Origin: an uncultured Chloroflexia bacterium | GTDB lineage: Bacteria; Chloroflexota; Limnocylindria; Limnocylindrales; CSP1-4 | NCBI GenBank assembly: GCA_963746845.1 | Contig: CAVVCZ010000004.1 | Span: 256,001 to 320,000, forward strand | Length of the DNA stretch: 64,000 bases | Direction of reading: 5' to 3' | In this document: positions 1-64,000 of the stretch, piece after piece | Numbering within the stretch: the first letter of the stretch is position 1 | Layout: the number at the start of each line of letters is the position of its first letter | Notes under the pieces: model-generated | What the model saw: the letters and a program-made list of their open reading frames with translations, nothing else | What the model was told of the DNA's origin: nothing | Database searches by the model: none | Position numbers and translations under genes: made by a program

Positions 1-158
1 GGGAGGTGCTCGTGTACACGGCGGACGTCGCGGCAACGATCGGCGCCGTGATCGCCGCCGCCGAGGCCGTCGGCGTCGAGCCGGCCAACCTCGGCGTGCG
101 GCGGGCCACCCTCGAGGACGTCTTCCTCGAGCTGACCGGCCGGGCTCTCCGGGACTAG
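1..158 (+). CDS. ABC transporter ATP-binding protein, C-terminal fragment (runs off window start)
   Basis: Frame from nt 3 reads ...GVRRATLEDVFLELTGRALRD*, the typical DrrA-type C-terminus; directly upstream of an ABC-2 permease. Confidence 0.85.
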   Translation, partial: EVLVYTADVAATIGAVIAAAEAVGVEPANLGVRRATLEDVFLELTGRALRD

Positions 159-166
159 CCGGACCG

Positions 167-1249
167 ATGCGCGCGCTCCTGCTTCTGACCGAGGCGAACA
201 TCAAGAGCTTCACGCGCGACCGTGCGGCGCTCTTCTGGACCCTGGCGTTCCCGCTGATCTTCGTCGTCCTCTTCGGGTCGATCTTCTCGGGCGGCAACAA
301 CGACCGAACGATCGGGTTCGCCGACCTGGACGGCAGCGCGACTTCGCAGAAGCTGGCCGACGCGTTCGCCGCGGTCGACGGGGTGAAGCTGGAGACGGGC
401 GATCCGACCGAGCTCCAGGCGAAGATGAAGGACGGCCAGCTGTCGGCGGTCATCGTCGTCCCGAAGGGGTTCGAGGCGACCGTCACGTCGAAGACGGCCC
501 CGGCCCAGGTGACGATCTACACCGATCCGAGCCAGAGCGCGGCCGATGGCGCCACCCGGCAGCTCGTCGGGTACGTGCTCGCCGCCGTGAACCAGCAGGC
601 GGCCGGCGTGCCGCCCGCGGTCCTGCCGACGTTCGCGGCGATCCAGACGAACGACCTCTCGTTCATCTCGTACCTCGTGCCGTCGATCCTCGGGATGTCC
701 CTCATGCAGGTCGGGATCTTCGCCGCGATCCCGCTCGTCGCCGACCGCTCGAAGCTGATCCTCAAACGCCTCCAGGCGACGCCGCTGCGGCGCTGGCAGC
801 TGGTCGGCAGCAACGTGCTGATGCGCCTGCTGATCGCCGTCATCCAGACGATCATCATCGTCGGCGTCGGGGCCACGTTCTACGGCGTCGAGATCGCGGG
901 GTCGTGGTGGATGATCTCCGGCCTGATCCTGCTCGGGTCGGTGACGTTCATCGCCTTCGGCTACGTCATTGCGTCCTTCGCCAAGACGGAAGACGCCGCG
1001 AACGCGATGACGAGCGCCGTCCAGTTCCCGCTGATGTTCCTGTCGGGGACGTTCTTCCCGATCGCGGCGATGCCGGACGCCCTCAAGGCGGTCGCCCGGA
1101 TCCTGCCGCTCACGTACCTGAATGACGCCCTGCGGCAGGTCATGGTCGACGGGACGCCGTTCGCGCCGCTCTGGTTCTGCGTCGCGTTCCTGTTCGCCTG
1201 GCTCTTCGGCTGCCTGGCCATCGCCGCCCGCTACTTCAAGTGGCAGTAA
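167..1249 (+). CDS. ABC-2 type transporter permease
   Basis: N-terminal TM, extracytoplasmic loop, multiple TMs, FLSGTFFPI...LPLTY motif. Confidence 0.92.
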   Translation: MRALLLLTEANIKSFTRDRAALFWTLAFPLIFVVLFGSIFSGGNNDRTIGFADLDGSATSQKLADAFAAVDGVKLETGDPTELQAKMKDGQLSAVIVVPKGFEATVTSKTAPAQVTIYTDPSQSAADGATRQLVGYVLAAVNQQAAGVPPAVLPTFAAIQTNDLSFISYLVPSILGMSLMQVGIFAAIPLVADRSKLILKRLQATPLRRWQLVGSNVLMRLLIAVIQTIIIVGVGATFYGVEIAGSWWMISGLILLGSVTFIAFGYVIASFAKTEDAANAMTSAVQFPLMFLSGTFFPIAAMPDALKAVARILPLTYLNDALRQVMVDGTPFAPLWFCVAFLFAWLFGCLAIAARYFKWQ

Positions 1250-1257
1250 CCGAAGAA

Positions 1258-1377
1258 ACGCCCCTCCAGGGGCGCCGAGGCCAAGGCGGCGGCGAGCACC
1301 GGAGCGAGCGCACTTCAGGGTGCGTGAGCGAGGAGCGGAGTCGCCAACGCGGGCATCGGTGCATCCTGGAGGGGCGT
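1258..1377. repeat. Palindromic REP/MITE-like element between convergent genes
   Basis: Perfect 13-bp terminal inverted repeat ACGCCCCTCCAGG (1258-1270) / CCTGGAGGGGCGT (1365-1377) with nested internal stems. Confidence 0.6.
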
Positions 1378-1916
1378 CACCAGCGCTCGTCGTGGACGAT
1401 GTCAGCGAGGGCGACCCGCCCGCCGGCCTTGTTCGGCCGGGTGAGGTCGTCGGGGTCCGCCGGGTAGCCGAACGAGAGCAGGTACTCGCACCGGTGGTCC
1501 TCCGGGTAGCCGAGGAGCTCACGGGCGAGATCGTGCTCGTAGACCGTCGCCGGGACGCTCCCGATCCCGAGCTCCCAGGCGACCAGCATCATGTTCCCGG
1601 CGGCCATCCCGAGGTCGAACATCACCGAGAGCGGGCTGTCGGCGGCCGTCGGGTCGGGCGTCACGAGCGCCACCGCGACCGACGCTCCGGCGATGTGTCC
1701 GGCCCACGGCCCGACCGCCGCGAGCGCGCGCAGGTGGACCGGGTCCCGGCAGACGATGAAGTGCCAGCGCTGGAGGTTCTTCGAGCTCGCGGCTCGGCGA
1801 CCCGCATTGAGGATCCGGACGAGCTCGTCGGCCTCGATCGGGCGGTCGGAGAACCGCCGGATGACCCGCTTGTGCTCGACGGCGTCCCAGACCGACAGCG
1901 TGGGCTCGCCGTTCAC
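1377..1916 (-). CDS. Nitroreductase family protein
   Basis: KRVIRRF, AASSKNLQRWHF and DLGMAAGNMMLVAWELGIGS motifs; GTG start at 1916 overlaps the upstream stop (GTGA). Confidence 0.9.
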   Translation of the reverse strand: MNGEPTLSVWDAVEHKRVIRRFSDRPIEADELVRILNAGRRAASSKNLQRWHFIVCRDPVHLRALAAVGPWAGHIAGASVAVALVTPDPTAADSPLSVMFDLGMAAGNMMLVAWELGIGSVPATVYEHDLARELLGYPEDHRCEYLLSFGYPADPDDLTRPNKAGGRVALADIVHDERW

Positions 1917-3091
1917 CGCACCACGCCCGCGGGGGGTGGATTGGCGGGGCTGGACCACGTCGCAGCATCGCTTTCGGGGTCCTCGATGTCGGCGATGCCC
2001 TGACCGGCCGCCCGGAACGGAACCGCGAGCGCGACGAGGGAGCGGAGCCCGCCGGGCTCGCGCTGGACCGCCGTCGGCGGGCGGGGCGTGTCGGGCATGC
2101 GATGGGCGTCCGCCGCCGCCGCGGCGGCCGCGGCCTCGTCCGGTATGAGCGGCCCACCGAGGGTCTCGGCCAGGAAGCCCGCGACGACCCGCCGGTACTC
2201 GGGGAACTCGTAGAGCCAGGAGTGCTGGCCGCCCTCGATCGTCAGGGTCCGGACGTTCGCACCCGCCGACTCGGCGATGCCGGCGAGCCGGCGCAGGTGG
2301 GCCACGGGGACCACGGGGTCCGCGGATCCATGGATCAGGAGGATCGGCCGGTCGATCGTCCGCAGCGCCGCGCTCGCGGAGATCTCACCGACGTGATGGC
2401 CACGGGGCCGGAGGTAGACGCGGGTCGTCAGCCAGGCGAGGGGCCAGGCGATGAACCCCGGGAACGGCAGCCGGGCGAGCCGGAACGTCTGGCGGGTCAG
2501 GCGCCACGGGTCGGCGGGTGCCGACGTCGCCACGACCGCGGCGACCCGCGGTTCAGCGGCGGTCGCGAGGATCGCCCCGATCGCCCCCATCGAGTGCCCG
2601 GCGATCGCCCCGGTCGTCACCTCGGGCCGGGCGTCGAGCGCATGGAAGGCTGCCAGCGCATCCGACCCGAACTCGCCGGCGGTGATCGGCAGGCTCTCGG
2701 CGGCATTGGCGCCGTGGCCGCGGACGTCGATCGCGAGGCAGTGGAAGCCCGCGGCGTGGAGGAAGACGGCCATCGGCAGGAGCCGGTCGCGGGCGGACTC
2801 CCAGCCGTGGACCAGGGCGACCCCGGGTCCCGGCTTGCCGCCTCGGGCGGGGATGAACCAGCCCGGCAGCGTCAGGTCGCCGGACGGCACGTCGACGGCC
2901 TCGAAGGGAAGACCGAGGTCCGCGGGCGTGATCTGCGGTGGACGCGGGACGGGAAAGCCGGCCCGGACGCGATACAGGACCGCGAAGCGATAGGCGAGGG
3001 CGAACGGGGCGGCGCCGATCGCGGCGACGAGGCCCGCCCGGCGGAGGGTCGGCACCTCGCTATGGGACGGCCCACCGGCCGCCCCTGTCAA
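1913..3091 (-). CDS. Alpha/beta hydrolase with N-terminal membrane anchor (start may be GTG 3055)
   Basis: HGWES, GHSMG nucleophile elbow, HGSADPVVP, GGQHS. Confidence 0.88.
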   Translation of the reverse strand: MTGAAGGPSHSEVPTLRRAGLVAAIGAAPFALAYRFAVLYRVRAGFPVPRPPQITPADLGLPFEAVDVPSGDLTLPGWFIPARGGKPGPGVALVHGWESARDRLLPMAVFLHAAGFHCLAIDVRGHGANAAESLPITAGEFGSDALAAFHALDARPEVTTGAIAGHSMGAIGAILATAAEPRVAAVVATSAPADPWRLTRQTFRLARLPFPGFIAWPLAWLTTRVYLRPRGHHVGEISASAALRTIDRPILLIHGSADPVVPVAHLRRLAGIAESAGANVRTLTIEGGQHSWLYEFPEYRRVVAGFLAETLGGPLIPDEAAAAAAAADAHRMPDTPRPPTAVQREPGGLRSLVALAVPFRAAGQGIADIEDPESDAATWSSPANPPPAGVVR

Positions 3092-3135
3092 GCGTGCGGG
3101 CGTGTCGGTCCGGACGCGGCCGATATCATCGACGC

Positions 3136-3903
3136 GTGGCCAAGCGCGATCCGCACGCCGTCCTCGGCATCGAGCCCGGGGCGTCGCCGACCCAGATCAA
3201 GGCGGCATGGCGCCGGCTCGCCCGCCAGCATCACCCCGACCTGATCGGCGACGATCCGGCCGCGTCCCGGGTCGCTACGCGGCAGATGGCCGAGATCAAC
3301 GAGGCCTATGCGGCCCTGACGCGGGCCGACGGGGTCCAGGGCAGTCGATGGCGCGACGGTGCGGCGGGGACGAGAACCGGGCCTGGAGGCGACGACGGCG
3401 CCGCCGGTTCGACCGGCGCCCGGCGCGGCGGTCCCCCGCGACCGCGTCCTTCGCGTCCCGTGACCGCCCGCGTCGACACGACGGAGACCTTCCGCCCGCG
3501 CAACCAGCCGCTCCGACCGGCGACGGCGACCGGCGGCGCCGCGAGCCCGCTGCCCGGCCAGCCGCCGTACCGGGTTCCGATCGACGAGCGGGAGCCGCCG
3601 CGCGCCAGCACGCCGACCGGACCCCTTGCTCGGTCGCGGATCCGCAACTTCCGTCGCCCGGCCGGTCCGCCGCTGGGCGATGCCCTCGATGTCGAGCTGG
3701 CGTTCGGCAAGTTCCACGGGCACACCCTCGGCCAGGTCGCGGCATTCGAGCCGTCCTACATCGACTGGCTGGCGGCGACGATCACCCGCGACCCCGAGCT
3801 CGTCGCGGCCGCCCGCGTCGTCCGGGACGATCTCGACGACCGGGGTGTCGTCCGGCGGTCGCGTCCGCCGACGACTACGGCGAGGACCGGCCAGACCGCC
3901 TGA
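3136..3903 (+). CDS. J-domain protein with a C-terminal FGK-x-G...YIDWL (DUF3820-like) domain
   Basis: DPHAVLGI...AWRRLARQHHPD J-domain with HPD; C-terminal LAFGKFHGHTLGQV...SYIDWL; TATCAT 6 nt before the GTG. Confidence 0.85.
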   Translation: MAKRDPHAVLGIEPGASPTQIKAAWRRLARQHHPDLIGDDPAASRVATRQMAEINEAYAALTRADGVQGSRWRDGAAGTRTGPGGDDGAAGSTGARRGGPPRPRPSRPVTARVDTTETFRPRNQPLRPATATGGAASPLPGQPPYRVPIDEREPPRASTPTGPLARSRIRNFRRPAGPPLGDALDVELAFGKFHGHTLGQVAAFEPSYIDWLAATITRDPELVAAARVVRDDLDDRGVVRRSRPPTTTARTGQTA

Positions 3904-3921
3904 GGGTCACACCGCCGGACA

Positions 3922-4157
3922 TGAAACGATCGCCTCCGGATACCCGGATGGCGATCGTTGAGATGGCGACGGTGACGTTCGAGCGATGAGCTCTGCCGTA
4001 TCGCGGCTCGGGCCTGCTGGCCGATGATCCGTGGTTACTCGGCTCGTGGCCTGGATCCGGGATCCGCGGCGCTCCAACCGTCATGGAGAACCGAAGGCCG
4101 TTCCCTGGCCCGTGACCGACGCCCCAGGTTGTCCCCGAGTGTGTCGCGTTACGGCAC
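3922..4157 (-). ncRNA. Putative structured ncRNA, 6S (SsrS)-like rod
   Basis: 5' TGCCGTA-A-CGCG..CTCGGG pairs with 3' CCCGAG-C-CGCG-A-TACGGCA, closing 3994-4156; internal stems; promoter upstream and terminator downstream; no credible ORF. Confidence 0.5.
3925..3959. terminator. Intrinsic terminator hairpin (short U-tail on - strand; could be bidirectional)
   Basis: AACGATCGCC-TCCGG-ATAC-CCGGA-T-GGCGATCGTT. Confidence 0.65.
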
Positions 4158-4163
4158 GGTGCA

Positions 4164-4193
4164 ACCCTACGCCCGATGGATCACCCGGCTCAA
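4164..4193 (-). promoter_or_regulatory. Sigma70-type promoter for the putative ncRNA
   Basis: TTGAGC-N18-TAGGGT; predicted start ~4157 coincides with the 5' end of the closing stem. Confidence 0.5.
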
Positions 4194-4335
4194 TGGGCGA
4201 TCCGTCCCGGACGGCCTGCGGCGATGGTCGGGCGCACGAGCGCACCAATCCGGGACGGCCGTACCAGGTGCCAGGTGGCACCACCCCGCAACGGGTGAAC
4301 GGCGCTGATCGGGGCGCTCGTGTGGGGCCACGCCC

Positions 4336-5619
4336 TCAGAGGACGTCATGCCGGCCGGCTGTCATCGGCCGGTCGAGACGGAACGGGTTGGCCCCCGGGA
4401 CGTCGGCCCGCAACCCCCACGCGGGCCCGCTCGGGCGGCCGCTGATTGCGTCGAGCAGAAGCCGGCTGCCGCCGCCGCTGCCCATCACCCCGTGGCCGCT
4501 CCACCCGCCGTTCAGCCACAGCCCCTCGATTCGCGTGGCGCCGACGAACGGGCGATGGTCGGGCGTGTACTCGTACTGGCCGGCCTGGATCACCCAGGTG
4601 ACACCCCGCTCCCAGAGATCGGCCCAGAACGGGGCGACGGCCGCGAGGCTGTCCGGCGAGGCGGGATCCAGCAGCCGGAAGGCAAAGTCGGCCGAGGTCG
4701 GCACGCTCCAGACCGGGTCGCTCGCCGGCGTGCCCCCCTCGGTCAACAGGGCGAACGCGCCCCGGAGCGCCGGTCGCCAGTGGGCGCCGGTGGACTCGTC
4801 GATCGTCATCGGGGCGTCCTGGGGCACGTCCGGGGCGTCGGCGATGACGACCTTCTGCCGGCGGGTCGGTGCGATCGGGACCTCGACGCCCGCGAGCGCG
4901 GCGGTCCGGCCGAGGAACGGACCCGTCGCGAGGATGACGATGGGTGCGGCGACCGCTCCGTCATGGGTCTGGACTGCGACGATCCGGTCCGCAACCACCC
5001 GCAGCTCCGTGACGCGCTGGCCGAAGGCGAACGTCGCGTCGGCGGCGCCGGCCGGCCGGTCCACGCCCGGGCCGCCGGACGCGGCGAGCGCGTAGCCCCA
5101 CGCGAGCCGGACCTGGTCGATGAACCCGTCGCCCGCCCGGAAGCGCGCCTGGAGAACCGTGTCCGCGACATACGGGAACCGTCGCCGCACTTCGTCGCCG
5201 TCGAGCAGCTCCACGTCGTCGAGGCCGAACGCCCGCTGCCGCCCGACCAGGTCGCGCTGGCGTGCCACCGCCTCGTCGTCGAGCGCGCAGAACAGGTAGC
5301 CCTGCTTGCGCAACCCGAGGTCGTACCCGGGCAGTCCGGCCCGGTCCGCGAACGCCTCGTACAGCTCGATCCCCTCGCGGACGAGGGCCACCTCCTCGGG
5401 GTTGTCGAACTGGAGGCGGAAGGCGCCGGTCGCGGCGGGCGTCGTCAGCGTCGCCGGCCGCGGCCGGGCATCGAGGACGACGGTCCGGTAGCCGGCGCGC
5501 GCGGCCCGGAACGCGGTGGCGCAGCCGACGACCCCGGCGCCGACGACGACGACGTCGGCCGTCGCGGGGAGCAGGTCGGTCGTCCGCAACCGGAACGCGC
5601 CGAGGGGCTGTGGCGGCAT
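4336..5619 (-). CDS. FAD-dependent oxidoreductase (DAO / sarcosine oxidase beta-like)
   Basis: VVVVGAGVVG Rossmann motif, YEYTPDHRPFVG, GWSGHGVM. Confidence 0.9.
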   Translation of the reverse strand: MPPQPLGAFRLRTTDLLPATADVVVVGAGVVGCATAFRAARAGYRTVVLDARPRPATLTTPAATGAFRLQFDNPEEVALVREGIELYEAFADRAGLPGYDLGLRKQGYLFCALDDEAVARQRDLVGRQRAFGLDDVELLDGDEVRRRFPYVADTVLQARFRAGDGFIDQVRLAWGYALAASGGPGVDRPAGAADATFAFGQRVTELRVVADRIVAVQTHDGAVAAPIVILATGPFLGRTAALAGVEVPIAPTRRQKVVIADAPDVPQDAPMTIDESTGAHWRPALRGAFALLTEGGTPASDPVWSVPTSADFAFRLLDPASPDSLAAVAPFWADLWERGVTWVIQAGQYEYTPDHRPFVGATRIEGLWLNGGWSGHGVMGSGGGSRLLLDAISGRPSGPAWGLRADVPGANPFRLDRPMTAGRHDVL

Positions 5620-5638
5620 CGCGCCGTATCATCGCCCC

Positions 5639-6361
5639 ATGCCCCCTCGTTCGCGACCTGGTTCTCGCATGGCCGCAGCCCGCCTCCGTGGGGGCCTCGT
5701 GCTGGCCGTCGCCCTCGTCGCGCTCGCCGTGGCCGGCTGCGGGAGCAACTTCGATCCGACCGGTCCGTGCACGAGCGACGGACGGGCCCCGGGCGCGTAC
5801 CCGGAGCTGGAATCGGTCATCCCGAAGACCTTCCGGGGCGGTCCGCCGCGCCAGCTCGACTCGGGCCGCACGTGCTCCACGGATGGGCTCGCGACGCTGA
5901 AGCCGCACGGGATCGACGAGCTGCACTACGCAGGTGCCGTCTGGGACACCGGCGACGACAGCGGCATCTCCCTCGCGACGTTCCGGAGCGGCGGTACGAC
6001 CGCCCTGCGGCCGGAGTGGGTCAGCGAGTTCTACGAGACGGGAGCTCGGAACGGCAAGAACGTCACGAGCGTCAACACGGCGCCGTACCCCGTCGCTCCG
6101 GGCATCAGCGGAACCAAGACCGACGTGCTCAACGACGAGTCGTACCAGAGCGTCGTGATCTGGGAGCGGGGAGGGCGCATCGAGATCGCGCTGATCGCCG
6201 ACTTCATCCGCGAGATCCAGACCCGCGAGGCGCACGAGAAGGTCGTTCGCGAAGCGGTCGATGCGTGGCTCACCGCCGACGGCATCCTGCCGAGCCCCGC
6301 AGCATCGCCGATGCCGAGTTCAGGGGCGCCCGCCTCGGCGACGCCGTCAGGAGGCGAGTGA
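5639..6361 (+). CDS. Hypothetical lipoprotein
   Basis: Signal peptide with lipobox LAVAG-C; TATCAT 6 nt before the ATG. Confidence 0.75.
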   Translation: MPPRSRPGSRMAAARLRGGLVLAVALVALAVAGCGSNFDPTGPCTSDGRAPGAYPELESVIPKTFRGGPPRQLDSGRTCSTDGLATLKPHGIDELHYAGAVWDTGDDSGISLATFRSGGTTALRPEWVSEFYETGARNGKNVTSVNTAPYPVAPGISGTKTDVLNDESYQSVVIWERGGRIEIALIADFIREIQTREAHEKVVREAVDAWLTADGILPSPAASPMPSSGAPASATPSGGE

Positions 6362-6362
6362 C

Positions 6363-6575
6363 ATGTTGAGATGGGCCCTCCGGTTCTTCCTGATCCGGGT
6401 CCTCCCGGGTCGGGTGATCCTGCTCATGAGCCTGGCCGATTTGTTCTTCCTCATCCGATCCCTCCGACGCCGCGCCCGGCCGCTCTTCTCGGGCGATGGC
6501 GGGACCGCGGAGACGGGGCGGCCGGGGAGGGCATCCGGCGTCGATCAGGCGGCGCCTCGTCCCCGCCGGGGCTGA
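6363..6575 (+). CDS. Small hypothetical membrane-associated protein
   Basis: GGAGG upstream, hydrophobic N-terminal half, abuts the previous stop. Confidence 0.5.
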   Translation: MLRWALRFFLIRVLPGRVILLMSLADLFFLIRSLRRRARPLFSGDGGTAETGRPGRASGVDQAAPRPRRG

Positions 6576-6632
6576 TCCGGGGCGCTGACCCGGGCCATCG
6601 GGCCGACCCACCCCCCGTGCTAGCGTAGGCCC

Positions 6633-8399
6633 ATGACCTGGTCGGCCCGGAAGCGCGCGTGGGAGGCTCGCCGGCTGGCGCCGGCGATGGAGCGCGCGCC
6701 GGAGCGGAAGCCGCGGTTCTCCACGATCAGCGACACGACCGTGGATCGGCTGTACGGCCCGTGGTCGTGGAGTCCCGCGCCGGACGGCAGCCCGGCCGGT
6801 GGCGGCGGTCCGACCCGCCTCGATCAGCACGGGGGACACCTCCGTCCGGAGCCGGGACGCTGGGACGACCTGGACCCGCTCCGGGACATCGGCCTGCCCG
6901 GTGAGCCGCCGTTCACCCGGGGCATCCACCCGACGGGCTACCGGAGCCGGCTGTGGACCATGCGGATGTTCGCCGGGTTCGGCGCGGCCGAGGACACGAA
7001 CGGCCGCTTCCGGTCGCTGCTGGCCGCCGGCCAGACGGGCCTGTCCATCGCCTACGACATGCCGACCCTGTACGGCTACGACACCGACGACCCGGAGGCC
7101 GAGGGCGAGTTCGGGACGTGCGGCGTGGCAGTGAGCAGCCTGGCCGACATGGAGGTCCTGCTCGCCGGTCTGCCGCTCGACCGCGTCAGCACGTCGATGA
7201 CGATCAATGCGCCCGCGGCCCCGATCTGGGCGATGTACATCGTGGCAGCCGAGAAGGCGGGCGTGCCCCGCGGGGTGCTCGAGGGAACGACCCAGAACGA
7301 CATCCTCAAGGAGTTCGTGGCGCAGAAGGAGTTCCTCTTCCCGATCGAGCCGTCGATGCGGCTCGTGACGGATACGATCGAGTTCGGGACGCGCGAGCTG
7401 CCGCGCTGGAACACGGTCTCGATCAGCGGCTACCACATCCGGGAGGCCGGCTCCACCGCGATCCAGGAGCTGGCGTTCACGATCGCCGACGGGATGGCCT
7501 ACGTCGAGGCGTGCCTGGAACGCGGGCTGCGCATCGACGACTTCGCGCCGCGCCTCAGCTTCTTCTTCAACTCCCACAGCGACTTCTTCGAGGAGATCGC
7601 CAAGTTCCGGGCGTCGCGACGGATCTGGTTCAAGCTGATGACGGAGCGCTACCACGCGGAGAGCGAGCGCTCGACCTGGATGCGCTTCCACACCCAGACC
7701 GCGGGCGTGTCGCTGACGCCGCAGCAGCCGCTGAACAACCTGACCCGGGTCGCGACCCAGGCGCTCGCGGCGATCCTCGGCGGGACCCAGTCGCTCCACA
7801 CGGACGCGTACGACGAGGCCCTTGCCGTGCCGACCGCCGAGGCCGCCCTCCTGGCGCTCCGCCAGCAGCAGATCCTTGCGGAGGAGACCGGCGTCGCCAA
7901 CACGATCGATCCGCTCGGCGGGAGCTGGTTCGTCGAGGCGCTGACGAACGAGACCGAGCGCGAAGTCTGGCGCTATCTCGACGAGATCGACCGCCGCGGG
8001 GGCATGGTCGCCGCGGTCGCCGAAGGCTATCCCCAGCACGAGATCGCGGACGCGGCCTATCGCTTCCAGCGCGAGTTCGACGCGGGTGAGCGGCGGATCG
8101 TCGGGGTCAACGCGTACGTCGACGACGCGGAGGACACCCCCATCCCGGTCCTTGCCGTCCCGCCGGGCTCGCTCGAGGCGCACCTCGCCCGGCTCGACCG
8201 GACGCGCCGCGAACGCGACGCTGGCGCGGTGGAGAGCGCCCTTGCCGGGCTGCGGGACGCGGCCTCGCACCCCGGGTCCTCGGACACGAACCTGATGCCG
8301 CACTTCATCCGGTGTGCCGCCGCCTATGCGACGCTCGGCGAGCAATGCGGCGTCCTGCGCGGCGTCTTCGGGGAGTACCGCGAACCGGTGCTGGTCTAG
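6633..8399 (+). CDS. B12-dependent acyl-CoA mutase large subunit (methylmalonyl-CoA mutase family; isobutyryl-CoA mutase-like signature)
   Basis: [55 protein letters not shown]; no fused B12-binding domain. Confidence 0.95.
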
Positions 8400-8415
8400 C
8401 GGCTAGGATCGCGCC

Positions 8416-8901
8416 ATGTACTTCGAAGCCCTGTCATTCCTCGAGGACGAGCGCGACGCGTGGCGGCCGTACGAGGCCCTGGCGGCGCTGACCGACGAGC
8501 AGCTCGAGGCGCCGGTCGCGGCCGCCCACGGCTGGTCCGGGCGCGACCTCATGGGTCACCTGCTGCATGGGCAGCAGCTGTCGCTCGATGTCGCGCGGGA
8601 GCTGGCGGTGGGTGAGGGGTCGCCGTCGCGCGAGCGGGCGGACGCGGACTGGGAGACGCGGGGCGAAGACGTCGTCAACGCCGAGGCCCTTGCTGCCTGG
8701 GCCGCGAAGCCGATGGACGAGGTCCGCGCGGAATTCGCCCGCGTCGCCGGGGAGCTGCGCGGCTACCTGACGGTCGTGCCCGAGACGCGCTGGGTCAAGA
8801 ACGCGGACGAGCAGCAGTTCTTCTACTCGGAAACGATCGAGCACTACGACGATCACCAGGCGGACCTGGCGGCCGTCCTCGAGGCGGCCGGCGCCGGATG
8901 A
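8416..8901 (+). CDS. DinB/MDMPI-like four-helix-bundle protein
   Basis: GWSGRDLMGHL and EHYDDH motifs. Confidence 0.75.
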   Translation: MYFEALSFLEDERDAWRPYEALAALTDEQLEAPVAAAHGWSGRDLMGHLLHGQQLSLDVARELAVGEGSPSRERADADWETRGEDVVNAEALAAWAAKPMDEVRAEFARVAGELRGYLTVVPETRWVKNADEQQFFYSETIEHYDDHQADLAAVLEAAGAG

Positions 8902-9239
8902 CCGACGACGAGCCCGTCTCGGACCTCACCCTCCTCGATGTCCTGGTGGCGGCCGGCGAGGGCCTCGAGGGCATTCGGAGCATCGACGAGGGCACGGCCG
9001 TGAGCTGGTCGGCGTGCGACCAGACGTTCGCGGCCCTGGACGACCGAGGTGCCGAATTCCGCCTGGACCCGATGGTCGCCCGGGCGGCCCTGCGTACGCC
9101 GGACACGGCTCCGTCCGGACGCGGGCCGGACTGGGTCGCCTTCGCGCCGGCAGTGCTCGACGACGGCGCCGTCGATCGGGCCGAGGCCTGGTTCCTCAGC
9201 GCACACCGACGCGCAACGGCGGCCGGCAGCCGCGGGTAG
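8898..9239 (+). CDS. Hypothetical protein
   Basis: ATGA overlap with the upstream gene; genome-like codon usage. Confidence 0.65.
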   Translation: MTDDEPVSDLTLLDVLVAAGEGLEGIRSIDEGTAVSWSACDQTFAALDDRGAEFRLDPMVARAALRTPDTAPSGRGPDWVAFAPAVLDDGAVDRAEAWFLSAHRRATAAGSRG

Positions 9240-9242
9240 GCC

Positions 9243-9371
9243 CGCGCCAGTTGCCCCGTGGGCTGGCCACCCAGCGGTCCGAACGACCGCAGCAGACGGC
9301 CGAGGCCCGCCGCGAAGGCCGGAGCAGTCGCACCTGGGCCGCCCAGTGGCCAGGATCGGCGGGTTGGCGCG
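9243..9371. repeat. Long imperfect palindrome between convergent genes
   Basis: Nested arms CGCGCCA/TGGCGCG, CTGGCCAC/GTGGCCAG, GCGGTCC/GGGCCGC. Confidence 0.45.
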
Positions 9372-9482
9372 TCGACGATGCCCGATCCCGGTCGGTTGGG
9401 CCACCAGGTGGACATCCGCTCGGGAATCGAACGACGCCGCCCGGATCGGACGGCGTCGCGCTGTGTGCGGGTTCGACGGGGA

Positions 9483-9842
9483 TCAGGCCTCGGTCTGTGC
9501 CGGGGCCTCGGACTCCACCGCGTACTGCTCGAGACCGAACTGCGCCTCGAGGAACTCCATCGGACGCGCGCCGGCCACGCCGAGCGGCTGCTGTCCGGGG
9601 CGGAAGAAGGCGATCGTGGGGATGCTCATGATGTTGAACGCCTGTGAGATCCGCGGGTTGGCGTCCACGTCGACCTTGACGACGTCGACGGCGCCCTCGT
9701 ACTTCTCGGCGATCTTCTCCATCTCCGGCGCGACCATCTTGCACGGCCCGCACCAGGTGGCCCAGAAGTCGACGACGACCGGCTTGTCGTTCTTGAGCAC
9801 GAGCTGGTCGAACGTCTCGTCCGTTGCGTGCTGGATGGCCAT
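9483..9842 (-). CDS. trxA: Thioredoxin
   Basis: VDFWATWCGPCKM active site, SIPT cis-Pro motif. Confidence 0.96.
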   Translation of the reverse strand: MAIQHATDETFDQLVLKNDKPVVVDFWATWCGPCKMVAPEMEKIAEKYEGAVDVVKVDVDANPRISQAFNIMSIPTIAFFRPGQQPLGVAGARPMEFLEAQFGLEQYAVESEAPAQTEA

Positions 9843-9901
9843 GGAATGCGATTCCTTTCTGCCCGCGGATGCGCGCGGGTGCGCCTGTGATGGGCGGGGC
9901 G

Positions 9902-10213
9902 TCAGGCGCCCTGGCCGGCCAGGCTCTGGATGAGCCGGTAGGCCTCGAGGACGCGGACGTCGGCGAGGCGATAGAACACCGTCGACCCGTCACGCCGGCT
10001 CTGGACGAGACCCGCGCTGCGGAGGACGGCGAGGTGCTGGCTCATGTTGGGCACCTGGCAGCCGACCTTCGTCGACAGGTCACCGACCGACAGCTCCCCG
10101 GCGGCGAGCGACTCGAGGACGCACAGCCGCTTGGGGTCTGCGAGCGCACGGCCGACGGCGGCATAGCGCTGCCGGTCGAACTCGCTCGAGGTCGGGACGG
10201 TGGTGTCCAACAT
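9902..10213 (-). CDS. ArsR/SmtB family transcriptional regulator
   Basis: ALADPKRLCVL...SQHLAVLRSAGLVQSRRDG..VFYRL; alternative starts at 10219 and 10222. Confidence 0.9.
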   Translation of the reverse strand: MLDTTVPTSSEFDRQRYAAVGRALADPKRLCVLESLAAGELSVGDLSTKVGCQVPNMSQHLAVLRSAGLVQSRRDGSTVFYRLADVRVLEAYRLIQSLAGQGA

Positions 10214-10300
10214 CGCCATCATGATGTCACTGATTGCGCAAACACGCAAGTTCAACCGGACCTCGGAGGTGTGCGCAGGCGTCGCTGCCATACTCCGCGC

Positions 10301-11335
10301 GTGACCGATGACCTGATCGTTCCCCTCGACGCCATCCGCGCCGCCCGGGAGCGCGTCGCCGGGCGCGTCCACCGGACGCCTCTCCTGTCCAGCTCGACCG
10401 CCGCCCGGATGATCGCCGCTGCCGGTGGGCCGCGACTCGCCGACGACCGGGTGTTCGTCAAGGCCGAGAACGTCCAGAAGACCGGATCGTTCAAGGCCCG
10501 CGGCATGATGAACCGGATCCTGACCCTCACCGCGGATCAGCGTGCCGCCGGAGGGATCACGATGTCGGCCGGCAACGCCGGCCAGGCCTTCGCGTGGGCC
10601 GCGCACGAGGCCGGCGTCCCGATGACGACCGTGATGGCGACGACGGCGAACCCGCTCAAGGTCCAGGCGTGCCGGGACTACGGCGCGGAGGTGGTGCTCG
10701 AGGGCGATCACGTCGGCGACGCGTTCCTGGCGCTCGAGCGGATCCGCGACGAGCGGGGGCTCGCGTTCCTCCACCCGTTCAACGACGAGGCGGTCATCGC
10801 GGGACACGGCACGGTCGGGCTCGAGCTGCTCGACGACCTGCCGGACGTGGACGTGGTCGTCGTCGGGATCGGTGGCGGCGGGTTGATCTCCGGTGTTGCC
10901 GCGGCCGTCCGCGAGACCCGCCCGGCGACCCGCGTCTACGGCGTGGAGCCGTCGGGCGCCGACGCCATGACGCAGGCCTACCGCGCGGGAGAGGTCGTGC
11001 AGATCGAGCCCCACACGGTCGCCGACGGGCTCGCGGCGCCGTTCGCCGGCGATCGAACGCTCGCGATGTGCCATCGGTATCTCGAGGACATCGTCATCCT
11101 CGACGACGCGGACATCCTGACCGGCGTCCGGTTCGCGATGGAGCGGATGAAGCAGGTGCTGGAGCCCGCCGGCGCCGCGGCGTTGTCGGCCGTCCTCCAT
11201 GGGCGGATCCCGATCCGCGACGGCGAGCGGGTCGCGGTCGTCGGGTCCGGGGGCAACGTCGACGTCGGCCGGCTGGGCGAGCTGCTCGCCGCGGCCTCGC
11301 CGCTGCCGGTCGCCTGGCCCGCCCGCGTGGGATGA
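10301..11335 (+). CDS. PLP-dependent threonine/serine dehydratase (no ACT domain)
   Basis: KAENVQKTGSFKARG, SAGN, IGGGGLISG, EPAGAAAL, SGGNVD. Confidence 0.92.
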   Translation: MTDDLIVPLDAIRAARERVAGRVHRTPLLSSSTAARMIAAAGGPRLADDRVFVKAENVQKTGSFKARGMMNRILTLTADQRAAGGITMSAGNAGQAFAWAAHEAGVPMTTVMATTANPLKVQACRDYGAEVVLEGDHVGDAFLALERIRDERGLAFLHPFNDEAVIAGHGTVGLELLDDLPDVDVVVVGIGGGGLISGVAAAVRETRPATRVYGVEPSGADAMTQAYRAGEVVQIEPHTVADGLAAPFAGDRTLAMCHRYLEDIVILDDADILTGVRFAMERMKQVLEPAGAAALSAVLHGRIPIRDGERVAVVGSGGNVDVGRLGELLAAASPLPVAWPARVG

Positions 11336-11447
11336 CGGAGGCGAACAAGCCGCCACCCCTCTGGTTCCGGTGTGGGAGCCACCCGCCGCGCCCGAGCCGG
11401 CCGCGTTCGTGCCCCTGGCGCCGCCCCCACCGACGTCGCCTCCCGGC

Positions 11448-12458
11448 ATGGTCGAGATCATCGGCCGGGGGATCGACCTCAACGTGTCGCTTTCCGGTGA
11501 GATCCGCCGGATGTCGCTGTTCGTCGGCGGGCTGTTCCTGGCCGCGCTCGGTCCGATCGCGGCGATCGTCATCGTCCAATCGATCCAGCTCGGCGGGTTT
11601 GCGTGGCTGATCGACGCGCTCGTCGGGCCGGCCGGGCTCGGAGATGCCGCCCTCGGTGTGACCGGGCGGGCGGCCCTCGGGCCGTGGGCCGCGATCGCGT
11701 TCTTCGTCGGCCTCACGTGCATCGTCGCGATCTCGGTCGACATCCAGCTGATGACCACCGCGCTCCTCGGCGGCCGGGTCGGTGGCCACACGCTCGACCT
11801 CCGCCATGCCGTCGGCTGGGCGCGCCAGGGGTTCTGGCGGTTGATCTTCGCCTCGTTCACGGTCGGGCTGATCCTGATCATCCCGCGCGAGATCCTCGGA
11901 AGTCTGCTGATCCGTGGGGCACCGGAGGCGCGGCTCGCCCTCGCGACCGCGCTGGACGTCCTCCTGTCGGCGCCGTTCGCCTACGTTGGGGCGGCCGTCA
12001 TCCTGGCGCGGGCGTCCCCGTTCGGGGCGGTCGGGCAGTCGTGGGCGATGGCCCGGCGTCGATGGCGCCTCGCGTTCGTGATCGGGATCGTGAACACGGC
12101 GGTCTCGTACCTGACCACCTTCGCGATCGGGGTCGGGCTCGACATCCTCGTCCGGATCGCGACCGCGCTCGGGATCGATCGGGGGCTGGGCCCGGCCCAG
12201 TCCGTCGAGCTCGTCGCCATCGTCGCCTTCGCGATCGTCGCGGTCGGCTCGCTCACCGTGACGGTCGCCGCGCTGTCGGTTGCCCCGCAGGTGATCGCCT
12301 GGATCCGGCTCGGCGGGCCGTCGTTCGGCGTCGTGGATCCCACGTCGGACGACCCGTCCCTGCGTCCGGCCGCGACTCGGCTGGTCTCCCTCCCGATGCA
12401 GGGCGCCTTCATGGCCGCGGCGATCGCGGCCGTCGTCTGGATCGTCGGTCGCGTCTGA
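11448..12458 (+). CDS. Multi-pass membrane protein (start uncertain; may begin at ATG 11332 with a frameshift)
   Basis: Multiple hydrophobic segments; the ATG overlapping the upstream stop is out of frame. Confidence 0.7.
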   Translation: MVEIIGRGIDLNVSLSGEIRRMSLFVGGLFLAALGPIAAIVIVQSIQLGGFAWLIDALVGPAGLGDAALGVTGRAALGPWAAIAFFVGLTCIVAISVDIQLMTTALLGGRVGGHTLDLRHAVGWARQGFWRLIFASFTVGLILIIPREILGSLLIRGAPEARLALATALDVLLSAPFAYVGAAVILARASPFGAVGQSWAMARRRWRLAFVIGIVNTAVSYLTTFAIGVGLDILVRIATALGIDRGLGPAQSVELVAIVAFAIVAVGSLTVTVAALSVAPQVIAWIRLGGPSFGVVDPTSDDPSLRPAATRLVSLPMQGAFMAAAIAAVVWIVGRV

Positions 12459-12469
12459 CTCAGGCGCCC

Positions 12470-12880
12470 TCAGACGCCGAGCTCGTCGAGCCGGTCGTCG
12501 TCGATGCCGAGGTGGTGGGCGAGCTCGTGGATCACCGTGATCCGGACCTCCTCGGCGAGGTCCTCCGGGTCGGGGAAGTCCTCCTCGAGCGCGAGCCGGA
12601 AGAGCGTGATCCGGTTGGGCGCGGTCACCCAGTCGGCGCCCCACTCGGTCCGCGGCACGCCCTCGTACAGCCCGTACAGGTCGTCGTCCGGTCCCAGGTC
12701 GTTCTCGCGCCGCTGGGCCGGGCTCGGCTCGTCGTCGATGACGATCGCGACCTCGTCGAGGGCGTCGCGGAATGGCGCCGGGATGTCCGCGACGGCCCGT
12801 TCCACCAGCCGTTCGAAGCCGACATGGTGGCCGTGGACGGGACGGCGGGCTCGCTGGCTCCCGCGGCGGGGCTTCGGCAT
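12470..12880 (-). CDS. Zincin-like metallopeptidase (Zincin_1/DUF1025-type)
   Basis: LYGLYEGVP, PNRITLFR, VIHELAHHLG (HExxH). Confidence 0.9.
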   Translation of the reverse strand: MPKPRRGSQRARRPVHGHHVGFERLVERAVADIPAPFRDALDEVAIVIDDEPSPAQRRENDLGPDDDLYGLYEGVPRTEWGADWVTAPNRITLFRLALEEDFPDPEDLAEEVRITVIHELAHHLGIDDDRLDELGV

Positions 12881-12899
12881 GGCGGCCTATCGTAGACGC

Positions 12900-13763
12900 G
12901 TGCCGTCCCTCTCCGAGCCCGCCGGTGAGCCGGACGGGTTCGTCGTCTTCGTCGAGCCGGGAGACCGGATCCACTTCCTCGACTGGGGTGGGGAAGGTGC
13001 GCCGGCGGTCCTCCTCGTCCATGGGCTCGCGGGGAGTGGACTCGCCTGGGCGGCCGTGGCCCGGCGGCTGGTCGCGCGCCGGCACGTGGTCGCGATGGAC
13101 CTGCGCGGCCACGGCCTCTCTGACGCACCGACGGAGCCCGGCGCGTACGACCTCGACGTCCTCGCGGCCGACGTCGTCGCGGTCGCGGAGGGCTCGGACG
13201 CGCTCGACGAGGGGCCCGTCGTGCTGGCCGGTCACGGGTTCGGCGCGATCGTCGCGGCGGCCGCCGCCGCGCGTCTCGGTGAACGTTGCGCGAGGCTCGT
13301 GCTCGTCGACGGCGGTCTCGTCGAGGTCGAGGCGGCGACCGGGCAGGACGCGGACGAGTTCCTCCGCGGGCTCGACGAACCGCCCGAGGTCCTCCGGTCG
13401 ATGACCGCGTTTCTCGCCGACCGCCGCTCCTGGGACCCGGCGTCGTGGGACGCGGACCAGGAGCGAGCGGCGCGGGCGGCGGTCGTGGAGACGCCGGCCG
13501 GCCGGCTCGTGCCGTCCACGCGGCCGCATGCCCTCGAGGCCTGTGTCCGGGCGATGTTCGAGTACCGTCCGTCGACGGTGCTTCCGCTCGTCTCCGCTCC
13601 GATCGTCGCGGTCCGCCGCACGACCGCGGGCGAGGACGACACCGCGACCGGGATCGGCGATCGGGTGCCGCCGGAGGTCGTGGTCGTCGACGTCGCGGCG
13701 CCCGGCCACAACCTGCTCCGCTACCGCCCCGACGAAGTGACGGCGGCGATCCTCGGCCGCTAG
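12900..13763 (+). CDS. Alpha/beta hydrolase fold protein lacking the canonical nucleophile Ser
   Basis: LLVHGLAG, DLRGHGLSD, elbow reads GHGFG, C-terminal GHNLL. Confidence 0.85.
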   Translation: MPSLSEPAGEPDGFVVFVEPGDRIHFLDWGGEGAPAVLLVHGLAGSGLAWAAVARRLVARRHVVAMDLRGHGLSDAPTEPGAYDLDVLAADVVAVAEGSDALDEGPVVLAGHGFGAIVAAAAAARLGERCARLVLVDGGLVEVEAATGQDADEFLRGLDEPPEVLRSMTAFLADRRSWDPASWDADQERAARAAVVETPAGRLVPSTRPHALEACVRAMFEYRPSTVLPLVSAPIVAVRRTTAGEDDTATGIGDRVPPEVVVVDVAAPGHNLLRYRPDEVTAAILGR

Positions 13764-13807
13764 GCTTCGGGCGGGCCGTCCGGCCCGGTGGAGGAGGGTC
13801 GGCCCGC

Positions 13808-14921
<1,114 letters not shown>

Positions 14922-15007
14922 TCGCGGCTTGACCGCGGCCGCACCTGGCCTCGAGTCGCCGGACCATCGGAGAACCGCGATCGGCCGCTCCGCGTACCAT
15001 CGCCCGG

Positions 15008-15721
15008 ATGCCCAAGCCCACCGAGCTCCCGCCCCACGTCCGCCGCCTCGTCGACGAGATCGAATCCGAGATCGGCGAGACGGAAGTTGCGGTCGACGAG
15101 ATCAGCGGCGACGCCGGTCGTCCGTCCGGGAACGGCAGCGACGGCGTGCACGACAACGGCCGAGTCGAGGAGGCTGTCCGCCAGATCCTCGCGGAGATCG
15201 GCGAGGACCCGACCCGCCAGGGGCTGCTCGGGACGCCCGAGCGGGTCCACCGGATGTACATCGAGCTGACGGCCGGCTACCACGTCGATCCGGATCGCCT
15301 GATCAACAACGCGGTCTTCGACGTGGCCTACAGCGAGATGGTCGTCGTCAAGGACATCCCGTTCTACTCGCTCTGCGAGCACCACCTGCTGCCGTTCTTC
15401 GGGACGGCGTCCGTCGCGTACATCCCGCGCGGCCGGGTGATCGGGCTGTCGAAGATCCCGCGGATCGTCGAGATGTACGCCCGCCGGCTGCAGGTCCAGG
15501 AGCGCCTCACCCAACAGATCGCCGACTTCCTCCAGGAGCGACTGAGCCCGCAGGGCGTCGGGGTCGTCTTGGAGGCGACCCACCTCTGCGCGGTGATGCG
15601 GGGCGTGCGCAAGCCGGGCACGGTCATGACCACGTCCGCGGTCCTCGGGCTGTTCCGGACCCGCGACCGCACCCGTGCCGAGTTCTTCGCGCACCTCGAC
15701 CGGCCTGCGCCGGGGGCCTAG
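15008..15721 (+). CDS. folE: GTP cyclohydrolase I
   Basis: [36 protein letters not shown]. Confidence 0.97.
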
Positions 15722-17073
15722 GGCGGCCTGGAACCCGGCTGCCAGAAGAATGTTCGACCGGGATCGCCTGGAGCGCCATACGTCGAGACCCTGCTCGGCA
15801 GCGAGTCGGCCAGATCCGCGAGCAACCGAGGCTCGGCTGGGGTGGCACCGAGCGTCGCGAGCCAGAATCGGCCCGGGTTCGTCGGGTCCCCGACGCGAAG
15901 ATGGGTGTCGTCAATCCATTCGGCGCAGCACAGCTGGCGATCGGCTGTGTTCGATCCCGTCGTGACGCGCTCGACATGTCCCGAGGCGATGTCGGCAACG
16001 TAGACGGCCGAATCCGACACCGTCACCGACGGCCACCTCAATGAGGTGAACGAGACACGGGTGCCGTCGGGCGACCAGCGAGGCTCCATCACCGAGACAT
16101 CGGCGTCCAACTCGACCTTCGAGGGATTCGTGCCGTCGGCGTTGACGATCCACAGCTCGCGGATGTCGAGGCCCTGATCCAGACGGGTATAGGCGATCTT
16201 CGTGCCATCGGGCGACCACGCCGGCAGCTCCAGCGCCAGGTTCTGATGAGCGGTTTGGTCCTTGACGAGCGTCTCGCGCAGTTCCGTCCGCTTTCCGCTG
16301 CGCAGGTCCAGGGTGCTCAGGACCCAGCAGTTGGCTCCAGCCGTATCGGCCACATAGGCCGCCAGGACCACGCCGGACGATCCAGAACCGGTGGCGGACG
16401 ATCCCTTCGGGCACTTCGACCTCTGGACGAAGACCACTCGCTCATTGTCCCGAGCGAAGTCGAACGCCTCCCACTGCGCGCCGTCGGCCACGGCGATCCC
16501 GGTTTCGGCGAAGGGACCGACGTCGTCGCCGACCTCGGCCACGAGAAGGTGGCCGTTGTTCATCAGCAGACGGGTCCCGTCGGGGGACCAGGCGACGGGG
16601 CCGGCGCCGCCTTCGATCGCATGGGCGCCACTCCCGTCCGGCCGGATCGCCCACAGCTGGTTGTGCGATCGGGTGCCCGATCCTTCGTGGACATCGAAAA
16701 GAATCCACCCAGCGTCTCGGCCGGAGGCGATCACCGAAGGCTCCGGCGTATTCGAGGCGACAGGCGTCGACGGAGCCGGCGACGGCGCCAACGACGCCGA
16801 TTCGCTGGGGGCCGGCACGATCGCGGGCAGCCTCACCAGGCCGGACCCGACGGCCGCGGCGCCCGCGACCAGCGCCACGAGGCATGCGGCCGCGGCCAGG
16901 TAGACGAGAACCGACCGGGCGCCCGAGCGACGTGGTCGCACTGACACGGGAGTGACGACTCCGCTCACGCGGGCGACGGGTTCCATGGCCGTGGCCCGCT
17001 GCTCGATCTGGGCCCACAGATCCGGTGCCGGCAACCGGTCCAGACTTGCGAAGCGCCGTCGAAGTTCATCCAT
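15718..17073 (-). CDS. Membrane-anchored TolB/PD40-like beta-propeller protein, probable anti-sigma factor
   Basis: Short cytoplasmic N-terminus, one TM, Pro/Ser linker, repeated WSPDGT motifs; overlaps the sigma factor gene end. Confidence 0.8.
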
Positions 17074-17551
17074 CGCGATCACCCAGGAGCTCTCGGAGGC
17101 GACGCCGCCCGCGGCTGAGGTTGGCTCGCACCGCCAGGCTGTTGGTGCCCAGCCGCGCGGCGATCTGGCGGATCGGAAGATCCGCGAAGTAGAAGAGGAT
17201 CACCGCCGCCCGCTGGCCATCGGGCAGCCGGCGGACCGCGGTCAACAGGTCCTCGTCGACGTAGGCATCCGTGTGCTCGGCCACGCCCACCGATGCGTCG
17301 TCGTCGAGCCGGCGCGTCTTCAGGGCTCCACGGCTGATCTGGAATGCGGTGCGCCACACCCAGGCCGCCGGGTTGCCAACGGCTGCGCCGCGGCGCAGGA
17401 GCTGCGCGTAGGCCTCGGCGACGGCGTCGCTCGCGATCTCCGCGTCACCGGCGAAGGCGTAGACGGCACGCCAGAGCCGATCGGCATCGGTCCGGTAGAG
17501 GGCCTCGATGTCGCTCTGCGCGTCGACCACTGCGAGTGCGCTATCCATCAC
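17066..17551 (-). CDS. ECF RNA polymerase sigma factor
   Basis: Region 2 (ASDAVAEAY..PAAWVWRTA) and region 4 (LPDGQRAAVIL..IAARLG..VRANLSRGRRRL). Confidence 0.9.
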   Translation of the reverse strand: MMDSALAVVDAQSDIEALYRTDADRLWRAVYAFAGDAEIASDAVAEAYAQLLRRGAAVGNPAAWVWRTAFQISRGALKTRRLDDDASVGVAEHTDAYVDEDLLTAVRRLPDGQRAAVILFYFADLPIRQIAARLGTNSLAVRANLSRGRRRLRELLGDRDG

Positions 17552-17671
17552 ATCGAAAGGGCGCGGTTGCGGTCAAAAGGTGACATGGCGGGCGCCACGC
17601 CGCGTCTGGCAGGGCAGCCGACCGATCCAATCTGGTCGACTCGCTCGTGATCGAAGCGGGCGGATGCGCTC

Positions 17672-18760
17672 TCAGCCCGGGCGGGACACGATGTCGATCG
17701 AGTGCACGCCGCCGACGACCGACAGGTGGATCCGATCGCGGTCCGGCCCCCAGCCCGTTGACTTGAGCGACGTCGGGCCGCCGCGCTTCTCGATCCGCGT
17801 CCCGTCGAGCACGATCGACTCGGCGCCGCCGGCGACCTCGAGCCGCATCGGGACGCCTTTCGGCCGCTCAACCCGCAGCGTCTTCACGCCGCCGACGATC
17901 CTGATCGCCGTCTCGCCCACCGGCTGCCCGAGCTCGAGCTGGACCCGCTCGGACCCCCCGACGATGTCGAGCGTCCGCAACTGGATCGACCGCAGGTCCG
18001 CCTCGACCTTCTGGACCCCACCGACGACCTCGATCGTCCACGGGATCGTCGTGTTCAGCCCGAACGTCGCGGTGCGACCGCGCCAGTCGAAGCCGAAGCC
18101 CTTGAACTGGACCAGGACCCGGCCGTCGCGGAGCCGGACCTGCGGCGTGGAGCCTTCGAACGAGGCCCGGTAGAGGTCGGCCGGATCGTCGCCCGGCCGG
18201 AGACGGAGCGACGAGAGGCCCGAGCGGATCGCAAGCCGCGCCTCGGTCAGCCCGCCGAGGGGCGCGAAGTGCTCCGACATCGCCCGGCTCCCGTCGGCCG
18301 GCGACCCGGATGCCTCGCGGATGGCCTCGGTCTCCTCGCGCGTGACCGCCTCCATGCGGGTGAGGAAGTCGGCGATCAGCTCGAGCTGCTCGTCGCTGTA
18401 GTCGCGGATCTCCTTGGCACTCGCGGTCGAGACCTGGTCCAGCGTGACCTGGATGTTCGCGATCTTCTCGGGCACGACCTCGACGATCACCCGCCGCCGA
18501 TCGGTGGGGTCGGGGACCCGCCGGACATAGCCGGCCTGTTCGAGCCGGTCGATCACGCGGGTGACGGCGCCCGTCGTGAGCCCGGTGATCTCCGACAGCT
18601 TGCCGGCGCTCGTCGCGCCCATGTCGATCAGCTGCTCGAGGGTCTCGATGTCGCTCTCGGAGAGGCCGAAGCGGATCGCCACGGTCTGTCCGAGGAACGA
18701 GCCCTGGATGTTCACGCGCCGGAGCGAGCGGAGGACGGAATCGATGTTCTCGCGGTTCAT
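17672..18760 (-). CDS. MarR family regulator fused to a C-terminal beta-rich domain
   Basis: GLTTGAVTRVIDRLEQAGYVRRVPDPTDRRR wHTH, followed by ~200 aa of repetitive V/I-x-GG beta strands. Confidence 0.88.
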   Translation of the reverse strand: MNRENIDSVLRSLRRVNIQGSFLGQTVAIRFGLSESDIETLEQLIDMGATSAGKLSEITGLTTGAVTRVIDRLEQAGYVRRVPDPTDRRRVIVEVVPEKIANIQVTLDQVSTASAKEIRDYSDEQLELIADFLTRMEAVTREETEAIREASGSPADGSRAMSEHFAPLGGLTEARLAIRSGLSSLRLRPGDDPADLYRASFEGSTPQVRLRDGRVLVQFKGFGFDWRGRTATFGLNTTIPWTIEVVGGVQKVEADLRSIQLRTLDIVGGSERVQLELGQPVGETAIRIVGGVKTLRVERPKGVPMRLEVAGGAESIVLDGTRIEKRGGPTSLKSTGWGPDRDRIHLSVVGGVHSIDIVSRPG

Positions 18761-18788
18761 GGTTGACAACGGCTCCTGACTGGGCAAC

Positions 18789-18807
18789 TATCTGCACTGC
18801 GCAGATA
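18789..18807. promoter_or_regulatory. Palindromic operator, probable MarR site between divergent marR and ABC genes
   Basis: TATCTGC-ACTGC-GCAGATA, an AT-rich perfect 7-5-7 inverted repeat. Confidence 0.65.
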
Positions 18808-18878
18808 ATGACCCATGATGTTGAACCGTGCAAGTAGTGCCGCGGCCAGCATCGGGCACCAAGGCAAGGAGCGTCAAC

Positions 18879-19865
18879 ATGACGACACCCACCCCGATCC
18901 GCAGCACGATGATCGACACGACCGATCTGCGGCGGACGTTCAAGACCCGGACCGGACCGGTCGAGGCCGTCGCGGGCGTCGACCTCCACGTGGGCGGCGG
19001 CGAGATCTTCGGCTTCCTCGGCCCGAACGGCGCCGGCAAGACGACAACCCTCCGGATGCTGGCGACGCTGATCACGCCGACCGCCGGCGAGGCGACCGTC
19101 GCCGGTGCCGACCTCCGGCGGCAGCCGCAGCTGGTCCGACAGCGGATCGGCTACGTGCCGCAGGGCGGCTCGACCGACCCGGCCGAGACCGGCCGCGGCG
19201 AGCTCGTCCTCCAGGGGCGGCTCTACGGCCTGACGGGCGCCGAGGCGAAGGCCCGTGCGGTCCAGGTCCTCGACGCCCTCGACCTGCAGAGTGCCGCCGA
19301 TCGCCCGACCGGCACGTACTCCGGCGGGATGCGCCGCCGCCTGGACGTCGGGCTGGGCATCGTCCACCGACCGCAGGTGCTGTTCCTGGACGAGCCGACC
19401 ACCGGGCTCGACCCGCAGGCTCGCGCCCGGATGTGGGACGAGATCCGCGCTCTCCGCGAGCTCGGGACGACGGTCTTCCTCACGACCCACTACCTCGAGG
19501 AGGCCGACGCCCTGTGCGATCGCCTCGCGATCATCGACCACGGCCGGATCGTCGCCGAGGGCACGTCCGACCAGCTCAAGCAGAAGGTCGCCGGCGACGT
19601 CGTCACGATCGGCGTCAACGGCGCCGGAGCGTCGGTCCTGACGCTCGTCGAGGCGATGTCGTTCGTCCGCGAGGCCTCCCACGACGACGAGACGGGTCTC
19701 GTGCGGCTGTACGTCGACCATGGCGAGACCGCCGTCCCGCAGCTGCTCCGGAGCCTCGACGCCGCGGGCTTCGCCCCGACCTCGATCTCACTCAACAAGC
19801 CGAGCCTCGACGACGTCTTCCTCCGCCAGACGGGTCGCTCGCTGCGCGAGGAGGAGGCGGCATGA
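18879..19865 (+). CDS. DrrA-type ABC transporter ATP-binding protein
   Basis: GPNGAGKTT, YSGGMRRRL, LFLDEPTTGLD; AAGGAG RBS. Confidence 0.95.
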   Translation: MTTPTPIRSTMIDTTDLRRTFKTRTGPVEAVAGVDLHVGGGEIFGFLGPNGAGKTTTLRMLATLITPTAGEATVAGADLRRQPQLVRQRIGYVPQGGSTDPAETGRGELVLQGRLYGLTGAEAKARAVQVLDALDLQSAADRPTGTYSGGMRRRLDVGLGIVHRPQVLFLDEPTTGLDPQARARMWDEIRALRELGTTVFLTTHYLEEADALCDRLAIIDHGRIVAEGTSDQLKQKVAGDVVTIGVNGAGASVLTLVEAMSFVREASHDDETGLVRLYVDHGETAVPQLLRSLDAAGFAPTSISLNKPSLDDVFLRQTGRSLREEEAA

Positions 19866-19922
19866 CCGCGAACACCGCCGCCCAGAGTCGTCTTCACCTC
19901 CAGCATCGAAAGGACCCCACGC

Positions 19923-20681
19923 ATGCGCGCCGTTCGCGACACCTGGCTGATCTTCCGCCGATCCCTCATCCTCACCATCCGCCAGCCCACCTGGATCGTC
20001 ATCGGGATCATGTATCCCGTCATCTACCTCGTGTTGTTCGGGCCGCTCCTCGATGGCGCGATCAAGGGGGCCGGGGCCGGCGTCAGCGCCTACAACTGGT
20101 TCGTGCCGGGCCTCCTGATCCAGGTCGCCCTGTTCGGAACGGCGTTCGGTGGCTTCGGCCTGATCGCCGAGCTGCGGTACGGCGTCGTCGAGCGGATGCG
20201 GGTGACGCCGATGAGCCGGTCCGCGATGCTCCTGGGCCGGTCGCTCCGGGACGTCGTCATCCTGCTCTTCCAGGCGCTGATCATGATCGGGCTGGCGATC
20301 CCGTTCGGCCTCCACATCGACGTCGCCGGCGTGGCCGTGACGCTCGCGCTGCTCGCCCTGATCGGGCTGGTCGTCGCGCCGCTGTCGTACGCCGCCGCGC
20401 TGATCCTGAAGAGCGAGGACGCGTTCGCGCCGCTCGTCCAGAGCCTCGTGATGCCGCTGCTCCTCCTGTCCGGGATCCTGCTCCCGATGGCGCTCGCTCC
20501 GGACTGGCTCCGGTTCCTGAGCAACCTCAACCCGTTGACGCATGCGACGGACGCCGCCCGGGCGCTGTTCAACAGCGACTGGGGCAACCCGGAGATCCGG
20601 ATCGGTGTCGCGATCACGGCGGCCCTCGCCGCGTTCGCCGTCTGGATCGCGTCGCGGACCTTCGGTCGGGCCAACGCCTGA
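19923..20681 (+). CDS. ABC-2 (DrrB-type) permease
   Basis: Multiple TMs, [14 protein letters not shown]. Confidence 0.92.
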
Positions 20682-20703
20682 TCCGTTCCTTCCCTCTTCC
20701 TCG

Positions 20704-20735
20704 ACGACGCCGGCGCCTGCGGGCGCCGGCGTCGT
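20704..20735. terminator. GC-rich hairpin after the ABC operon
   Basis: ACGACGCCGGCGCC-TGCG-GGCGCCGGCGTCGT, perfect 14-bp stem. Confidence 0.55.
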
Positions 20736-20760
20736 GCTGTCCGCATGGCACAATCGGCGC

Positions 20761-21165
20761 ATGTCCGACCGCCCGATCAAGGTCCTGATCGCCAAGCCCG
20801 GTCTCGACGGCCATGACCGCGGCGCGAAGGTCCTCGCCCGTGGTCTTCGCGACGAGGGCTTCGAGGTCGTCTACACGGGCCTCCGCCAGACGCCCGAGAT
20901 GATCGCGACCGCGGCCCTCCAGGAGGACGTCGACGTCGTCGGGCTGTCGATCCTGTCCGGCGCGCACATGACGCTCCTCCCGCGGATCACGAAGCTCCTG
21001 AAGGAGCGCGGCCTCGACGACGTCCTGGTGACCGCCGGCGGGATCATCCCCGACGACGACGTGCCCGCCCTGGCGGAGATCGGGGTCGCCCGGGTCTTCG
21101 GGCCGGGGACGACGATCGCCGAGGTCGCCGACTACCTGCGGGCGAACGCGCGTCCGCGCGACTAG
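20761..21165 (+). CDS. Acyl-CoA mutase small (cobalamin-binding) subunit
   Basis: [12 protein letters not shown] (DxHxxG), [14 protein letters not shown]. Confidence 0.95.
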
Positions 21166-21166
21166 G

Positions 21167-22225
21167 GTGGGGGAGCCGGGCGCCGCGTCCGCGCCGGATG
21201 CCGCGGCCCGGGCCGCGCTCCTCGCCGATGCCGCGATCGCGGGCGATCGGCGGGCCCTTGCCCGGCTGCTGACCGCGGTCGAGAACCGGACGGAGATCGC
21301 GGAGCCGGCGCTGCGGATCCTCTATCCGCGGGCCGGCAATGCCCACGTCGTCGGGATCACCGGCCCGCCCGGCGCCGGCAAGTCGACGCTCGTGGCCGCG
21401 CTGATCGGCGAGGTTCGGGCGGCCGGGCGGTCGGTCGCGGTCGTGGCGGTGGACCCGTCGTCTCCGATCACCGGCGGGGCGCTCCTCGGTGACCGGGTCC
21501 GGATGCAGAGCCACGCGGGCGACGACGGCGTGTTCATCCGGTCGATGGCCGCGCGGGGCCACGCCGGCGGTCTGGCCTCGACGACCGGCGCCGCCGCCGC
21601 CGTCCTCGACGCGGTCGGGTTCGACCTGGTGCTCGTCGAGACGGTCGGGACCGGCCAGAGCGAGGTCGAGGTCGCCGCGGCCGCCGACACGACCGTCGTT
21701 CTCGAGGCGCCCGAGATGGGCGACGAGGTCCAGGCGATCAAGGCCGGGCTGCTCGAGGTCGCCGACCTCGTCGTCGTCAACAAGGGCGACAAGCCCGGTG
21801 CCCAACGAACGGCCGCTCAGCTGCGGGCGATGCTGGTCGCCGGGGGTGGGCCGGCGGCCGGCGGACGTGACGCGGGATCCACGCCCGAACGGCCCCGGCC
21901 GAAGCGACCCGAGGTCCTGATCACGACGGCGGCGACCGGCGCCGGCGTCCCCGAGCTGCTCGCGGCGCTGGACCGGCATCGCGCGGCGCTGACTCCGGAC
22001 GTCGCCGCGGAGGCGCGGCTCGCCCGGGCGGAGGCCCAGGTCTGGGCGATCGTGGCCGACCGGCTCCGTGACCGGCTCCACGACCCGGCCGTGCGCGACG
22101 GGACGCGCGACACCCTCGCCGCCGTGGCGGCCCACCGGCTCGATCCGTACGCCGCCGCTGACGAGCTCCTGGCCCGGGTGGCGGGAGCCCGCGACCATCA
22201 CGCGCCCGACCGGACGCGGCGCTAG
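21167..22225 (+). CDS. meaB: Mutase-associated GTPase chaperone MeaB/ArgK
   Basis: GPPGAGKST, VDPSS..GGALLGDRVRM, ETVGTGQSE, KAGLLE, NKGD. Confidence 0.95.
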   Translation: MGEPGAASAPDAAARAALLADAAIAGDRRALARLLTAVENRTEIAEPALRILYPRAGNAHVVGITGPPGAGKSTLVAALIGEVRAAGRSVAVVAVDPSSPITGGALLGDRVRMQSHAGDDGVFIRSMAARGHAGGLASTTGAAAAVLDAVGFDLVLVETVGTGQSEVEVAAAADTTVVLEAPEMGDEVQAIKAGLLEVADLVVVNKGDKPGAQRTAAQLRAMLVAGGGPAAGGRDAGSTPERPRPKRPEVLITTAATGAGVPELLAALDRHRAALTPDVAAEARLARAEAQVWAIVADRLRDRLHDPAVRDGTRDTLAAVAAHRLDPYAAADELLARVAGARDHHAPDRTRR

Positions 22226-22234
22226 GCTGGGCCG

Positions 22235-23098
22235 ATGCGGCTCGATCGGACGTTCGTCGCGGGCGCCGGCCTGATGGGCCACGGGATCGCCCAGGCGCTC
22301 GCCGCCACCGGCCGCCAGGTCACGCTCTACGAGCCGGACCTCGTCCGGGCGAACGCCGGCCGCGACCGGATCGCCGACAACCTCGCGCGGTCTGTCGCCA
22401 AGGGCCGGCTGACGGAGCACGACCGGGAGGCCATCCTCGAGCGGATCCGGCCGACGAACGAGATGGCGGGCGCCCGGGATGCAGCCCTCGTGGTCGAGGC
22501 GGTCTTCGAGGATGTCGCCGTCAAGACCGTGCTGTGGTCCGGGCTGGACGGGCTCGCGCCCGCCCACGCGATCTTCGCGACCAATACGTCGTCGATCTCG
22601 ATCGACCGGCTCGCCGACGCAGTCGAGCCCGACCGGCGCGCCCGGTTCATCGGCATGCACTTCTTCAGCCCCGTTCCGGTGATGCCGCTGATCGAGGTGG
22701 TCCGCGGGGCGGCGACGAGCGACGCCACGGACGGCGCCGTCCGCGATCTGGCGGCCGACATGGGCAAGCAGGTCATCGTCTCCGCGGACCGGCCCGGCTT
22801 CATCGTCAATCGGATCCTCATGCCGTTCCTCGCCGAGGCGATGCGCGCCTACGAGCAGGACGTGGCCACCGCCGAGGACATCGACGCGGGCGCCCGGCTC
22901 GGGCTCAACCACCCGATGGGGCCGCTCGAGCTCGCCGACTTCATCGGCCTCGACGTCTGCCTCGGGATCATGGAGATCCTCGACGAAGGGTTCGGGCGGG
23001 ACCAGTTCGTTCCGCCGGCGATCCTCCGGAGCCTGGTCGAGGCGGGCCACCTCGGCCGGAAGACGGGTCGCGGGTTCCACGTCTATCCACGGCCCTGA
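22235..23098 (+). CDS. 3-hydroxybutyryl-CoA (3-hydroxyacyl-CoA) dehydrogenase
   Basis: GAGLMGHGIA, TNTSS, GMHFFSPVP, GFIVNR, HPMGP. Confidence 0.94.
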   Translation: MRLDRTFVAGAGLMGHGIAQALAATGRQVTLYEPDLVRANAGRDRIADNLARSVAKGRLTEHDREAILERIRPTNEMAGARDAALVVEAVFEDVAVKTVLWSGLDGLAPAHAIFATNTSSISIDRLADAVEPDRRARFIGMHFFSPVPVMPLIEVVRGAATSDATDGAVRDLAADMGKQVIVSADRPGFIVNRILMPFLAEAMRAYEQDVATAEDIDAGARLGLNHPMGPLELADFIGLDVCLGIMEILDEGFGRDQFVPPAILRSLVEAGHLGRKTGRGFHVYPRP

Positions 23099-23125
23099 CG
23101 GCCGGCGGCGACGTCCTCGGGTCCG

Positions 23126-26100
23126 CTAGCCCTCGGGGGCCAGGACGAGCGCCCGGACCGTCGCGTCGACCGTGGCGATGTCGAACGGCTTGGCGAGGAG
23201 CTGCACGCCGCGGGCCGTCGCGAAGTCGCGCAGCTCCGGGTTCAGGACGTCGCCGCTCATGAACGCGAACCGCCGGCCGAGGGACGGGTCGATCTCGACG
23301 ACCAAGGCGTGGAACTCGGTGCCGGTCATGCCGGCCATCCGGTGGTCGCACAGGATCGCGGTCGGTGGGTCGGACCGGACGATGTCGAGCGCGGCGACCC
23401 CCGTCGAGGCCAGCACCGGCTCGTAGCCGGACCGCGACAGGACGCGAGCGAGAAACTCGCGGATCGCGGGCTCGTCGTCGAGGACGAGGATCCGGGGGCC
23501 GGTCGTGGCGCCGGCGTCGTCGCGTCGGCGGAGGTCGTCCAGGGCGAGATCGTCGGCCGTCCCGACGGCGGCGTCGCCCGATCCATTCGATCCGTCCGAT
23601 CCGTCGGACGCGTCCGCCGGCGGACCGTCGGCCGGCGCGGGGCGGCCGACCGGCAGCTCGATCACGAACGTCGCCCCACCGTCGGCGTTCGGCTCGTGGT
23701 GGATCGACCCGCCATGGGCCGCGACGATCCCGAACGACACGGACAGCCCGAGACCCGTCCCGGAGCCCGGCGGCTTCGTCGTCACGAACGGCATGAACAG
23801 CCGGTCGAGGACCTCGGCGGGGATGCCCGGACCGTCGTCGGCGATCGTGATCCGGACGACCCTGCCGGCATTCCGCCCCTCGACCCGCGCCCGGATCGTG
23901 AGCCGGCCGGGTCGTCCGGCTTCGCGGACGGCCTGGGCCGCGTTGACCGTCAGGTTGACGAGGACCTGCTGGAACTGCGATCGGTCGACCGACAGCGTCG
24001 GCAGGTCGGCGGGGATGTCGATCTCGACCGTCAGGCGGTCGCGTGTCAGCAGGTACGACTGGAGGCCGAGCACGCTGTCGACCAGCGGGCGCAGCTCCGT
24101 CTCGACCCGCTCGGGCGGCCGCTGCCGGGCGAAGTCGAGCAGGTTGCCGACGATCGTCCGCGTCCGGTTCGCCTCCTGGACGAGGAGGTCCGCCTGGGTC
24201 CGCAGGTCGGGCGGCAGGCGGGGATCGGACCGGATGAGCTGACTGAATGCGACGATCGAGGCCAGCGGGTTGTTCAGCTCGTGCGCGACGCCGGCCACGA
24301 GCAGCCCGATCGCGTCCATCTTCTGGGCCTGGACGAGCTCCGCCTGGAGGCGGCTCCGATCGGTCAGGTCGCGCACGATCGCGAGCATCCGCGGCTCGCC
24401 GTCGAGCTCGATCCGGCGGACGTCGACCTCCTCGGGGAACGTCGAGCCGTCGAGCCGGTGGCCGATGCCCGTGTAGTGCGCCACGCCGTCCTCGTCGACG
24501 GTCGTCGTGTCCTCGTCGTCGCTCACGAGCTCGTCGACGCTGTGGCCGATCAGGTCGTCGCCGTACAGCCGCCGCGCGGCCGGGTTCGCGTCGAGCACGA
24601 CGCGGTCCAGGGACTGCACGACGAGGGCATCCGGCGACGCCTCGAAGAGCTCCCGGTAGCGGCGCTCGCTGGCCTCCGCTCCTTCGCGGAGCCGGCGGTT
24701 GGCGAACGAGATGTCGAGGACGCGGCCGATCGCATCGAGGGTGCGGGTGTCCAGCTCCAGCTCGTCCACGGTCTCGCGGAAGACCGAGTAGACGATCCCG
24801 ACGAGGCGGTCCTCCTCCCGGATGGCGAACGCCGCCACGGAGCGGAACCCATCCTCCACCGCGGTCCTGCTGCCGGCGGTCGTGACCGTCGCCGAGGTGA
24901 TCGGCAGGAGGACCGAGTGCCCGCCCGCGATCAGGCTCGCGGCGACCGGCAGGGTCGAGAGCGGCCGGGCCATCAGCGGCTCGATCCGCGCCGGATCCAG
25001 GTTCGCGACCGCGATCGGGCGGAGGTGGTCGCCCTCGACCTGCCCGAGGACCGACCCGGCCGCGCCGATCACCGCGTTGATCTCGGCGAGCAGGCCGTCG
25101 AGCGGGCGCTCCTCGGCCGGAGCCACCGTCGGGAGGCGGGTGAGCTCGACGAGCGCCCGCATCCGGCGGGTGAGCAGCCGCTCCTCCTCGAGCCCGCGCT
25201 CGACGATCGCGATGAGCCGGGCGTTCTCGAGCGCGGCCGCGATCAGGGCAGCGGACTGGCGGAGGACGGCCGTCGACGGCTCCGTCCGGACCTCGCGGCG
25301 CCAGCCGAGGGCGATCGCCCCGATCAGCTCCCCGGACACGTGGAGGCCGAAGACCATCAGATGCCGGAGGCCGTCCGCGGCGATCGCGGCCCGGACGTCC
25401 TCCGGGAGCGAGACGGTGTCGACGTCCCCGCTGATGAACGCGTCGGGCGAGCGCAGCGCATCGACGACGGCCGCATCGGGCTCGCCCGACGCCTCGATCG
25501 CCCGGATCGTCTCTGGCCGGAGGCCGTGCGCCGCGATCGCCTCGTACGTTCCCTCTGCCGAGATCACCGCGCCCGCGTCCGCGCCGATCGCTCGACCGAC
25601 GATGTCGAGCGCCGCGTCCGCGACCTCGGCGACGCTCCTGGCACGGCCGGTTGCGGCCACGAGGGTGGCCAGCGCCGCCATCTCGGCCTCGAGGCGGGCG
25701 CTGGCGGTGACGTCACGGTTCGTGACGAGCATCCGGGGCGCCGGTTGGTCCGGGTCGTGGACGAAGATCGTCGTCGTGTCGACGATCAGCTCGGTGCCGG
25801 CGAGCGGGCCGCGTTGGATCCGCTGGACGATCCGGCCGCTCCAGAACCCCGTCCGGGCGAGGGTCGGACGGATGATCCGGCCGACGACGTCCGGTTGGCC
25901 GGGCATCTCGACCGAGAGGCTCTTCCGGAGGTTGACGCCGACCGCGTCGGCTGCCGGGATGCCATAGAGACGCTCCGCGGCCGCGTTCCACGCGAGGACG
26001 GTCAGGTCGGCATCGAGGAGGCCGATCGCGTCCTGCGAGGCATGGATCGCCTCGGCGGCACTGCCGGGGCCGAGGACCGGTCCATCGTCCGGCTCGGGCT

Positions 26101-26152
26101 CGCTCGTCGGGGCGGCTCGCCGCCCGGCGGCCGCCGGTTCGTGGTCGGACAC
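23126..26152 (-). CDS. Hybrid sensor histidine kinase (PAS-GAF-GAF-PAS-HisKA-HATPase-REC)
   Basis: WNAAAERLYG PAS, AHELNNPL H-box, N/G1/F/G2 boxes, C-terminal receiver (LVLDDE, CDHRM, KPF); TAGGAT 7 nt before the GTG. Confidence 0.92.
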   Translation of the reverse strand: MSDHEPAAAGRRAAPTSEPEPDDGPVLGPGSAAEAIHASQDAIGLLDADLTVLAWNAAAERLYGIPAADAVGVNLRKSLSVEMPGQPDVVGRIIRPTLARTGFWSGRIVQRIQRGPLAGTELIVDTTTIFVHDPDQPAPRMLVTNRDVTASARLEAEMAALATLVAATGRARSVAEVADAALDIVGRAIGADAGAVISAEGTYEAIAAHGLRPETIRAIEASGEPDAAVVDALRSPDAFISGDVDTVSLPEDVRAAIAADGLRHLMVFGLHVSGELIGAIALGWRREVRTEPSTAVLRQSAALIAAALENARLIAIVERGLEEERLLTRRMRALVELTRLPTVAPAEERPLDGLLAEINAVIGAAGSVLGQVEGDHLRPIAVANLDPARIEPLMARPLSTLPVAASLIAGGHSVLLPITSATVTTAGSRTAVEDGFRSVAAFAIREEDRLVGIVYSVFRETVDELELDTRTLDAIGRVLDISFANRRLREGAEASERRYRELFEASPDALVVQSLDRVVLDANPAARRLYGDDLIGHSVDELVSDDEDTTTVDEDGVAHYTGIGHRLDGSTFPEEVDVRRIELDGEPRMLAIVRDLTDRSRLQAELVQAQKMDAIGLLVAGVAHELNNPLASIVAFSQLIRSDPRLPPDLRTQADLLVQEANRTRTIVGNLLDFARQRPPERVETELRPLVDSVLGLQSYLLTRDRLTVEIDIPADLPTLSVDRSQFQQVLVNLTVNAAQAVREAGRPGRLTIRARVEGRNAGRVVRITIADDGPGIPAEVLDRLFMPFVTTKPPGSGTGLGLSVSFGIVAAHGGSIHHEPNADGGATFVIELPVGRPAPADGPPADASDGSDGSNGSGDAAVGTADDLALDDLRRRDDAGATTGPRILVLDDEPAIREFLARVLSRSGYEPVLASTGVAALDIVRSDPPTAILCDHRMAGMTGTEFHALVVEIDPSLGRRFAFMSGDVLNPELRDFATARGVQLLAKPFDIATVDATVRALVLAPEG

Positions 26153-26177
26153 GCCCGGTATCCTACGCTGGCCGTCC

Positions 26178-27392
26178 GTGGCGCCCGGGAACGCGGGCCG
26201 TGCGGCGCGCGAGGAGGACGGATCGCTGAGCTGGCCGCTGACGGACGAGGAACGGCTCCTCCGCGACACGGCCCGCGAGTTCGCCCGCCGGGCGATCGCC
26301 CCGACGGCGATCGAGCGCGACGAGGCAGAGCGGTTCGATCGCACGATCTTCACCGGCATGGGCGAGCTGGGGCTGGCGGGCGCGCCGCTCCCGGAGTCGG
26401 TCGGCGGCTCCGGGTTCAGCTACGTCGGCTGGTCGCTCGTCATGGAGGAGATCGGCGCGGTCGACCTGGCGTCGGCCGTCACCCTGTCGGTCCACATCCT
26501 GTCGCAGTACCCCGTGGTGACCTGGGGCACGCCCGACCAGCAGGCCCGCTGGCTGGCCCCGATGGTGACTGGCGAGGCGCTCGGGGCATTCGCGCTGACG
26601 GAACCGCACGCGGGATCCGATGCCGCGGCGATCCGGACGCGCGCGGAGCGGGTGGGGCCGGCCGATTCGCCCGAGGGGTACCGCCTCACAGGGACGAAGA
26701 TCTGGATCACGAACGCCCCCGAGGCCGACCGCTACCTGGTGTTCGCGGTCGTCGACCCGTCGCTCGGGTCGAAGGGGATCGGCGCGTTCCTCGTCGAGAA
26801 GGGGATGGCCGGGTTCACGTTCGGTGCCCACGAGAAGAAGATGGGGATCCGGGCGTGTCCGGCCGCGGAGCTCGTGTTCGAGTCGTGCTTCGTCCCTGTC
26901 GCGAACCGGCTCGGGGCGGAGGGCGACGGATACCGGATCGCCCTCTCGGCGCTGGCGGAGGGCCGGATCTCGATCGCGGCCGCGTGCGTGGGGCTGGCGC
27001 GCTCCGGGCTGGAGGCGGCGGCGGCCTATCTCCGGCAGCGGAAGGCGTTCGGCGGCGTGCTCGCCGAGCAGCAGGGCCTGCGGTTCATGGTCGCGGAGCT
27101 GGCACGGGACGTCGAGGCGGCACGGGCGCTGACCCGCCAGGCGGCGGCGATGAAGGACCGGGGCGAGCCGATCGGGGTCGCCGCGTCGCTGGCGAAGTGG
27201 ACGGCCTCGGACACGGCGATGCGCGTGGCGACGGACGCCGTCCAGCTGTTCGGGGCGAGCGGGTATTCGCGCGAGACGGGCATCGAGCGGCTGATGCGCG
27301 ACGCGAAGGGCGCCCAGATCTATGAGGGCACGAACCAGATCCACCGCGGGATCGTGGCGGACTCGGTGTTCGAGGGGCTGCCGCCCGAGTAG
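26178..27392 (+). CDS. Acyl-CoA dehydrogenase (short/branched-chain type)
   Basis: FALTEPHAGSD, GTKIWITN, KKMGIR, QLFGASGY, IYEGTNQI. Confidence 0.95.
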   Translation: MAPGNAGRAAREEDGSLSWPLTDEERLLRDTAREFARRAIAPTAIERDEAERFDRTIFTGMGELGLAGAPLPESVGGSGFSYVGWSLVMEEIGAVDLASAVTLSVHILSQYPVVTWGTPDQQARWLAPMVTGEALGAFALTEPHAGSDAAAIRTRAERVGPADSPEGYRLTGTKIWITNAPEADRYLVFAVVDPSLGSKGIGAFLVEKGMAGFTFGAHEKKMGIRACPAAELVFESCFVPVANRLGAEGDGYRIALSALAEGRISIAAACVGLARSGLEAAAAYLRQRKAFGGVLAEQQGLRFMVAELARDVEAARALTRQAAAMKDRGEPIGVAASLAKWTASDTAMRVATDAVQLFGASGYSRETGIERLMRDAKGAQIYEGTNQIHRGIVADSVFEGLPPE

Positions 27393-27446
27393 CGCACGCG
27401 GCGTTCCTCACCTGAGCCGGGCTGCGCGGACGTGTAGATTCGCGGC

Positions 27447-28985
27447 ATGACCGACCTCGCCACGCCGAGCTCCCGGGACTCCTCGTCCGTCGCAGCCGCC
27501 CCGCCCACCTTCCGCCACTTCATCGCCGGGGAGTGGTGCGAATCCACGTCCGGCGCCACGTTCGAGAGCCGGAACCCCGCCGACACGCGCGACGTGATCG
27601 GCCGGTTCCAGCAGGGGACCCCCGCGGACGTCGCCATGGCGATCCGTGCGGCCGACGTCGCGGGGGGGATGTGGCGCCGGACGCCGGCCCCGAAGCGCGG
27701 CGAGATCCTCTACCGCTTCGGCGCCCTGATGGCCGAGCACAAGGAGCGCCTGGCCCGGGCGATGACGCGCGAGATGGGCAAGGTCCTCGCGGAGGCCCGC
27801 GGCGACGTCCAGGAGGGCATCGACATCGCGTTCCTGATGGCCGGCGAAGGCCGTCGGATGTTCGGCGACACCGTGCCGTCCGAGCTGCCCGACAAGTGGG
27901 CGATGAGCATCCGCGAGCCGATCGGCGTGGCCGGGATCATCACGCCCTGGAACTTCCCGATCGCCATCCCGTGCTGGAAGTCGATGCCGGCCCTCGTCGC
28001 AGGCAACACCGTCGTCTTCAAGCCGTCGAGCGACACGCCCCACTGCGCCACGCTCCTCGTCGAGCTGATGGCCGAGGCCGGCTTCCCGGCCGGAACGATC
28101 AACCTGGTCACGGGCGCCGGCGCCGAGGTCGGGAACGCGATCGTCGACAACCCGGACGTCCAGGTCGTGTCGTTCACCGGCTCGTCGGACACGGGCCGTC
28201 TCCTCGCCGAGCGCGCCGGGCGGAAGCTGAAGCGCCTCAGCCTGGAGCTGGGCGGCAAGAACGCGATCGTCGTCATGGCCGACGCCGACCTCGACCTCGC
28301 CACCGACGGGATCACCTGGTCGGCCTTCGGGACCACCGGCCAGCGCTGCACGGCGGCGAGCCGGGTGATCGTGGAGCGCGCGGCCGTCGAGCCGCTGCTG
28401 GAGCGTCTCGAACGACGGGCGCGCACCCTCAGGCTCGGGTCAGGGCTGGACGAGACCGTCGACGTCGGGCCGTTGATCAACCCGGCCGCCGTCGACAAGG
28501 TCGGACGCTACGTCGAGATCGGGCGAGGGGAGGGCGAGCTGATCCTGGGCGGCGAACCGGCCCGCGACGGCGCCCTCGCCAACGGCCACTTCTTTGCGCC
28601 GACGATCTTCCGCGACATCGCGCCGATGGATCGGCTGGCCCAGGAGGAGATCTTCGGGCCGGTGCTGTCGGTCATCCCCGTCGACGACTACTCGTCGGCC
28701 GTCACGGCGGTCAACCAGACGAAGTACGGCCTGAGCTCGTCGATCTTCACCTCGGACGCGAACACCGCGTTCCGGGCGATGCGCGACTTCGAGACCGGCA
28801 TCGTCTACGTCAACGCGGGCACGACCGGCGCCGAGACGCACCTCCCGTTCGGCGGCTGGAAGGAGACCGGCAACGGTCACCGCGAGGCGGGTCACGCGGC
28901 GCTCGACACGTTCACCGAGTGGAAGTCGATCTACGTCGACTTCAGCGGCAGGCTCCAGCGGGCACAGATCGACAACCAGGAGTGA
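27447..28985 (+). CDS. Aldehyde dehydrogenase family protein
   Basis: ITPWNFP, FTGS, LELGGKN, GQRCTA, EEIFGPV. Confidence 0.96.
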   Translation: MTDLATPSSRDSSSVAAAPPTFRHFIAGEWCESTSGATFESRNPADTRDVIGRFQQGTPADVAMAIRAADVAGGMWRRTPAPKRGEILYRFGALMAEHKERLARAMTREMGKVLAEARGDVQEGIDIAFLMAGEGRRMFGDTVPSELPDKWAMSIREPIGVAGIITPWNFPIAIPCWKSMPALVAGNTVVFKPSSDTPHCATLLVELMAEAGFPAGTINLVTGAGAEVGNAIVDNPDVQVVSFTGSSDTGRLLAERAGRKLKRLSLELGGKNAIVVMADADLDLATDGITWSAFGTTGQRCTAASRVIVERAAVEPLLERLERRARTLRLGSGLDETVDVGPLINPAAVDKVGRYVEIGRGEGELILGGEPARDGALANGHFFAPTIFRDIAPMDRLAQEEIFGPVLSVIPVDDYSSAVTAVNQTKYGLSSSIFTSDANTAFRAMRDFETGIVYVNAGTTGAETHLPFGGWKETGNGHREAGHAALDTFTEWKSIYVDFSGRLQRAQIDNQE

Positions 28986-29485
28986 GCGCCACCCCGCCCG
29001 CGATCGAGATCCGGCCCGTCACGCTCGACGATCTCGAGGTCCTGATCGACATCTACCTCGACACCGCCATCCACCACGCGGCGATCGATCCGGAAGTGTT
29101 CCGGATTCCGGCGCGCGACGACGTTGCGGTCCGCCTGCGGCATCGCATCGAAGGCCGTGGCGACACCGCCGAATACGTGGCCGCGATGCTCGACGGCGTC
29201 ATGGTCGGCTCCGCGTCGGTCGACCTCGAGGAGCCGCCCAGTCCGGGCAACATGTTCCGGGCCGTGCCCACGGCCGAGTTCGGCGTGTCGGTCGTGGACG
29301 GCTACCGCGGTCGGGGGATCGGCCGGGCCCTGATCGGCCACCTCGAGGGCTGGGCCGCGGATCACGGGGTCGAGCGGATGGTCCTGAACGTCGCCGAGGC
29401 GAACGTGGACGCGATCCGGCTGTATCACGCCCTCGGCTACCAGGACTACGACCGGGCGATGCGCAAGGACCTCCGACGCCCGTGA
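28982..29485 (+). CDS. GNAT family N-acetyltransferase
   Basis: VVDGYRGRGIGRAL acetyl-CoA motif, NVDAIRLY; GTGA overlap. Confidence 0.9.
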   Translation: MSATPPAIEIRPVTLDDLEVLIDIYLDTAIHHAAIDPEVFRIPARDDVAVRLRHRIEGRGDTAEYVAAMLDGVMVGSASVDLEEPPSPGNMFRAVPTAEFGVSVVDGYRGRGIGRALIGHLEGWAADHGVERMVLNVAEANVDAIRLYHALGYQDYDRAMRKDLRRP

Positions 29486-29817
29486 CCTTCGACGACGTCC
29501 GGCGGATCGCGCTCGGGCTGCCGGAGGTGGAGGAGCGCGTGACGTGGGAGACAGACATCACGTTCCGCGTCCGCGACCGGATCTTCGCGATCGGCGGCGA
29601 CGGGAGCGACCGGGTCTCGATCAAGGCGAGCCTCGAGACGCAGGCGGAGCTGGTCGAGCTGGACCCCGAGACCTTCGCCCCGTCGGCGTATGTCGGCCGG
29701 TTCGGCTGGGTGACGGTGGTGCTTGGGCGAATCGACGAGGACCTGCTCACGAGCCTCCTCCGGGAGGCGTGGCGACGGACGGCACCGAAGAAGCTCGGAG
29801 CGACCCTGGAGGGGTGA
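29482..29817 (+). CDS. MmcQ/YjbR family DNA-binding protein
   Basis: TFRVRDRIFA, YVGRFGWV, EAWRRTAPKKL. Confidence 0.85.
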   Translation: MTFDDVRRIALGLPEVEERVTWETDITFRVRDRIFAIGGDGSDRVSIKASLETQAELVELDPETFAPSAYVGRFGWVTVVLGRIDEDLLTSLLREAWRRTAPKKLGATLEG

Positions 29818-29821
29818 AGGA

Positions 29822-30604
29822 GTGACACCGACCGACAAGCCGCTGCCGGACCACGTCCTGCGCAACCGCGCAGCGTGGGATCGCTGGGCAGCCGACTACG
29901 TCGCGAACGGCGAGGTGAGCTGGCGGCTCGCGCCCGGCGACGAGAAGTGGGGGACCTGGGACATCCCGGAGGGGGACCTCCACCTGTTCCCGGACGACCT
30001 GACCGGCCGCGACACGATCGAGCTCGGGTGCGGGACGGCGTACATCTCCGCCTGGCTGGCCCGGCGCGGCGCGCGCCCGGTCGGAATCGACAACTCGGAG
30101 GGGCAGCTCGCGACCGCCCGTCGCCTCCAGGCGGAGCACGGGCTCGAGTTCCCCCTCGTCCACGGCAACGCCGAGCACGTGCCGTATCCCGACGCGAGCT
30201 TCGACCTCGCGATCTCCGAGTACGGCGCGTCGATCTGGGCCGATCCGTACGCCTGGATCCCGGAGGCCGCCCGCCTGCTGCGGCCCGGTGGCCGGCTGAT
30301 CTTCCTGATCAACTCGACCCTGCTGATGCTCTGCATGCCGGACGAGGAGCGGCCCGCCACGAACGAGCTCATCCGGCCGCTTCGCGGGCTCCATCGGCTC
30401 GAGTGGTCCGACGACGAGTCGGTCAACTTCGCGCTGGGTCACGGCGACTGGATCCGGCTGCTGCGCGGGAGCGGCTTCGAGATCGAAGACCTTCGCGAGC
30501 TCTGGCCGCCCGACGGCGCGACGACGGACTTCCCCTACGTCACCCCGGACTGGGCTGCGCAGTGGCCCAGCGAGGAGGTCTGGATCGCCCGCAAGCGCGG
30601 CTGA
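29822..30604 (+). CDS. Class I SAM-dependent methyltransferase
   Basis: IELGCGTA motif I, SFDLAISEYGA, LLRPGGRL. Confidence 0.92.
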   Translation: MTPTDKPLPDHVLRNRAAWDRWAADYVANGEVSWRLAPGDEKWGTWDIPEGDLHLFPDDLTGRDTIELGCGTAYISAWLARRGARPVGIDNSEGQLATARRLQAEHGLEFPLVHGNAEHVPYPDASFDLAISEYGASIWADPYAWIPEAARLLRPGGRLIFLINSTLLMLCMPDEERPATNELIRPLRGLHRLEWSDDESVNFALGHGDWIRLLRGSGFEIEDLRELWPPDGATTDFPYVTPDWAAQWPSEEVWIARKRG

Positions 30605-30714
30605 CTCAGCCGGGCCGTGACGGGCGCTCGGAAGTCCGATCCGCCGCGGTTCGACGTATGGGCTCGCATGTCCATGCCGCCCCGAAACCGCCGCCTCCGT
30701 TACCCTTCCCACCC

Positions 30715-33072
30715 GTGACCGACGACGCCCGCGCCTCGCTCCCGACCTCGCAGCCGGACCCGCAACCCGTCGACCGTCCCGGTCGACCGTGGACCGTGCG
30801 CGTCGCGGCCTGGAGCGCCCGGCATCGATGGCCGGTGTTCGTGCTCTGGTTCGTCGCGACGATCGGCCTGTTCGTCGGCAGCCTGGCGTCCGGCGGCACG
30901 CGGGCCGTGGACGCGGTCTCGCGGGACCAGCGCTCGCGCTACGAGTCCAGCGAGGCGTACCTGGTCTACAGCGACGCCAACGCCTCGGCCGGCCAACTGG
31001 CGCCCGCGTCCCAGCAGTTCCTCCTGCTGGTGTCCACGCCATCGGGCGCCGTCACGGATCCTGCGTTCAAGGCGGCGATCGCGGACATCATGGATCGGCT
31101 GACCGCGCTCCAGTCGACGGTCGACGGAGTGTCCGGGCCCGTGTTCCAGGACTTCGTCGATCCGACGACCGCGCCGCCCCAGGCGGGCCTCGTCTCGCCG
31201 GACCGGACCACCGCCGAGATCGTCGCCCGGGTCCTCGGCGACGGCGCCGCCCTGACGGCGCGACTCGGACCGGTCAAGGCTGCCCTCGACGAGATCCGGG
31301 CGGCCCATCCGGACCTCCAGATCCACGCGTTGAACAACGCCCTCGCGAACAACGAGATCAGCGAGCTGATCACGGGCGGGCTGGACAAGTCGCTGATGCT
31401 GACGATCCCGATCACGTTCCTGATCCTGCTGATCGCCTTCGGAGCGGTCGTCGCGGCGATCGTCCCGCTCGTCCTCGCGGTGACCGCGTTGCTGGCGGCG
31501 TTCGGGATCCTCGGTCTCTACAGCCAGCTGGTCACGCCCGTCAGCCCGTATGCCAGCCAGCTCGTCGTCCTGATCGGACTGGCCGTCGCCGTCGACTACT
31601 CGCTGTTCATGGTCACCCGGTTCCGGACGGAGCGCCGGCACGGTCGGAAGAAGCTCGGCGCGATCGAGGCATCGAGTGCGACCGCCGGCCGGGCGGTCTT
31701 CTTCTCGGGCCTCGCGGTGATGATCTCGATCGGCGGGCTGTTCCTGCTCGACGACCCGCTGTTCCGCTCGATGGCCGTCGGAACGATCTCGGTCGTGCTG
31801 GTGGCGGTCATCGGGTCGCTGACGTTCCTGCCGGCGACCCTCGCGATCCTCGGCGACGGCGTGAACCGCCTCCGGATCCCGATCATCGGCCGCGAGCGCC
31901 CGGAGGGCAGCGGGATCTGGGCGACCGTCGTCCGCGCGGTCATGCGTCGGCCCGTGATCGCCGCTGTCGGCAGTGGCGCGCTCCTGCTGGTGCTGGCGTT
32001 GCCGTTCCTCCGGCTCCACATGGGTCAGGCCGACTTCTCGTCCTTCCCGGACACGCTCGACAGCGTCCAGGCCGTGAACCTGCTGAACGCGAAGTACCCG
32101 ACCGGATCCGGTCTCGAGCTGTCGGTCGTCGTGACCGACGCGGATCAAGCCGCGACGAAGGCGGCGATCGACAAGATGACCGTGGCGGCTACGGCCATCC
32201 CCGGCGTCAGCGGGCCACCGGAGACGACTCTGGCCGCCGACGGCCAGACCGCGTTCATCTCCTACAAGATGTCCGGCGACCCGAACGACCCCCACAACCA
32301 GGACGTCATCCGCCAGATGCGTGCGGAGGTCGTGCCGGCGGCATTTGCCGGCCTCACTGGCCCGCGGGTTCTCGTCACCGGCGACGCGGCCACGACGCTC
32401 GACGTGGTCGACTTCTACGCCCGGGGGATGCCCGAGGTGATCGTCTTCGTCCTGACGCTGTCGTTCCTGCTCCTGCTCGTCGCGTTCCGCTCGATCGTCA
32501 TCCCGATCAAGGCGATCCTGCTGAACCTGCTCTCGACGGGCGCCGCCTTCGGCCTGATGGTCGTCGTGTTCCAGGAGGGCTGGCTGGACGGGCCGCTCGG
32601 GTTCAAGCCGGGGCCGATCGAGGCGTTCGTCCCGGTTTTCATCTTCACGATCCTGTTCGGGCTGTCGATGGACTACCACGTCTTCATCCTCACCCGGATC
32701 AAGGAGGCCCGGGATCACGGGATGAGCTCGAACGAGGCGGTCGCCCGCGGGATCTCGATCACGGCCGGCACGATCACGAGCGCGGCCGCGATCATGGTCT
32801 GCGTCTTCGCGGTGTTCGTGACGCTGCCGCTCACGATCATCAAGCAGCTCGGCTTCGGGCTCTCGGTCGCGGTGTTCATCGACGCGACGATCGTCCGCTC
32901 GATCCTCCTGCCCGCCACGATGCGGCTCCTCGGGGAGTGGAACTGGTGGCTGCCGCGCTGGCTCGGCTGGCTGCCCCACGTCACGATCGAGGGCGAGATC
33001 GACGACGAGGAACCGGACGAGCCCGCGGGGGACGGCGGCGTCCGCATCGGGGTCCCCGACCCGACCGCCTGA
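30715..33072 (+). CDS. MMPL (RND superfamily) transporter
   Basis: Two repeats with GLAVAVDYSLF and FGLSMDYHVF; DATIVRSILLPA..LGEWNWW. Confidence 0.93.
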   Translation: MTDDARASLPTSQPDPQPVDRPGRPWTVRVAAWSARHRWPVFVLWFVATIGLFVGSLASGGTRAVDAVSRDQRSRYESSEAYLVYSDANASAGQLAPASQQFLLLVSTPSGAVTDPAFKAAIADIMDRLTALQSTVDGVSGPVFQDFVDPTTAPPQAGLVSPDRTTAEIVARVLGDGAALTARLGPVKAALDEIRAAHPDLQIHALNNALANNEISELITGGLDKSLMLTIPITFLILLIAFGAVVAAIVPLVLAVTALLAAFGILGLYSQLVTPVSPYASQLVVLIGLAVAVDYSLFMVTRFRTERRHGRKKLGAIEASSATAGRAVFFSGLAVMISIGGLFLLDDPLFRSMAVGTISVVLVAVIGSLTFLPATLAILGDGVNRLRIPIIGRERPEGSGIWATVVRAVMRRPVIAAVGSGALLLVLALPFLRLHMGQADFSSFPDTLDSVQAVNLLNAKYPTGSGLELSVVVTDADQAATKAAIDKMTVAATAIPGVSGPPETTLAADGQTAFISYKMSGDPNDPHNQDVIRQMRAEVVPAAFAGLTGPRVLVTGDAATTLDVVDFYARGMPEVIVFVLTLSFLLLLVAFRSIVIPIKAILLNLLSTGAAFGLMVVVFQEGWLDGPLGFKPGPIEAFVPVFIFTILFGLSMDYHVFILTRIKEARDHGMSSNEAVARGISITAGTITSAAAIMVCVFAVFVTLPLTIIKQLGFGLSVAVFIDATIVRSILLPATMRLLGEWNWWLPRWLGWLPHVTIEGEIDDEEPDEPAGDGGVRIGVPDPTA

Positions 33073-33144
33073 CGGGCGATGTCGCCCGGCGAGGCGTGAC
33101 GAACGGCCCTTGAGGGGCGACCCGCCGCGGGTGACGCTGACCGC

Positions 33145-34884
33145 ATGGGCGGGAGCGCGATCGACAGCGCGGAACGCCCGTGGCTCGCGCGGTACGACCA
33201 CGGGGTTCCGCCGACCCTCGAATACCCGGCGATCCGGTTGGACGGGCTGCTCCGACGAGCGGCGGACCACTACCCGGACCTGACCGCATCGGTCTTCTTC
33301 GGCCGGAGGACGGCGTACGCAGAGCTGGATGCGGCCGTCGATCGGATCGCGGGCGGGTTGCGCCGCCTGGGCCTCGCGCCGGGCGCGCGGATCGCGTTGT
33401 TCCTGCCGAACTGCCCGCAGCTCGTCGAAGGTCTCGAGGCCGTCTGGCGGGCCGGCCATGTCGCGGTTCCGGTGAACCCGCGTACGTCCGGCCCTGAGCT
33501 CGTCGCCCTGCTCACCGATTCGGGTGCTCAGGTGCTCGTCGCGCTCGATCGTCTGTGGAACCGGCTCGGGTCCGTCGATCTCCCGGGCAGCGTCCGGGCC
33601 GTGTTCATCGCCGATCTCGCGGACTCCCTGCCGTTGCCGATGCGATTCGGCGCGCGACTGGCCGGGCGGCGCGGATCTCCGAACCCGCCGGCCGCGTCCG
33701 CCACGCAGGACGTCCTGCCCTTCCGGGACCTGTGCCGCGCCGATCCGGTCGACCGCGACCGGGCGTCCGCCGGGCCGGACGATCCAGCCGTCCTGCTCCC
33801 CACGGGTGGCACGACCGGCCTGCCGAAGCTCGCCGTGCTCAGCCACCGGAACCTCGTCGCCAACGCCTGCCAGCTGGGTGCGTGGGCGGCGAGCCTGAAC
33901 GAGGGCGACGAGGTGATGCTGTCCGCGCTCCCGCTCGCCCACGGCTACGCGATGACGGCCTGTCTCAATGTCTCGATCCTCCGTGGCTGGACCCAGGTCC
34001 TCGTCCCGGATCCGCGGAACATCCCATCCGTCCTGGATGCGATCGAGCACGAACGGGTCACGGTCTTCCCGGGCGTCCCGACGCTCTATGCGGCGATCTG
34101 CGCCGACCCGGGGGTCCGCGCCGGGCGACGCGATCTCCGGTCGGTCGAGATCTGCATCAGCGGCGCCGCGACGTTGCCCTCGGCCGTCCAGGCGGAGTTC
34201 GAGCGGCTGACCGGCGGCCGTCTCGTCGAGGGCTACGGACTGACCGAGGCGTCGCCCGCGACGCACTGCAACCCGCTCGACGGCCACGAGCGGACGGAGG
34301 GCATCGGCCTGCCGCTGCCGGACACCGACTGCCGGCTCGTCGACCTCGACGCCGAGCGCCGGCTCGTCGGGCCGGGCGAGCCGGGTGTGCTGTGCATCCG
34401 CGGACCGCAGGTCATGGCGGGCTACTGGCACCGCCCGGAGGACACCGCGCTCGCGCTTCGGCCCGACGAGGATGGTCGGACCTGGCTGCACACCGGTGAT
34501 ATCGCCGTCGCCTCGGTCGACGGCTTCTTCCGGATCATCGACCGCAAGAAAGACGTGATCGTCGCCGCGGGTGGGTTGAAGGTCTACCCGGCCGAGGTCG
34601 AGGATGTCCTCTCGACCCACCCGAAGGTCCGCCTGGCCGCGGTCGTCGGTGTGCCGCCGGGCGGCTCGGACCAGCGCGCGAAGGCGTTCGTGGTGCCACG
34701 TGACGGCGACCCGCCGGACCCCGACGAGATCCTGGCATTCCTGCGCCAGCGTCTCGCGCCGCACAAGGTCCCGCGGGCCGTGGAGCTGCGGCCGGACCTG
34801 CCGCTGGCCTTCACGGGGAAGGTCCTGCGGCGCGTGCTGGCCGAGGAGGACTCTGTGGCCCCGGTGGCCGCCGACACGTCGTGA
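33145..34884 (+). CDS. Long-chain fatty acid-CoA ligase
   Basis: TGGTTGLPK, EGYGLTE, WLHTGD, IDRKKD, TGKVLRR. Confidence 0.94.
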   Translation: MGGSAIDSAERPWLARYDHGVPPTLEYPAIRLDGLLRRAADHYPDLTASVFFGRRTAYAELDAAVDRIAGGLRRLGLAPGARIALFLPNCPQLVEGLEAVWRAGHVAVPVNPRTSGPELVALLTDSGAQVLVALDRLWNRLGSVDLPGSVRAVFIADLADSLPLPMRFGARLAGRRGSPNPPAASATQDVLPFRDLCRADPVDRDRASAGPDDPAVLLPTGGTTGLPKLAVLSHRNLVANACQLGAWAASLNEGDEVMLSALPLAHGYAMTACLNVSILRGWTQVLVPDPRNIPSVLDAIEHERVTVFPGVPTLYAAICADPGVRAGRRDLRSVEICISGAATLPSAVQAEFERLTGGRLVEGYGLTEASPATHCNPLDGHERTEGIGLPLPDTDCRLVDLDAERRLVGPGEPGVLCIRGPQVMAGYWHRPEDTALALRPDEDGRTWLHTGDIAVASVDGFFRIIDRKKDVIVAAGGLKVYPAEVEDVLSTHPKVRLAAVVGVPPGGSDQRAKAFVVPRDGDPPDPDEILAFLRQRLAPHKVPRAVELRPDLPLAFTGKVLRRVLAEEDSVAPVAADTS

Positions 34885-34995
34885 CGCCGGCCTCGTCCAC
34901 CCGATGACCAATGGCACTGGGTTCGTGCGACTGACGGCCAGACACTGACGACAGGACCAGTTGTCGCTGTCTGCGCACGCCCGAGGTTTGTTGCC

Positions 34996-36687
34996 ATGAC
35001 AACCGCCTTCACGAGCCGGCCCGCGCCGTCCCGTCTTCCCGTCTCCACCCAGCCATCCGACCAGGGAGCGGAGGTGCCGCCGGTGACCCCGGTCACCCGC
35101 GAGCGGGCGACCCGGCCGCGTCTCGATGAGGTCGAGCTGGAGGGCCGCGTCCGCGGCATCCTCAACCGCTGGCCATCGGTCGGTTTCGCGCTCGGCGTCG
35201 TGCAGGACGGTCGCCTCGCGTTCTTCTCGGGACACGGCGTCGCGGATCTGGTCACGAACGCGCCGGTCACGGAGGACACGATCTTCCGGATCGCGTCGAT
35301 CACGAAGACGTTCACCGCGATCGCGATCCTGCAGCTCCACGAGCGCCGGCTGATCGACCTCGACGCGCCCGCCAACGAGTACCTCAAGTCGTACGAGCTG
35401 GTGCCCGCGTCGTCGACCTTCCGGCCGGCCACCGTCCGGCACCTGCTGACCCACACCGCCGGCATCGCCGAGCTCGTCCGCCCATCCGACCTGTTCCGCC
35501 CGGACTGGGGCGACAGCGTCACGATCGGCAGTCCGATGCCGACGCTCGCGGCGTTCTATCAGGGCGCGATCCGCCTGGACTTCGAGCCGGGCACGACCTG
35601 GATCTACAGCAATCACGGGTATGCGACGCTCGGACAGATTGTCGAGGACGTGACCGGACAGCCGCTGGCCGCGTACTTCCGCGAGCACATCTTCGAGCCG
35701 CTCGGGATGGCCGATACGGACCTCGTCCGGTCCGACGAGGTCCGCGCGCGACTCGCGGTCGGCTACCGGATGAGCCGGCGCGGTCCCGAGGCGATCGCCG
35801 ACCGCGAATGGGTGACCGCAGGCGCGTCCTCGATCTACTCGACCATCCGCGACATGAGCCGCTATGTGGCCGCGCTGCTGGGTGGCGGCGCCAATGAGCA
35901 CGGCCGGATCCTGGAGCCCACGACGCTGGGCTCGATGTTCGCGGCGCATCACCAGCCCGATCCGCGTGTGCCGGGGATGGGCCTCGGGTTCGACCGCAAC
36001 AGCGTCGGCGGGCACCAGACGATCGGTCATGGTGGGATCCTGCCCGGGTTCAACACCCAGCTGTTCGTCGCGCCGGACGACGGCGTCGGCGTGATCGCCT
36101 TCACGAACGGGTCCAGCCAGGCGATGCTCTGGCTGCCGACCGAGCTCGGCCGGCTGCTCGGGCACCTGGTCGGGGCGCCGGAGGACGCGCTCCGCACGGA
36201 TGTCCCGCACCATCCCGAGATCTGGCCCGACATCGTCGGCCGGTATGAGCTGCGGGGCCGGATGTCCGACATCCGGGCCCGGATGATGCTCGGCGGCGGG
36301 GCGTCTGTCTCGGTGTGGAGCGGCCGACCTGTGCTCCGGATCCTGAGCCCGGTGCCGTGGCTGCTGGCCGGCCTCCCGCTGCACCCGGACGACGAGCGTG
36401 ACCCCTATGTGTTCCGGGTGGACCTCGCCCGGTTCGGGCTGCCGACCGCCCGGGTCGTGTTCCACGTGGAGCCCGGAAAGGGCGCGACCTCGGTCCATCT
36501 CGACCTGCTCCCCATCGCGCTCTTCAGGCGGACTCCGAGCGGTCGCGACCGGGCGGCCCGCGAACGGGCGGCGCGGGCGGCGGCGACGGCCTGGACGGCC
36601 TCGCTTGTCGCCACCGGAGTCGTGAGGATGATCCGCCGCCGCCGGCGGGGCGGACGCGCGCGGCGGACGGCGGCGCAACCGGGCTGA
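34996..36687 (+). CDS. Serine hydrolase, beta-lactamase class C-like family
   Basis: SITK (SxxK), LLTHTAG, YSN, GHGG. Confidence 0.92.
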   Translation: MTTAFTSRPAPSRLPVSTQPSDQGAEVPPVTPVTRERATRPRLDEVELEGRVRGILNRWPSVGFALGVVQDGRLAFFSGHGVADLVTNAPVTEDTIFRIASITKTFTAIAILQLHERRLIDLDAPANEYLKSYELVPASSTFRPATVRHLLTHTAGIAELVRPSDLFRPDWGDSVTIGSPMPTLAAFYQGAIRLDFEPGTTWIYSNHGYATLGQIVEDVTGQPLAAYFREHIFEPLGMADTDLVRSDEVRARLAVGYRMSRRGPEAIADREWVTAGASSIYSTIRDMSRYVAALLGGGANEHGRILEPTTLGSMFAAHHQPDPRVPGMGLGFDRNSVGGHQTIGHGGILPGFNTQLFVAPDDGVGVIAFTNGSSQAMLWLPTELGRLLGHLVGAPEDALRTDVPHHPEIWPDIVGRYELRGRMSDIRARMMLGGGASVSVWSGRPVLRILSPVPWLLAGLPLHPDDERDPYVFRVDLARFGLPTARVVFHVEPGKGATSVHLDLLPIALFRRTPSGRDRAARERAARAAATAWTASLVATGVVRMIRRRRRGGRARRTAAQPG

Positions 36688-36703
36688 GCCTGGTCCGAAC
36701 ACC

Positions 36704-38104
36704 GTGATCGGCCGGAGGCTCCCGCACGTCGATCGGCTGTCCGCCGAGGACCTGCTGATGCTGGACGTCGACGGCCGCTGGCCGCAGGAGAACGGGGCGA
36801 TCGCGATCGTTGAGGCCGGCGATCTCGTCGACGCCGATGGGCGGTTCCGGATCGAACGTGTGTGGGCGGTGCTGGAGCCACGCCTGGCCCGGGTGCCGCG
36901 GCTGCGCCAGGTGATCCGGACGCCCCGACGCGGGCTCGGCGGGCCGTTCTGGACGGATGCGCCGTCGTTCGACCTCCGGGACCATGTCCGGGTCGCTCCA
37001 TTCCCGGCGCCGCCGGACGAGGCTGGGTTGCTGCACGCGGTCGAGAGCCTCCGGCGATGCCGGCTCGAGCGCGGCCGGCCCCTCTGGGAGCTGTGGTTCG
37101 TGCCGGGTCTGGCAGATGGACGGATCGGCTTGTTCCTGAAGGTCCATCACGCCCTCGCCGATGGCCTCGCGACGATGGCGATGATGGCGGCGCTGCTCGA
37201 CGACCAGGGCACCGCGGTGGTCCCGGCGGTCGCCCGCCCATGGCTGCCGGCGCCCCCGCCGTCTCCCGTCGCGCTGGCCGTCGACAACCTCGGCCGTCGA
37301 ACCCGCGGGATCGCCGCCGTCGTCCGCGCGCTGGCGCGGCCCCGCACGACGATCGGCGGACTCCGCGACGCCTGGCCGGCGGTCCGCGAGGTTCTCGCGG
37401 AGCGGCCCACGCCCGCGACGAGCCTCGACCGGCTCGTCGGAGCCGATCGGGCCCTGTCGGTGGTCGGGACGCGGCTCGAGGTCGTCCAGGCGATCGCGCA
37501 CGGACACCGGGGGACCGTCAACGACGTCCTGCTGGCGATCACGGCCGGTGGGCTCCGGGCCATCCTCCGCCGGCGCGGGGAGCGGGTCGATGACCTCGAG
37601 GCGCGGGTGTACGTCCCGGTCTCGCTCCGGACCGACCGCTCCGGGCCGCAGGCGGGCAATCAGGTCGCTCAGATGGTCGTACCGGTCCCGCTCGGCGTCG
37701 CCGCCCCGGACGAACGGCTCCGGCGGATCGCCCGGGAGACCGCCCGACGGAAGGCACGAAGCCGGAGCCACCTCGGGACATGGTTCCGTCGAGGGCTCGT
37801 GACCCGGCTGCTGCTCAAGGCCGTGATCCGTCAACGGGTCAACGTCACGACCGCCAGCCTGCGCGGGCCGGAGAGACCGCTCCGGCTGGCAGGGTCGAGC
37901 CTCGTCGAGGTGATCCCGATCATCCCGCTGATCGGCAATGTCACGCTCGGGGTCGGTGCGCTGTCGTATGCCGGCGCCTTCACGATCGGGATCGTCGCCG
38001 ACAGAACGGCATATCCCGACCTCGAGGTGTTCACGGCGGCAGTCGAGGCGGATCTCCGGGCCCTCGCCCGATCGGTCGAGGCGAGGGTGGCCGGCGCCGC
38101 CTAG
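36704..38104 (+). CDS. Wax ester synthase/DGAT family O-acyltransferase
   Basis: LERGRPLWEL, HHALADG (HHxxxDG), TVNDVLLA, VPVSLR. Confidence 0.92.
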   Translation: MIGRRLPHVDRLSAEDLLMLDVDGRWPQENGAIAIVEAGDLVDADGRFRIERVWAVLEPRLARVPRLRQVIRTPRRGLGGPFWTDAPSFDLRDHVRVAPFPAPPDEAGLLHAVESLRRCRLERGRPLWELWFVPGLADGRIGLFLKVHHALADGLATMAMMAALLDDQGTAVVPAVARPWLPAPPPSPVALAVDNLGRRTRGIAAVVRALARPRTTIGGLRDAWPAVREVLAERPTPATSLDRLVGADRALSVVGTRLEVVQAIAHGHRGTVNDVLLAITAGGLRAILRRRGERVDDLEARVYVPVSLRTDRSGPQAGNQVAQMVVPVPLGVAAPDERLRRIARETARRKARSRSHLGTWFRRGLVTRLLLKAVIRQRVNVTTASLRGPERPLRLAGSSLVEVIPIIPLIGNVTLGVGALSYAGAFTIGIVADRTAYPDLEVFTAAVEADLRALARSVEARVAGAA

Positions 38105-38387
38105 CCGTGGTGTTCGCCTACCGGTCGTGCCGGCTGGTCGGCACTCCTGATGGTCGTCTGACCGTATGGCGTCGGCATGTCGGAAACGGTTCTCAGGATG
38201 GACCCATGGCGTTCCTCGTGATCGGGATTCCCGCGAGGTCAGTGACCTGGGCGAGCCCGCCAGCCGTCCGAGCCTCGCTCGTCCGGCCGATGAACGTGTC
38301 GCTGCGGACCCGCCTGGACACGGTCCGATGATGGGCGGCAGAGATGGCCGCCGCAAGGGCGCGGGCTTCGGCGGATCGCGCCTCGTC

Positions 38388-39031
38388 TCAACCGGCGGCC
38401 GACGCCGGGACGGATCTGCGCTCCGCGGCGGCCGCCGCCGGCGCCGGTGGTGACGCCACGGCGAGCGGCACGATCCTCATCATCGGGGTCGAACAGGTGG
38501 ATCACGGGTCGCCAGGTCGCCATGACGATCGCGATCAACGGAACGATGAGGAACATCCCGATCAGACCGCCGATCGCCGCGCCGGCCGGCGCAGCCAGCA
38601 GCACGATCGCCGGGTGGACCTGGACGGTGCGGCCCAGCACGAGCGGCGCCACGAAGTTCCGATCGTGATGTTGATGACGATCGTGAAGATCGCCATCAGC
38701 ACGATGGTCGTGCGGGTCGCCGGCGGCGATCGCGATCAGGAACGCGAGGCCGGTCGCGATGAACCCCCCGACGTACGGGATGAAGCCGGCGAAGAACGTC
38801 AGGACGCCGATCGGGAACGCGAGCGGCAGGCCGAGCAGGGTCATCATCAGGAACTGGAGCGTCCCGGCGACGAGGGAGATCAGGCCGGTTCCCAGGGTGC
38901 TGCCGTTGACGATCCGGGCCGCCTTCGCCCGGATTCGCCGATGACCGTCCGCTTGCGTGCCGGGAGCCGCGACAGCGCGCTGGTCCACCAGCCGCCGCCG
39001 TCGCGGAGGAAGAAGAACGTCAGCAACGTCA
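38388..39031 (-). pseudogene. 5'-truncated, multiply frameshifted AI-2E family transporter
   Basis: Segments LTFFFLRDG, FIPYVGGFIA, NFVAPLVLGRTVQVHP..GGLIGMFLIVP spread over shifting frames; N-terminal half absent. Confidence 0.75.
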
Positions 39032-39276
39032 ACTTCCAGCGCCACTTCGACGGCTACGCCGACGGGTGGGCTGTGTGGGAAAGCTTCCCGGTGCTTGTGG
39101 CCGCTACCAAATCGCCGGCCGATCGAGACAACATTCTCGAGTCGATCACGTTCGTCGTCATGAACCCCCTGCAGCATTCGCCTCACTGGACCGCGTTTGT
39201 GGACTCGCTGCCCGCGCACATCCGGAAGGCCTATCTGGACGGGTACGCTCTGGACAAGCCGGGACAGTGGTGGTGA
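39032..39276 (+). pseudogene. Orphan 3' gene fragment joined to the AI-2E remnant
   Basis: Lower-GC, protein-like tail (...SITFVVMNPLQHSPHW...PGQWW*) without its own clear start. Confidence 0.3.
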
Positions 39277-39407
39277 GGGCCGGGCGGCAGACGGATGCCG
39301 CCCCGATCGATGTTGTTGACGGCGGGAACAGCGAACCCGCGTTGGCCCGATGCCATCGCTGCGGTAGACTCGGCCGCGCCGATCGGCCCGAGGCCATCGC
39401 GCTCGCT

Positions 39408-39480
39408 GGGCCGGTAGCTCAATGGCAGAGCAACTGACTCTTAATCAGTTGGTTGGGAGTTCGAGTCTCCCGGCTCACCA
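39408..39480 (+). tRNA. tRNA-Lys (anticodon CTT), CCA encoded
   Basis: GGGCCGG-TA-GCTC-AATGGCA-GAGC-A-ACTGA-CTCTTAA-TCAGT-TGGTT-GGGAG-TTCGAGT-CTCCC-GGCTC-A-CCA; 3' acceptor strand is 2 C short. Confidence 0.9.
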
Positions 39481-39498
39481 GCACCCTGAGCACGAAAG

Positions 39499-39525
39499 AG
39501 GCCTCCGGATCGCTCAGGGGGCCTC
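39499..39525 (+). terminator. Hairpin after tRNA-Lys
   Basis: GAGGCCTCC...GGGGGCCTC followed by GTCTGTTTC. Confidence 0.5.
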
Positions 39526-39560
39526 GTCTGTTTCGGCTCTGTACCGCATTCCGTACCCCT

Positions 39561-39966
39561 TTAAGCCGACGCGGCCGTCCCTCCGAGGATGGCGTCCGTC
39601 CGATCCGCAGCCCTGCCGAGCATCGTGTCGGTGAGGTGGCCGTAGACGTTCGCCGTCGTCGTGATGCTCGCGTGGCCGAGGATCCGCGAGACGACGGCGA
39701 GCTCCTCGCCCTGCTCGAGACGCAAGGTCGCGCAGGCGTGCCGAAGGTCGTGGAAGCGCTTTCGCGGTAGGCCTGCCGCGACGAGAGCCGCCTGGAACCG
39801 GTGCGTGACGGTCGCCGCGTCGAGCAATTCGCCGGTCGGCGAGGTGAACACGAAGTCATGATCATGCCAGCGCCGGCCAGAGGCGAGCCGCTCCTCAAGC
39901 TGCTGGCGGCGGTGTTCGCGGAGCGCGTTCACGAGCCCGCCGCCGAGTCGGAGGGTTCGGCGTGAT
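39561..39966 (-). pseudogene. Tyrosine recombinase/integrase, C-terminal fragment only
   Basis: RFHDLRHACAT (HxxR), LGHASITTTANVYGH (H and catalytic Y); N-terminal and core-binding domains missing. Confidence 0.9.
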
Positions 39967-40231
39967 CATTCCGACGGCGGGCCACCACCTCTGGCTGGCA
40001 CCTTGACCGCCAGTTTGCCTAGTCTCTGCTGGACAAACCAGGGCCTTGGCTGAGCGTAACGACTACAGGCGCGACCTCGGGGCGTAATTGAAGTCCAATC
40101 GCCGGTCCAGCGGTCGCGGCCCTTTGGGGCCGAAGGGCTCTGGCGAGGTGTGTCCGTTCGCGCGACCGTTAGCGTGGGCTGGGACGGGACGCGGATCAGC
40201 GAGCCCTCGGCGGCCCTGCGTGGAGGCTGTC

Positions 40232-42261
40232 ATGCGAGCTCTGGGCGCGCCCTGTCTGGCGGCGCGCCTGACCCTCACCGGTGCCGCGTGCGTTCTGCTT
40301 GCGGGCGCGTCTGCTGGCCCGGCCGACCGGTCCCGCCGGAGCGACATCGCCGGCCGCGGACGGCGCGGGCTCGGTCATCGCGACCTACCGCGACCGGATC
40401 TCGGAGCTCATGGCCGAGCAGGGCATTCCCGGGCTGGCTGTCGCCCTCGTCGATCGTGACAAGGTGTTGTGGACCGAGGGCTTCGGCCACCTCGATGACG
40501 ACGGCTCGGGACCGGTCACGGTCGACACGATGTTCAGCGTCCAGTCGATGTCGAAGAACTTCACGGCCGTCGCCGTCATGCAGGCCGTCGGGGCGGGACT
40601 GCTGGACCTCGACGAGCCGATCACGACCTACCTGCCGGACTTCACTGTCCACAGCGCCTTCGAGGATCACCCCGAGCGGAAGATCACCCTTCGGATGCTC
40701 TTGGCGCACACGGCCGGGTTCACCCATGAGGCACCGATCGGCAACAACTACGAGCGGGATCCGGGGACCTTCGAGGAGCACGTACGCAGCATCTCGGACA
40801 CCTGGCTCCGCTTCCCGGTCGGCAGTGGCCAGGCCTACTCGAACCTCGGGATCGACCTGGCCGGCGCGATCCTCGCCCGGGTCAACGACGCTCCATTCGC
40901 GGCGGTCATGCGCGACTCGCTCCTCGAGCCGCTGGGGATGTCGCGGAGCACGTTCGACCGAGACGAGATCCGGGCTGCGACCAACCGGGCCATCGGTCAC
41001 ACGTACCCGACTCCGGACCTGCCGATCTTCGAGCCAATGACCGCCGCCGGCGGGCTCTACACGAGCGCGACCGATCTCGCTCGCTATCTCCGCTTCCAGC
41101 TCAACGACGGCTCGATCGACGGCTTGGAGCTGTTGGATCCCGCGCTGATGACCGAGATGCGGACCATCCCGGCGCCGCACGCCAACGCGCCCGCAGGCTA
41201 CGCGCTCGGCGTCACCCGCTACCGCTGGCATGCAGCCGGAAACGCCGAGCTGTTCGGCCATGGCGGTGGCGGGTTCGGCTTCCTGTCGGACCTGTTGTGG
41301 TCGCCGCCGCTCGGCGTCGGGATCGCCGTCCTGACGAACTCGACGGATCAGGACCCCCAGTTCGATCTGGCCCTCTCGATTCTCGGCGACCTCGTCCATG
41401 AGGCGGGCACCGTCTACCACGCTCGCCTGCTCGCCCTGCCCGCCACGGACGCGGCCCAGGATCCCGATAGTCAGTACCTCGCCCCCGCCGGGATGGCGGA
41501 TCTCGTGGCTGCCGCGGGCATGGTTCCGCTCGGAGATGAACCGACGCGCTGGGCGGGGTACGTCGGCGACTACCGGATCCTGAAGGGCGGATTCATCGAT
41601 CCTGGGTCGCCTCCCGGACGATTCTTCGTCGAGTCGGGGGTCCCGTACTTCGACGCGGACGAGGAGGATGGGCTGAACCGGCACCGCCTCACGGAGGTCG
41701 AACCGGGGGTCTTCCTCGCCGAGAATGGCGAGACGCTCGATCTCCGGGGTTCGCCGCCGACCTGGCGAAGCCTTGACCTCCGGCGTGTCGATGGCGGCCC
41801 GGCGGCGTGGCAGTGGCTCCTCGCTCGCGGGCACGGGCGCTGCGACGGTCGTCTGGCTGACCTGGCCGGTCGCTGCCGCCCTGCGGCGACGCCGCTCCGT
41901 GCTTGCTCCCCACGTCGCGTCGCAGGTGGATCGCCGCTGGGGCCGGTTGACCGTGCTTGCCGGGGTCGTCACTGCGTTCTTCGCGTTCGGCGCGATCACG
42001 ATCGTCTTGGTCCAGCCGGCCATCGTCGAGGCCGGGTTCCTCGGGTGGCTCGAGCTGCCGATCGCGCAGCGCATCCTGCTCCATACCCCACTCGCGCTGG
42101 CGGTCGCGGCCGCCTGCTTGGCGTTCATGGTCGGGCTGGGCAGCTTGCGCCGCCAATGGTCGTTCGCGACCACACGCTGGCACGGTTTGCTGGTTGCTGC
42201 GAGTCTCGCCCTCGTCGTCCAGCTCGCGGCATGGGGCCTGATCGGCTGGGGCCTGACCTGA
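40232..42261 (+). CDS. Exported serine hydrolase (beta-lactamase family) with C-terminal TMs; frameshifts at ~40300 and ~41820
   Basis: GGAGG-ATG 40232 signal peptide; SMSK, LLAHTAG, YSN and GHGG in a second frame; TM tail in a third frame. Confidence 0.8.
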
Positions 42262-42427
42262 GGCCATCCGACCCTGGACACGCTGCCCATCATCGCCAAC
42301 CGCGACCCAAGATCCTTCAGGGCTGCTCGACCACCTCGATGGCCACCGTCAGCATTGCCGCGACGGCAGGCGCCTCTGTCCAGGCTCGACCGATCAGGAA
42401 CGGGACAGTCCCCGACCGCACTGTGGC

Positions 42428-42584
42428 ACCGTCGCGCTCGCGACCGTCCCCTGGCCGCCTGGAGCTCTCACTGAGCGATCAGGCGCACGGTCTCGGCCGG
42501 CAGCTCGCCTTTCCCGATGAGGCGCTGGACGGTGGCGGCTCGGCGAGCGGCGTGGAGACCTTCGAGCGTCGATCGGCGCGACAT
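42428..42584 (-). pseudogene. Degenerate copy of the small island protein
   Basis: MSRRSTLEGLHAARRAATVQRLIGKGELPAETVRLIAQ*ELQAAR../DGRERDG aligns to 43163-43363. Confidence 0.7.
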
Positions 42585-42630
42585 CGGGCGACCTCCGGCG
42601 ATGGGGTCGCGCGCCGGTACTCAGCGACCG
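42582..42630 (-). repeat. Leader repeat A, copy 1
   Basis: CGGTCGCTGAGTACCGGCGCGCGACCCCATCGCCGGAGGTCGCCCGATG on the - strand. Confidence 0.85.
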
Positions 42631-42742
42631 TGATCTACGCCCCGACGCGACGGCGGGGAGAGCCTCCGCGCCGGGGATGCCGTGCATCGTGCGCCTCGCG
42701 ATCTACCCCGGATCAGCCGCGGGTGATCGAGGCGAGAGCGAC

Positions 42743-43030
42743 TCAGTTGCGCCCGTCGACCATGTTCTCCGACCGGGCCTGGACGGTCACGCGCTCGCGG
42801 CGGTATTCCTCCAGCGCGAACTGGAAGGCGACGTTCCAGAAGTCCGGAGCCTTCCGGAAGTCCGCCAGCATCTCGGTGCTCCGGAGCCACTCGTCCACCA
42901 GCGGCTCCGCGGTCCGGGCGCGCCCGGGTCCTATTGTGGGTTCGATCAGCCGGGGGCCCAGGTCGAGCCGGACGGCATGTGCCACCTGCGATCCGGCGGA
43001 GTCGAGCCATTGTTCGCCGACGTGGTCCAC
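42743..43030 (-). CDS. Hypothetical protein
   Basis: 95-aa ORF with protein-like composition; no recognisable motif. Confidence 0.4.
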   Translation of the reverse strand: MDHVGEQWLDSAGSQVAHAVRLDLGPRLIEPTIGPGRARTAEPLVDEWLRSTEMLADFRKAPDFWNVAFQFALEEYRRERVTVQARSENMVDGRN

Positions 43031-43162
43031 GGAGGCAGCAACGGATTGCTTGCCTTCCTCGCGGTCGGGGCCGCGGTTCTGCTCTGGCCGAAGCTCCGAA
43101 CCGCAAGCCAGCAGCAGGGCCCACGACAGCCGTCCAGCTAGGCAAGCGACGCTTCGGTTCAG

Positions 43163-43363
43163 CTAGCGCCGCTGGGCAAGCATCCACGCCCACCCGGCCT
43201 CCCAGTACCGCCCGTCGCGCTCAAGGCCGTCCCGCGCCGCCTGGAGCTCCCACTGCTCGACCAGACGCTCGGCCTGCTCGGGTGACTCGCCCTCGCCCAT
43301 CAGCCGCTGCCGGGTCTCGCGGCGCGCTTCGTGGAGTCGTTCGGGATCCGGACGACGAGCCAT
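43163..43363 (-). CDS. Small Trp-rich hypothetical protein (intact copy of a repeated island gene)
   Basis: GGAGGT RBS; two paralogous copies nearby; only synonymous differences against the copy at 47334. Confidence 0.85.
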   Translation of the reverse strand: MARRPDPERLHEARRETRQRLMGEGESPEQAERLVEQWELQAARDGLERDGRYWEAGWAWMLAQRR

Positions 43364-43407
43364 CGGGCGACCTCCAACGATGGGGTCGCGCCGGTACTCG
43401 GTGACCG
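43361..43407 (-). repeat. Leader repeat A, copy 2
   Basis: CGGTCACCGAGTACCGGCGCGACCCCATCGTTGGAGGTCGCCCGATG on the - strand. Confidence 0.85.
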
Positions 43408-43502
43408 TTGGACGACCGACATCGTAGGACCAACGAGTCGTAGCAGCGGCCCGCGGACGCAGCCACCGTCGACTTGCCTACTTACGCACGGATGCAATCA
43501 CC

Positions 43503-44093
43503 GTGACGAACGTCCCGTACAACGTCCCGCCATCACGATCGCTCGCTGACGCGATCCGCGACCCCTCGCTGACAGGCCTCCTCATCGCGGTCCTGCTCTC
43601 GTTCATCCCGTTCATGTGGCCGCTCACGATCTACATCGTCCTGCGTTACGTCACCGGACATCGCGCGATCCGGGGACTGGATACCTCCGCGATGACCGGT
43701 GGCTCGCTGCCCCATCCCGCCGTTCCTGTTGCGAACCGTTCAGCAGCTAATGCAGCGCAACGTGGAGTCTCACGCTCGGGACCGACCACCACAACGAAAA
43801 CGTGCCCGGACTGCGCCGAGACAGTCCTCCGCGGAGCCAGGATCTGCCGGTTCTGTCGGTTTGAGTTTCCGATTGAGGCTGTGTCGGTCGCAGATGTCGA
43901 GCAGCCCGCTGCCGCGTCAACGGCAAGCACTCCGACAAGTGGGACAGATCGGCACGGACGTAGATTTGTTGTCTGTTCGCTTTGCGGAAGGGACACTCAT
44001 CCTGAGTGGGAGCGGGTGTGCCAGTCCTGCGGTTGGGAGATCCCCGAAGCCAACCGACGATGGGGGGTCGAGCCAGCTCGTCTCTCGAGCTAA
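43503..44093 (+). CDS. Membrane protein with two zinc ribbons
   Basis: N-terminal TM; CPDCAE..ARICRFC (UPF0547-like) and CSLC..CQSC. Confidence 0.75.
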   Translation: MTNVPYNVPPSRSLADAIRDPSLTGLLIAVLLSFIPFMWPLTIYIVLRYVTGHRAIRGLDTSAMTGGSLPHPAVPVANRSAANAAQRGVSRSGPTTTTKTCPDCAETVLRGARICRFCRFEFPIEAVSVADVEQPAAASTASTPTSGTDRHGRRFVVCSLCGRDTHPEWERVCQSCGWEIPEANRRWGVEPARLSS

Positions 44094-44132
44094 GCCGCAG
44101 GTAAGCGCCGCCCGCTAGGCTCACCGGCGGCC

Positions 44133-44188
44133 CGCCGCTTCGCGCGCCTGCTGCGTCCTCGAGGCCGGACCGACGGCGACGGCGGGCC
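44133..44188 (+). repeat. Repeat B, copy 1
   Basis: 44/56 nt identical to 46200-46255. Confidence 0.75.
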
Positions 44189-44298
44189 GGTCTCGTACCC
44201 CGATCCGTACCCCTTACAGGGTCCGTTCCCGTGCGATAGGACGGACGTATCGGGACGCAATCCACGCACGAAACGGCCTTCGGTGCGTCCCTGGATCA

Positions 44299-44353
44299 GA
44301 CTCTTGATCAGTTGGTTGGCAGTTCGAGTCTCCCCGGCTCACCAGCACCCTGA
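44299..44353 (+). repeat. attR: duplicated 3' half of tRNA-Lys
   Basis: GACTCTTGATCAGTTGGTTGGCAGTTCGAGTCTCCCCGGCTCACCAGCACCCTGA; 2 substitutions and 1 extra C relative to the tRNA copy. Confidence 0.9.
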
Positions 44354-44363
44354 ACGTGAAACG

Positions 44364-44410
44364 ATCGGGCGACCTCCTGCGATGGGTCGCGCGCCGGTAC
44401 TCGGCGACCG
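44364..44410 (-). repeat. Leader repeat A, copy 3 (ATG lost, no gene follows)
   Basis: CGGTCGCCGAGTACCGGCGCGCGACCCATCGCAGGAGGTCGCCCGAT on the - strand, 10 bp outside attR. Confidence 0.8.
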
Positions 44411-44469
44411 ATGCGGTTTTCGCCATCTTGCGCGGGCCGAGAACTGTTTGAACGCCTAGCCTCGTCTGT

Positions 44470-45051
44470 GTGGATGTGATCGGGACAGCAGACGACCGTT
44501 CGGCATCCAGCGTCGATGCGACACGACCGGAACAGGCCGGAGACATCGCAACGAGGCGCGTGCTCGAGCTCGCCGACCGCGGTCTGGACCGGGCGTTTCG
44601 GCTCGCCGGCCTGATCCTGGGCGATCAGTCCGAGGCGGAGGACGCGACGCAGGATGCTCTGGTCCGAGCATGGCGGGCGGCGGCGACGCTGCGGGATCCC
44701 TCGGGCTTCGATGCCTGGTTCGACCGGATCCTGGTCAACGTCTGCCGAGATCGGCTCCGCCGCCGCGGCACGGTCCGTCTCGTGACTCTTGATGGCGTCG
44801 CCGGGACCGTCGTCGTCGATGACCCGTTCCGCCGGGTCTACGATGACGATGAGCTGCTTGGCGCGATCAGGGCGCTCGGCGACGACGAGCGCGTCGTGCT
44901 GATCCTGCATTTCTGGGCCGACCTGACCCTCGAGGCGGTCGGCGCTCGTCTCGACTGTCCGGTCGGCACCGTCAAGTCGCGCCTCCATCGAGGGCTGAAG
45001 GCGATGCGTGGGCAGCTCGGGGCATCCGAGCGGGACGGGAGGCCCCGATGA
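44470..45051 (+). CDS. ECF RNA polymerase sigma factor
   Basis: EAEDATQDAL..FDAWFDRILVNVCRD; GTVKSRLHRG. Confidence 0.92.
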   Translation: MDVIGTADDRSASSVDATRPEQAGDIATRRVLELADRGLDRAFRLAGLILGDQSEAEDATQDALVRAWRAAATLRDPSGFDAWFDRILVNVCRDRLRRRGTVRLVTLDGVAGTVVVDDPFRRVYDDDELLGAIRALGDDERVVLILHFWADLTLEAVGARLDCPVGTVKSRLHRGLKAMRGQLGASERDGRPR

Positions 45052-46082
45052 CTGACGACCTGAGCCGGGAGCTGCGGGAACGGCTCGGCCGAGTGAGCCT
45101 GCCGGCAGCACCCTCAAGCCTCCGGGACGAGATCGAGAACCTCCGAGCGATCCCTGCCGCCAGCCCCGTCCGGCGACGATCGGCGCGACCGCCGATGATG
45201 CTATTGGCCGCCGCGCTCGTGACCGTGGCACTCGTCGCTGCCGGAATCGGCGGCGCACTCCTCCGGGAACAAAACGAACCGCGTGAGAACCTGTCGCTGA
45301 TTGCCAGCCCGAGCCCGTCAACCGCCGTGTCGAGGTCGAGCTCCCCGAGCCCGAGCAAGATGGCATCGACCCCGAGCCCGACCGCCGTGCCGATCACCTG
45401 GACGCCGGCGAGTCTGAACGAGGACTGGCCGGGGCTGGTCCGCTCCGAGCCCGCCGGACCGCCGATCGTCGTGCCGATCCTGCTGAAGGTCGTGGTCATC
45501 CCGAAGGGTTGTCGGGTTGCGTGCACGTACCCCGGGAGTCCGTCGGGCCACCTGGCCGATCCAACGGGCGACACCGGGTCAGATGCTCTTCCCTGGGCCG
45601 ATATCAAGGACGTCTCCTTCTGCGGGGACACGGGCACCTGCCTGGCGATCGGGTTCGCCTCGGAGTCCCCAGTCGGGGTCGATCCCAGAGAGCGGTGGTT
45701 CGCCTACGGCGTCGTCGTGGACACCGATGGCGACGGCGTTGCGGACTGGCGATACGGGATTGACAACGACCCCGTCGGCACACCGGGTGCTCATGGGTCG
45801 TCGCCCCGCCGATGGTGGCGGACCGACCTTCACACCGGTCGGACTGAATCCACGGTCAACGTCGCAATGTGGGAAGGCGGCGGACCCTTCTGGGGGAACC
45901 ACGGAGACCAGACTGCTGGCAGCGGGCTCTCGTTTGGTGGCGACACGACCGCCGGCGTGCGCGGAGGCGTACCCAAGCGCTTCTACGCGTGGGCATCGGT
46001 GATCCAGGATGGCCGGGTCGTTTCCACCGACTACGCTCCCGATGCTGGGTGGCTCGTTCCGTCGGCCGACGCGAAGAAGTGA
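45048..46082 (+). CDS. Single-pass membrane protein, probable anti-sigma factor
   Basis: ATGA overlap with the sigma gene; short N-terminus, TM, Ser/Pro linker, extracellular domain with DTDGDG. Confidence 0.8.
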   Translation: MTDDLSRELRERLGRVSLPAAPSSLRDEIENLRAIPAASPVRRRSARPPMMLLAAALVTVALVAAGIGGALLREQNEPRENLSLIASPSPSTAVSRSSSPSPSKMASTPSPTAVPITWTPASLNEDWPGLVRSEPAGPPIVVPILLKVVVIPKGCRVACTYPGSPSGHLADPTGDTGSDALPWADIKDVSFCGDTGTCLAIGFASESPVGVDPRERWFAYGVVVDTDGDGVADWRYGIDNDPVGTPGAHGSSPRRWWRTDLHTGRTESTVNVAMWEGGGPFWGNHGDQTAGSGLSFGGDTTAGVRGGVPKRFYAWASVIQDGRVVSTDYAPDAGWLVPSADAKK

Positions 46083-46199
46083 TGGAGCCTCGCCGCCACG
46101 GAGCCAGAGCGCAACACGAGGCCCGGCGTCCACGGCAGAGCAGAGTCACAAAGATCAGATGAACGGCGCATAAGCGAGACGCCCTAGCGTTCGCGACGC

Positions 46200-46255
46200 C
46201 GTCGCTCCGCGCGTCGGCTACGCCCTCAAGGCTAGACCGGCGGTGACGCCGGGCC
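46200..46255 (+). repeat. Repeat B, copy 2
   Basis: CGTCGCTCCGCGCGTCGGCTACGCCCTCAAGGCTAGACCGGCGGTGACGCCGGGCC. Confidence 0.75.
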
Positions 46256-46345
46256 GTACTGTCTGCGCAATGTACAAACCCACCGCCCATCGGGTCGCGA
46301 GGCGACGAGGACCCGGTTTGCCTGACGACCGGTCAGCGGTTCCTC

Positions 46346-46774
46346 GTGAGTGAGACGGACGGACTACGCGCGCTGCCCGACGACGTATTCGAGCTCATGT
46401 GGTCGGAGCTATCCAGTGATGAGGGTGCTCTGCCCTACGAGTCGAAGTACGGGACCCTCCACATAGGAGCGATCTCGGCCGAGCTCGAGCGGATCCTTGA
46501 CGTCTGGCTCCTCTCTCCGCGGGGACGGACGATCCGGATCCACTTCCGACCGGCTGCGACGGTCGAGGTCGACGACCTCGAGGTCCCGGTCGAGGATCTG
46601 CGTATCAGCCCGTACGTCATCACCACGATCGACGTTCTCGAGGATCTCGCCGGGGCGCTCCGGGCGGGGTCGACCGCCGAGCGCGCCAAACACATCAAGA
46701 ACATGGCGGACGCCGAACGGCGAGCCGAGGAGTTCCGCCGCCGCCAGATCGAGGAGCGGCTCAACTCGTTGTGA
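46346..46774 (+). CDS. Hypothetical protein
   Basis: 142-aa ORF with protein-like composition and a coiled C-terminus. Confidence 0.65.
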   Translation: MSETDGLRALPDDVFELMWSELSSDEGALPYESKYGTLHIGAISAELERILDVWLLSPRGRTIRIHFRPAATVEVDDLEVPVEDLRISPYVITTIDVLEDLAGALRAGSTAERAKHIKNMADAERRAEEFRRRQIEERLNSL

Positions 46775-46895
46775 GCGCCGCGCCAACGCCGCCGCTAGGC
46801 TGGCGGGCCGGTTGCTTGCGACGATCGGAAGATGCTGCGGCGGGCAGCCTGTGCCGAGATGGCGAAGCAACGTGCATGACAGCTTCGCGACCGGC

Positions 46896-46950
46896 CGCCG
46901 CTCCGCGCGCCGGCTGCGTGTGACAGCTAGACCGACGGCGACGGCGGGCC
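46896..46950 (+). repeat. Repeat B, copy 3
   Basis: CGCCGCTCCGCGCGCCGGCTGCGTGTGACAGCTAGACCGACGGCGACGGCGGGCC. Confidence 0.75.
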
Positions 46951-46990
46951 AAGCTCGCGAACCTTCGGGGAGTCCGCGCCCCATGACCAG

Positions 46991-47212
46991 CTACGCGATC
47001 GTCTCGCCGATCGTCGTCAGCTGTTCGATGACCGAAGCCGCCGCTTCATCGATGTCACGATTTCGAGCGACAGCGCGTATCTTCACCGGGTCTTCCAACT
47101 CGACGGCGACCGTCCAGACACCGTCGCTGCTTGATGCCGGCGGCGTGGCGTCAATCTCGTACCCTTCGTCCCCCGCCCATTGACGAAGCCGAGCGAAGTC
47201 TCCTTTGGCCAT
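46991..47212 (-). CDS. Small hypothetical protein
   Basis: 73-aa ORF, purine-rich upstream, alpha/beta-like composition. Confidence 0.6.
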   Translation of the reverse strand: MAKGDFARLRQWAGDEGYEIDATPPASSSDGVWTVAVELEDPVKIRAVARNRDIDEAAASVIEQLTTIGETIA

Positions 47213-47333
47213 GACCCACCTGCCTCACTTGGCCGCGAGAGCCGATAACTGGACGGCATACCGGAGGCTCGCACTATGGAGCCTACAACCGTGGGGCGAC
47301 GGGGTTAGCCTGGGCCGCAGCGGCCGCCCGTCG

Positions 47334-47402
47334 CTATCGCCGCTGGGCGAGCATCCACGCCCAGCCAGCCTCCCAGTACCGCCCGTCGCGCTCGAGCCCG
47401 TC
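47334..47402 (-). pseudogene. 3' fragment of the small island protein (third copy)
   Basis: DGLERDGRYWEAGWAWMLAQRR* identical in protein sequence to the 43163 copy. Confidence 0.8.
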
Positions 47403-47458
47403 CGGATGACCAGATTCAGGGAGATCGGCTCGCATCGTCATTGTGGAGGTGGCCTTAC

Positions 47459-48028
47459 ATGCGTCGCATTCGGACCCTTGTCGCAGCGACAACCCTTGTC
47501 GTCCTCGTCGCTGCGTGCAGCTCCTCCGGCACCCCCGCACCGAGTCCGAATGTCGCTGGCGGTGGTGGGAGCCAGGCTCCGATCGCCCAGCCGACGGGCG
47601 GCGGAGCGACTGGCGCGAAGGTAGCCGACCCCTGCTCGCTGCTCACCTCGGCTCAGGTCAGCGCGGTGATCGGCCTGACCGTCGGCGCAGGGGATTCCGG
47701 GGGCGACACGCACTCCTGCGATTGGAGCCACCCCGACTCGAACGGGGTTCCGGACGAACAGGTCCTCCTCAACACGAACGAGGATCCCGGGCTCTGTGAT
47801 GAGGGTCCGTCAGCCTCGTTGGGGATCACGGTGACCCCGGTCAGCGGTGTCGGCGATCAGGCGTGCATGGAACAGGCATCGGGGTTGCAGGCCGGAGACA
47901 ACCTGACCTTCTACAAGAACGGCCTTGGCTTCTCGATCGGCGTGAGCGGGAAAACCGCCACGGTGGCCAACGAGACGGCGATGGACAAGGCGCTCGCCCT
48001 CGACGTGCTCGCGAACCTCGGCCTGTGA
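47459..48028 (+). CDS. Lipoprotein (DUF3558-like)
   Basis: GGAGGT RBS, lipobox LVAAC, DPCSLLT motif, GVGDQA. Confidence 0.8.
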   Translation: MRRIRTLVAATTLVVLVAACSSSGTPAPSPNVAGGGGSQAPIAQPTGGGATGAKVADPCSLLTSAQVSAVIGLTVGAGDSGGDTHSCDWSHPDSNGVPDEQVLLNTNEDPGLCDEGPSASLGITVTPVSGVGDQACMEQASGLQAGDNLTFYKNGLGFSIGVSGKTATVANETAMDKALALDVLANLGL

Positions 48029-48255
48029 CGCCCGGCGACGTGGTCGGCTAAGCGCGGATCGCAGGGCACCGGCGCGGAGGCGATCAGAGCTCGAGGGTCG
48101 AGACCCCGTCGCACGTCAAATGGGACGACGGCGAATCAGGGCAGGCGCCTCCGGACTTCGACACCCTTCGGGTACGTCTCTCCCTGGGCACTAGAACGGC
48201 TCGCCCGCGCGACCAGCGTTGCTACCAGTGCCGGGTGCGCAGATCGCGCGATCGT

Positions 48256-48300
48256 GGCCCGCCAAAGTCGCCGTCGCGCAGCCGGCGCGCGGCGTCGGCG
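48256..48300 (-). repeat. Repeat B, inverted and internally deleted copy
   Basis: - strand CCGCGCGCCGGCTGCG..CGACGGCGAC(TTT)GGCGGGCC. Confidence 0.55.
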
Positions 48301-48340
48301 CCAGCGGCCCGGTACTGTGTCTCCAGCACAAGGGGACAGC

Positions 48341-48751
48341 TTGAAGCTCGACGCCTCCGAATTCACCTTCGACGCCGACCGTACGCCGTCCATCCTGGGC
48401 GCCGTCGCGGCCGCACTGGCTCGTTATGCAACCGCGGAAGAGGCCACGTACGCGTTCGTGGGCTCGGACGGCAACCCGGTGAAGCTGCTCGTCGCCACGG
48501 GGGTCGGCGTGCTGGACCTCTCGGTGAGCCATCCGACGATGGGCGAGACCGAGGTGTCCGGCCCCCTGACGCGCTGGCAGGACGTTCCGAAGGTGGACAG
48601 CGTCGTCCGGGCCAAGTCGGACAGCGCCGGCAATGCCGACTCGCACGTGTCGGCGAAGGTCTGCGGCGTCGAGCTCGATTCGCGGGGCCGGAACCGGCCG
48701 ATGTTCGACGACTTCCTGACCGCCGTGCTCCAGCACACCCGCGGAGCCTGA
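48341..48751 (+). CDS. Hypothetical protein
   Basis: AAGGGG RBS and TTG start; genome-like codon usage. Confidence 0.65.
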   Translation: MKLDASEFTFDADRTPSILGAVAAALARYATAEEATYAFVGSDGNPVKLLVATGVGVLDLSVSHPTMGETEVSGPLTRWQDVPKVDSVVRAKSDSAGNADSHVSAKVCGVELDSRGRNRPMFDDFLTAVLQHTRGA

Positions 48752-49055
48752 CGGCGCGGGCGTCGACGGCGAGCGTCGCGAACCGCGGTGCCTCCAGGCA
48801 CCAGAACGGCACCAGAACGGCGCTGGGCCTCCCCACGATCCCGCTCAGACACCTAGGATCGGGGTGGCGGGCCGGACACATCGTTCCCCGAGCGTTGTGA
48901 CAGGGCCGGCCCGCCCATTTGACCCGTCCGGAGGCGGCCGAGCCCTCCCGACCCCTCCCGAACGAGACGTCCCCGAGACACGCGCGCCGTAACGTCGTTC
49001 CCACGGTGGCGGCTGCGCACTGACGTCGCAGGCCGGCCGGCCGAAGGGGGACACC

Positions 49056-64000: not shown

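Follow-up and report, generated by a model that had tools for sequence, protein, structure and literature searches.

A small gene of no recognised family in tRNA-flanked islands of Candidatus Limnocylindria and its possible link to integrating elements

What is the role of a 66-aa protein whose gene occurs, whole or in pieces, four times in a single tRNA island? The question is raised by a 64,000-nt stretch of DNA from an uncultured soil Chloroflexota bacterium (the whole stretch analysed, hereafter the window), in which the gene lies downstream of a tRNA-Lys gene (Table 1). The genus is Candidatus Limnocylindria judging by the titles of the relatives that bear names, all of which are Chloroflexota/Limnocylindria MAGs. 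Limnocylindria are abundant uncultured Chloroflexota of soil and freshwater, and to our knowledge their mobile elements are all but undescribed. A literature search on integrases and genomic islands of the group returned no paper naming Limnocylindria among the matches listed. We tentatively read the gene as a backbone gene of a family of small elements that integrate at tRNA 3' ends in this one genus, where it might encode an accessory or directionality factor of the integrase.

Table 1. Features of the tRNA-Lys island in the window (positions in nt of the window).
Feature	Position	Strand	Basis
tRNA-Lys (CTT), attachment gene of the island, attL side	39407-39479	plus	ARAGORN; Rfam tRNA 57.2 bits
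21-nt sequence, copy 1	39541-39561	plus	Repeat search; 86% like copy 2
Tyrosine integrase C-terminal remnant, 123 aa, pointing at the tRNA	39561-39932	minus	PF00589 (E 6.9e-16), matched over no more than profile positions 71-170 of 172
Copy A: leader (42585-42631) and broken gene (42428-42584)	42428-42631	minus	nhmmer, model positions 4-209
orf95, between copies B and A, family unrecognised	42743-43030	minus	Codon-usage signal
Copy B: intact 66-aa gene	43163-43363	minus	Open 66-codon frame, ATG to TAG
Conserved 5' leader of copy B	43364-43410	minus	Shine-Dalgarno GGAGG within predicted short helix
Zinc-ribbon/membrane protein cargo gene, divergent from copy B	43503-44093	plus	Weak zinc-ribbon Pfam matches below curated cut-offs
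60-nt hairpin repeat, copy 1, 36 nt past the zinc-ribbon gene	44129-44189	plus	nhmmer, covariance model R1, consensus fold
21-nt sequence, copy 2	44195-44215	plus	Repeat search
Copy of the tRNA-Lys 3' part plus 18 nt beyond, attR-type direct repeat	44299-44361	plus	94% and 90% identity; blastn
Copy C: 47-nt 5' leader alone	44364-44410	minus	Repeat search, nhmmer
ECF sigma factor cargo (44470-45051) and putative anti-sigma factor (45048-46082), divergent from copy C	44470-46082	plus	Sigma70_r2/r4
60-nt hairpin repeat, copy 2	46199-46257	plus	nhmmer, covariance model R1
142-aa cargo ORF, family unrecognised	46346-46774	plus	Codon-usage signal
60-nt hairpin repeat, copy 3	46893-46951	plus	nhmmer, covariance model R1
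Copy D: final 22 codons and stop	47334-47402	minus	nhmmer, alignment to copy B

The initial annotation described three copies on one strand (one intact, one pseudogene and one 3' fragment), and all three lie on the minus strand where it placed them. A fourth piece, copy C, was absent from it. The nhmmer E-values of the window pieces range from 1.7e-9 to 3.4e-69, far beyond chance, and the unit of homology extends from about 47 nt before the ATG through the stop codon, with unrelated DNA outside both of its sharp ends. Copy B retains its open frame. Copy A carries TGA at the codon for Trp-39 (TGG in intact copies), so that its translation is MSRRSTLEGLHAARRAATVQRLIGKGELPAETVRLIAQ*ELQAARG..., and its likeness to the family stops at about codon 51, the 3' end being missing. 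Alignment of copy D to copy B gave six differences in 69 nt, every one a synonymous third-position change, and the translation common to the two over the shared codons is DGLERDGRYWEAGWAWMLAQRR. Together with 400 nt downstream, copy D is 80% identical to a region of the related genome G016 (L031:18529-18994). Copy C begins 2 nt past the 63-nt copy of the tRNA-Lys 3' part and its likeness ends where the start codon would stand; the matching module in G016 retains codons 1-37. The protein had been termed Trp-rich, which amounts to four W in 66 residues.

Two simpler accounts of the pieces were rejected. Copies A and D do not derive from a single gene interrupted by an insertion, as they stand in the wrong order on the strand for that and as the modules of relatives that match their flanks differ. 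The overlap between the end of A and the start of D suggested a single 21-nt att core within the gene. In 14 further pieces, however, the break points are scattered (starts and ends fall over model positions 156-203 and 133-221), and thus there is no single core site.

The Shine-Dalgarno sequence of the leader falls inside a helix in all six folds predicted. This helix is no stabler than that of shuffled sequence in five of the six, and there is one compensatory pair among ten. The helix might, at a stretch, hold translation down. Neither the leader nor the 60-nt repeat matched an Rfam family at E<=5.

The gene was placed inside a tRNA-Lys island, and this location stands. Synteny with the related genome G004 breaks at the tRNA-Lys gene and resumes only at ~52757 of the window. 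The region has the features of a tRNA island: a tRNA at its border with a repeat of the tRNA 3' part, an adjoining tyrosine integrase (represented by its C-terminal 123 aa only) and content that differs from that of a relative. The two copies of the 21-nt sequence may be arm-type sites of the integrase. Much of the content is found in other islands. The sigma/anti-sigma module has 89% identity over 1767 nt with the tRNA-Asn island of G016. Positions 42429-42916 of the window are 77% identical to the tRNA-Leu island of its own genome, where the block formed by B, orf95 and A recurs. The orf95 product shows 80% aa identity to L032:500-745; the gene is conserved next to its small neighbour both in G016 and at the tRNA-Leu island, and it follows the small-gene unit at three places only. 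We identified no Pfam, NCBIfam or PHROG match for orf95, and none in Pfam, NCBIfam, PHROGs or PADLOC for the 142-aa cargo ORF. The proposal that an element family inserted repeatedly here stands as far as integrative islands at tRNA genes are concerned, but repeated insertion is too simple a description of what is a mosaic of modules common to other tRNA islands.

The 66-aa protein is real and under constraint, as had been proposed. We identified 27 near relatives and, by profile search, 485 clusters. Across six pairs among four close intact copies, dN/dS is 0.12-0.34 at dS 0.6-1.0, and the median over 224 pairs from 22 sequences (two duplicates dropped) is 0.42. The earlier view that it belongs to no recognised family was also borne out: there was no match in Pfam, NCBIfam, PHROGs, PADLOC or PDB and no usable match in the ESM Atlas, and a Pfam scan of 54 family members at E<=1 gave no excisionase/RDF, Sigma70_r2 or HTH family. 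Structure prediction, which the initial annotation had recommended together with Foldseek, gave a three-helix bundle (pLDDT 81.7) with an Arg-rich first helix, no strand and no wing. Foldseek returned nothing at E<=1e-3. The best VIA match has Z 7.6, under the chance level for helical bundles, and the best matches are generic. A predicted two-copy complex scored 0.02. The pI of the window protein is 5.84, compared with a family median of 8.87 and a range of 4.6-11.5.

The genome has eight pieces of the small gene, all on one contig. Seven of them (three of four loci) are downstream of tRNA-Lys, tRNA-Pro or tRNA-Leu at a distance of no more than 8 kb, and all seven are antiparallel to the tRNA; for scale, the 10-kb regions downstream of the 60 tRNAs together cover only 12.8% of the genome. 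Each of these three islands has a direct repeat of the 3' end of its tRNA. The same pattern occurs in G016 (at tRNA-Pro and tRNA-Asn), G005 (at tRNA-Pro and tRNA-Val), G004 and G017, so the suspected co-location with tRNAs is found in relatives as well. Apart from copy B, the only intact copy in the genome is that of the tRNA-Pro island. In G016, which has 13 nhmmer hits at loci L031-L035, just two units match over the full length, one with a normal stop and the other reading through to 133 aa. The predominance of broken copies in both genomes is a pattern of decay that fits a gene of an element. In the MAG locus L042 an insert of 2.0 kb, with tRNA-Cys on one side and a 65-nt repeat of the tRNA 3' end on the other, contains a family member that is likewise antiparallel to the tRNA. 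A tblastn search with five integrase pieces detected no integrase remains in the 1-kb spacer of this insert or in other islands.

A distant subfamily is differently placed. Eight genomes have one copy of it each, adjoining an amidohydrolase gene in a core locus that is syntenic and free of tRNAs. This placement counts against the element reading. The core-locus gene looks broken or run-on in about four of the eight genomes and is absent from the genome studied here. A scan of genome contigs with the close-family alignment gave nothing that passed tblastn; with a distant subfamily it gave 22 loci. Distant members have, as judged by eye, a promoter-like sequence directly before the ATG. Metagenome contigs carrying the family number only three, of 1-2 kb each. 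A search of sequencing runs found no RNA run with this genome and only two soil DNA runs, in which its shares are small. Four family members were found on one contig of 34,988 bp.

Remnants of the associated type of integrase occur at seven sites in the 43 genomes of the genus, and five of these are within 150 nt of a tRNA. Open frames at the seven sites are 134-226 aa and none is intact. The co-location with tyrosine integrases that had been suspected holds in part. At four sites the small gene is upstream of the remnant and co-oriented with it within 2.6 kb, and at two of these it is directly adjacent (gene and remnant are fused in G017:C548 and lie ~0.3 kb apart in G362:C17; the gap is 1.26 kb in G017:C493, and in the window it reaches 2.5 kb). 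The available sequence of the other three showed no small gene. We found no element with an intact integrase, and adjacency is thus seen only beside remnants. Several copies per island are far from any integrase remnant, and five of 13 leader-bearing units are instead divergent from a cargo gene. Among 57 ORFs around the genes of 22 distant relatives (our own ORF filter, roughly within 3 kb) there was no integrase.

In the element that we envisage, the order in the direction of the tRNA would be tRNA and attL, tyrosine integrase and small gene, cargo and then attR, a copy of the 3' end of the tRNA. The integrase and the small gene would both be antiparallel to the tRNA, the integrase being the downstream one of the two. 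The cargo, of one gene or a few, would be parallel to the tRNA and would often end in the 60-nt hairpin repeat. Elements that inserted again and again at the same tRNAs, islands that exchanged modules and deletions that inactivated the integrases could have produced the present mosaic, in which the window has an intact copy, a broken one, a lone leader and a 3' piece. It is possible, if somewhat doubtful, that the protein acts in recombination of the element itself, as a directionality or accessory factor of the integrase or as its regulator. For a directionality factor the argument is one of gene position, at the four remnant sites described above. Excisionases and directionality factors of phages and islands that integrate at tRNAs (lambda Xis type, AlpA/MerR-like Xis) are likewise small element-borne proteins, and their genes lie at the attL side, upstream of a tyrosine integrase gene and in the same orientation. 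The lambda Xis sites are on the attR side, and here too the attR side has repeat-rich DNA. Unlike these proteins, the present one has no sequence match to the group, a three-helix fold without a wing, a near-neutral pI in its window copy and several gene copies per island, and its partner integrases are known only as remnants. If it is an integrase accessory factor, it would represent a new RDF family. The islands also resemble those formed by tandem accretion, which begin at a tRNA with an integrase beside it, contain at least one direct repeat of the tRNA 3' end further on and vary in content among close relatives. They differ in the very small size of the elements (~2-5 kb), in having only integrase remnants and in their private small gene and private hairpin repeat.

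The persistence of intact copies (copy B and that at the tRNA-Pro island) in a genome and genus where every integrase of the associated type is dead could instead mean that the protein is specific to the lineage and serves the host, for example as a stress or regulatory adaptor, and has no role in mobility. The gene would then be cargo of the islands, and its many copies would have arisen incidentally as islands duplicated and modules were exchanged. The core-locus subfamily and the promoter-like sequence of distant members are consistent with this explanation, which we consider rather unlikely: six of the eight copies in the genome are broken, the core-locus gene shows the decay and absence noted above, and a constant orientation to tRNA and integrase is unexpected for free cargo.

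Control of neighboring cargo would be another role for the protein, exerted on a divergent cargo gene or by binding RNA polymerase or the ECF sigma factors of the islands. The five divergent units, with 56-98 nt between unit and cargo ORF, suggest such a role, as do ECF sigma genes, which directly border the unit both here and in G016 and are next to it in G005, and a weak likeness to sigma region 2 (Z 5.7-6.0, among many three-helix matches). However, the cargo varies by copy (zinc-ribbon protein, sigma factor, SnoaL, DUF4386, glyoxalase), none of the 54 members matched the sigma or HTH families in the Pfam scan, and the structural scores are of a size that helical bundles reach by chance. 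Such genomes commonly have ECF sigma genes, and the adjacency of these to the unit may thus be fortuitous. We regard this role as unlikely.

The DNA itself could matter more than the protein, if the 250-bp unit and the 60-nt repeat were portable sites of homology or recombination for swapping cargo modules. The sharp ends of the unit, from leader start to stop codon, the many 3' and 5' fragments at module borders, the presence of the same sigma module at tRNA-Lys here and tRNA-Asn in G016, and the repetition of the block with B, orf95 and A at tRNA-Leu all point in this direction. Against it, fragment break points converge on no single core site, and synonymous sites are near saturation yet the protein is kept, which argues for selection on the protein. 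We therefore judge an explanation by DNA alone to be very unlikely. It is highly improbable, too, that the gene is a selfish maintenance or conflict gene (toxin-like, addiction or anti-defence) stabilising the islands: its Shine-Dalgarno helix suggests tight translational control, it is located in accessory-gene arrays and family members adjoin a DNA methylase gene in MAGs L045, L047 and L049 (that of L045 with a ParB_N domain), but no conserved partner gene of the kind found in type II TA systems accompanies the copies, PADLOC gave no match, tblastn found none in phage and plasmid collections, the protein is hydrophilic (GRAVY -1.43) and thus unlike type I toxins, and nothing favors a toxin function.

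Returning to the element reading, the hairpin repeat follows cargo genes and is linked to the same islands. In the genome all six copies are in the three tRNA islands, and in genomes having both features 26 of 39 repeat hits are within 10 kb of a small-gene hit (hand count). ORFs and hairpins form arrays of one orientation, with three in a row in the window and at least seven in 12 kb of G016 L035. Short accessory ORFs in one orientation, many of them followed within 9-220 nt by an imperfect hairpin of ~60 nt, are reminiscent of integrons and of CALINs, which are clusters of attC sites without an integrase; so are the cargo types (SnoaL, glyoxalase, DinB, GNAT). In contrast to integrons, the arrays are within tRNA-flanked islands beside remnants of phage-type integrases. 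The consensus ends of attC are GTT...AAC, whereas the hairpin repeat ends in GGCCCGCCG...CGGCGGGCC and thus has no R''/R' of that type. No integron integrase was identified in G000, G016 or G005 (best TIGR02249 score of 83 bits versus a cut-off of 265), and we know of no integron counterpart of the small gene. It is quite unlikely, on present indications, that small gene and hairpin mark a new cassette system in Limnocylindria, in which a phage-type tyrosine recombinase, and no integron integrase, would capture short modules of small gene, cargo and hairpin and shuffle them at tRNA-linked platforms, and the small protein would be an accessory factor, carried by the module, that recognises the hairpin. 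If modules do move as units, this would be a cassette system beyond the integron paradigm. The unannotated family of 485 clusters, the conserved leader and the private hairpin repeat together flag variable islands in Limnocylindria genomes, and even if the protein is not an accessory factor and the modules do not move as units, they would be a handy marker of island borders in these MAGs. Across 36 genomes of the genus, presence of the small gene and of the repeat showed no association (both in 8, gene only in 11, repeat only in 7 and neither in 10). The gene-only genomes mostly have the core-locus subfamily.

A 66-aa, Trp-rich gene of no known family appears to belong to the backbone of small tRNA-integrating elements that have since decayed. 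Eight pieces of the gene were identified in its own genome using blastn and nhmmer, all on contig C4. Seven of them, at three of the four loci, are no more than 8 kb downstream of a tRNA, and all seven are antiparallel to that tRNA. The regions reaching 10 kb downstream of its 60 tRNAs make up only 12.8% of the genome. In each of the three tRNA islands, the 3' part of the tRNA recurs as a direct repeat. Next to tRNA-Lys is the remnant of a tyrosine integrase, of which the C-terminal 123 residues persist. Synteny with the related genome G004 is lost at tRNA-Lys and regained at about position 52757 of the window. Thus, the island is approximately 13 kb long and contains all four of the local pieces. 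Islands of this kind at tRNAs are a known type of system; private to this one are two features, the small gene plus leader and an imperfect hairpin repeat of 60 nt.

The unit of repetition, defined by alignment of all copies, runs from about 47 nt before the ATG to the stop codon. The initial annotation had described an intact, a broken and a fragmentary copy on the same strand, and this was borne out: copy B is an open frame, copy A has a TGA at a Trp codon, and copies D and B differ at 6 of 69 bases, every one a third position, and encode identical peptides. The fourth piece, copy C, begins 2 nt past a 63-nt copy of the tRNA-Lys 3' part (44299-44361).

Small-gene copies, hairpin repeats and associated loci in the window, the rest of the genome and related genomes
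Feature	Position or locus	Strand	Description
tRNA-Lys(CTT)	39407-39479	plus	
Integrase remnant	39561-39932	minus	
Copy A	42428-42584	minus	TGA in place of the Trp of intact copies; family likeness lost at about codon 51
orf95	42743-43030	minus	between copies B and A
Copy B	43163-43363	minus	uninterrupted 66-codon frame
Copy C	44364-44410		leader only
Copy D	47334-47402	minus	final 22 codons and stop
Hairpin repeats, window	44129-44189, 46199-46257, 46893-46951		36-119 nt past successive plus-strand cargo ORFs
Four small-gene pieces	own genome, C4		downstream of tRNA-Lys(CTT)
One full small-gene copy	own genome, C4		downstream of tRNA-Pro(GGG)
Two broken small-gene copies	own genome, C4		downstream of tRNA-Leu(TAA)
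One small-gene fragment	own genome, C4		distant from every tRNA
Small gene and integrase remnant	G017:C548		fused
Small gene and integrase remnant	G362:C17		small gene ~0.3 kb upstream
Small gene and integrase remnant	G017:C493		small gene 1.26 kb upstream
Small gene and integrase remnant	window		small gene 2.5 kb upstream
Distant subfamily beside amidohydrolase	L019, L022, L023, L025-L027, L029, L030		

With contigs of 70-72% G+C, the window is very rich in G+C, and six-frame ORF lists are noisy as a result. A plus-strand open frame of 961 codons (40281-43166) is a high-G+C artefact: codon usage favors coding in that frame only to about 41710, and other genes overlap the remainder. In copy D, the codons for GWAWMLAQ (47350-47375) form a perfect 8-bp palindrome, GCTGGGCG-N8-CGCCCAGC, of which copy B has a weaker version.

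The small gene is real and lineage-specific, and is without a match in any library searched. We identified 27 near relatives at E ≤ 0.01 (45-103 aa), two of them from the same genome. A profile of 21 near relatives recovered 485 clusters (50% identity) at E ≤ 1e-3 among 1.84 billion representatives, and 92 clusters at E ≤ 1e-10. The protein has no match in Pfam, NCBIfam, PADLOC, PHROGs (best E 0.1) or the PDB sequences (best E 0.09). The AlphaFold model (pLDDT 81.7) has predicted helices at residues 7-24, 28-45 and 51-65. Foldseek returned no match to it at E ≤ 1e-3, and the best Z in an exhaustive VIA structure search (7.6) is no higher than helical bundles can reach by chance. Conservation in the family falls on an Arg-rich first helix and on aromatic residues; the pI of the window protein is 5.84, versus a family median of 8.87. 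Among four close intact copies, dN/dS is 0.12-0.34 at dS of 0.6-1.0. Thus, selection acts on the protein rather than on the DNA.

Of 43 genomes of the genus, 6 carry homologues of the integrase remnant, at seven sites in total (one site, G010:C185, is in an unpublished genome). Their open frames are only 134-226 aa at all seven sites, so none of the integrases is intact. Five are immediately next to a tRNA (three at Lys, one each at Pro and Val), and at four of the seven sites the small gene is upstream of, and co-oriented with, the remnant. An upstream position and constant orientation to the tRNA are the layout expected of a xis-int type pair. Mainly because of this position and orientation, the best-supported guess, although a tentative one, is that the small protein may have an integrase accessory or directionality role. 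A 21-nt sequence beside the integrase stop codon (39541-39561) recurs, 86% alike, at 44195-44215, between a hairpin repeat and the tRNA-Lys fragment; the pair may represent candidate arm-type integrase sites.

After an accessory or directionality role, use by the host ranks next, followed by regulation of cargo, a role in conflict and a DNA-level role. A distant subfamily occurs as a single copy at a syntenic, tRNA-free locus adjoining an amidohydrolase gene in eight genomes of the genus. This counts against a pure element role for the small gene. About half of these copies appear to be broken or run-on, and the corresponding site on contig C1 of our genome is without one. In this subfamily a promoter-like sequence immediately precedes the start codon. 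The leader is missing from distant family members; inspection by eye shows a promoter-like CTGACA-N17-TACCAT some 6 nt ahead of their ATG, suggesting that their mRNAs may be leaderless.

Across the genus, 19 of the other 36 genomes contain a match to the small gene. Matches in the sister family (3 of 24 genomes) are weak (E 4e-5 to 6e-4) and confined to N-terminal residues. When 300 other genomes were sampled evenly across the phylum, one matched, itself from the same genus, and there were no matches in 14 genomes from seven other genera of the same family; scoring covered only 19 candidates in each genome, so weak members may have escaped. Named records supplied 22 loci, every one from an entry titled as Chloroflexota, Chloroflexia or Candidatus Limnocylindria/Limnocylindrales MAGs, and many align to our genome at 65-82% nucleotide identity. 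Nine contain a tRNA and one forms a clean 2.0-kb insertion at tRNA-Cys; others are located in short indels that separate core genes. A family member adjoins a DNA methylase gene in three named MAGs: in L047 and L049 it is directly upstream, and in L045, where the methylase also has a ParB_N domain, it is some 1.5 kb downstream. A homologue of this methylase is encoded in our genome (C4:233427-234755), with no small gene detected there.

Two relatives carry arrays of the unit. G016 has 15 protein-level matches, mostly in two islands, one of 48.6 kb running from tRNA-Asn to a repeat of the tRNA's 3' end and the other downstream of tRNA-Pro. Eight matches are present in G005, in a tRNA-Pro island and in a ~34-kb tRNA-Val(TAC) island that has primase-like genes and a frameshifted integrase. 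Most of these units are disrupted by TAG codons, frameshifts or truncation. At locus L073 (G005:C2:830355-835100), the tRNA-Val(TAC) island, which houses the G005 small-gene array, opens with an integrase broken up across three or more frames; its primase-like ORFs have, by eye, a zinc-finger motif. Also encoded in G016, beside a fasciclin gene, is a heliorhodopsin (PF18761, E 1.2e-96; L033:5996-6799), roughly 1.2 kb beyond the distal tRNA-Asn repeat (L033:8008-8040) that bounds the tRNA-Asn island.

Parts of the window recur in other islands. The sigma/anti-sigma module together with the small-gene leader (44365-46117; an ECF sigma factor and putative anti-sigma) shares 89% identity across 1767 nt with a module of the G016 tRNA-Asn island, where the small gene retains codons 1-37. 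Copy D and the 400 nt downstream match the G016 tRNA-Pro island at 80%, and the block from copy B through orf95 (of no known family) to copy A (42429-43410) matches the tRNA-Leu(TAA) island of the same genome (G000:C4:910158-911087) at 74-77%. Thus, modules moved between islands. An att core inside the small gene was rejected, as fragment borders are scattered.

The hairpin repeat (about -39 kcal/mol for a typical copy) is present in six copies in our genome, all within the three small-gene tRNA islands, and in 16 copies in G016. Its orientation is invariably that of the tRNA and opposite to that of the small gene. A covariance model identified it in 15 of 36 genomes of the genus and in none of 24 from the sister family. 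Where both features are present, 26 of 39 repeat matches are within 10 kb of a small-gene match (counted by hand); genus-wide, presence of gene and repeat is uncorrelated (both in 8 genomes, gene only in 11, repeat only in 7, neither in 10). The islands resemble integron cassettes in their ORF-then-hairpin, attC-like layout and in their cargo (SnoaL, glyoxalase, DinB, DUF4386, ECF sigma and regulators). However, the repeat lacks attC-type ends, and no integron integrase was identified in the three genomes searched.

In all six single-sequence folds of the small-gene leader, the Shine-Dalgarno sequence is inside a 6-7 bp helix. That this helix may gate translation is a weak inference, because five of the six folds are no more stable than shuffled sequences and one of the ten pairs in the consensus fold is compensatory. 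The partner strand of the helix varies between lineages (GCGACC/GGTCGC here, GACCTCC/GGAGGTC in G017 and G026, and GAGTACC/GGTACTC in G005).
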